From assembly GCA_029856525.1 (NCBI GenBank), contig JAHQXC010000003.1, positions 1-32,000 on the forward strand: a stretch of DNA of 32,000 bases, read 5' to 3'. Positions 1-32,000 of this stretch are shown here, piece by piece. How positions within the stretch are numbered: the first letter of the stretch is position 1; each line of letters opens with the position of its first letter. The translations under genes were made by a program, and so were the position numbers. The notes beneath the pieces are model-generated. The model was not told the origin of the DNA. It made no database searches and was given only the letters and a program-made list of their open reading frames with translations. Source of the stretch: Candidatus Odinarchaeia archaeon. Lineage in GTDB: Archaea > Asgardarchaeota > Odinarchaeia > Odinarchaeales > Odinarchaeaceae.

Positions 1-210
1 CAGGTTGAAAAAACTTCAACAATATTTGAAAGCAGACTAGACGGTTTAAAAAAACAGATAGAAGATAATATACTCCCTGAAATATCTTTAATCCAGAAGA
101 TTCAGGAGAAATTAAACCAGTTAAATACGATGATAAGTGAATTAAACATTAAGCTTACATCTTTAAATGATACAAGTAAACATGTCAGTGAGCCGGCTGC
201 TGATAGATAA
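1..210 (+). CDS. 3' end of a coiled-coil protein (5'-truncated by window edge)
   Basis: Frame 1 is open from base 1 to TAA at 208-210: QVEKTSTIFESRLDGLKKQIEDNILPEISLIQKIQEKLNQLNTMISELNIKLTSLNDTSKHVSEPAADR. Heptad-like L/I spacing. Not in the ORF track. Confidence 0.75.
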   Translation, partial: QVEKTSTIFESRLDGLKKQIEDNILPEISLIQKIQEKLNQLNTMISELNIKLTSLNDTSKHVSEPAADR

Positions 211-369
211 ATTTTTAGAAATCTAAAATTCTAAAACAAGTGAATAAATTAATAATAAACTATTTATATTAACGTGTAAATATACTACTATCAGCTTCAA
301 ACTGATGCTATACTGGTAGACTCTTAATCTACCAGTATAGTGTCAGAATAAAATAGGAGGATGTGAAAT

Positions 370-804
370 ATGCCTGAAGGTTCATTTGCAGGTGCCAAAG
401 TAATAGGGACTCTTATAGGGATAGTCGGTATACTTCTAATAGTAATCGGGGCGACTTCTATTCTAGCGATTTCAATTCCAGGTCTACCGCCTGAAATAAT
501 CTCAGCGCTCGCATCTTTAAGCAGTAACGCATACATTCAAATCGTATACGGTTTGATCGCTCTCGGCATAGCCGCCGGATTATGGGGTGCTCGAGCTTGG
601 GCTGCAGGAGCAGCCGGCGTCCTATTATTGATCATTCTTGTATCCACAGGTTTCTCTATATACAGTCTATGGACAGTTTACGGTTTATCAGGTTTATATA
701 CGCTTTTAACAAGTCTTTCAATCCCGTTGATCGTCACGATCGTAACATTTATCGTCGCTTTGGTTTCATTAATATACTTGGTGGCTGCTAGCGGATGGCG
801 TTAA
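370..804 (+). CDS. Small integral membrane protein (about 4 TM helices), function unknown
   Basis: 144 aa, almost entirely hydrophobic segments. SD AGGAGG at about 355-360, TATA-like TTTATATT near 262-269, T-tract downstream. Confidence 0.8.
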   Translation: MPEGSFAGAKVIGTLIGIVGILLIVIGATSILAISIPGLPPEIISALASLSSNAYIQIVYGLIALGIAAGLWGARAWAAGAAGVLLLIILVSTGFSIYSLWTVYGLSGLYTLLTSLSIPLIVTIVTFIVALVSLIYLVAASGWR

Positions 805-809
805 ACTAA

Positions 810-829
810 CCTCCCCTCTTTTTTTATTA
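810..829 (+). terminator. Archaeal-type oligo-T terminator (CCCCTCT + T-run)
   Basis: CCTCCCCTCTTTTTTTATTA just after the stop at 804. The same motif follows the dppA stop. Confidence 0.55.
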
Positions 830-949
830 TTCCTGGTAATTTTTCTAACTTTTTTTAATATATTTTTAATAAAGCTTAAAAACAAGTTAAAATATATTAA
901 CTATTTAAAACCTTCGGGTTAACGCCCGAAGATGGAAAAGGCGGTTGAA

Positions 950-2857
950 ATGAAAAAGAGTGTAAAATACAGTTTAGCCCTAGTTTTAATGCTCTCCTTA
1001 GCCGCCAGCGGTATCATCATACTATCCCCGATAAAAGCTCAGGCAGTCACGACTACGCTTAAAATAGCCCAGGGCGGAGATCCTATAACATTAGACCCGT
1101 ATGATTCATGGGATTCAGCTTCAAACGATGTGATACTCAATATATACGATCAGCTGGTTATGTATGTGCCATCCACATTACAGTTCAGGCCTGGTTTAGC
1201 TGTAGGATGGCAGATCCTACCTAACACAACTATAATATTTAACATAAGACGCAACGTAACATTCCATAACGGCGATCCGATGACACCGTACGATGTATGG
1301 TGGAGTCTTCAAAGAGTTCTTCCATTGTATCTTAGAAGCGCGTTATTTAACAGCAGTTATATAAATAATGCTACCGCTAACCCGCATCACTGGAATTGGA
1401 GTGAATACGACGGTGATAGAGAAAGCTTTGTCTGGCTTCTCTTCGAACCTGTTAAAGACATAAGAATGGCTGATATAGGCTTCTGGGGTAATACAACATT
1501 TACCGGTGAAAACGCCACCGCTGGCGACGGCTGGGATGAAATAGTGGTTGAATTCTCTGAACCGTTTGCACCAGGTTTATCCTTGTTCTCGTACGCTGCC
1601 ACATCTATTGTAAACTGGAAGGTTGCAACCGAGCTTGGACCTCACGGGATGAAATTCGCACCTGTAGGCGCTGGCACAGGGCCTTTCAAGTTTAATTCAT
1701 GGATTTTAAACTACAAGGTAGTTTTAGATAAATGGGAGAATTACTGGGGTCAAGTCCCGCATGTAGACCGTGTCGAGTTTCAAACCATTCTATCAGCGTC
1801 ATCTAGAACGTTAGCTATTAAGACAGGTATGGTTGACTTATTATACCCTGAATCAGCTGACTGGTATGATCTTAAAAGTGACCCTAACATAGAAACATGG
1901 CAGGAAGCCGGTCTTGGAACAAGATATATAAGCTTCCAGTGTCTGCAGAATGTGACAGGTAGAATGTTCGGTATTCTCTCTAACACCACTGTTAGAAAGG
2001 CTTTAAGCTATGCGATTAACTACGATGAGATAATTAACGGTGAACTATTCCTTAACGGGTTAGCTACGAGAATGACTCAACCTGTTGTTCCAGCTATCGA
2101 ATGGGCTTATAACTCTTCTATTAAACCTGAGGATGAAGGCGGTATCCTACCAATATATAATATCACTAAGGCGAATGAAATCTTAGACTCCCTCGGCATA
2201 GTAGATGTCGATGGTGATGGGATAAGGGATATTAAAGGCTGGACTAATTCAAGCGACGACTTTAAACTAATATACGGTTACAATATAGGTAACGCGGTGA
2301 GGGAGAGAGTAGGTACTCTGCTGAAAGACAGCTTCGCACAAATAGGTGTTGACCTAGAGATTCAAGGAGACGAATGGTCTGTGTTCTTATATGATAAAAT
2401 AGTGAACGGTGCATACGATATTTGGATGCTTGGCTGGGGTCCTGATTACATTGACCCTGACACATACTTCTATCCACTCTTCCACAGCAAATTCATATGG
2501 AGTACAAACGGTGCTGGAGTTAACATTTCAAGCGTGGATACTATGTTAGAGCAGGCTAGAGCGGAGACTAATCAAACTATAAGAGCTCAACTATATAAGA
2601 ATGTTACAAACATACTTATCAACGAATACGTTTGGGCTTGGTGTTATATTCCAGATAACTTGTACGCTTGGCGGACAACTGTAACAGGCTTCAAGCACAG
2701 TCCACTGGATCAAATGGATGACCTTGAATACGTTGAGATAACACCCAGCGCAGGCGCGGGTATACCTGTTGAAGTGATAGCTATCATAGTAGGCGTAGTG
2801 GTAGCGGTTGCAGTTATAGGAGGCATCGCCTACTGGCGTAAAGGAGCTCCAGCTTAA
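950..2857 (+). CDS. dppA: ABC transporter substrate-binding protein, family 5 (DppA/OppA-like), with signal peptide and C-terminal membrane anchor
   Basis: Motifs DPITLDPY, PGLAVGW, FNIRRNVTFHNGDPMTPYDV, GTGPFK, VRKALSYAINY, GWGPDYIDPD. N-terminal signal peptide and C-terminal TM helix followed by WRK. ATG at 950 (MKKSVK) preferred over ORF-track start 932. Confidence 0.93.
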   Translation: MKKSVKYSLALVLMLSLAASGIIILSPIKAQAVTTTLKIAQGGDPITLDPYDSWDSASNDVILNIYDQLVMYVPSTLQFRPGLAVGWQILPNTTIIFNIRRNVTFHNGDPMTPYDVWWSLQRVLPLYLRSALFNSSYINNATANPHHWNWSEYDGDRESFVWLLFEPVKDIRMADIGFWGNTTFTGENATAGDGWDEIVVEFSEPFAPGLSLFSYAATSIVNWKVATELGPHGMKFAPVGAGTGPFKFNSWILNYKVVLDKWENYWGQVPHVDRVEFQTILSASSRTLAIKTGMVDLLYPESADWYDLKSDPNIETWQEAGLGTRYISFQCLQNVTGRMFGILSNTTVRKALSYAINYDEIINGELFLNGLATRMTQPVVPAIEWAYNSSIKPEDEGGILPIYNITKANEILDSLGIVDVDGDGIRDIKGWTNSSDDFKLIYGYNIGNAVRERVGTLLKDSFAQIGVDLEIQGDEWSVFLYDKIVNGAYDIWMLGWGPDYIDPDTYFYPLFHSKFIWSTNGAGVNISSVDTMLEQARAETNQTIRAQLYKNVTNILINEYVWAWCYIPDNLYAWRTTVTGFKHSPLDQMDDLEYVEITPSAGAGIPVEVIAIIVGVVVAVAVIGGIAYWRKGAPA

Positions 2858-2862
2858 AACAA

Positions 2863-2883
2863 CCCCTCTATTTTTTATTTTTT
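2863..2883 (+). terminator. Oligo-T terminator after dppA
   Basis: CCCCTCTATTTTTTATTTTTT directly after the stop at 2857. Confidence 0.55.
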
Positions 2884-3087
2884 ATCTGCAAAGTGAATAT
2901 AGGTAACACTCTTTTCGGCTATATATGACGGGAGCGGGACTGATGTGAACAAACCTCAAACTCCCATAGTATACTTGTTAACAGCTCGGTTTGCAAGGGG
3001 GAAACCCGTCTTCAGAACGTGGTAATTCACATTGAATAGTAAAGTTTAAATTATTTTTTAATTATAATACTTGGAAAGTGTATTCGT

Positions 3088-4104
3088 ATGAAGGGCTTAT
3101 ACGCTTATATTATCAGACGGTTGATTCTTCTAATACCTGTGGTTTTAGGCGTCATGCTGCTAACATTTATCTTAATGCACTCTATACCAGGTAATCCTGT
3201 AGCCTACTTAGGGGGCTCAGGGAAGCTTCCACCCGACGCTGTAGAGAAGTTAATAAAAATTTACGGTTTAGATCAGCCTTTATTCATTCAGTTCTTCCTT
3301 TACCTAGCTAATGTTTTTCAAGGTAATCTAGGTACATCGATATCGGTTAACCCTGGAGCTAATATAACAGATCTTATATTAACAGCCTTCCCGCATACCG
3401 TAGAGTTGACCATATACTCATCTATCATAATGGTGTTAGTGGGTATCCCTGCAGGTGTTATCTCAGCTAAGAAGCGGAATTCTTTAACTGATAACGTTAC
3501 CAGGGTAGGAGCGTTGATAGGTGTTTCAATGCCGGTTTTCTGGCTCGGCATTATGCTTCAAATCGTATTCGGGGTTGCAATCCCTATTTTCCCACTGCTT
3601 TGGGCTGGCATTCATGAACCGGCTGTTAAAGCCACTGGAATATATCTCATAGACGGTTTTCTAAGCTTAGATTTCAGAACTATAGTTGATAGTATAATGC
3701 ATTACGCTCTACCCTCTATCGCATTAGGGGCTTTATCTCTTTCAATAGTGACTAGAATGGTTAGATCAAGTATGCTTGAAGTTCTCGGAGAAGATTATAT
3801 TAGAACAGCTAGAGCTAAAGGCTGCTCTGAGAACGCTACAATTTACCGTCACGCGCTTCGTAATTCCCTGCTACCAGCCACCACCGTGATCGGATTACAG
3901 ATAGGCGGCTTACTCGGCGGAGCTGTTTTAACTGAAACAGTGTTCGCTATTCCAGGGGTGGGCAGGCTTATCACGGATGCTATTCTAAAATATGATTATC
4001 CTCTTGTAATGGCGGGAGTCCTATTCATAGCTATAATATATATAATAGCTAACCTAGTAGTCGATGTGCTTTACGCTTATCTCGATCCAAGGATAAGATA
4101 TTAG
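3088..4104 (+). CDS. dppB: Peptide ABC transporter permease (DppB/OppB)
   Basis: YIIRRL N-terminus, YGLDQPLFIQF, EAA-loop region RSSMLEVLGEDYIRTARAKG, DYPLVMAG, LDPRIRY. Confidence 0.95.
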   Translation: MKGLYAYIIRRLILLIPVVLGVMLLTFILMHSIPGNPVAYLGGSGKLPPDAVEKLIKIYGLDQPLFIQFFLYLANVFQGNLGTSISVNPGANITDLILTAFPHTVELTIYSSIIMVLVGIPAGVISAKKRNSLTDNVTRVGALIGVSMPVFWLGIMLQIVFGVAIPIFPLLWAGIHEPAVKATGIYLIDGFLSLDFRTIVDSIMHYALPSIALGALSLSIVTRMVRSSMLEVLGEDYIRTARAKGCSENATIYRHALRNSLLPATTVIGLQIGGLLGGAVLTETVFAIPGVGRLITDAILKYDYPLVMAGVLFIAIIYIIANLVVDVLYAYLDPRIRY

Positions 4105-4115
4105 GTGAATTTAAC

Positions 4116-5162
4116 TTGGTGGATGACAGCTATTCGAAAAGTTATGAAGACGCAGAGAATTTTACGTTTACTGTAGATCTGCCTGGTTTAAAATCAGGGA
4201 TCGTGGAGAGGCCTAGGCTTCAACGCTTCCTAGACTTTTTATCAAGGCTTAAAAACCCTTTAACCATTATCGGTATCATCATTGTAGCCGGTCTGATTTT
4301 ATCAGCTGTTCTAGCTCCTTTTATAGCCCCATATAACCCTATTGCAGTCGATTTAAACTCTAAGAATCTCCCTCCAAGCTTACAGCATCCTTTTGGAACA
4401 GACGGGTTCGGCCGTGATATTTTCAGTCGAATCTTATACGGCGCTCAAATCTCTCTTTTCGTAGGAATCGTCTCCGTGCTAGGAGCTGTAGCTGTAGGCG
4501 TCCCGTTAGGTATTCTATCAGCTTATAAAAGCGGTTACATTGACACTGTAATTATGAGGATAATGGATATTATGCTAGCTTTTCCAAGTATTATTTTAGC
4601 GATCGCTATCGCGATGGTTATAGGAGCAGGAATCCACGCTGTTACAATCGCGATACTTGTGGTTTCAATACCGGTCTACGCTAGAATCGCCCGCGGCTCA
4701 GCTTTAGCTGTGATACAGGAAACTTATATTGAAGCGGCTAGAGCGATAGGCGCCTCCGGGCTCCGAATAATATTCCGGCATATACTCCCTAATATTCTAG
4801 CACCTTTACTTGTTGAAATGACCTTGGATATAGGTTCAGCGGTCCTCTCCTTAGCCGGTTTAAGCTTTCTAGGTTTAGGTGCTCCTCCACCTTACACTTA
4901 TGATTGGGGTAGAATGATAAGCGATAATTTCAGCTACCAGGCTGTTACACGATACTGGTGGCAGTTAACGTTCCCCGGGCTCGCCATAGTCTTCTGTGTT
5001 TTAGGCTGGAATCTACTAGGGGATGGTTTAAGAGACGCGATGGATCCTAAGCTTCGATTAAAATTATCTAAGGAAGCTAAAAAGTTAATTAAAGATTTGA
5101 AAAAGAAGCAGCGCGGTTTAGAGAAATCTAACGCTAAAAAACCGGTGAGAGTGGTTAATTGA
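4116..5162 (+). CDS. dppC: Peptide ABC transporter permease (DppC/OppC) with Lys-rich C-terminal tail
   Basis: HPFGTDGFGRDIFSRILYGAQISL, YIEAARAIGAS..RIIFRHILPN, LSFLGLG, WNLLGDGLRDAMDP. SD GGTGA upstream. Confidence 0.95.
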   Translation: MVDDSYSKSYEDAENFTFTVDLPGLKSGIVERPRLQRFLDFLSRLKNPLTIIGIIIVAGLILSAVLAPFIAPYNPIAVDLNSKNLPPSLQHPFGTDGFGRDIFSRILYGAQISLFVGIVSVLGAVAVGVPLGILSAYKSGYIDTVIMRIMDIMLAFPSIILAIAIAMVIGAGIHAVTIAILVVSIPVYARIARGSALAVIQETYIEAARAIGASGLRIIFRHILPNILAPLLVEMTLDIGSAVLSLAGLSFLGLGAPPPYTYDWGRMISDNFSYQAVTRYWWQLTFPGLAIVFCVLGWNLLGDGLRDAMDPKLRLKLSKEAKKLIKDLKKKQRGLEKSNAKKPVRVVN

Positions 5163-6196
5163 CAGCGAATGTTTTATTAACTATTCGAAATCTTAGAACT
5201 CACTTCTTCACAGAGGAGGGTGTTGTTCAAGCTCTTGACGGCGTCGACTTAGAGGTTTACGAAAAAGAGATTATCGGTTTAGTTGGTGAAACAGGTTCAG
5301 GTAAATCTGTTACCGCTCTCTCTGTTATGCGTCTTATCCCTCAACCCGGATTCATAGTTGACGGCGAGATTATTTTTAAAGGAAAACCATTGCATCTACT
5401 TAGCGAAGAAGAGATGCGGAAAATTCGAGGTAAAGAGATAACAATGATATTCCAGGATCCGATGAATGCGTTGAACCCTGTTTTCACTGTCGGAAACCAG
5501 ATAGCTGAAACTATTCAACTCCACAATGATGTCACATATAGAGAAGCGTTTAATCAGTCTATTGAACTTTTAAGAAGGCTTAACATCCCTAAACCGGAGA
5601 GAATAGTTAACTCCTACCCTCATGAGCTCAGCGGAGGTATGCGGCAGCGTATCCAAATAGCTATCGGTTTAGCATGTCAACCAGCTTTGTTGATAGCTGA
5701 TGAGCCCACCACCGCGTTAGACGCTACTGTAGAAGTCCAAGTGCTTGAACTTATTAAAAGGCTTAGAGATGAATTTAACACGTCTATTATGCTTATAACA
5801 CATGATTTAGGTGTTATAGCAGAAATGTGTGATCGAGTGGTGGTGATGTACGCCGGCAACGTTGTAGAGAAAGCAGATGTGAAAACGATTTTCAAACACC
5901 CGCTTCACCCTTACACTCAGGCGCTTCTAGGCGCTATACCCTACGCTGAGCGAAAAAAGAAAAGCAGGCTTACCACAATTCCTGGTACAGTCCCTAACCT
6001 GATAAATCCTCCTTCAGGCTGCCGCTTCCATCCGAGGTGTAAGCATGCGATGATAGTTTGTAAGACTCTTAAACCTATGTTACTTGAAGAAGAACAGGGG
6101 CATTTCGTCTCATGCTTCCTTTACTCTAAAAACAAAGAGTTCGCGGAACGTGAACACGGCGTATTCGAGCCTTTACCCGGTAGAATCGTTTACTAA
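5159..6196 (+). CDS. dppD: Peptide ABC transporter ATP-binding subunit (DppD/OppD)
   Basis: Walker A GETGSGKS, signature YPHELSGGMRQR, Walker B LIADEPT, C-terminal oligo_HPY region ([14 protein letters not shown]). Overlaps the dppC stop by 4 nt. Confidence 0.96.
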   Translation: MTANVLLTIRNLRTHFFTEEGVVQALDGVDLEVYEKEIIGLVGETGSGKSVTALSVMRLIPQPGFIVDGEIIFKGKPLHLLSEEEMRKIRGKEITMIFQDPMNALNPVFTVGNQIAETIQLHNDVTYREAFNQSIELLRRLNIPKPERIVNSYPHELSGGMRQRIQIAIGLACQPALLIADEPTTALDATVEVQVLELIKRLRDEFNTSIMLITHDLGVIAEMCDRVVVMYAGNVVEKADVKTIFKHPLHPYTQALLGAIPYAERKKKSRLTTIPGTVPNLINPPSGCRFHPRCKHAMIVCKTLKPMLLEEEQGHFVSCFLYSKNKEFAEREHGVFEPLPGRIVY

Positions 6197-6211
6197 AATA
6201 GAGGTGTTAAA

Positions 6212-7192
6212 GTGGCTGAACCTTTAATACAAGTTAAAAACCTGGTTAAATATTTCCCGATATACGGGGGAGTGCTTCTCAAAGAGATTGGGAGAGTTCA
6301 CGCTGTTGACGGTGTCTCCTTCGAGATTAATAAGCAGACGACGCTTGGTTTAGTGGGTGAAAGCGGATGCGGTAAGACTACTGTGGGACGCTGCACGCTT
6401 CGGTTAATAGAGCCTACGTCAGGTGAAATATACTATAACGGTGAGAATATTCTGAAATTTAAAGGAGCGCAGCTTAATAAATTCCGCTGCAAGGCTCAAA
6501 TAGTTTTCCAGAACCCGCATGCTTCACTGAATCCGAGGATGAAAATAAAAGATATTCTATCCGAACCTATTAGAATTCATAAACTTCTACCTAAAAATGA
6601 GATTGAAAACCGTGTACTCCAGTTGATAAGCGAGGTTGCTTTAGAGCCTAGTCATCTTGTCCGCTATCCTCATGAGTTTAGTGGAGGCCAAAAACAGCGG
6701 ATAGTTATCGCTAGAGCTCTTGCATTAAACCCTGAGTTTATAGTTTTAGATGAGCCTACATCCGCGTTAGATGTCTCCGTTCAAGCACAGATATTAAATT
6801 TACTGATGGATTTGCAGAGGAAGTTTAAATTAACATACCTGTTTATAACACATAACCTTAATATCTGCAGGCATATAAGCGATGAAATAGCTGTCATGTA
6901 TGTGGGTAAAATTGTTGAACGCGCCGGCGCTGATGAACTTTTCGAGGAGCCTCTTCACCCTTACACTCAAGCGCTTTTATCAGCTAACCCTATACCAGAC
7001 CCTGAGGCTAAGAGAAGTAAGATAATTTTAACAGGAGAGGTTCCAAGCCCGATTAATCCGCCTAGTGGTTGTAGATTCCACCCCAGGTGTCCTAAAAGAA
7101 TGGATGTTTGCGATAAATCTGAGCCTTCTTATATTCAAGTTAAACCAGGTCATTACGTGGCTTGCTATCTTTATTCAAATAATAAGAGTTGA
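6212..7192 (+). CDS. dppF: Peptide ABC transporter ATP-binding subunit (DppF/OppF)
   Basis: [42 protein letters not shown]. Confidence 0.96.
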
Positions 7193-7803
7193 TGAAAATG
7201 GAGCGTCTTTCAAAAACAGAGCTTTACAGGAAGCGAAAACTCTCAGGGCTTCTAGGATTTATACATATAATGTTATCTCTTCTATCCGCGTTCATGCTAG
7301 GATATCCTTATAGTGCTTTCCTAATGGAGGCTGGTGGAAGCTTCTCTATATCAGAATATAATATGCTTTTTATATTCGGTGGATTAATTCTCTATTTCAC
7401 AGGGTTAGCATTCGCGTTATTAGCTTTTTACGTGGATAGGAAACCGTTTAACATAGAGCATCCTGTTAGAAGACGCCACCGTTCTCTGCCAATGTTTCTC
7501 ACCTGGCTTTTAGCATGGAATCTCATCGATATATTTATAGTCGGCAACTTCGCTCGAACAAGTCTCGCTTTCACATCTTTCTGGATGAATACTATAAACG
7601 ATTTTGTAATCAGGTATGTTCTCGTTTTAGGCTCCATTATATTATTCATGCTCATACTTATGACGTTTACATACAATAAGATTATACCTGACAGGAGAAG
7701 CTTAGAGTTAAATGTATTTAAGAGAAGGCTAATTTACGTTGGAGTTATCTGGCTGTTAATTATACTCGCTTTCAGCATAGGAGTCTTTATAAACATAGTT
7801 TGA
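7192..7803 (+). CDS. Membrane protein of unknown function (about 5 TM)
   Basis: Alternating hydrophobic helices. ATG at 7192 overlaps the dppF TGA (translational coupling). Confidence 0.8.
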   Translation: MKMERLSKTELYRKRKLSGLLGFIHIMLSLLSAFMLGYPYSAFLMEAGGSFSISEYNMLFIFGGLILYFTGLAFALLAFYVDRKPFNIEHPVRRRHRSLPMFLTWLLAWNLIDIFIVGNFARTSLAFTSFWMNTINDFVIRYVLVLGSIILFMLILMTFTYNKIIPDRRSLELNVFKRRLIYVGVIWLLIILAFSIGVFINIV

Positions 7804-7815
7804 ATCGTGGTGTAA

Positions 7816-8652
7816 ATGGGTTTTTTTAAAAAATATGTTTATACGATTCACGGTAATGATGCGGCTCCAATGCTTCCTTTAATCGATGCGACGAAAACAT
7901 ACGGTTTCGCTTTCACATGTATCCCTGTCCCTCTGAGAGTGGATAAAGTGATTAACGGAGAGTTAACCACTTTTATCACACCTGATAAAAATATACGTGT
8001 AGAATTATCCGGTAAACTCTATTCACTTAACATTATAAAACTCATAGAAGAAGTGGTCTATCTTTTAATTCACTGGAGTAAAAACATTGTCAAATCTAAA
8101 TTTAACAGGGATCTGCCGAGGGAACGCTTAGCCTCATGGCTTTCTAAAACTTTACACGCTAAGATTATAGCTCCCACGCTATCCGAGGACGCGGGGGATT
8201 TCATAAAAAATTATTTCGAAACAGTTTTAATCTCCTATTTTAAAAACAGCAGTTTAAATGAAGCCTTGAAATCCTATTTAAATTATATAGTTGAGAGGTG
8301 TATGAAGCGTATTTCCAGTAATCGAATAAAGGTTTCAGTCGAACAGGTTTATGTAGACTACCCTATGTTAGAAGAGGAGATCCCTGAAGAGGATTATCTT
8401 AACCCTGAGGTGAAAGGTAACACTATACCAGTAGACGTCTACTTAAATAATAAATTGAAGACGATGAGTTTCCGACCTTTTCTAGTATACCAGGATTTAC
8501 TTGAAACAGCCGAATACACATTGAAGAGAATAGAGGAATCAGAGTTAATAACCCCAATGGATTTAATAGAGAAACATATTATAATTTTTGACGATGGAAA
8601 ACTTCAGGGAGAAGTTGAGTTATCCGAGCTTATAGATAAGATCATATTCTGA
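7816..8652 (+). CDS. Hypothetical soluble protein
   Basis: 278-aa ORF with SD GTGGTG upstream, in a tightly packed operon-like run. No recognisable motif. Confidence 0.8.
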   Translation: MGFFKKYVYTIHGNDAAPMLPLIDATKTYGFAFTCIPVPLRVDKVINGELTTFITPDKNIRVELSGKLYSLNIIKLIEEVVYLLIHWSKNIVKSKFNRDLPRERLASWLSKTLHAKIIAPTLSEDAGDFIKNYFETVLISYFKNSSLNEALKSYLNYIVERCMKRISSNRIKVSVEQVYVDYPMLEEEIPEEDYLNPEVKGNTIPVDVYLNNKLKTMSFRPFLVYQDLLETAEYTLKRIEESELITPMDLIEKHIIIFDDGKLQGEVELSELIDKIIF

Positions 8653-8673
8653 CTTCGCTTTAATTAACATCAG

Positions 8674-9513
8674 GTGTCGAGAATGGTGCAGATAGCTTTT
8701 CAAGGTGAAAGAGGCGCTTATAGTGAGGAAGCTGCTTTAGAGTATTTCGGCGGCGCAATCTCCTTTAAACCATGTTATAGCTTCCAAGAAGTTTTTGAAC
8801 AGGTGGCGGGGAAACAAGTTGATTACGGTGTTGTACCGGTGGAAAACTCGTATACAGGTAGCATCGTGGATACATTTGATCTTTTATTAAATTTTAATGT
8901 GAACATAGTCGGTGAGAAAATTCTGAGAATAAAACATAATTTAATAGTGAATAAAGGTGTCTCATTAGCTGATATCCGTGAGATTTACGCTCACCCTCAG
9001 GCTATAGCGCAATGCGATGTTTTCCTTAAAAAAATAGGTAAGCGCGTTATTCCATTCTATGACACCGCTGGTAGCGTTAAATATATTAAAGAGAATAATC
9101 TTATGAACGCTGCTGCTATAGCAAGCCGTTACGCCGCTGAAATATATGATATGCATATTATAGCTGAATCGATTGAGAGCGTTTCTAATAATTATACGCG
9201 ATTCTATATAATCTCTCTTAAGGAGTCTGTGAAAGGCTTAAAGAATAAGACTACCATCGTTTTCTCTATTAAAAATATCCCTGGATCTCTTTATAATTGT
9301 TTAAAGCCTTTAGCTGAAGCAGGTTTAAACTTAACTAAAATAGAGTCGAGGCCTGATAGAAAGAAACCGTGGGAGTATATTTTCTACCTTGATTTTGAGG
9401 GTGTTAAAGATGATCCGATTGTAAGAAAGGCTTTAATAGAGCTTGAAGCTAAAACCTCGTTTCTAAAGATTCTAGGATCATACCCGGCTGATACTTCAAC
9501 AGTGATAGGGTGA
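8674..9513 (+). CDS. pheA: Prephenate dehydratase (PDT + ACT domain)
   Basis: AFQGERGAYSEEAA, GVVPVENSYTGSI, IYAHPQAIAQC, NYTRFYI, ACT motif LTKIESRP, WEYIFYLDFEG. Confidence 0.95.
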   Translation: MSRMVQIAFQGERGAYSEEAALEYFGGAISFKPCYSFQEVFEQVAGKQVDYGVVPVENSYTGSIVDTFDLLLNFNVNIVGEKILRIKHNLIVNKGVSLADIREIYAHPQAIAQCDVFLKKIGKRVIPFYDTAGSVKYIKENNLMNAAAIASRYAAEIYDMHIIAESIESVSNNYTRFYIISLKESVKGLKNKTTIVFSIKNIPGSLYNCLKPLAEAGLNLTKIESRPDRKKPWEYIFYLDFEGVKDDPIVRKALIELEAKTSFLKILGSYPADTSTVIG

Positions 9514-9538
9514 ATGGTATACGCATTCTGTTAAATGT

Positions 9539-10363
9539 TTGATAACGGGAGGGACAAGCGGTTTAGGTAAGGCTACAGCGCTCAGCTTAGCTAAACTCCC
9601 TTCATCTCATATTATAATTTTAGGTCGTGATAGAAACCGTTGTGAAGCAGCTGTATCAGATATTATTCAAGCTACCGGTAACAAGTTAGTTGAATATAGA
9701 TTAGCGGATTTATCTTCTCAGGCAAGTATTAGAAGCTTTGCTTCAAAATTTAGAGACGAGTTAACTCCTATTAATATACTTATAAACAACGCGGGGGTTA
9801 TGTGTCAGAAAAGAATTTTAACAGTAGACGGATACGAGTTAACGTTCGCCGTTAATTATCTGGCTCCTTTTCTTTTAACGAATCTCTTAATAGACTCTTT
9901 AAAAAATAACACACCCGCCCGTATAATAAACGTTGCCTCGGATTTTCACAGTGATCGAATAGACTTTGATAATCTTAACGGTGAAAAAAGCTTCTCTCCT
10001 TTCAAAGCTTATAAGCTCTCTAAGCTTGCTTTAATTATCTTCTCATTTCATCTTTCTAAAAAACTTTTAAATACCGAGATTACAGTTAACTGTTTCCATC
10101 CAGGTTTTCTTAAAACAAATATCAGCCGAGGCTTAAGCGGCGTTTACAAATTCGGATTTAAAACAGCTTCTTTCTTATTCGGCAAAAACCCTGAAAAAGC
10201 TGCATCTGATCTAGTGTATTTAGCAACCTCCCCTGAGTTAAGTAACGTGACTGGTAAATATTTTAAAGGACGTGTTGAAGCTAAACCGGCTGCGGTAGCA
10301 TATGATATTCAAATAGGCGAGAGACTATGGGATTTAAGCTTAAAGCTCACCGGGTTATCTTAA
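9539..10363 (+). CDS. Short-chain dehydrogenase/reductase (retinol dehydrogenase/WWOX-like subgroup)
   Basis: ITGGTSGLG, ILINNAG, GYELTFAVNYLAPFLLT, RIINVAS, catalytic YKLSK, VTGKYF. Start position uncertain (see findings). Confidence 0.9.
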   Translation: MITGGTSGLGKATALSLAKLPSSHIIILGRDRNRCEAAVSDIIQATGNKLVEYRLADLSSQASIRSFASKFRDELTPINILINNAGVMCQKRILTVDGYELTFAVNYLAPFLLTNLLIDSLKNNTPARIINVASDFHSDRIDFDNLNGEKSFSPFKAYKLSKLALIIFSFHLSKKLLNTEITVNCFHPGFLKTNISRGLSGVYKFGFKTASFLFGKNPEKAASDLVYLATSPELSNVTGKYFKGRVEAKPAAVAYDIQIGERLWDLSLKLTGLS

Positions 10364-10421
10364 AAATATTAGCAAGCTTAATATAATCTTCTTTTTCAAA
10401 AATTATAGTTATTAAAGGCTG

Positions 10422-11174
10422 ATGAGTATGATATCTAACCGATTCTATATTAATAAAATCTTAAGTAATATTATAGACGAGGATGTTCACCGGCATCTTA
10501 TAAAGTATAGTAGAGGCGAATTCCCAGGCCCGGATTTGCTTATAAAAATTAAAGGCGGAAAGATCACGGTGAACGCTGATTACGAGTACACTAATTTCAT
10601 AGAGTTTTTATTCATCTCAGAAGTAGATTCAAAGACTTTTAATGTTAAAGGTAAAATCTATGCTTTAAAAGATGTAGCATCTTATCTTAAAGATTTAGGC
10701 GTCTCTTCGATGAAGAAAACGCCGCCGCTTTACTTTACTGATATAAACGGTTTATTTAACAGGGAGATTTTACTTAAAATATTCGATAACGAGTTTATAA
10801 CAGCAGCTTTGTTTAATATTAATCCGGGAGTCGATTTTTACTCTAATATAAAAACAGGGATGCGCATACCTAAACCTAAAATAGAGCGGTCTGAAACACC
10901 CCCATCTTTTATAACTATGAGAGTGGATGTAAACGAGCTTATAGATAAGCCTGCTAATTTTTTAAAACTTTTAATTCCCGATTTACCTGAAGATAAAATA
11001 GACTGTGAGACGATAAAAGTTGAAAACGATTTCACCGTGAATGAACTAATATTCCCTGAAAATAAGGAGAAGATCCCCCCTTCACAGTTAAGATATATGG
11101 TTAAAAAGAAAGGTTACTTGACACGTAGAATCACCGTAGATGATTCTATTATAGAGGGGACATATTATTTTTAG
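10422..11174 (+). CDS. Conserved-looking archaeal hypothetical protein
   Basis: 250 aa. DEDVHRHLIKYSRGEF near the N-terminus and KKKGYLTRRITVD near the C-terminus look like conserved blocks. No function recognised. Confidence 0.8.
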   Translation: MSMISNRFYINKILSNIIDEDVHRHLIKYSRGEFPGPDLLIKIKGGKITVNADYEYTNFIEFLFISEVDSKTFNVKGKIYALKDVASYLKDLGVSSMKKTPPLYFTDINGLFNREILLKIFDNEFITAALFNINPGVDFYSNIKTGMRIPKPKIERSETPPSFITMRVDVNELIDKPANFLKLLIPDLPEDKIDCETIKVENDFTVNELIFPENKEKIPPSQLRYMVKKKGYLTRRITVDDSIIEGTYYF

Positions 11175-11362
11175 TAAAACTATAGTCCGGGTTATATATC
11201 CTCCTATTTAAGTTGAGTGTTTAAACGCATCTCACATGAGACTTGTTGAGAGTATATCACAACGCTTATATTCTAAATTAATCTTCGATAAATAATATAG
11301 GCGCTTATAGTGGATTCCACCAATTTACAGATCGTTCACAATCTTATTTGAGCTGAGATAGT

Positions 11363-12016
11363 ATGATAAACGATAATAAATTTAAAACACCCGGTTTCCA
11401 AACCGGGACAACCACTCTCGGATTAATTTATAATGAAGGTGTTATTTTAGCCAGTGAAAGCCGCGTCTCTGAAGGATATTACGTGGCTAGTAAGACAGGT
11501 AAGAAAGTTTTAATGATAGACGACCATATAGGTATGACTATCGCCGGTTCAGTTGCAGACGCTCAATCGATGGTTGATCAGGCTAGAGCGTTAGCGAAAC
11601 TTTATTTTTATGATAAAGGCAGGAAGATGCCTGTTAAAGCAGCGGCTAAGCTTATATCGAATATTCTATTCGGCCAGCGACCGTTGTATTTAATGACAGC
11701 GCTTCTAATAGGCGGCGTGGACGATGAGGGTCCACATCTTTTCAGTTTAGACTCCGCGGGGTCACTTATACCGGATAAATACACTTCCACAGGATCAGGC
11801 TCAGTGATAGCTTACGGTGTTTTAGAGGACTCTTATAAGGATGGTATGAGTGAACGTGAAGCTGTTGAACTCTCTATAAGAGCTATCTCCGCAGCTAAGA
11901 AGCGTGATGTTTTTTCAGGTAACAAGATAAGCGTGGCTGTAATAGATAAGAAGGGGTTCAGACTGCTTTCAGATGAGGAGATAGAAGCGGTTGAGCGTAA
12001 GCTTTCAAGCCAGTGA
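11363..12016 (+). CDS. psmB: 20S proteasome subunit beta
   Basis: Short propeptide ending in G followed by TTTLG (N-terminal nucleophile Thr), AGSVADAQ, GSGSVIAYGVLE, RDVFSGN. Confidence 0.96.
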   Translation: MINDNKFKTPGFQTGTTTLGLIYNEGVILASESRVSEGYYVASKTGKKVLMIDDHIGMTIAGSVADAQSMVDQARALAKLYFYDKGRKMPVKAAAKLISNILFGQRPLYLMTALLIGGVDDEGPHLFSLDSAGSLIPDKYTSTGSGSVIAYGVLEDSYKDGMSEREAVELSIRAISAAKKRDVFSGNKISVAVIDKKGFRLLSDEEIEAVERKLSSQ

Positions 12017-12018
12017 TT

Positions 12019-12804
12019 TTATTTTCCAATAATATTAATAATGATCTTTCCGTCAAGGTTTTCATCAACTTGTTTAAGCGTAGATATTAAAGCTATAACC
12101 GTGTTTCTTATTATTTTAGCCGGGAATTGTTTCAAAGGCAGTTTAGCACCGTTAACAACTATCTCTATTCTAGAATCTTCTGTGATCACTGGACAGTCGC
12201 TTAGACTTCTCTCCCCTTTATATATTCTTTCAGCCATCTCAAAGCAGCTAAAACCGCATTTTAAACAATCTAATTTAGGGAGCTCTCTGTAAAACTTGTA
12301 AACTGAGTTAAACTCTTCTATATACCGTTCAACTCTCTTAATTAACTCTTCGAATTCTAAGCTCTCCTCCCCGCTCTTATACGAGTAGTATCCTAGTATA
12401 GGCGGTTTTATATCGCTGAAATAATCTTTCAATTGTTCACTGTTAGTGTAACAGATGATTTTAGCTATTCGACTATCTTTTCGAGCGATTTCTGAAAAAC
12501 CCTCTAATATTATAACATCTACGGGTGTGATAATGTTTTTTTCAATATCTTCAATTGAAGCCGGTTCAACCACACTATCCGCGTATATCGTAATCTTCCC
12601 GGCGGAGAATAATATAACAGGACTCGCTCCAGCTTGATGGAATCTATAACTATCGGTTCCTTTATCATCTAATTCAAGTTTATGAGTAGTATGCTTCACA
12701 GCAGCCACTTTTATTTTACGATTAATTAAAGCAGCTATTATTCTCTCAGCTAACCCGGTTTTACCTGTATCTTTTTTCCCTAATATGCATATGACCGGAT
12801 GCAA
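12019..12804 (-). CDS. mobB: Molybdopterin-guanine dinucleotide biosynthesis protein B with C-terminal Fe-S domain
   Basis: P-loop GKKDTGKT, VAAVKH, DDKGTDSYRF, IILEGFS, then LPKLDCLKCGFSC..MA..I...C (4Fe-4S domain). Confidence 0.88.
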   Translation of the reverse strand: MHPVICILGKKDTGKTGLAERIIAALINRKIKVAAVKHTTHKLELDDKGTDSYRFHQAGASPVILFSAGKITIYADSVVEPASIEDIEKNIITPVDVIILEGFSEIARKDSRIAKIICYTNSEQLKDYFSDIKPPILGYYSYKSGEESLEFEELIKRVERYIEEFNSVYKFYRELPKLDCLKCGFSCFEMAERIYKGERSLSDCPVITEDSRIEIVVNGAKLPLKQFPAKIIRNTVIALISTLKQVDENLDGKIIINIIGK

Positions 12805-12957
12805 TTATCTCCCCTTCCATTTTATAATTATTTTATGTTAATCTAAGTTTCATATAAGTTTTAAAATAAGCGGATTCAAATTATATAAATGTTAAAAATC
12901 AAGCTGTAAACTATTAATATATTAGGTTTGAATACGTGAATTGGATGTGGAATTCTC

Positions 12958-13698
12958 ATGTCTATGTTAACTGCAGCTGACGCTTTAAATACGGCTATTA
13001 GTGAAAACGATCCTGTGAAACGTTCTCAAAAATTTTTTGAAGCCTGCCTTCTTTTATTTAAAGCCGGCCGTTTTGATGAAGCGCTGAAATATATATTTAA
13101 TGTAACAGATGCTGAACAATTTATTAATCTCGTCACAGACGAATATTTTAACACGAAGCTTTTTGAAATGAGCATGGTTAAAACGCTTAAAGACCTGCTT
13201 GTAAAAGCTGAAGAGAAAATATCCTCTTTAAATAGTATAAGCGATCAGATTCGCATGAGTTTAAAAATTTCTCTTTCATATTTTCGAATCGGGTTAATCC
13301 CCGAGTCTCATAGGATAGTTGAATTCGTGTTAGAATCTATTAGAAAATATACAGGCGAGGACCGTGATAGCTTACTTTGCATGTTAGTTGATGTGCAATC
13401 TAGAATTAGTGATTTAAAAGAGGCGCGTAAAACTGCAAGTGAAATAAAAAACCGGGTTTTCAAATCTCTAGCGTTATTATATATTGTGAAAGCGTTCTCG
13501 TTTAAAGATCAAACAGATGAAGCTATTCTAGTCGCTAACGAAATAGATGATCCTATTCAAAGATCTAATGCTTTTACATATATAGCGGCTTCCTTGATCA
13601 GGAAGAGGAATATTCATGAAGCTGAGCTTATCGCAGCGCTTATAACTGTTCCAGTTTGGAGGGAGAAAATAAAGCATTGGATTCACGTTTACAGATGA
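12958..13698 (+). CDS. Alpha-helical repeat (TPR/HEAT-like) protein
   Basis: Repeated units such as EARKTASEIKNRVFKSLAL, EAILVANEIDDPIQRSNAF and EAELIAALITVPVWR. Confidence 0.75.
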   Translation: MSMLTAADALNTAISENDPVKRSQKFFEACLLLFKAGRFDEALKYIFNVTDAEQFINLVTDEYFNTKLFEMSMVKTLKDLLVKAEEKISSLNSISDQIRMSLKISLSYFRIGLIPESHRIVEFVLESIRKYTGEDRDSLLCMLVDVQSRISDLKEARKTASEIKNRVFKSLALLYIVKAFSFKDQTDEAILVANEIDDPIQRSNAFTYIAASLIRKRNIHEAELIAALITVPVWREKIKHWIHVYR

Positions 13699-13807
13699 GC
13701 AGGCTTAATTCATCTAATTTTGAAACTCAATCATCTCATATTCGGAGATTTTATAAAAGCTGTTTTTAAGTAAAACTTATTAGATTATAGGATGATAAAT
13801 ATTTTAG

Positions 13808-14239
13808 GTGGTTGTTTTGCCTCAAAGCATGCGTATCCTCCAAAAAAATCTTAAAAACGCTAGAGCTAAGCTAGAAGAGGCTTTTAAAAACATTGTAGAA
13901 AAAGAGAAGATGGCTAATTTTTATAAATACTATGCGAATTATTACTGGGTTAAATCATCTGATATTCAGATCCAACTCTGGTTGAAGGAATTTAATGAGC
14001 TTTTAAACCAGAAATCTTTAGTTAACGATAAAAATACTCTGGCTGATAGAATTAAAAGAGTTGAAAATGATATCGTTCACATACTCTCTAATTTAAAGAA
14101 ATGTGATGAAGAGGCTGTTCAAAAGAACTGGAAGGTTAGATCAAAGTATAAGACTATCCACGATTATATTCGTGAGGTATACGGTAAAGCTGCAGAGCTG
14201 CGGCGTTTACTTAAAAAAGTTAGTGCTAATTTTTTATAG
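13808..14239 (+). CDS. Hypothetical helical/coiled-coil protein
   Basis: 143 aa, K/E/L-rich. SD-like AGGTGG at the start. Overlaps the convergent cupin gene end. Confidence 0.7.
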   Translation: MVVLPQSMRILQKNLKNARAKLEEAFKNIVEKEKMANFYKYYANYYWVKSSDIQIQLWLKEFNELLNQKSLVNDKNTLADRIKRVENDIVHILSNLKKCDEEAVQKNWKVRSKYKTIHDYIREVYGKAAELRRLLKKVSANFL

Positions 14240-14570
14240 GGATTAGGCATAGGAATACTAAGTCTGTTGCTCCTATATTCTTATAATAGTGAGGCTCATT
14301 CGGTGGAATGTAAATAGCTGTATTCTCCTCAACCTGGTAGCTTTCATCACCGTTTTTAACAACACCTCTCCCTTTTAATATGAAGATTTCATGCTCCCAG
14401 TTATGACTATGTAACCCTATCTCCCCTCCAGGTTTGACTGTGAAAAGTCTCATAGCGAAGTTCTCAGCTCCGCAGATCTCCTTGTTTATTAAAACCTTTA
14501 TATAAGTGTCTTTGACACCTTCTTGATTAACTAATTCAGCTTTCACATCTTTAACTTTTTTAATATACAA
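14226..14570 (-). CDS. Cupin-domain protein
   Basis: FAMRLFTVKPGG, cupin metal motif LHSHNWEHEIFILKG, YIPPNEPHYYKN. SD GGAGGT before TTG. Confidence 0.92.
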   Translation of the reverse strand: MYIKKVKDVKAELVNQEGVKDTYIKVLINKEICGAENFAMRLFTVKPGGEIGLHSHNWEHEIFILKGRGVVKNGDESYQVEENTAIYIPPNEPHYYKNIGATDLVFLCLIPIKN

Positions 14571-14651
14571 TTTATTTACCTCCTATTGAAATAAATTTTT
14601 ATATTATCTCTTTATGTATTATACGCTTAAAAACTAATGCGGGGTTGTTTT

Positions 14652-15176
14652 TTGCCGTTTACACTCTTACATTACCCGGTTGCATTCATATTTTACCATA
14701 TTACTAAGAAGCGTCTTAACCTACCTGTTTTAGTCATATCTTCAATGATACCTGACTTGGAGATACCTTTCATGTTTTTATTAACAGGCGGTTTAATCGA
14801 CCGCTTAGTTTTTCATAGTTTAATAGGAGGCCTAGTTTTAGGTATCCCTTTAACTATACTAGTCTTTTACCCTCTTTACAAAATATTTTTCAATAAGATA
14901 GCCGCCGTCTCATTTAAAAAGGAGTCGTATAAGATTTTAGTTTTATCAGCTGCCATAGGTGTTTTATCTCATATAATTTTGGATTCAACCCAGCACCCTT
15001 ATAACCCATTGTTTTGGCCTATCTTATCAGAGTCTTTTAACGATCTCATTTTATTCGGTAATCTGATTATCGCGTCTAATCTTCTATATATGGTTTTCAC
15101 GACCGCCATGTTGCTAATTATCTTATATGCTTTATTGAATAGGAAGGGGTTTTTAACACAAATCTTCATAGAATAA
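14652..15176 (+). CDS. Membrane-bound metal-dependent hydrolase (DUF4184/YdjM-like)
   Basis: PFTLLH, SSMIPDLE, FHSLIG, SHIILDSTQH, NPLFWP. TTG at 14652 gives the typical MPFT start (ORF track starts 14637). Confidence 0.8.
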   Translation: MPFTLLHYPVAFIFYHITKKRLNLPVLVISSMIPDLEIPFMFLLTGGLIDRLVFHSLIGGLVLGIPLTILVFYPLYKIFFNKIAAVSFKKESYKILVLSAAIGVLSHIILDSTQHPYNPLFWPILSESFNDLILFGNLIIASNLLYMVFTTAMLLIILYALLNRKGFLTQIFIE

Positions 15177-15666
15177 TTTTAAAATAAGATATTTTTTGTT
15201 TTCTTCAGATTATCAAGTTCATCTATTGTAAGAAAAACACTGTTTCTTAAAAATCCTGTTACAGGTTTAAACTCTTTTTCATTTCCAGGTTAAACTTGTA
15301 TTCACGCTCTTCAATCTAATCGAATTATTCTTTTAACTTTATCAGCAGGGGGCTTTTTATGAAAACGGGGAGGTCCCTCTCTTTAATAGTAGCCGTATTT
15401 TTTACAATGCTTGTTCGCATTTCATTATACTCAAATTTATTGAAGAGATTAATAGAGATTATATTGTGAAAAACCTTATCTCTAAAAAGTATTTTTAAAA
15501 ATCAGCGTTTACATCTTCTACACTTTAAAAACACTGGATTTGAAGACTCTGAGAAGCCTGTTAAGAGAGAGCCTCTAATCCGCGCTGAGACTGGATCGTA
15601 GACTACATCTCTAATGAAATTTAAAGCTCTCTCCGAAAGGAATAGTGGTTGACTTATAGAAAAAGA

Positions 15667-15674
15667 TTTAAATA
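15667..15674 (+). promoter_or_regulatory. Candidate BRE/TATA promoter of rps7
   Basis: GAAAAAGA-TTTAAATA about 50 nt upstream of the GTG start. Confidence 0.45.
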
Positions 15675-15722
15675 ATATTTATGTGATTATAGCTACGGTT
15701 TTATTTAAACTCTGGTTTAGAA

Positions 15723-16337
15723 GTGGTTGAAGTGAGCGATATAAAACTTTTTAATAAATGGGATTATGATAACCTCCAGGTTAGTGATATAGGCCTTCAA
15801 AGATATATCTCGCTTAAACCTGTTGTGCTTCCGCACACCGGGGGTAGGCATGAGCATAAACGTTTCGGTAAATCTGAGGTTCCTATAGTGGAGAGATTCG
15901 TTAACAGGCTTATAGCGGTTGGTTTAGCTAAAGGTAAAGGCGGTAAGCATATTAAGATGTGTATCGCTACAGGTAAGAAGCAGACTGCTATTAATATTGT
16001 TAAAAACGCTTTTGAAATAATTAATTTAAGAACAGGTAAGAATCCTATTCAAGTTTTAATAGACGCTATTGTTAACTCAGCTCCACGTGAGGATACTACT
16101 AGAATAAGTTATGGTGGTATAGTTTACCATCAATCTGTTGACATGTCTCCTCAGAGGAGAGTGGACATGGCTTTAAGATTTCTCGCTCAAGGTGCTTTAA
16201 AAGCTAGTAAGAAAAATTCTAGTACTATCGAGGAGTGTGTAGCTGAGGAGCTGATAGCTGCTTCCGAGAATAATCCTAAAAGCTATGCTATTAGTAGGAA
16301 GGAGGAGCGTGAGCGGATCGCTGCAGCGGCTAGATAA
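15723..16337 (+). CDS. rps7: 30S ribosomal protein S7 (uS7), archaeal type
   Basis: KLFNKWDY, HTGGRHEHKRFGKSEVPIVERF, GKNPIQVL, APREDTTRISYGG, VDMSPQRRVD, RKEERERIAAAAR. Confidence 0.97.
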   Translation: MVEVSDIKLFNKWDYDNLQVSDIGLQRYISLKPVVLPHTGGRHEHKRFGKSEVPIVERFVNRLIAVGLAKGKGGKHIKMCIATGKKQTAINIVKNAFEIINLRTGKNPIQVLIDAIVNSAPREDTTRISYGGIVYHQSVDMSPQRRVDMALRFLAQGALKASKKNSSTIEECVAEELIAASENNPKSYAISRKEERERIAAAAR

Positions 16338-16359
16338 AATTTTATATAACTTACATTTT

Positions 16360-16665
16360 TCAACTTATATTTTGAGATAACTCGATAAGATCCGCGGCTA
16401 TTCCTTCTCTTTCAATATAAAGTTTTAAATTCTCGAATTTTATCATTTTAGCTTTATAAGCGTCTACTATTATAGCTAGTTTGGTTACCACTCTGCATAT
16501 TTTATTTAACACTATATCGTTTATCACCCGTTTTTTACTATTTACTATCTGCCATATTTTATCGATACGGTTTTGTATTTCATCGGCTTTAAATTTGCCC
16601 TCATCTGTTATAGCTAGTATAGAGCTTATACGCTCAAGCTCTATATTGACGCTCACATCAAACAC
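16360..16665 (-). CDS. Small helical hypothetical protein, paralog of 16947..17258
   Basis: 101 aa. Shares IW..N, I..AY.A..I..E.L and LI..S.NI with the 103-aa ORF. Confidence 0.75.
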   Translation of the reverse strand: MFDVSVNIELERISSILAITDEGKFKADEIQNRIDKIWQIVNSKKRVINDIVLNKICRVVTKLAIIVDAYKAKMIKFENLKLYIEREGIAADLIELSQNIS

Positions 16666-16696
16666 CTATATTTCACGGTTATATTCGATAATAATT

Positions 16697-16933
16697 CTAA
16701 AGATGTATATAAAGCTCGTATTCTTTGCTGTCACTCACCTTCATAAACGCTTTTATCTGATCCTCTGTAATTTTATCTAATAGGGTTAAAAATGTTTTAA
16801 TATATTCTTTATTATAATTTGATTCTTTGAATACTAGTTTGAATCTTTCACTCCCGTATTTATCGACTAATATGTCACCGTTTTGAACATCCTTAAGTAA
16901 CTCGAATATATTATTAAGCTGCTTCTCCCCCAT
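16697..16933 (-). CDS. Small hypothetical protein
   Basis: 78 aa. SD GAGGGG upstream. Middle gene of a compact three-gene run. Confidence 0.7.
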   Translation of the reverse strand: MGEKQLNNIFELLKDVQNGDILVDKYGSERFKLVFKESNYNKEYIKTFLTLLDKITEDQIKAFMKVSDSKEYELYIHL

Positions 16934-16946
16934 CTCCGAAACCCCT

Positions 16947-17258
16947 CTAATTTATATTATAAGAATAATCTATTAGTTCGCTGACCGCCTTAATTTTTAA
17001 GATGTTTACGATAAGCTCCTCTTTTGTTATTGCACCTGCCAGATAGGCTTCTATAGCGATTGACATGTTGACTATGATCTCTGTTATCTGCTTTGTTTCA
17101 AATGACTGAAGCTGGTTTAAATATTTCCATATATTGTTTAATTCTTCGTATACTCTTCTGGTTTCATCGTGTGATTGTTTTATTATAAGCTCCTTTGTCT
17201 TATACGCGATGTTCATGATTTTTTCTTTTACATCTTCTGCTGCTGTTAACTGGTTCAT
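16947..17258 (-). CDS. Small helical hypothetical protein, paralog of 16360..16665
   Basis: 103 aa. Strong SD AGGAGGAG upstream. Confidence 0.78.
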   Translation of the reverse strand: MNQLTAAEDVKEKIMNIAYKTKELIIKQSHDETRRVYEELNNIWKYLNQLQSFETKQITEIIVNMSIAIEAYLAGAITKEELIVNILKIKAVSELIDYSYNIN

Positions 17259-17540
17259 TCTTCTTCTCCTCCTATCAGTGTAAATAGGCTTTTTTTATTC
17301 CTTTTTAAACACTTCTGTTCGTTTAAAGAATTATTATAAAATAAGCTTAAACTTGTTCATAAATTTTTTTATACATTTTTAAATGCTTTTTTTATTTTTA
17401 AACTGTTTTTTATCGTTTTATTTTATGGGAATATGCTTTAATTCTCTTATTTTATGTTTATTTTAAATATTATCGGAATCTTTATATCGAACAATTGCAC
17501 AATTTTTATTAGAATTATTATATTTTTTTTCGGTGCCGTT

Positions 17541-19115
17541 ATGCTGAAAACCGAATTCCAGTCAATCATCGAGACAACAATTAAAGATTATCTTGATAAG
17601 AAGACCGTGTGGAGTGAATTTTTAGAATCACCTATAATATTTAACGACGATCATATTCAAATAGCTCGTAGAATATTTCAAAAATATGTTTCGAAGATAA
17701 TCCCTGAAACTATACTAGAAGACCTCGAATACCTGCTATTATATAAGCTATCTGACGCTTCGATACGCCAAAGATTACTGGAAGAGTGGAGTAATAAAAG
17801 GAATTCAAATATAGAAGACGCTACTAAAATCACATATGAATTCGAAGACGGATCGTGTTATAGAGCTGTCTACGATCTTATTCTTTATGATAAAATGACC
17901 AGCGGCTTATTCCTTCCAACGATTTTAGAAAACATGAAGAAATTAGAGAAATATAATTATACTCTCGATTTAAAAGACGCATGCCATTATATACGTCTTC
18001 ACTCTCTTTTAACCTATACAGTTGAGTTGGATACAACGGATATCAAAATCATAGAATTGCTGAGCAAAGACCCTCTTATCTCAAATAACGAGGCTGCTAG
18101 CCGGCTCAGATTATCGAGAAATACTTTTTCAAACCGTCTGCTAAGACTTCAGAAAAGAGGCTGCTTATTTTTCAATGGCAGAATAAACCTTGAAAGACTA
18201 GGTTTAAAAATTTTAACGATCATGACAGATCAGATTATTCCAAAGCTACCATATATGAGAATTGTTCAAGAGCTTAGAGGAGGGTCAACCGTCTACCTTT
18301 ATTCGTTTAACATTCCTGAAGAGTTTCTAACCTCTTTTATTGAACTGGTTAAACCTTATATAAGAAACGCTGAATACTGGATTGATGAAGGACCTGGACG
18401 GCACTCTCTCTCACTAAGAAATTCCTATGATACTGTGAATAAGAAATGGGCGTTCAACTGGGAGAACTGGGCGTTATGGGTGAGAAAGGTTTTAGATGAA
18501 TCATGGCATACGCTTTACGTTTCAGGTGATGTAGAGGAATCAACTCCAGGGGGAGAGCATAATCTCAGAATATTAGATTATGATATACTAGACTTAGAAT
18601 TATTAAATCAGCTAAGCTATGACTTCAAGCAGCCTATACGGGATATTTCACTTAAACTAGGGGTTTCACCTACCACTGTTTATGAGCGTAAAATTCGTTT
18701 AATATCTAACGGTGTTGTTAAACCAACTTTATTCGTTGAAAATATAGGGTTAGATGAACATGTATTTATTAAAATTAAAGGATCGGAGAAAATCATAAAT
18801 TCTGTGGAATCAGGCTTACTAGATCTGCCGAGTGTGTACATTTTTCGGGTTAGAAATTTGCAAGGGGAGAAAGCACTTAACGCATATCTTTTTCTTCCTA
18901 AAGGGAGTCTTGTAATGGTTGATTACACTCTTAAAAACTATTTGGAAGATATGAGTGAGGAGGTTGATTTCAAGCTTTTCTACAGGCTTAAGCAAAACTA
19001 TCTCTCTCAGGGTTTACCGTTCACCTTCGAAAACACGTATTTATATAAGGAAGAGTTTAGAAAATGGATTTTCCCGCAAAAAACTATTATTAAAATATTA
19101 AAAGAAGGTAGCTGA
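17541..19115 (+). CDS. Large transcriptional regulator with two Lrp/AsnC-type winged HTH domains
   Basis: HTH1 LDTTDIKIIELLSKDPLISNNEAASRLRLSRNTFSNRLLRLQKRG (about 18027-18161). HTH2 LDLELLNQLSYDFKQPIRDISLKLGVSPTTVYERKIRLISNGVV (about 18588-18720). Each is followed by a beta/alpha region. ATG 17541 with CGGTG SD preferred over 17454. Confidence 0.8.
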   Translation: MLKTEFQSIIETTIKDYLDKKTVWSEFLESPIIFNDDHIQIARRIFQKYVSKIIPETILEDLEYLLLYKLSDASIRQRLLEEWSNKRNSNIEDATKITYEFEDGSCYRAVYDLILYDKMTSGLFLPTILENMKKLEKYNYTLDLKDACHYIRLHSLLTYTVELDTTDIKIIELLSKDPLISNNEAASRLRLSRNTFSNRLLRLQKRGCLFFNGRINLERLGLKILTIMTDQIIPKLPYMRIVQELRGGSTVYLYSFNIPEEFLTSFIELVKPYIRNAEYWIDEGPGRHSLSLRNSYDTVNKKWAFNWENWALWVRKVLDESWHTLYVSGDVEESTPGGEHNLRILDYDILDLELLNQLSYDFKQPIRDISLKLGVSPTTVYERKIRLISNGVVKPTLFVENIGLDEHVFIKIKGSEKIINSVESGLLDLPSVYIFRVRNLQGEKALNAYLFLPKGSLVMVDYTLKNYLEDMSEEVDFKLFYRLKQNYLSQGLPFTFENTYLYKEEFRKWIFPQKTIIKILKEGS

Positions 19116-19122
19116 CTCCGTT

Positions 19123-19344
19123 TCAGCGGAGTCTAATCATGCATTTATTTTGGCTGACGTATACGTGGACTGGTCGACTGTATTTCTCCTCTAAATATCT
19201 CGCTATTTTTTTAAGCTGCTCTGATTGTTTAAATCTTCTAAAATCAGGGATATACGCTTCAATCCAGTCGTTAGCGTATTCCTTTACGACTATCCGGCTT
19301 GAAATAAGCTCTTTTAACTCGTTGAAATCACTGTACAGGCTCAT
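19123..19344 (-). CDS. Small hypothetical protein (alpha/beta)
   Basis: 73 aa. Strong SD GGAGGT 7 nt before ATG. Confidence 0.75.
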   Translation of the reverse strand: MSLYSDFNELKELISSRIVVKEYANDWIEAYIPDFRRFKQSEQLKKIARYLEEKYSRPVHVYVSQNKCMIRLR

Positions 19345-19487
19345 CTTTTAACCTCCTTTTTTATCTCGGCCATCCAATAGGCACCATTTAATTTTTCCCT
19401 CCCTCTTTTTAAATTGGAATATTTTTGAATTAAAAAGTATAGATTTTTATTTAAAAATTTAACTATATAATATAATAAATAGGAAAA

Positions 19488-19535
19488 TAGTTAACTAATA
19501 CTTGAAAAGTTAACTTAACAATTAAAAGTTAACTT
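19488..19535. promoter_or_regulatory. Three phased 10-bp palindromes WAGTTAACTW with 19-bp period (candidate operator)
   Basis: TAGTTAACTA 19488-19497, AAGTTAACTT 19507-19516, AAGTTAACTT 19526-19535. Confidence 0.65.
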
Positions 19536-19557
19536 AGAAAAGAAAAAGAAAAAAATA

Positions 19558-20064
19558 TTATAAGACGCGGTCTAAAGACTTCACTGCATAATCTAGTTCA
19601 TCGCTTAAACGGGTTAAATGGTATAATTTACTTGTTAAATGAGTGCTGTTCAAGAAAAGTTCTAAATGTTTTTTAATAGTAGCGGCTATATTTCCGAATA
19701 ATTCACGGGCAGCGTCGGAATCGCTTGTTTCTTCAGGGGAAGCCATAGATCTCTGCTCTAAGGCTTCGATAGCTATAAGTATTCTCTTTATATGCGTGTC
19801 TTTAACACCGTCTACGCTTATAATCTTCCCGTTACTATCTTTAAGAACCCCTGTAATCTGTTTTTTAACAAAGTTTATGAAAGCTGGAAGCTCATGGCCT
19901 ACGAATATAACTTCTAATTTATTTTTATCTTCTACTAGAACCACCGGCCCCTTTGGAAAATTCAGGGAATTAGGTATTAAAAGCCCTTTACTCCCACCCC
20001 AGTCTCTGATACGGCTTTTAAAACACTGGTTCAATAACCTGCTCTTATTCGAATTAAAACCCAT
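19558..20064 (-). CDS. AbrB/MazE-type swapped-hairpin protein with C-terminal helical domain
   Basis: KSRIRDWGGSKGLLIP matches the K-I-x-x-W-G-x-S-x-G-x-x-I-P AbrB/SpoVT pattern. SD GGGAGGGAG. Confidence 0.6.
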   Translation of the reverse strand: MGFNSNKSRLLNQCFKSRIRDWGGSKGLLIPNSLNFPKGPVVLVEDKNKLEVIFVGHELPAFINFVKKQITGVLKDSNGKIISVDGVKDTHIKRILIAIEALEQRSMASPEETSDSDAARELFGNIAATIKKHLELFLNSTHLTSKLYHLTRLSDELDYAVKSLDRVL

Positions 20065-20168
20065 CTACTCCCTCCCTTCATCAGTAAACCCCTCACCCCC
20101 ATTTTTTTTAATTAAAAATATAAAAATAGTTTCTTAATAATTTTATGGTTAAGATTTAAATTTTTAAA

Positions 20169-21014
20169 TCATTTTTCAGTTTGAATTAAATCCTTTCCAG
20201 CAGACTCGAGAAATTCAAGCACTCTATTATAGTCTTTAAAGCGTATCCGCCCGTCTACACTTAAATATAAATCTTTTGTTTGTATCTCCGTCCAGCTTCC
20301 AAGCCGGCTTAAATCAATCTCTTGCCTTCTGTTAAGCTCTATTAAACCTTTCCCGACATCGCTGCCATGGAAAACAATTTTTTCAATGCCATCAGTGCCG
20401 CTTATCTCTCTGGAACAGGATAAGCTGGCTGTTAAAACATCTTTACAGTTTGAAACAAAATCTTTTATAACGTAAGCTGGGAAACTGATTTTATATAATT
20501 TTAAATTATAATTTTTTATTTCAGCTAAGATTTTATCGCTTTCTTTAAGACTGTTCCTGATAATTGCAACCGCTTTCTTCACGTCGAGAAATCCGATCAT
20601 GTTTTTATAAGCTTCCCGGATAGTGGATTTAACGCTTAATTTTTCAACGTTAAATAAATAATATGACTCTGATTTCAAAGGTTTTTCAATCCATAGATAA
20701 GTTTTATCAGGGTTATTTAACTTTTCTAAATCAAGTTTTAAACTATAGGCTGAAGAGATCTGTTCGATTTTATATAGTGTCCAATCATTCTCCCAGAAAA
20801 CGTTTTCAGAATTTAAAGTCTTTTGTAATGCTAAATATAAGCTGATTAACCTTGGCATCTTCTTGTAATCTAAACCTGCTGCTAACAATTCTTTAAGTTT
20901 AACACCTGTAAACCCCAGATACTTATAGAACTCCTTCAACTCGCTTTGACTGTATTGTTTTAATAATTTAGAAAGGGGGATTGTATCCACTGTTGGAATG
21001 TTTATTCTACTCAT
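20169..21014 (-). CDS. Hypothetical protein, possible CENP-N/Chl4-like
   Basis: 281-aa ORF, probably a real gene. The family call is tentative, from recalled motif similarity (GLDY..M..L..YL, DWTLYKI, FHGSDVGKGLIEL.RRQEIDLSRLGSW). Confidence 0.4.
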   Translation of the reverse strand: MSRINIPTVDTIPLSKLLKQYSQSELKEFYKYLGFTGVKLKELLAAGLDYKKMPRLISLYLALQKTLNSENVFWENDWTLYKIEQISSAYSLKLDLEKLNNPDKTYLWIEKPLKSESYYLFNVEKLSVKSTIREAYKNMIGFLDVKKAVAIIRNSLKESDKILAEIKNYNLKLYKISFPAYVIKDFVSNCKDVLTASLSCSREISGTDGIEKIVFHGSDVGKGLIELNRRQEIDLSRLGSWTEIQTKDLYLSVDGRIRFKDYNRVLEFLESAGKDLIQTEK

Positions 21015-21347
21015 ATATTCTGCTTCCAGTCTATAATAATTAAAAATATTTAATATTATCTCAAAGTATATAAGCTATAACCTGAATTAAAAGTTTAGAC
21101 TAATACACACCTTTAGTTTTAAGATAGGAGAGGCATCGATTAAAAATTGTTTTATTATAGCGGTGTGTAAAAACGTTTAAATCATGGATGCCACGGTTAA
21201 ATAATTATATTGTTAACGAGATAAAAACAGGTTTTTAGAAATATTTTATCAAAGCCATCATAGAAATCCATGGGTTTAAAGATATGAATGCTTCCGCTTT
21301 AACTTCACAGCAGACTATCTGATGTAGATAGGTGAGAGTTGATATTC

Positions 21348-21364
21348 TTATAAAGCTATATAAA
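21348..21364 (+). promoter_or_regulatory. Candidate TATA box(es) for the E2F-like transcript
   Basis: TTATAAA at 21348-21354 and TATATAAA at 21357-21364. Predicted start near G21381. Confidence 0.45.
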
Positions 21365-21381
21365 TTATAATTATAAATAAG

Positions 21382-21448
21382 GATGAGTGGTGGAAGCGGC
21401 CCTGAAACCTGTGAAGAGAAGAACTCTTCTCAATGAACAGGACTCATC
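21382..21448 (+). ncRNA. Candidate structured RNA (5' leader or sRNA)
   Basis: GATGAGT 21382-88 pairs with ACTCATC 21442-48. CCTG 21408-11 pairs with CAGG 21438-41. Internal hairpin GAAGAG-AAGAA-CTCTTC. Confidence 0.35.
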
Positions 21449-21510
21449 TGTGAAAAACAAGTTGTAGATCACCCGCTAATATTTGTTTAAAAATAATCGA
21501 GGCGTCTGTT

Positions 21511-21957
21511 TTGAAACTTATAGAGCTGACTAAGAAAGTAGTACACTGTCTCAGGAATTCGCCTAAACCTTTATCTGCAGTTGAAATAAGCAAGCAAATA
21601 AATCTCCCTATTGAAAAGAAGCGGAGAATCTATGATGTTTTAGACGTATTAGAGGTTTTAGATGTTATAAAAATATCTCGGCGTGGTAATGAGAAATTAG
21701 CTCAATGGATTTCTTCAACAGAGAAACCTGTTGTAAAAGAGTCTTTAGCTGTTGAGAGAAAAATAGAGGATAAGCCTCACTGCGTTGTTAACGTTGACTT
21801 AGTTTTCCCTTCATCCGATTATAAGAATTTAAGTAATCCAACCTGGCAGGAAATGATGATTAGAGATGTTAAAAGAAACATTAAGGGTTTACTGGATATA
21901 ATCGTTAACGATATTAAATTAACGGAGGCTAAGAGGATTCTAGCAGCCAGTCAGTAA
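21511..21957 (+). CDS. E2F/DP-family winged-helix DNA-binding protein
   Basis: L..LT.K.V..L (helix 1), KRRIYDVLDVLEVLDVI (E2F/DP recognition helix RRxYD..xVL), then QW at the end of the wing. TTG start with GAGG SD. Confidence 0.8.
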   Translation: MKLIELTKKVVHCLRNSPKPLSAVEISKQINLPIEKKRRIYDVLDVLEVLDVIKISRRGNEKLAQWISSTEKPVVKESLAVERKIEDKPHCVVNVDLVFPSSDYKNLSNPTWQEMMIRDVKRNIKGLLDIIVNDIKLTEAKRILAASQ

Positions 21958-21959
21958 CC

Positions 21960-22331
21960 TTAGCTTTTATCGCTGCCTAGTATTTCAGATATATCCGCTT
22001 CTTCCTTCCCCCTTCTCTTAATTTTAATTTCAGGTCCGCGTCCCTCTATTCTTCTCTCTAAAAGCATTATATCAGTCTTAGATATTTTAGATTGAAGGCC
22101 ATACTGGTTGACTATCATTATGATTATATTCTCTATTTCCGCTGCTACAGAGGGTTTTAACTTATAAAGTTCGTTAAGATATTTTAACGCGTCTTCTTCG
22201 CAGACTAATCCGAAAAATTTAGCTTTCTCCTGTTTCACCTTCTCCTGGTATTCTTTTAATTTAGCCTGCTCGTTGATTCTCTGAATCATCTCCTTCATTT
22301 TCTTAAGTCTTATCCGCTCTAATTCATCCAT
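21960..22331 (-). CDS. PDCD5-like double-stranded DNA-binding protein
   Basis: MDELERIRLKKMKEM N-terminus, EDALKYLNELYKLKPSVAAEIENIII, KISKTDIMLL, EIKIKRRG. Confidence 0.75.
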   Translation of the reverse strand: MDELERIRLKKMKEMIQRINEQAKLKEYQEKVKQEKAKFFGLVCEEDALKYLNELYKLKPSVAAEIENIIIMIVNQYGLQSKISKTDIMLLERRIEGRGPEIKIKRRGKEEADISEILGSDKS

Positions 22332-22618
22332 TACTGTTCACCTAGTTTAACCATAAGTGACTGCTATGGATATAAATATTCGCTTTACCTAAGGTTAATA
22401 AAGTTGATTTTGCTGTTTAAAAATTTGTATTTTAATATTCTCTTATAGTTAAATAGTTTACCTGTAATTCACGCTGCCGGGTTTACCCTGCTTAAAGCGG
22501 CGGTCTTCTCGCGGCGAAATTTATAATATTACTAATATCTTAAATTTCAGCGTGCGGTTTATACTAATGGTATGCGCAATCCCCTCTTGTTTAATTGCCG
22601 GCCGGATGCTTGTGTAAT

Positions 22619-22846
22619 TTATTGTGAGGGTAGACTCTGTATTTTATATACTAGGCCGTTAACTCTTTTTAATTCTGCTGCGAGTCTAGCTGTGATGAAT
22701 TTTTCTCTTACAGGCGCGTTATCTGGTATAGCTGTGTATATTACTTTATTTTCTTGATCTACTATTATTATACATGAGTTTTTATCCGGTTCAGCTACCG
22801 GTTTTAGCTCCCCCTCCTCTGTTACACAGTAGATTTGTCTCCCCAT
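22619..22846 (-). CDS. Single-domain gelsolin-like protein (ProGel-like)
   Basis: IYCVTEEGEL...DKNSCIIIVDQENKVIY..PDNAPVREKFITARLAAELK follows the gelsolin-repeat order of strands and long helix. ATG 22846 (75 aa) preferred over 22882. Confidence 0.6.
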   Translation of the reverse strand: MGRQIYCVTEEGELKPVAEPDKNSCIIIVDQENKVIYTAIPDNAPVREKFITARLAAELKRVNGLVYKIQSLPSQ

Positions 22847-22966
22847 ATGAATCCCATTTTGTAGTTTAACTACATATAGCATAAATTAATATTTATACTT
22901 TTCCATCATTCTAAAAATATAAAAGTATATAAATACACTTTTCAAAAAATAAAGCTGGTAATCGTT

Positions 22967-23563
22967 ATGAAGTTTATTTTAACCGGGGTTCCAGGCGCTG
23001 GAAAATCAACTGTTTGCAACAGGCTTCTAGAGAGAACCAGCGATGTCAGCGTGGTGAACTACGGGGACATGATCTTCGAGGATGCTAAAAAACTCTATCC
23101 AAGTCTTATCCAAGTAAGAGAGGATGTGCGTAAGCTCCCCAGAGACGAATATAAAAATATACAGGTTGAAGCCGCTAGAAAAATAAGTCTAATAAAGGGA
23201 AACGTGGTAATCGACACTCACATGTCTGTTAAAACACCTTACGGTTTCTATCCTGGTTTAATCCCTGAAACACTTCATATAATACAGCCTGATGGAATAA
23301 TTCTTTTAGAGTTTAATCCGAGGGATGTTATCGCTAGACGGGAGAAAGACAGGTTAGCTGGGAAGCGTGTTACACGTGACAGTGAGAGTGAAGAAGAGAT
23401 ACTTTTACATCAACAGGTGAATCGAATGTACGCTATCAGTTACTCGGCTATAAACCAGTGTTATGTTAAGATAATAGATTTAACGTGGCCTCAACAATAT
23501 GATTTTCAACACACAGACTACGCTGTAGGGAAGATAATAGAAATGTTAAATTTTAAACTGTGA
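22967..23563 (+). CDS. adkA: Adenylate kinase, archaeal type
   Basis: GVPGAGKST, VNYGD, IDTH, TPYGFYPGL, RRxxDxxxxRxTRD, ESEEEI..HQ..NR. Confidence 0.93.
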   Translation: MKFILTGVPGAGKSTVCNRLLERTSDVSVVNYGDMIFEDAKKLYPSLIQVREDVRKLPRDEYKNIQVEAARKISLIKGNVVIDTHMSVKTPYGFYPGLIPETLHIIQPDGIILLEFNPRDVIARREKDRLAGKRVTRDSESEEEILLHQQVNRMYAISYSAINQCYVKIIDLTWPQQYDFQHTDYAVGKIIEMLNFKL

Positions 23564-23570
23564 TCACGTT

Positions 23571-25139
23571 TTAACTAGTCACCTTTTTGAGAAGAATATC
23601 TGGACCGGCGAATTCTTTCACATATCCGCTTTGAAGAATGCTTTTCAGTTTATCCCAAGCCTCCTCATTTCTTATGCATCCAGGGTCAGGTGCTCTAAGA
23701 TCTTTGAAGTAATTGAATGAGCGTGCTCTGCAACCGCCACAGTAATATCTAAACTCGCAGCTACCGCAATTATCCTCTAATATATCTTTATCCCTGCATT
23801 CTTTTAGAACCTGGTTATTCACCCATAAATCCTCGAAGTCATCTCTATAAATGTTTCCTACTAAAACCTCTTTTTCATGCGGGAAGAAGACACATGGATA
23901 AAGGTCTCCGTTCGGTTCTATAGCCATATAGAAGCGACCGGCTCCGCATCCTCCTATAAATGAAGCGAGGTTTTTCAGTTTACCTGAAAAAGACGGGTTA
24001 TAAAAATGAGTTGGGACAACAACTTGATTACACTCTCCTTCGCTTAGAGATACACCCATAGCTCTCTCAGTTTGCTGGATTGCAACTCTTGCGAACTGGG
24101 GTGCGGTTGAAAGACAGTTAACTTTAACCTTTTTCTCAGATAAAGTATTCCATAAAATTGTTAAAAGCTCCTCTCTTTCCTGGGGTGTGAGATCCTGATC
24201 TATGATGTCGACGCCTCTTCCAGTAGGCACGAAATTATAGACCATAAACCAGTCGGCTCCAAGACTGTCAACGAATTTTATTAACTCCGGTATTTCTTTA
24301 TAGTTATAGTGGGTTACCGTCGTAGCAACCTCTACGAAAAGCCCTTCCGCCACACAGTTTTTAATACCTTCAACTGTTTTATTAAACGCTCCTTTAACAC
24401 CTCTGAATTCATCGTGTGTTTTAGGATCTAAGCCGTCTAAACTTATCTGGGCGAATTCTAATCCAGCGTTTTTAAATCTTTTAACAACCTCGCGATCAGC
24501 GAAAGTTAAAGCATTCGTAGCGCAGGCTACATACATACCCCGGTTGTGAGCGTGTCTTATCAATTTTAATATGTCTTTTCTTATAGTCGGTTCACCGCCT
24601 GAAAAAGCCAGTATTATCACACCAGCGTCTGCTAGTTTATCTATAACTTTCAACGCTTGCTCAGTTGTTAATTCATCCGGGTCAGCTACACCAGCATTCT
24701 CATAGCAGTGTTTACATTTAAGATTACATTTCCTGGTTACATTCCAGACGACTTGGAAGGGGGCTCCTGGAACAAAAGGCTTCCGCACACCGAATTGAGC
24801 GATTCCTTTTATAACGTTAGCTAATCCCCTCCGCCAGTATACGTCTGAGAACCTCTCCTTTAAATCTTTAACAGATACTCCGAAAGACGAGCCTCCTAAT
24901 TTAAGTATAGGAGCTAAAATTTTAGCTGCAATCTTACACCAAGGGCAGGCTTTATCCCTCTGCCCTGTATAAATCTGTAAAGCTACATCCAGCCTGTTGT
25001 CTTTGTCAAATTTACAGTACTTAGAGATGCCTTTGAGAACTCTTCTAACTAAAACATTCTCTGTGACGCCTTTGAACACTTCTATCATTGAACCTGTGTC
25101 AACTGTGGTTTTAACTCTTTGACCCTCTTCTTCAACCAT
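23571..25139 (-). CDS. Radical SAM/SPASM-domain protein with Cys-containing N-terminal extension
   Basis: CNLKCKHC, FSGGEP, SPASM cysteines GCGAGRF...NGDLYPC and CGSC..RYYCGGCRAR...DPGC. Confidence 0.92.
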   Translation of the reverse strand: MVEEEGQRVKTTVDTGSMIEVFKGVTENVLVRRVLKGISKYCKFDKDNRLDVALQIYTGQRDKACPWCKIAAKILAPILKLGGSSFGVSVKDLKERFSDVYWRRGLANVIKGIAQFGVRKPFVPGAPFQVVWNVTRKCNLKCKHCYENAGVADPDELTTEQALKVIDKLADAGVIILAFSGGEPTIRKDILKLIRHAHNRGMYVACATNALTFADREVVKRFKNAGLEFAQISLDGLDPKTHDEFRGVKGAFNKTVEGIKNCVAEGLFVEVATTVTHYNYKEIPELIKFVDSLGADWFMVYNFVPTGRGVDIIDQDLTPQEREELLTILWNTLSEKKVKVNCLSTAPQFARVAIQQTERAMGVSLSEGECNQVVVPTHFYNPSFSGKLKNLASFIGGCGAGRFYMAIEPNGDLYPCVFFPHEKEVLVGNIYRDDFEDLWVNNQVLKECRDKDILEDNCGSCEFRYYCGGCRARSFNYFKDLRAPDPGCIRNEEAWDKLKSILQSGYVKEFAGPDILLKKVTS

Positions 25140-25325
25140 TCTATAACACCGTTACTGAAATTTAAGATTTTAAAGCTTGATTATTCCCTTATAAGTTTTC
25201 TTATAAAAAGATTATCTTATCTTTCAACATATAAAATGTGTGAAATTTTAGCTTTAAATTAACTGAAATAATTCACGCAGTTAAATATTTAAACATATAT
25301 TAACCTTTTAGAATAGGGTGGAAGC

Positions 25326-26423
25326 ATGGTTAAAGTTACACTAATACCAGGAGATGGAATAGGCCCTGAAATAACAGAGGCCATGTTGAAATGTGTGGAA
25401 GCTACAGGAGCGGATATTCAATGGGAGAAGGTTTTAGCCGGGTCAGCGGCTATGGAAAAATACGGGGTTCCCCTACCGGAGGAGACTATCACATCTTTTA
25501 AGAAAACACGGGTTCTACTTAAAGGACCGATAACTACTAGTTTCGGCACAGGTTTCAGGTCTGTTACAGTCGCTCTAAGGCAAACATTTGATTTATACGC
25601 TAATGTTAGACCGGCTAAATCTATTGAGGGAGTTGAATCCAAGTTTAAAAACGTCGACCTCGTGATTATTAGAGAGAATACTGAAGGCTCCTATTCAGGT
25701 ATAGAATTTCAGAAAGCTTCACCTGAATTAAAAGAATTAATACAGCTCCTTAAACGCACACATAACGTGATAATCGACGAGGACACAGCTATATCTCTTA
25801 AGAAAATATCTGTAAAAGCCTCTCAGAGAATAGTGAAGTTCGCCTTCGATTACGCTGTTCAACATAATAGAAGAAAGGTTACATGCGTTCATAAAGCTAA
25901 TATACACAAGTTCAGCGACGGGCTGTTCCTCGAAGAAGCTAGGAGAATAGCTCAGCTTTACCCGGATATAGTATACGAGGAAAAGGTTGTAGATAATATG
26001 GCTATGCAGCTTGTTATGAAACCGGAGGAGTATGATGTATTAGTGACACCTAACCTTTATGGGGATATACTCTCAGATCTAGCTGCCGGTTTAGTAGGCG
26101 GACTAGGTCTTCTAGCCGGAGCTAACATTGGCTCAGAATACGCTATGTTCGAGCCTGTTCACGGATCAGCGCCTAAATACGCTGGTTTGAATAAAGTTAA
26201 TCCGACAGCTATGATCAACAGCGCTGTTATGATGCTTAGACATCTTAAAATGTTTCGTGAAGCTGAATTACTGGAGAAAGCCACCTTAAAAGTTATTAAG
26301 GACGGTGTTAAAGTAACATATGACTTATATAATAAGCCGGAGGGTTCACCGGCCGGTACAATGGAGATGGCTGATGAAATAACCCGGCAGATAGAATTAC
26401 TATTACAGAAAGGTGACGTATAA
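25326..26423 (+). CDS. icd: Isocitrate dehydrogenase (IDH/IPMDH family), probably NADP-dependent
   Basis: IPGDGIGPEI, LKGPITT, GFRSV, RENTEG.YSG, HKANI, NLYGDILSD, FEPVHGSAPKYAG (KY indicates NADP-type specificity). Confidence 0.85.
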   Translation: MVKVTLIPGDGIGPEITEAMLKCVEATGADIQWEKVLAGSAAMEKYGVPLPEETITSFKKTRVLLKGPITTSFGTGFRSVTVALRQTFDLYANVRPAKSIEGVESKFKNVDLVIIRENTEGSYSGIEFQKASPELKELIQLLKRTHNVIIDEDTAISLKKISVKASQRIVKFAFDYAVQHNRRKVTCVHKANIHKFSDGLFLEEARRIAQLYPDIVYEEKVVDNMAMQLVMKPEEYDVLVTPNLYGDILSDLAAGLVGGLGLLAGANIGSEYAMFEPVHGSAPKYAGLNKVNPTAMINSAVMMLRHLKMFREAELLEKATLKVIKDGVKVTYDLYNKPEGSPAGTMEMADEITRQIELLLQKGDV

Positions 26424-27671
26424 TTGGAGATTAAAATACCGTACGGTTCATCTTATCAGAAACTTGTCATCGACGACGAAAATATTTTGAAAATAGTATA
26501 TCCTAATAACGTGGAGAAACGTGATGAAATACGCGTTCTCGAAGAGGCTTTTAACAATCCTGTGGAAAGCCCGAGGTTAGCCGAGTTCTTAGATAATGTG
26601 AAACGTTTTATAATAGTGGTTAACGACGCTCAGAGGTCAACGCCTACATCTAAAATATTAAACTATATTGAACCTCAACTAGAGGGACGGGACTTTATTT
26701 TCCTAGTGGCTACAGGAGATCATAGAGCCCCAACGGAATCTGAGATTAAACAAATTTTAGGTGATAAGCTTTACAATAAATACCGTGATAGAGTAACATA
26801 CCATGACAGTAAGAAATCTGAGCTATACTATTTCGGTAAAAGCAGTCGGGGAACTGAAATCTATTTAAATAAGCTGGTCGCCGATTACGGTGCTATAATC
26901 GCGGTTAACTCGCTTGAACCGCATTATTTCGCAGGATACACAGGCGGTAGGAAGAGCCTTGTACCTGGGGTCGCAGGGTATAAGACTATCACCCAGAATC
27001 ACTCACTCTCCTTGTATAGAGAAGCCCAGTTAACGAGGCTTGAAGGCAACCCTGTTCACGAGGACTTCGAGGATATCGCTCGAATCGTCCTTGAAAAGAT
27101 TAGAATATTCGCAGTTAACGTTGTCACCGACGGGGACGGTGATATTTACGCCTGCGCTACAGGCGATATATTAAAATCTTTTTACACGCTTATAGAAGCA
27201 GCTGAAGAAGTCTACTGTGCTAGAATACCTTGTAAAGCTGAAATAGTGGTTACAATCGCCCGCCCGCCTCTCGACATCAACCTTTACCAGGCTCAAAAAG
27301 CTATAGAATCAGCTAAAATCGCGGTTAAAGATAAAGGAGTAATAATACTGGTAGCTGAATGCCGTGAAGGAATAGGTCCTCCTGATTTTTACAATCTTAT
27401 GAAAGAGTCCAGTAACCCTGATGAAATATTCGCTAAAATAAAAAGCAACTATAAGTTAGGTTACCATAAAACAGCTAAGCTCATAGAGACAGCGATGTTC
27501 TCTAATATATTTATAGTTTCAAGTATGAAGCCTGAGATTTTTGAGGGAACATTTATAAAGCCTTTCTCAAACATAGATAGCGCTCTTCAAGAAGCGCTTA
27601 AAATAACAGGGCGAGCTTCTAAAATACTTTTTCTAATGGATGGTGGAACAGTCGCCCCGATAATCAAATAA
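26424..27671 (+). CDS. larA: Nickel-pincer-dependent lactate racemase family protein (LarA-like)
   Basis: VNDAQRSTP, ATGDHR, EPHYFAGYTGGRKSLVPG, GNPVHED, NLYQAQKA, AECREGIG. Confidence 0.9.
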   Translation: MEIKIPYGSSYQKLVIDDENILKIVYPNNVEKRDEIRVLEEAFNNPVESPRLAEFLDNVKRFIIVVNDAQRSTPTSKILNYIEPQLEGRDFIFLVATGDHRAPTESEIKQILGDKLYNKYRDRVTYHDSKKSELYYFGKSSRGTEIYLNKLVADYGAIIAVNSLEPHYFAGYTGGRKSLVPGVAGYKTITQNHSLSLYREAQLTRLEGNPVHEDFEDIARIVLEKIRIFAVNVVTDGDGDIYACATGDILKSFYTLIEAAEEVYCARIPCKAEIVVTIARPPLDINLYQAQKAIESAKIAVKDKGVIILVAECREGIGPPDFYNLMKESSNPDEIFAKIKSNYKLGYHKTAKLIETAMFSNIFIVSSMKPEIFEGTFIKPFSNIDSALQEALKITGRASKILFLMDGGTVAPIIK

Positions 27672-27697
27672 TATTATGATTTTCAAGGGAGTTCTAA

Positions 27698-28828
27698 ATG
27701 AATCCGTTTTTAGATGGTAAACGCGCTCTCATCTGTTTTCTTAAAAAGAATCCTCACGATCATAAAATTTACAAACTTAAATTAGATGAATTGAAGAATC
27801 TCGTTAAATCCTTGAATATTATAATAGTGGATACAGTGGTTCAAACACGCCTTAAACCAACCTCTAACTATTACCTCGGGAAAGGAAGAGTGATGGCTGT
27901 TAAAGAGCAGATTAAAGAAAATAAAATCGATCTTATAATATTCTATAATAGATTGAGTAGTAAGCAGAGATTGAATTTAAACAGGTTTTTAGAAGTCCCA
28001 GTCCTGGATAGAAACGATATTATCTTCGAGTTATTCAGGCGGGGTGCATCCGATAAACTATCTCTACTACAGATAGAATACGCTGAAATCTCTAGAATGC
28101 TACCATACTATAAATTGATTGTGAAAGAAAAATTTATGAGTGATAGAGCTTTTCTCGGCTCAAGCGGCGAATACGGATATCATAACACTCTTAAAGCCTA
28201 TACTCGTAGACTCTGTAAGATTAAAGGGGAGATGGATGACTATTTCCAAGATAAATTATCCCAGATTGAAAAACGAAAAGCATTAAATAAGCCCTCTGTA
28301 TGTATTTCAGGCTATTACAATGCAGGTAAAACCACGCTTTTCAATTTTCTAACAGGAGAAAGCAAGGAGGCTAGCAGTAAACCTTTCACCACTCTGGTGA
28401 GCAAGTATCAGACATGTAAATTAGATAAAGATATACTCTTTATAGATACTATAGGGTTTGTAGCGGACATGGATTTAAACGTGTTAAAATCTTTCACTCT
28501 TAACATGCTAGATATTATGAACGCTGATCTTATCCTTTTCACAGTGGGTTTAGACGATGATCTTGAAGCTATTAAATTTAAAATACAACAGGGATTTGAA
28601 ATATACCGTGAGCTTCGAATCGACTTTAATAAAATACTTCTCGTTTTTACAAAAACAGATTTACTTGGTATAGAAGCATTCAAAAATTATAAATCAGCTT
28701 TAACGGAGCTGTATCCTCCTGATAAAACAATTTTTATATCTGTTTTAAACAGGTTTGGTTTACCGGATTTAATGGATAAGATTAAGTGTAATCTTAGAAC
28801 ACACGGCAATTGCATTGAAATCATTTAA
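27698..28828 (+). CDS. hflX: GTPase HflX (divergent)
   Basis: YLGKG, IIFYNRLS..Q..NL, VLDR..II, LQIEYA, G1 GYYNAGKT, G2 FTTL, G3 DTIGF, G4 TKTD. Confidence 0.85.
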   Translation: MNPFLDGKRALICFLKKNPHDHKIYKLKLDELKNLVKSLNIIIVDTVVQTRLKPTSNYYLGKGRVMAVKEQIKENKIDLIIFYNRLSSKQRLNLNRFLEVPVLDRNDIIFELFRRGASDKLSLLQIEYAEISRMLPYYKLIVKEKFMSDRAFLGSSGEYGYHNTLKAYTRRLCKIKGEMDDYFQDKLSQIEKRKALNKPSVCISGYYNAGKTTLFNFLTGESKEASSKPFTTLVSKYQTCKLDKDILFIDTIGFVADMDLNVLKSFTLNMLDIMNADLILFTVGLDDDLEAIKFKIQQGFEIYRELRIDFNKILLVFTKTDLLGIEAFKNYKSALTELYPPDKTIFISVLNRFGLPDLMDKIKCNLRTHGNCIEII

Positions 28829-29010
28829 AAGTATTTTCAACTAAACCGGATATACTTTTGCACTCTGAGATCTATAGATTAACATGTTCATAGAATATAA
28901 GTTAAATAGACTGGGATAAAAGTTAAGTTTAAATAAAGTATTTTAAAACCGTTTCAAATTGCATAAAAGCGGGTTTATCGTTAACCGTGCCATTCATGGA
29001 AGCCTATGAC

Positions 29011-29604
29011 TTAAATCATAGATAGCTCAGTATTCCAAGGAGCGTTTTTGAAAATTATTCTTAAATTCTCACCTGTTTTAACGAGTTGAATATACCCGTC
29101 TCTTCTAAGATTTTTCAGTAGATTTATTAATTTTTCATTCGCCATCCTACTTTTAGCTTTCATGTTTTTCAAATCGGTTTCAGAATACTCTTCAGCTAAT
29201 GCTAATATTTTAAACTTAGGCTCTTTAATCAATAATTTCTTTATTAAAGCGTTTTTCTCAGCTAAAACTTTCTTAAACAAATTTTTTTCCTCTTCCAATC
29301 TATTTTTGAAATCGTCTACAATTAACTCCAAGCTCTTGTTTAAAGATTCAACATGTCTTGTAACGATTTTAATACTCTCTTTTAACAGTGTACTAGTCAG
29401 ATCTTCTAGGATGTTTTCTGAAGTTTTTTTAATGAATGTAATTTTCTCCTCTAACTCTGGGATTTTATTAAACAGGTTAAAGAGGGTTGTATCCGATTCA
29501 TTTTTAAAAGCTGAGGTTAGCTTTCTCGCGAATTCTTCTTTAATCTCGTAGAAAACACCGCTTAACTGTAGAAACAGTTTACGGATTCTTTCATCATTAT
29601 TCAT
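29011..29604 (-). CDS. Coiled-coil protein with C-terminal winged-helix domain
   Basis: Long heptad region, then PKFKILALA....DLKNM...SRM...KLINLLKNLRRDGYIQL (wHTH pattern). ATG 29604 overlaps the upstream nuclease stop. Confidence 0.65.
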   Translation of the reverse strand: MNNDERIRKLFLQLSGVFYEIKEEFARKLTSAFKNESDTTLFNLFNKIPELEEKITFIKKTSENILEDLTSTLLKESIKIVTRHVESLNKSLELIVDDFKNRLEEEKNLFKKVLAEKNALIKKLLIKEPKFKILALAEEYSETDLKNMKAKSRMANEKLINLLKNLRRDGYIQLVKTGENLRIIFKNAPWNTELSMI

Positions 29605-30289
29605 TTTCAACAACTCTATTTAAAGAATAAATTTTCAAATCATACATTTCGATGTTGTTTAAAAAATTATTGAGCTTATAAACCGGTACTATAGGCACCA
29701 TGTTATGGAATTGTATTCGTTCATCATACCAGGTTATTATTAACGGAGTGATTTGTTTAACTGGAAGATTAGTGTAATCTTCTCTAAATTTTTTAGATTG
29801 CACGAGCATCTTTATTCTAGCATCCTGTTTTTCAGCGTATTTTACTAGTAGGCTTCTCTTACCTTGCCTAGCAGACCAGTGTTTAACATCCGCTGCGAGA
29901 ATTAAACCGTTTCTATAAGCTAAAATATCTATTTCGAAACGTTTACCAGCTTCTTTGAAACGATAGTGTAATTTACAATCGAATTCGTTAAATTCTAATA
30001 TTTTAGCGCAGAGATACTCGAATTGAACCCAATTTAAAACTTCGCTTAAATCTTCTATTGAAAGATGTTCTTCAATAAGCTTTATTATAATATGGGTTAG
30101 CGAATCTTTATCTTTAAGGTCAATCCACCCCTCCTGGTCTTCATCTCTCCCCAGAGATTGATTTATAAATCTTATAATATTCTCATCCACAACCGTTTTA
30201 CTCAAGAAAACTCTCCCAGAATTATCTTTCCCCAGGCTATTCTTAGAGATAAACTCTAAGACCTGTAAAGGTAGATCGCTTTCCCCCAT
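29597..30289 (-). CDS. PD-(D/E)xK nuclease (Mrr/NERD-like restriction-endonuclease fold)
   Basis: WVQFEYLCAKIL, FEIDILAY, AADVKHWS, VPIVP. Confidence 0.8.
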   Translation of the reverse strand: MGESDLPLQVLEFISKNSLGKDNSGRVFLSKTVVDENIIRFINQSLGRDEDQEGWIDLKDKDSLTHIIIKLIEEHLSIEDLSEVLNWVQFEYLCAKILEFNEFDCKLHYRFKEAGKRFEIDILAYRNGLILAADVKHWSARQGKRSLLVKYAEKQDARIKMLVQSKKFREDYTNLPVKQITPLIITWYDERIQFHNMVPIVPVYKLNNFLNNIEMYDLKIYSLNRVVENE

Positions 30290-30565
30290 TTCAATCTAAC
30301 CTAAAACTCTTAGTAAAATGATTTTCTCAACTCGAACTTTTAGCATTATAATTTTTAAATCAAATTTAATAGTATTTTAACTTTACCAAAAAATTATTTA
30401 CTTTAAACACCTGAAAGATACTAAAAATCCTGTTAGATTTAGAGGATCAGCTAACATGAATAATTCACTGTTTTTACTAGAACACTGCATGTTAATGGTT
30501 ATACTGGTTTACCGCCTATTTAAACTGCCTTAAAGATTTTTCAGAGAATATAATTTAATTTTTTA

Positions 30566-32000
30566 TTAATTAGTTTTTGAAGCTTTTTCGTCAACCGCGA
30601 CAGCTTCACGATCTTCTTTATGTATGTTTAATCTTTTCTCCGCTGCTTCTAATATTTCTTTTAGCATCATTGAATATGATAGGCCTGCGAACTTAGCCAT
30701 TTTAGCTAGATGCCCGTCCCAGCACCAGCCGGGGTTAGGGTTAACTTCTAGAAGCTTCGGGACACCGTTTTCATCTAATCTCCAATCGAATCTAGCGTAA
30801 TCCCTGCACTCTAATCTATTGAAGAGTTTAACACACCATTCAACTATAATATTATATGTTTCTGCGGGTAGATCCGCTACAACGGTTTTAATATTCCAGT
30901 AAGGTGAATCTGGAAGCCATTTAGCTTCATAACCGCATATTTTAGGTAACCCCTCCGGTATAGTGCTATAATCTTCCTCTGTTATAGGTAGAACTATGTA
31001 GTCAGGCGGGTTCCCGATTATCCCTACGCTTAAATCTTTTCCTGTTAGAAACTCTTCTACAAGAATATGCTTATCGTATCCGAATTTATCTCTTATCTCT
31101 GAAATAGCGGCTATGAACTCTTCTCTATTGTAAGCTACACTTTTCTGAGTTATTCCGAAACTGGAGTCACCGAAATTAGGTTTAACAATAACAGGGAAGT
31201 CGAAGTTGATTTCAAATGTTTTATCCTCTGGTTTAATGAACACAGCTTCCGGAACCGGTATACCCATTTCTCTTGCAACTCCTCTTACAAGAGATTTATC
31301 ATAGCAGATTGCTAGACATTGAGGGCCGGCTCCCGTGTAAGGTATACCAAGTACATCTAGTAAAGCTGGCACGTGAAGTTCTTTACGCGGATCGTTGAAG
31401 TAACCTTCATCACAAAGGTTTAAGACTAAATCTATTTTATCTTTTAACTTTATAAGATCGCTGATAAGTGTATCATGGTCGTTAAGATAAGTGAATTTAT
31501 AGCCTTCTAGTTCTCTTAAAGCATCTTTCATCTGGTCTATAGTGTAGATGTCGTCGTCGTCGAATACTGTTGAAGGTTTCACAGGGTCTCTTTTAGTCGG
31601 GTCTCCTAGAATTACAACTACGTTTTTAACTTCAGCTTTAGTTCTTCTTTTAACAGGGGACCATTCCTTTTTAACTAAAGCTGTTAGAACCAGCCGCTGC
31701 TCCATCATTCCAAGATCCTGTTTCCTCTTAGAATCTGTCGCTATCTCCCCCTGGAAAACTAGATCTGTGAAACCTGCGGCTGTTAGAAACTTTATTAGAG
31801 TATCTTTAGTGTAAAGTCTTTCAGCGTAGAATTGATCAGCTAAAACACCTTTATTAACGTGAGCTACCACTTCTCTGCAAATTAAACGCTGCTCATCTAC
31901 TGAAAGCGTTCTCTCCCTGCACACGTAATGTTTTTTATCAATCCACTCCCAGGATCGCGGTTGAAAATTCTTTTTCACATATTCCCCGTCAGCTACGTCG
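30566..32000 (-). CDS. Methyltransferase / D-Ala-D-Ala-ligase-like ATP-grasp fusion (5'-truncated by window edge)
   Basis: Frame stays open to the window end (…DVADGEYVKKNF). ATP-grasp motifs NLCDEG, IPYTG, CYDK, FPVIVKPN..DSSFGI, LVEEFL.G, YARFDWR, LEVNPNPG. The N-terminal ERLY...FLTAAGF resembles the tail of a class I methyltransferase. Confidence 0.85.
   Translation of the reverse strand, partial: DVADGEYVKKNFQPRSWEWIDKKHYVCRERTLSVDEQRLICREVVAHVNKGVLADQFYAERLYTKDTLIKFLTAAGFTDLVFQGEIATDSKRKQDLGMMEQRLVLTALVKKEWSPVKRRTKAEVKNVVVILGDPTKRDPVKPSTVFDDDDIYTIDQMKDALRELEGYKFTYLNDHDTLISDLIKLKDKIDLVLNLCDEGYFNDPRKELHVPALLDVLGIPYTGAGPQCLAICYDKSLVRGVAREMGIPVPEAVFIKPEDKTFEINFDFPVIVKPNFGDSSFGITQKSVAYNREEFIAAISEIRDKFGYDKHILVEEFLTGKDLSVGIIGNPPDYIVLPITEEDYSTIPEGLPKICGYEAKWLPDSPYWNIKTVVADLPAETYNIIVEWCVKLFNRLECRDYARFDWRLDENGVPKLLEVNPNPGWCWDGHLAKMAKFAGLSYSMMLKEILEAAEKRLNIHKEDREAVAVDEKASKTN

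Follow-up and report, generated by a model that had tools for sequence, protein, structure and literature searches.

What is the protein that an Asgard archaeon of the Odin group encodes in a gene without annotation, whose translation calls to mind a component of the eukaryotic inner kinetochore? The gene lies in a 32,000-nucleotide stretch of DNA (the window; G+C 32-42%, its genes archaeal) from a 1.32-Mb, 93%-complete genome, and its open reading frame, with an ATG start, specifies the 281-residue protein P0001 (Table 1). A preliminary description, made by eye from the letters alone, had found in it motifs resembling the kinetochore protein CENP-N/Chl4/Mis15. The translation is identical to the one used there and holds every string listed, namely KLLKQYSQSELKEFYKYL, AGLDYKKMPRLISLYL, DWTLYKI and KIVFHGSDVGKGLIELNRRQEIDLSRLGSW, the last of which is confirmed at residues 212-241 (positions 20292-20381). 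The closest relatives of P0001 are hypothetical proteins of Candidatus Odinarchaeum and Odinarchaeota (59-73% identity), homologues in other Odin genomes span 44-73% identity, and remoter ones occur across the phylum; the ORF is a genuine gene.

Table 1. Features at and around the P0001 gene, in positions of the window
Feature	Position	Strand	Basis
Gene of P0001 (281 aa), from an Asgard family whose predicted fold is that of RdgC/CENP-L/CENP-N	20169..21014	-	ORF, homologues, model, fold matches
[quoted passage not shown]
LN-homology-like alpha/beta core, aa 67-190	20445..20816	-	VIA alignments with CENP-L and RdgC
W-T-L-Y, aa 78-81, first strand of the core	20772..20783	-	Conservation; 'VWSVYHM' of 7bxt_M; model strand 78-85
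C-terminal beta-sheet/helix domain, aa 191-281, predicted dimerisation	20172..20444	-	CENP-L, Iml3 and RdgC alignments; homodimer prediction
Family signature, aa 203-241, predicted two-fold dimer interface	20292..20408	-	Conservation peak; predicted interface; Pfam CENP-N 366-395
Intergenic gap at the place of the GTPase gene in related genomes	21015..21510	.	No ORF
168-aa downstream neighbour, family unassigned	19558..20064	-	Synteny; alignment A3; Odin lineage only (GTDB f1, f2, plus L007)

phmmer, run exhaustively over 1.8 billion cluster representatives, returned 20 relatives of 250-320 residues, the named ones all from Asgard archaea (Odinarchaeia, Freyarchaeum, Heimdallarchaeota and 'Promethearchaeota', the NCBI phylum name), and a second, word-indexed homologue search added three further members. 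With a profile of the 21-member alignment A2, we found exactly one copy in the window's genome; of 400 genomes in the phylum, 108 gave a match, again with one copy each. In a dozen GTDB families nearly every genome has the gene (29/31, 21/22, 11/12 and 6/6 among others), and other families have no match or almost none at the sensitivity of this profile (0/19, 0/14 and 1/135). Some of these absences may be divergence past detection, since the gene evolves faster than every one of its syntenic neighbours: it is 70% identical to its counterpart in Odinarchaeum LCB_4 (L002), against 78-93% for the neighbours, and 44% identical in L003, against 58-82%, and in the comparison with the sister family f2 (L004) the C-terminal 95 residues alone align (41%; neighbours 26-67%).

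What the family keeps is concentrated towards the C terminus. Across an alignment of 61 sequences, including 37 genes cut from genomes of the phylum, conservation peaks at residues 201-240 (2.2-2.6 bits, against about 1.2 elsewhere), where members carry the signature E-I-S-G-x-x-G-[LIV]-x-x-I-x-[FLV]-x-G-x-[DN]-V-x-x-G-x3-L-x2-R-[QH]-[ED]-[IV]...G-P/S-W. G206, G209, G217, R230 and G239 are invariant in all 61 members, and V220, G223, L227, [QH]231 and [ED]232 are nearly so. Closer to the N terminus, W78 is kept in 43/61 members and Y/F81 in 53/61, and most members have L-x-x-W-G-[FY] near residue 33, which reads LGF in P0001. The motifs that had been picked out by eye thus coincide with those conserved in the family, namely W78, Y/F81 and the five invariant residues.

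An AlphaFold model of P0001 built on A2 (pLDDT 83, pTM 0.79) agrees with the earlier sketch of a helical N terminus and a beta-rich middle, and the domain order proposed there, an N-terminal helical domain, an LN-homology core and a C-terminal dimerisation module, is seen in the model. The N-domain has helices at residues 15-18, 23-32, 37-46 and 55-66, and residues 1-66 are basic (pI 9.7), as is the core (pI 8.8), while the dimerisation domain is acidic (pI 5.4); the family as a whole has a median pI of 9.3, with some acidic relatives (pI 5.4). Compared with the PDB by Foldseek, the model matched CENP-L first (7r5s_L, E 7e-6), then Iml3 (1e-4), RdgC (1.6e-4) and CENP-N (5e-3), all at a probability of about 1, and TBP only near E 0.1. 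Compared with AFDB Swiss-Prot, it matched CENP-L (1e-5), Fta1 (8e-5), CENP-N (4e-4) and RdgC (7e-4), and here the CENP-N alignment covers residues 14-234 of the query, the N-terminal domain included. A VIA-align search of 48,161 PDB representatives, independent of Foldseek, ranked CENP-L (Z 9.1), RdgC (8.2), Iml3 (7.6) and CENP-N (6.7-5.5) above the next match (3.0). A second look with VIA at Foldseek's top 1000 gave CENP-L (Z 9.6, with 189 residues at rmsd 3.6), RdgC (8.6), Iml3 (7.9) and CENP-N/Chl4 (6.7-5.3), and all 17 of the top 17 PDB entries belong to the RdgC/CENP-L/CENP-N superfamily before Z drops from 5.3 to 3.1 at the next unrelated one.

The VIA alignments pair model residues 67-274 with CENP-L 60-340 (188-192 residues, rmsd 3.6-3.9) and place 187 residues of RdgC on model residues 70-280, and the structural alignments with CENP-N start from residues 12-14 of the model and residues 7-9 of CENP-N, making the N-terminal helical domain a candidate counterpart of the CENP-N pyrin domain. 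A search of the ESM Atlas by shape put an ascomycete CENP-L cluster first (TM 0.55/0.62), followed by uncharacterised Thermoproteota and Bacillota clusters, helicase fusions, RdgC and MJECL33/AF_0896. Among AFDB fold clusters, a probable family member (1.6e-13) headed the list, ahead of numerous unnamed prokaryotic proteins, DUF4868, CENP-L and RdgC. CENP-L heads four of these five fold libraries (PDB by Foldseek, PDB by VIA, AFDB Swiss-Prot and ESM Atlas), and the order CENP-L, RdgC, CENP-N is consistent, the first two being statistically tied within one Z unit (9.6 vs 8.6). Sequence identity to every fold match is 8-15%, TM-scores are modest (0.44-0.55), and a Z of 9-10 is only moderately above the tool's stated background; the two eukaryotic proteins themselves, CENP-L and CENP-N, align at Z 7.3 (Tromer et al., PMC6601020). 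Measured against that value, the fold searches make the assignment solid for the predicted model, and membership of P0001 in the RdgC/CENP-L/CENP-N fold superfamily is well supported. The predicted structures also display the superfamily's centre and base domains with a dimer formed by antiparallel sheet extension, and the CENP-L-type succession of an LN-homology core and a C-terminal dimerisation domain.

In sequence searches no match is significant. P0001 has no Pfam match at E<=1 and no match in NCBIfam or PADLOC, and neither phmmer with P0001 nor the 21-member profile found anything related among PDB sequences. On the six-frame translation of the whole genome, neither PF05238 (CENP-N) nor PF04381 (RdgC) matched anything at E<=10; for PF04381, the E. 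coli control exceeds the cut-off. Among the 61 relatives, the top score with PF05238 is 13.2 bits (E 0.055), against a curated cut-off of 25 bits, and with PF04381 one relative likewise reaches 13.2 bits (E 0.055). With these searches empty, P0001 lies outside the CENP-N and RdgC families as the curated profiles define them. It does not match PF13092 (CENP-L/Iml3) at E<=1 either, and this profile is absent from the relatives' sub-threshold matches among the best 25 of 45 families listed.

Below threshold, however, three matches fall where the fold alignments would place them, colinear with CENP-N at both ends of the protein and with RdgC in the middle; none is significant alone. Positions 366-395 (of 410) of Pfam CENP-N match the C-terminal motif in two relatives, P0013 and a G305 gene of GTDB family f28 (E 0.19 and 0.055, in the order listed). 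Positions 9-116 of the 61-member profile match the N terminus of CENP-N in the PDB (MBP fusion 7bxt_M, E 0.22), pairing 'LkkWGF' with 'LQKWGF' and 'nrwWklYkl' with 'KRVWSVYHM', in a search where an unrelated MarR protein scores above CENP-N. Positions 122-157 of Pfam RdgC match residues 154-189 of one Freyarchaeum-type relative (E 0.055). The relatives' sub-threshold Pfam matches comprise about 45 families, mostly noise, CENP-N and RdgC among them, and the search space was 24,736 Pfam models and 177,635 PDB sequences. Since CENP-N and RdgC were prior hypotheses, the databases are large and the matches fall in the expected places, they lend modest support to a real, very remote superfamily homology, and the two CENP-N matches lean slightly towards the eukaryotic branch. 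A feature search of the ESM Atlas gave weak leads only: hypothetical proteins of Bacillota scored 0.94, though with low recognition, and a CENP-N cluster stood at rank 68 (0.80). For residues 1-90 alone, the Atlas returned GAPS4b_N at 0.79, which is noise level.

The CENP-N reading of the preliminary description therefore holds in part. At the level of fold it stands, as CENP-L/Iml3, RdgC and CENP-N/Chl4 are the only clear matches, and the AlphaFold and Foldseek check that it had proposed returns CENP-N/Chl4 among them; the search with the Pfam CENP-N profile did not come out in its favour. For CENP-N in particular, the sub-threshold matches do fall at the flagged sites, but the core is nearer to CENP-L (Z 9.6) and RdgC (8.6) than to CENP-N (6.7). 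The search for a CENP-L-like partner in the genome found no second copy. On these three grounds, P0001 is better described as a relative within the CENP-L/N/RdgC superfamily than as a demonstrated CENP-N orthologue.

In three runs, two copies of P0001 predicted together on A2 reached an ipSAE of 0.57, and the best of three controls stayed at 0.00; partner pLDDT was at least 79, and the runs shared at least 92% of contacts. This mark was reached by 20 of 30 proteins whose solved structures pair two copies of one chain and by 1 of 23 proteins solved as single chains. The predicted interface, residues 205-238 in both copies, is the conservation peak, and within it strand 212-216 is paired antiparallel with its own copy across the axis (213 with 213). 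Predicted contacts are limited to residues 205-238, where by the tool's own statement residues left unnamed are not excluded from contact. The same extended antiparallel sheet crosses the interface in the dimers of RexA, RdgC and Iml3-Chl4 (PMC11077077). Since complexes of the CENP-LN and RdgC type are already solved, the pass may partly be the predictor's memory of them, and the dimer prediction is to be taken as likeness rather than binding. The single predicted contact, together with a model that has no RdgC-type tip helices, would fit an open horseshoe like that of CENP-LN more than a closed ring.

We consider it about 70% probable that P0001 is a single-copy, Asgard-specific protein of the RdgC/CENP-L/CENP-N superfamily that pairs with itself and clamps DNA. 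Our computations show the match in fold, how conservation is distributed, the occurrence in single copy, the synteny and the predicted interface, and a homodimeric, probably DNA-clamping protein, for which we infer DNA binding, is the best-supported reading. Such a protein would begin with a helical domain, small and basic, and continue with an alpha/beta core of the LN-homology type and a sheet-and-helix domain at the C terminus. Two copies would most likely pair via the C-terminal motif that is invariant in the family, the beta-sheet of one continuing strand to strand, in antiparallel fashion, into that of the other, and the resulting open, horseshoe-shaped homodimer would clamp one DNA duplex with its basic inner face, in a mode likened to that of Iml3-Chl4, CENP-L/N and RdgC. 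A role in chromosome organisation, recombination or segregation may be supposed on this basis.

Compared with known systems, the protein would share, on the predicted structures, the three-part architecture of CENP-N, a core geometry closest to CENP-L and the homodimeric state of RdgC. With CENP-L/Iml3/Fta1 (PF13092; 7XHN_L, 7R5S_L, 7PKN_L, 4IT3), the closest structural match, it has in common the LN-homology core followed by the C-terminal dimerisation domain, and the predicted edge-strand pairing about a two-fold axis. CENP-L, however, has no N-terminal helical domain and pairs with its paralogue CENP-N, whereas P0001 has such a domain, is single-copy and is predicted to pair with itself, and the two show no significant sequence similarity. 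With CENP-N/Chl4/Mis15 (PF05238; 6EQT, 6C0W, 7BXT_M, 7PKN_N), P0001 shares the order of helical N-domain, core and dimerisation domain, a fold match (Z 5.3-6.7) that begins at the N termini of both proteins, and sub-threshold likeness at the N terminus (L..WGF and W-x-[LIV]-[YF]) and in the C-terminal motif. Its N-domain is smaller, with about 55 residues in four helices against a pyrin domain of about 80 residues in CENP-N, and human CENP-N and yeast Chl4 exceed the whole protein by about 60-170 residues and have a long linker that it lacks; moreover, CENP-N pairs with its paralogue CENP-L, and for P0001 the predicted partner is a second copy of itself. We know of no other CCAN components in Asgard archaea.

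The resemblance to RdgC (PF04381; 2OWL, 2OWY) is nearly as close as that to CENP-L, with Z 8.2-8.6 over 187 residues of the centre and base domains; both proteins are basic and homodimeric through a base-domain sheet, for P0001 as predicted. It may thus be that P0001 is one of many prokaryotic RdgC-like DNA-binding proteins serving recombination control or other DNA transactions, with no closer tie to CENP-L/N than that of RdgC itself, a reading that we judge somewhat unlikely. RdgC follows CENP-L within one Z unit, the AFDB clusters and the Atlas hold similarly scoring uncharacterised prokaryotic proteins, helicase fusions, DUF4868, MJECL33 and DUF6731, some of which also cover the N-terminal domain, and one relative has the sub-threshold RdgC match. 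Bacillus and Halobacteria, moreover, have RdgC-like proteins that carry additional domains at both termini (PMC11390915); P0001 itself differs from RdgC by an added N-terminal helical domain. Against this, CENP-L comes first in most fold libraries, the core of the model lacks the two-helix tip insertion, and a single interface is predicted, unlike the closed ring of RdgC (PMC11077077), which has tip or finger helices and a second contact that closes the ring; P0001 would probably be an open horseshoe instead. The two separate, colinear sub-threshold matches to CENP-N also argue against it, as does the distribution of a single-copy core gene confined to Asgard archaea and outside defence islands. 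Other proteins of the same general scaffold, namely RexA (8TWQ), KwaB/DUF4868, MJECL33/AF_0896 and the histone-operon RdgC-like proteins of Bacillus and Halobacteria, include some with added terminal domains and some linked to chromatin proteins, but they match P0001 much more weakly (RexA Z 2.5; DUF4868 Foldseek E 5e-4). They occur mostly in defence or mobile contexts, whereas the P0001 family is a stable single-copy chromosomal gene; P0001 itself was PADLOC-negative for the anti-phage RdgC-fold systems (KwaB/DUF4868, GAPS4b) and has no defence-island context.

P0001 resembles the hypothetical homodimeric singleton proposed as the origin of CENP-L and CENP-N. A specific sister relation to CENP-L/N, over the RdgC-like prokaryotic families, is plausible but unproven, and descent is likewise unproven, because many other prokaryotic families share the fold. 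It is doubtful that P0001 is a direct archaeal descendant of the homodimeric ancestor of CENP-L/N, with the linkage to a GTPase gene described below prefiguring CENP-M. If it were true, part of the DNA-clamping core of the inner kinetochore would predate eukaryotes, and a CENP-N-type N-terminal domain and C-terminal dimerisation motif would already have been present in an archaeal family. The family has the properties that one would expect of such a singleton, in the lineage that stands nearest to eukaryotes. With its fold, its single copy, its predicted homodimer interface and its hints of CENP-N-specific sequence, P0001 is a concrete candidate for it, so that the origin of this DNA clamp of the inner kinetochore can be approached by experiment; should it prove to be just one more RdgC-like branch, it would remain a chromosomal protein of Asgard archaea, widely conserved and uncharacterised. 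The literature that we searched reports no Asgard CENP-L/N-like protein, and two surveys of Asgard eukaryotic signature proteins, both structure-based and from 2026, make no mention of CENP, centromere or RdgC in their main texts.

The GTPase is Rab-like, and orthologous copies adjoin the gene in GTDB families f1, f2, f11, f19 (where it is divergent) and f32. In f32 it lies immediately upstream, co-directional and with an 8-nt overlap, and in f11 it lies immediately upstream and co-directional in 3/3 genomes; the gaps there measure 8-44 nt, and AGGAG precedes the start codon. When the f11 GTPase served as query, the copy next to the gene ranked best among 8, 21 and 35 paralogues in three genomes, while in a fourth it came fifth of 65; by this ranking, a single orthologous GTPase is linked to the gene across distant families. 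The gene-adjacent GTPases keep all G motifs. In the human CCAN, CENP-M, which has a small-GTPase fold, sits on the dimerisation domains of CENP-LN (PMC9235857), a suggestive parallel by analogy.

This linkage, including the co-directional arrangement in f11 and f32, would also suit a protein that serves as effector or scaffold of the neighbouring GTPase, with a ligand other than DNA and a similarity to clamp folds that is merely ancestral. We regard this as improbable. The GTPase is present in L003, L004 and L069 but split in LCB_4, and it is missing from the window, where the gap holds no ORF, the contig no match and tblastn no remnant, while the P0001 gene is intact and conserved; from its loss here and its split state in LCB_4, the GTPase is dispensable in Odinarchaeum. 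Moreover, most of the sampled families (f8, f9, f10, f13, f15, f16 and f26-f28) have no adjacent GTPase, and the P0001 family is basic overall. Least probable is convergence on a TBP-like alpha/beta arrangement with no homology to CENP-L/N or RdgC, which the 8-15% identity to all matches and Z values in the tool's middling range would allow, but against which stand alignments over two consecutive domains (about 190 residues) in kept order, a Z of only 2.0-2.5 for TBP itself in the second look, a predicted dimer with the edge-strand pairing of known dimers, and the inclusion of exactly CENP-N and RdgC among the roughly 45 noise families of the sub-threshold Pfam matches.

The gene stands among housekeeping-type neighbours in stable synteny within the Odin order. 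An origin from a defence system was considered and rejected, given the negative PADLOC result, the housekeeping context and the viral fold search, in which BFVD gave no match at E<=1e-3. The 168-residue protein encoded downstream has no match in Pfam, NCBIfam or the ESM Atlas, and the upstream neighbours of 142-148 residues at L008 and L009, tried as its homologues, were rejected as not homologous by alignment. The Odin-order block consists of genes for a radical-SAM protein, an adenylate-kinase-like protein, an 87-aa protein, a PDCD5-like protein and an E2F/DP winged-helix protein, followed by the divergent Rab-like GTPase, the P0001 gene and genes for the 168-aa protein, a 73-aa protein and a 530-aa double-HTH protein. 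Beyond the Odin order the block dissolves, and L004, which NCBI labels 'Promethearchaeota', belongs to the window's own order by GTDB, so the full synteny block is a feature of the Odin order only.

Comparing the surroundings of the CENP-L/N-like gene across the phylum, we found that it is adjoined in several GTDB families by a Rab-like small GTPase gene. In two families outside the Odin order, the orthologous GTPase and CENP-L/N-like genes run in the same direction, separated by gaps of 8-44 nt or overlapping by 8 nt, which suggests that they are co-transcribed and that their products are possibly physical partners. Within the window genome the GTPase has been cleanly deleted, and the Odinarchaeum LCB_4 copy is broken into two ORFs, so that together these states look like stepwise loss in a single genus.

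Features around the CENP-L/N-like gene (W, window; L002, Odinarchaeum LCB_4; other L numbers, loci of other lineages)
Feature	Position	Strand	Detail
Double AsnC-type HTH protein	W 17454-19115	+	553 aa; HTH at residues about 192-236, 375-430
Conserved protein	W 19123-19344	-	73 aa; no known family
Conserved protein	W 19558-20064	-	168 aa; no known family
CENP-L/N-like gene	W 20169-21014	-	281 aa
GTPase gap	W 21015-21510		gene present in related genomes
E2F/DP winged-helix protein	W 21511-21957	+	148 aa; PF02319, 36.3 bits (cut-off 25.7)
PDCD5-like dsDNA-binding protein	W 21960-22331	-	PF01984
Conserved protein	W 22619-22882	-	87 aa; Pfam lends no support to a gelsolin-like identity; best match DUF7395, E 0.16
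Split GTPase	L002:7362-7900		94 and 83 aa
GTPase/CENP-L/N-like pairs	L063:4343-5847, L064, L065, L053:4400-5867		co-directional
Putative zinc-ribbon protein	L008:5533-5979, L009:5558-5986		142-148 aa; 15-22 nt before CENP-L/N-like gene

Throughout the Odin order, the GTPase and CENP-L/N-like genes adjoin a gene for an E2F/DP-family winged-helix protein, a domain otherwise typical of cell-cycle regulators in eukaryotes. Compared with LCB_4 and two related loci (L003, and L004 from a sister family), the CENP-L/N-like gene is the fastest evolving of the syntenic block, and between sister families its product can be aligned only at the C-terminal motif predicted to form the dimer interface.

Two conserved genes follow the CENP-L/N-like gene in the Odin lineage, encoding a 168-aa and a 73-aa protein. 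The larger one carries the residues W-G-G-S-K-G-L-L-I-P in its N-terminal part and is helical at its C-terminus. The gaps that precede the two genes, 104 and 213 nt respectively, suggest that each is transcribed from a promoter of its own. The 168-aa protein showed no relationship to the small protein encoded directly before the CENP-L/N-like gene in the L008/L009 lineage, which has paired cysteine motifs of zinc-ribbon type; a ThiF-family gene also lies nearby there. The double AsnC-type HTH protein is conserved within the same Odin block, and is unusually large compared with Lrp/AsnC-type regulators.

Follow-up and report, generated by a model that had tools for sequence, protein, structure and literature searches.

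[quoted passage not shown] The gene is already published by name and is not a new one: its translation is letter-for-letter identical to the entry 'E2F/DP PF02319 Odinarchaeia_RPA3..RPA3_01140' in the ESP table of Eme et al. (2023, Nature 618:992), which bears out, for this exact protein, the surmise of an earlier sequence-only reading that Asgard surveys may already list such proteins. The same table contains the orthologs from LCB_4 and J65_bin_29, and the RPA3 MAG was recovered from New Zealand hot-spring sediment at 63 °C (Eme et al., 2023). The authors list the Asgard E2F/DP proteins under PF02319 and arCOG02749, argue from the conserved base-contacting residues for eukaryote-like DNA motifs (Supplementary Information 4.1.5), and state that archaea outside the Asgard group lack the family and that its Asgard members have no dimerization domain. 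The closest database relative, with 83% identity, belongs to Candidatus Odinarchaeum yellowstonii (LCB_4) and carries the NCBI name 'E2F family transcription factor', and a 2024 review includes E2F among the Asgard homologs of cell-cycle regulators. The literature searched contained no characterization of the DNA binding, the oligomeric state or any other biochemical property of an Asgard E2F-like protein. Our description of the protein differs from that in the published ESP set by the predicted homodimer tail and by the division of the Asgard homologs into at least three architectures; the self-pairing tail, which is a model-based prediction and a modest addition, is the sole point that goes beyond, and against, the published statement on dimerization. 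Few transcription factor families of the eukaryotic cell cycle can be traced to a prokaryotic relative; E2F/DP is one of them, and its relative is known only from Asgard archaea. Should the dimer prediction be confirmed, the reading of two half-sites by paired E2F-type winged helices would be older than eukaryotes.

The complete coding sequence starts with TTG, ends with TAA at 21955–21957, and is preceded by a GAGG ribosome-binding site (21499–21502, forward strand) located 8 nt 5′ of the start. The TTG is the first possible start after the in-frame TGA codon at 21451–21453, and no ATG or GTG start exists upstream of it in this frame. The TTG start, the GAGG site and an 'MKL' N-terminus are common to three same-genus orthologs, and the rbs_motif GGAG/GAGG is given for orthologs in the ESP table (Eme et al., 2023). 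The open reading frame, with its RRIYD motif at 21622–21636, is exactly as the sequence-only reading had described it, and the peptide strings quoted there are those of our checked translation. Pairwise dN/dS values among four Odin orthologs, including the gene studied here, are 0.06–0.15 at dS of 1.0–2.8; therefore, this is a real coding gene under strong purifying selection. A profile search of the source Odinarchaeia genome (1.32 Mb, 93% complete) identified a single copy of PF02319, and each of three same-genus genomes, one of them a closed contig of 1.4 Mb, likewise has one match. Thus, the source genome, at 93% completeness, contains no second E2F/DP family member that could serve as a heterodimer partner. 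Among public sequencing runs, the stretch was located in one sediment metagenome, possibly the source of this DNA, and in no RNA data set.

The E2F/DP-type winged-helix DNA-binding domain is delimited by Pfam, by the AF2 model and by profile matches in the PDB, and it spans residues 4–66 (21520–21708, forward strand). The Pfam model E2F_TDP (PF02319) matches these residues with 36.3 bits (E 4.7e-9), against a curated cut-off of 25.7 bits, and the genome search returned the same span. It is the sole Pfam model above its own cut-off; the next winged helix-turn-helix models, Rok and TrmB, reach 13–16 bits versus cut-offs near 26 (TrmB, 13.1 versus 25.6), and no MarR or ArsR model was found in the Pfam scan at E up to 10. 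E2F_TDP is also matched by 11 of 11 members of the subfamily to which the protein belongs (type B, described below). An exhaustive search of 1.84 billion representative proteins with a five-sequence Odin profile retrieved eight proteins at E up to 1e-3, namely, five small archaeal proteins with PF02319, two eukaryotic E2Fs (E 2.4e-6 and 4e-4), one of which carries E2F_CC-MB, and one long low-complexity protein without PF02319, which we regard as spurious; no other winged helix-turn-helix family was retrieved. When the subfamily profile was compared with all PDB sequences, the only matches were E2F4 (4.3e-6), E2F8 (6.5e-5), and DP2 (1.4e-3), whereas MarR, ArsR and TrmB chains, many of which are in the PDB, were absent from the matches. 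The archaeal E2F/DP-type winged helix that had been read from the letters thus stands, and the Pfam check proposed for it returned E2F_TDP and not a generic family.

In the AF2 model of the protein (mean pLDDT 77, about 79–90 in the winged-helix domain), helices are formed by residues 3–16, 23–29, and 34–49, followed by a wing hairpin of residues 53–58 and 61–66. The RRIYD motif (residues 38–42, codons CGG AGA ATC TAT GAT) falls within the N-terminal portion of recognition helix 3 and aligns with the RRIYD of E2F4 (1cf7_A) and of E2F8, so that its predicted mapping to the recognition helix is supported by both the model and the alignment with 1CF7. The conserved wing tryptophan, Trp66 (codon at 21706–21708, forward strand), aligns with the Trp of E2F4 and DP2, and R38, R39, Y41, D42, and W66 are invariant in 16 of 16 diverse Asgard homologs. 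Fold comparison of the type-B and type-A models, by Foldseek (PDB) and VIA-align (48,161 chains), returned generic winged helices only: the top matches, which cover residues 1–79 only, are of the Z-alpha, MarR, ArsR, and Fur types with Z of about 9–10, and no E2F or DP structure occurs among the top 50. Since the fold searches do not separate this protein from generic winged helices, the E2F assignment comes from sequence comparison alone, by which the N-terminal 66–70 residues qualify as a true relative of the eukaryotic E2F/DP DNA-binding domain.

The winged helix is followed by a variable, poorly conserved linker modeled with low confidence (residues 72–87, 21724–21771, forward strand; pLDDT below 50) and by a C-terminal alpha/beta domain that constitutes the predicted homodimerization module (residues 88–148, 21772–21954, forward strand). 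AF2 models this domain as a small beta-alpha-beta unit; the earlier description of a small C-terminal alpha/beta domain therefore holds in kind but not in length, which is about 60 rather than 70 residues. The tail belongs to no Pfam family: no consistent Pfam match was obtained across 11 type-B members, and an ESM Atlas feature search with residues 86–148 returned no usable match. Within the tail, F99, L107, M115, R118, D119, K121, R122, and L137 stay conserved in homologs as distant as 28% identity. No long helix follows the wing in the AF2 model, and neither E2F_CC-MB (PF16421) nor DP (PF08781) was matched at E up to 10, while the positive control P0011 was matched by PF16421 at 8e-27; the noted lack of a coiled coil and marked box is thus confirmed.

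Prediction of a two-copy complex gave an ipSAE of 0.45 (0.43–0.46 in three runs), which is only just over the mark of 0.42 set by the tool, versus 0.00 for the best of three unrelated proteins used as controls; the runs agreed in at least 86% of their contacts, and the partner pLDDT was 67 or higher. When the tool was calibrated, this mark was reached by 20 of 30 same-chain-pair structures and by 1 of 23 single-chain structures, counts that apply only roughly here because the dimer prediction used an author-supplied alignment. The confident interface is confined to the C-terminal domain (residues 88–101, 103–104, 107, 116, 119–120, 123–124, and 126–140). Strand 91–99, which is not formed in the monomer model, pairs in an antiparallel manner with its twin around residue 95 (93:97, 94:96, 95:95), and strand 126–140 packs on the paired strands; conservation within the tail is highest in these predicted interface strands. 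The dimer model contains no confident contact between the two winged-helix domains, which sets it apart from the DNA-binding domains of E2F4 and DP2. The complex model thus predicts that the C-terminal 60 residues form a two-fold symmetric, strand-paired dimer, and this control-passing result favors the homodimer that the sequence-only reading had suggested, with the interface placed in the C-terminal domain only.

Among the 400 genomes of the phylum, 136 have a PF02319 match above the cut-off, mostly in single copy. The distribution is patchy at the level of Asgard families, with nearly all members of some families having a match, as opposed to 0 of 31, 0 of 22, 0 of 14, and 3 of 135 in four others. 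The extracted E2F-like genes fall into at least three architectures. Type A proteins (about 167–200 aa) consist of the winged helix, a helix of about 39 residues (78–116, pLDDT above 90) and a four-strand beta domain, and they occur, by source labels, in Thor-, Jord-, Hel-, and Baldrarchaeia and in the sister Odin genus. The short form (114–123 aa) comprises a winged helix and a beta domain, with no long helix between them. Type B, the form of the gene at 21511–21957, is distinguished from the other Asgard forms by a three-residue insertion (I-E-K) before RRIYD, and its variable linker leads into a tail of about 60 aa that includes a conserved RDxKRN helix. Clustering at 90% identity divides type B into 43 groups, whose members come from Odinarchaeia, Hermodarchaeia, and MAGs labeled Thor-, Hod-, and Promethearchaeota. 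Comparison of types A and B by hhalign, both from the same phylum, aligned the homologous winged helix only (residues 1–71, 99% probability, E 6.7e-18), whereas their tails gave no alignment. The coiled-coil subfamily aligned with a eukaryotic E2F at 96% probability (E 1.3e-9).

In the sister Odinarchaeia genus, the two genomes G298 and G300 encode both a syntenic type-B ortholog (152 aa) and a type-A paralog; the latter paralogs (182–193 aa), in which a coiled coil is combined with a beta domain, are located at L038 672–1253 (reverse strand) and L039 711–1259 (reverse strand). All four genomes of the source genus have type B only, and this genus has either lost the type-A paralog or never had one. 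A tree based on the winged helix only (80 rows, 78 columns, with E2Fs as the eukaryotic sequences) did not resolve the backbone; in it, the eukaryotic E2Fs form a long branch next to a single short Asgard form (support 93/88), a placement that may be due to long-branch attraction. Since the sister genus has both forms, type B is a paralog or variant with its own tail and not a demonstrable ancestor. The proposal of a minimal, ancestor-like E2F is thus not sustained, given the subfamily-specific tail, the existence of at least three architectures, the co-occurrence of both forms in the sister genus and the lack of resolution in the tree backbone. A broader joint reading would hold, against the published statement, that the Asgard E2F-like proteins possess at least two unrelated dimerization modules, the strand-paired alpha/beta tail of type B and the coiled coil plus beta domain of type A, that the latter module is the structural precursor of the eukaryotic E2F-DP coiled coil and marked box, and that the Odin paralog pair prefigures E2F and DP; taken as a whole, this reading is speculative and on balance unlikely.

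The change of Asn to Asp noted within the extended motif is real, being present in both the translation and the alignments: Asp45 (codon at 21643–21645, forward strand), three residues past the Asp of RRxYD, stands where eukaryotic proteins have the invariant Asn of RRxYDxxNVL. Position 45 is fixed as Asp or Glu across type B, while the other Asgard homologs have Ala, Asn, Ser, or Leu; type A proteins mostly have Ala, and Asn occurs among them only in the Jordarchaeia group. Because the position varies among Asgard homologs, the Asn is a feature of the eukaryotic clade and not of the wider family, and its replacement by Asp is no argument against membership in the E2F/DP family.

With the DNA-binding domain of eukaryotic E2F1–6 and DP1–2 (E2F4-DP2-DNA structure 1CF7), the Odin protein has in common a winged-helix fold, a helix 3 that bears RRxYD and the 'YDxxxVL' pattern, and the Trp of the wing, with E2F4 being the best PDB sequence match to the type-B profile. 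Compared with these eukaryotic proteins, the Odin protein is 148 aa long, has Asp in place of Asn, and lacks the N-terminal arm before helix 1, the coiled-coil and marked-box region, and the transactivation and pocket-protein-binding parts. A second point of comparison is provided by E2F7 and E2F8 (4YO2): after E2F4, the PDB sequences best matched by the type-B profile are the DNA-binding domains of E2F8, and E2F7 and E2F8 bind DNA without a DP partner. In E2F7/E2F8, two winged helices arranged in tandem on one chain provide the two-domain binding (PMC4686757), whereas the Odin protein has one winged helix per chain, which would be doubled via a separate predicted dimerization domain.

Based on the sequence relationship and the complex model, we propose, with moderate confidence, that this single E2F/DP-family winged-helix protein functions as a homodimeric sequence-specific DNA-binding regulator of a two-half-site element. 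Each winged helix would contact DNA via the RRxYD motif on helix 3 and the intact wing Trp, and the tail dimer would hold the two recognition helices on flexible linkers of roughly 16 residues, so that an element with two half-sites would be read. By analogy with E2F homodimers, which prefer GGCGCC (PMC4686757), this element perhaps has a G/C-rich core, while the Asn-to-Asp change and the missing N-terminal arm could alter DNA-backbone or flank contacts. Because the Odin protein is without the coiled-coil/marked-box, transactivation and pocket-binding parts, its control, and probably its regulon, would differ from the eukaryotic G1/S circuit.

The proposed G/C core is plausible by this analogy and from the conserved base-contacting residues, but the sequences inspected give no sign of it. 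The 496 bp upstream of the gene (21015–21510) contain no E2F-type G/C-core site, and neither TTSSCGC nor SGCGCS exceeds its chance frequency in the window. An alignment of the upstream regions from four same-genus genomes contains no GC-core element; its conserved parts are limited to promoter-proximal, A/T-rich sequence and the GAGG site. Across some 207 kb of intergenic sequence, as defined by our own ORF calls, the observed versus expected counts of palindromic 6-mers are 11 versus 15.6 for GGCGCC, 19 versus 17.8 for GCGCGC, and 28 versus 18.8 for CGCGCG; none of these counts is convincing, and GGCGCC and GCGCGC are not enriched.

These searches bear directly on the reading in which the protein is a functional forerunner of E2F, that is, a cell-cycle or replication regulator acting on TTTSGCGC-like sites, with its neighbors forming a proto cell-cycle locus. 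The invariance of the base-contacting RRxYD in Asgard homologs would fit such a role, as would the similar DNA motifs suggested by Eme et al. (2023), the listing of Asgard E2F among cell-cycle regulators in the review, and the locus itself, where the 281-aa ORF, the PDCD5-like dsDNA_bind gene and the 87-aa gene keep their places around the E2F-like gene across Odinarchaeia and where a tail-to-tail PDCD5-like neighbor is seen again in another Asgard family. However, E2F-type sites are absent upstream and not above chance in the window, GGCGCC and GCGCGC are not enriched in intergenic DNA genome-wide, and the protein has neither a marked box nor a pocket-binding region. The neighbors are convergent or divergent and not operonic, and a Rab-like GTPase gene intervenes between the 281-aa ORF and the E2F-like gene in the same-genus genomes. 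Moreover, PF01984 proteins, to which the PDCD5-like neighbor belongs, are general archaeal proteins. The family is also missing from many of the Asgard families, as given above, which is odd for a core cell-cycle factor; this patchy distribution argues against any core indispensable function. We therefore consider a direct forerunner quite unlikely, and a cell-cycle role for the protein is speculation.

Two further alternatives concern the two halves of the protein separately. That the N-terminal half belongs to a generic archaeal regulator of the TrmB, MarR or ArsR kind, with a resemblance to E2F due to chance or convergence, could be argued from the MarR, ArsR, Fur and Z-alpha structures that head the fold matches, from the weak sub-threshold TrmB matches together with some Asgard relatives that reach the TrmB cut-off, and from the name 'GbsR (MarR family)' given to one relative by JGI. 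This alternative is largely refuted and very improbable, as E2F_TDP is the only Pfam model to pass its cut-off, the profile searches of the PDB and of the 1.84 billion proteins return E2F/DP and no MarR, TrmB, or ArsR, the coiled-coil subfamily aligns with a eukaryotic E2F in the hhalign comparison, and RRxYD and the wing Trp are invariant. For the C-terminal half, a module acting chiefly in sensing or partner binding, for example with a small ligand held at the dimer interface in the manner of ACT- or RAM-type domains, and with dimerization secondary or conditional, would account for the charged helix motif R118-D119-x-K121-R122-N123, which shows little or no variation even at 28% identity and is only partly buried in the predicted interface, and would suit a tail that is a small beta-alpha-beta unit. 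It is a proposal from these features only, no Pfam, Atlas, or fold match to a ligand-binding family was obtained, and we judge it improbable. A homodimeric regulator with an E2F/DP-type winged helix thus remains the preferred reading of the protein.

The gene order around the E2F-like gene is conserved across Odinarchaeia: a gene for a 553-aa protein with two AsnC-type HTH domains, a 73-aa ORF, a 168-aa ORF, and a 281-aa ORF precede it, and the PDCD5-like dsDNA_bind gene, an 87-aa gene with no Pfam match, an adenylate-kinase-like gene, and a radical SAM/SPASM gene follow. The neighbors are divergent or convergent and thus are not operon partners of the E2F-like gene. The PDCD5-like gene (PF01984, 21960–22331, reverse strand) ends 2 nt from the stop codon of the E2F-like gene, and this tail-to-tail arrangement is kept across Odinarchaeia and is also found at locus L021 of genome G109 from another Asgard family. 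The 281-aa ORF (20169–21014, reverse strand), to which no Pfam model matched at E up to 0.01, adjoins the E2F-like locus in all genomes compared and is 59–73% identical within the genus and about 40% identical over roughly 99 aa in the sister genus. The 553-aa protein (17454–19115, forward strand) has matches to PF13404 and PF13412, is unusually long for an Lrp/AsnC-type regulator, and is conserved across Odinarchaeia, with 88–90% identity within the genus and 38–39% in the sister genus.

In three same-genus genomes, a gene for a 184-aa Rab/Ras-like GTPase is located 53 nt 5′ of the E2F-like gene on the same strand (L032 3233–3787). In the corresponding 496-bp interval of the window (21015–21510), a TATA-like box, the ribosome-binding site, and the first codons of this GTPase gene remain (HTFSFKI, 21106–21126); the rest of the interval has no tblastn match to the GTPase and is filled with unrelated sequence. 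The interval thus differs from a usual intergenic gap. Rfam and ARAGORN searches across the window found nothing. Within the interval, the region 21330–21452 contains a promoter-like element of about 60 nt, GAGAG.TGATA.TCTTATAAA ... AATAAGGATG, that is 78% identical with two other loci in the source genome (G000 C93:3538–3598 and C119:716–773); none of these three loci is matched by an Rfam family. At all three loci the element is followed by G+C-rich sequence, and in the window the segment 21381–21449 folds to −24.5 kcal/mol (z −2.8). The region 21330–21452 may be a small non-coding RNA gene that took the place of the GTPase gene.
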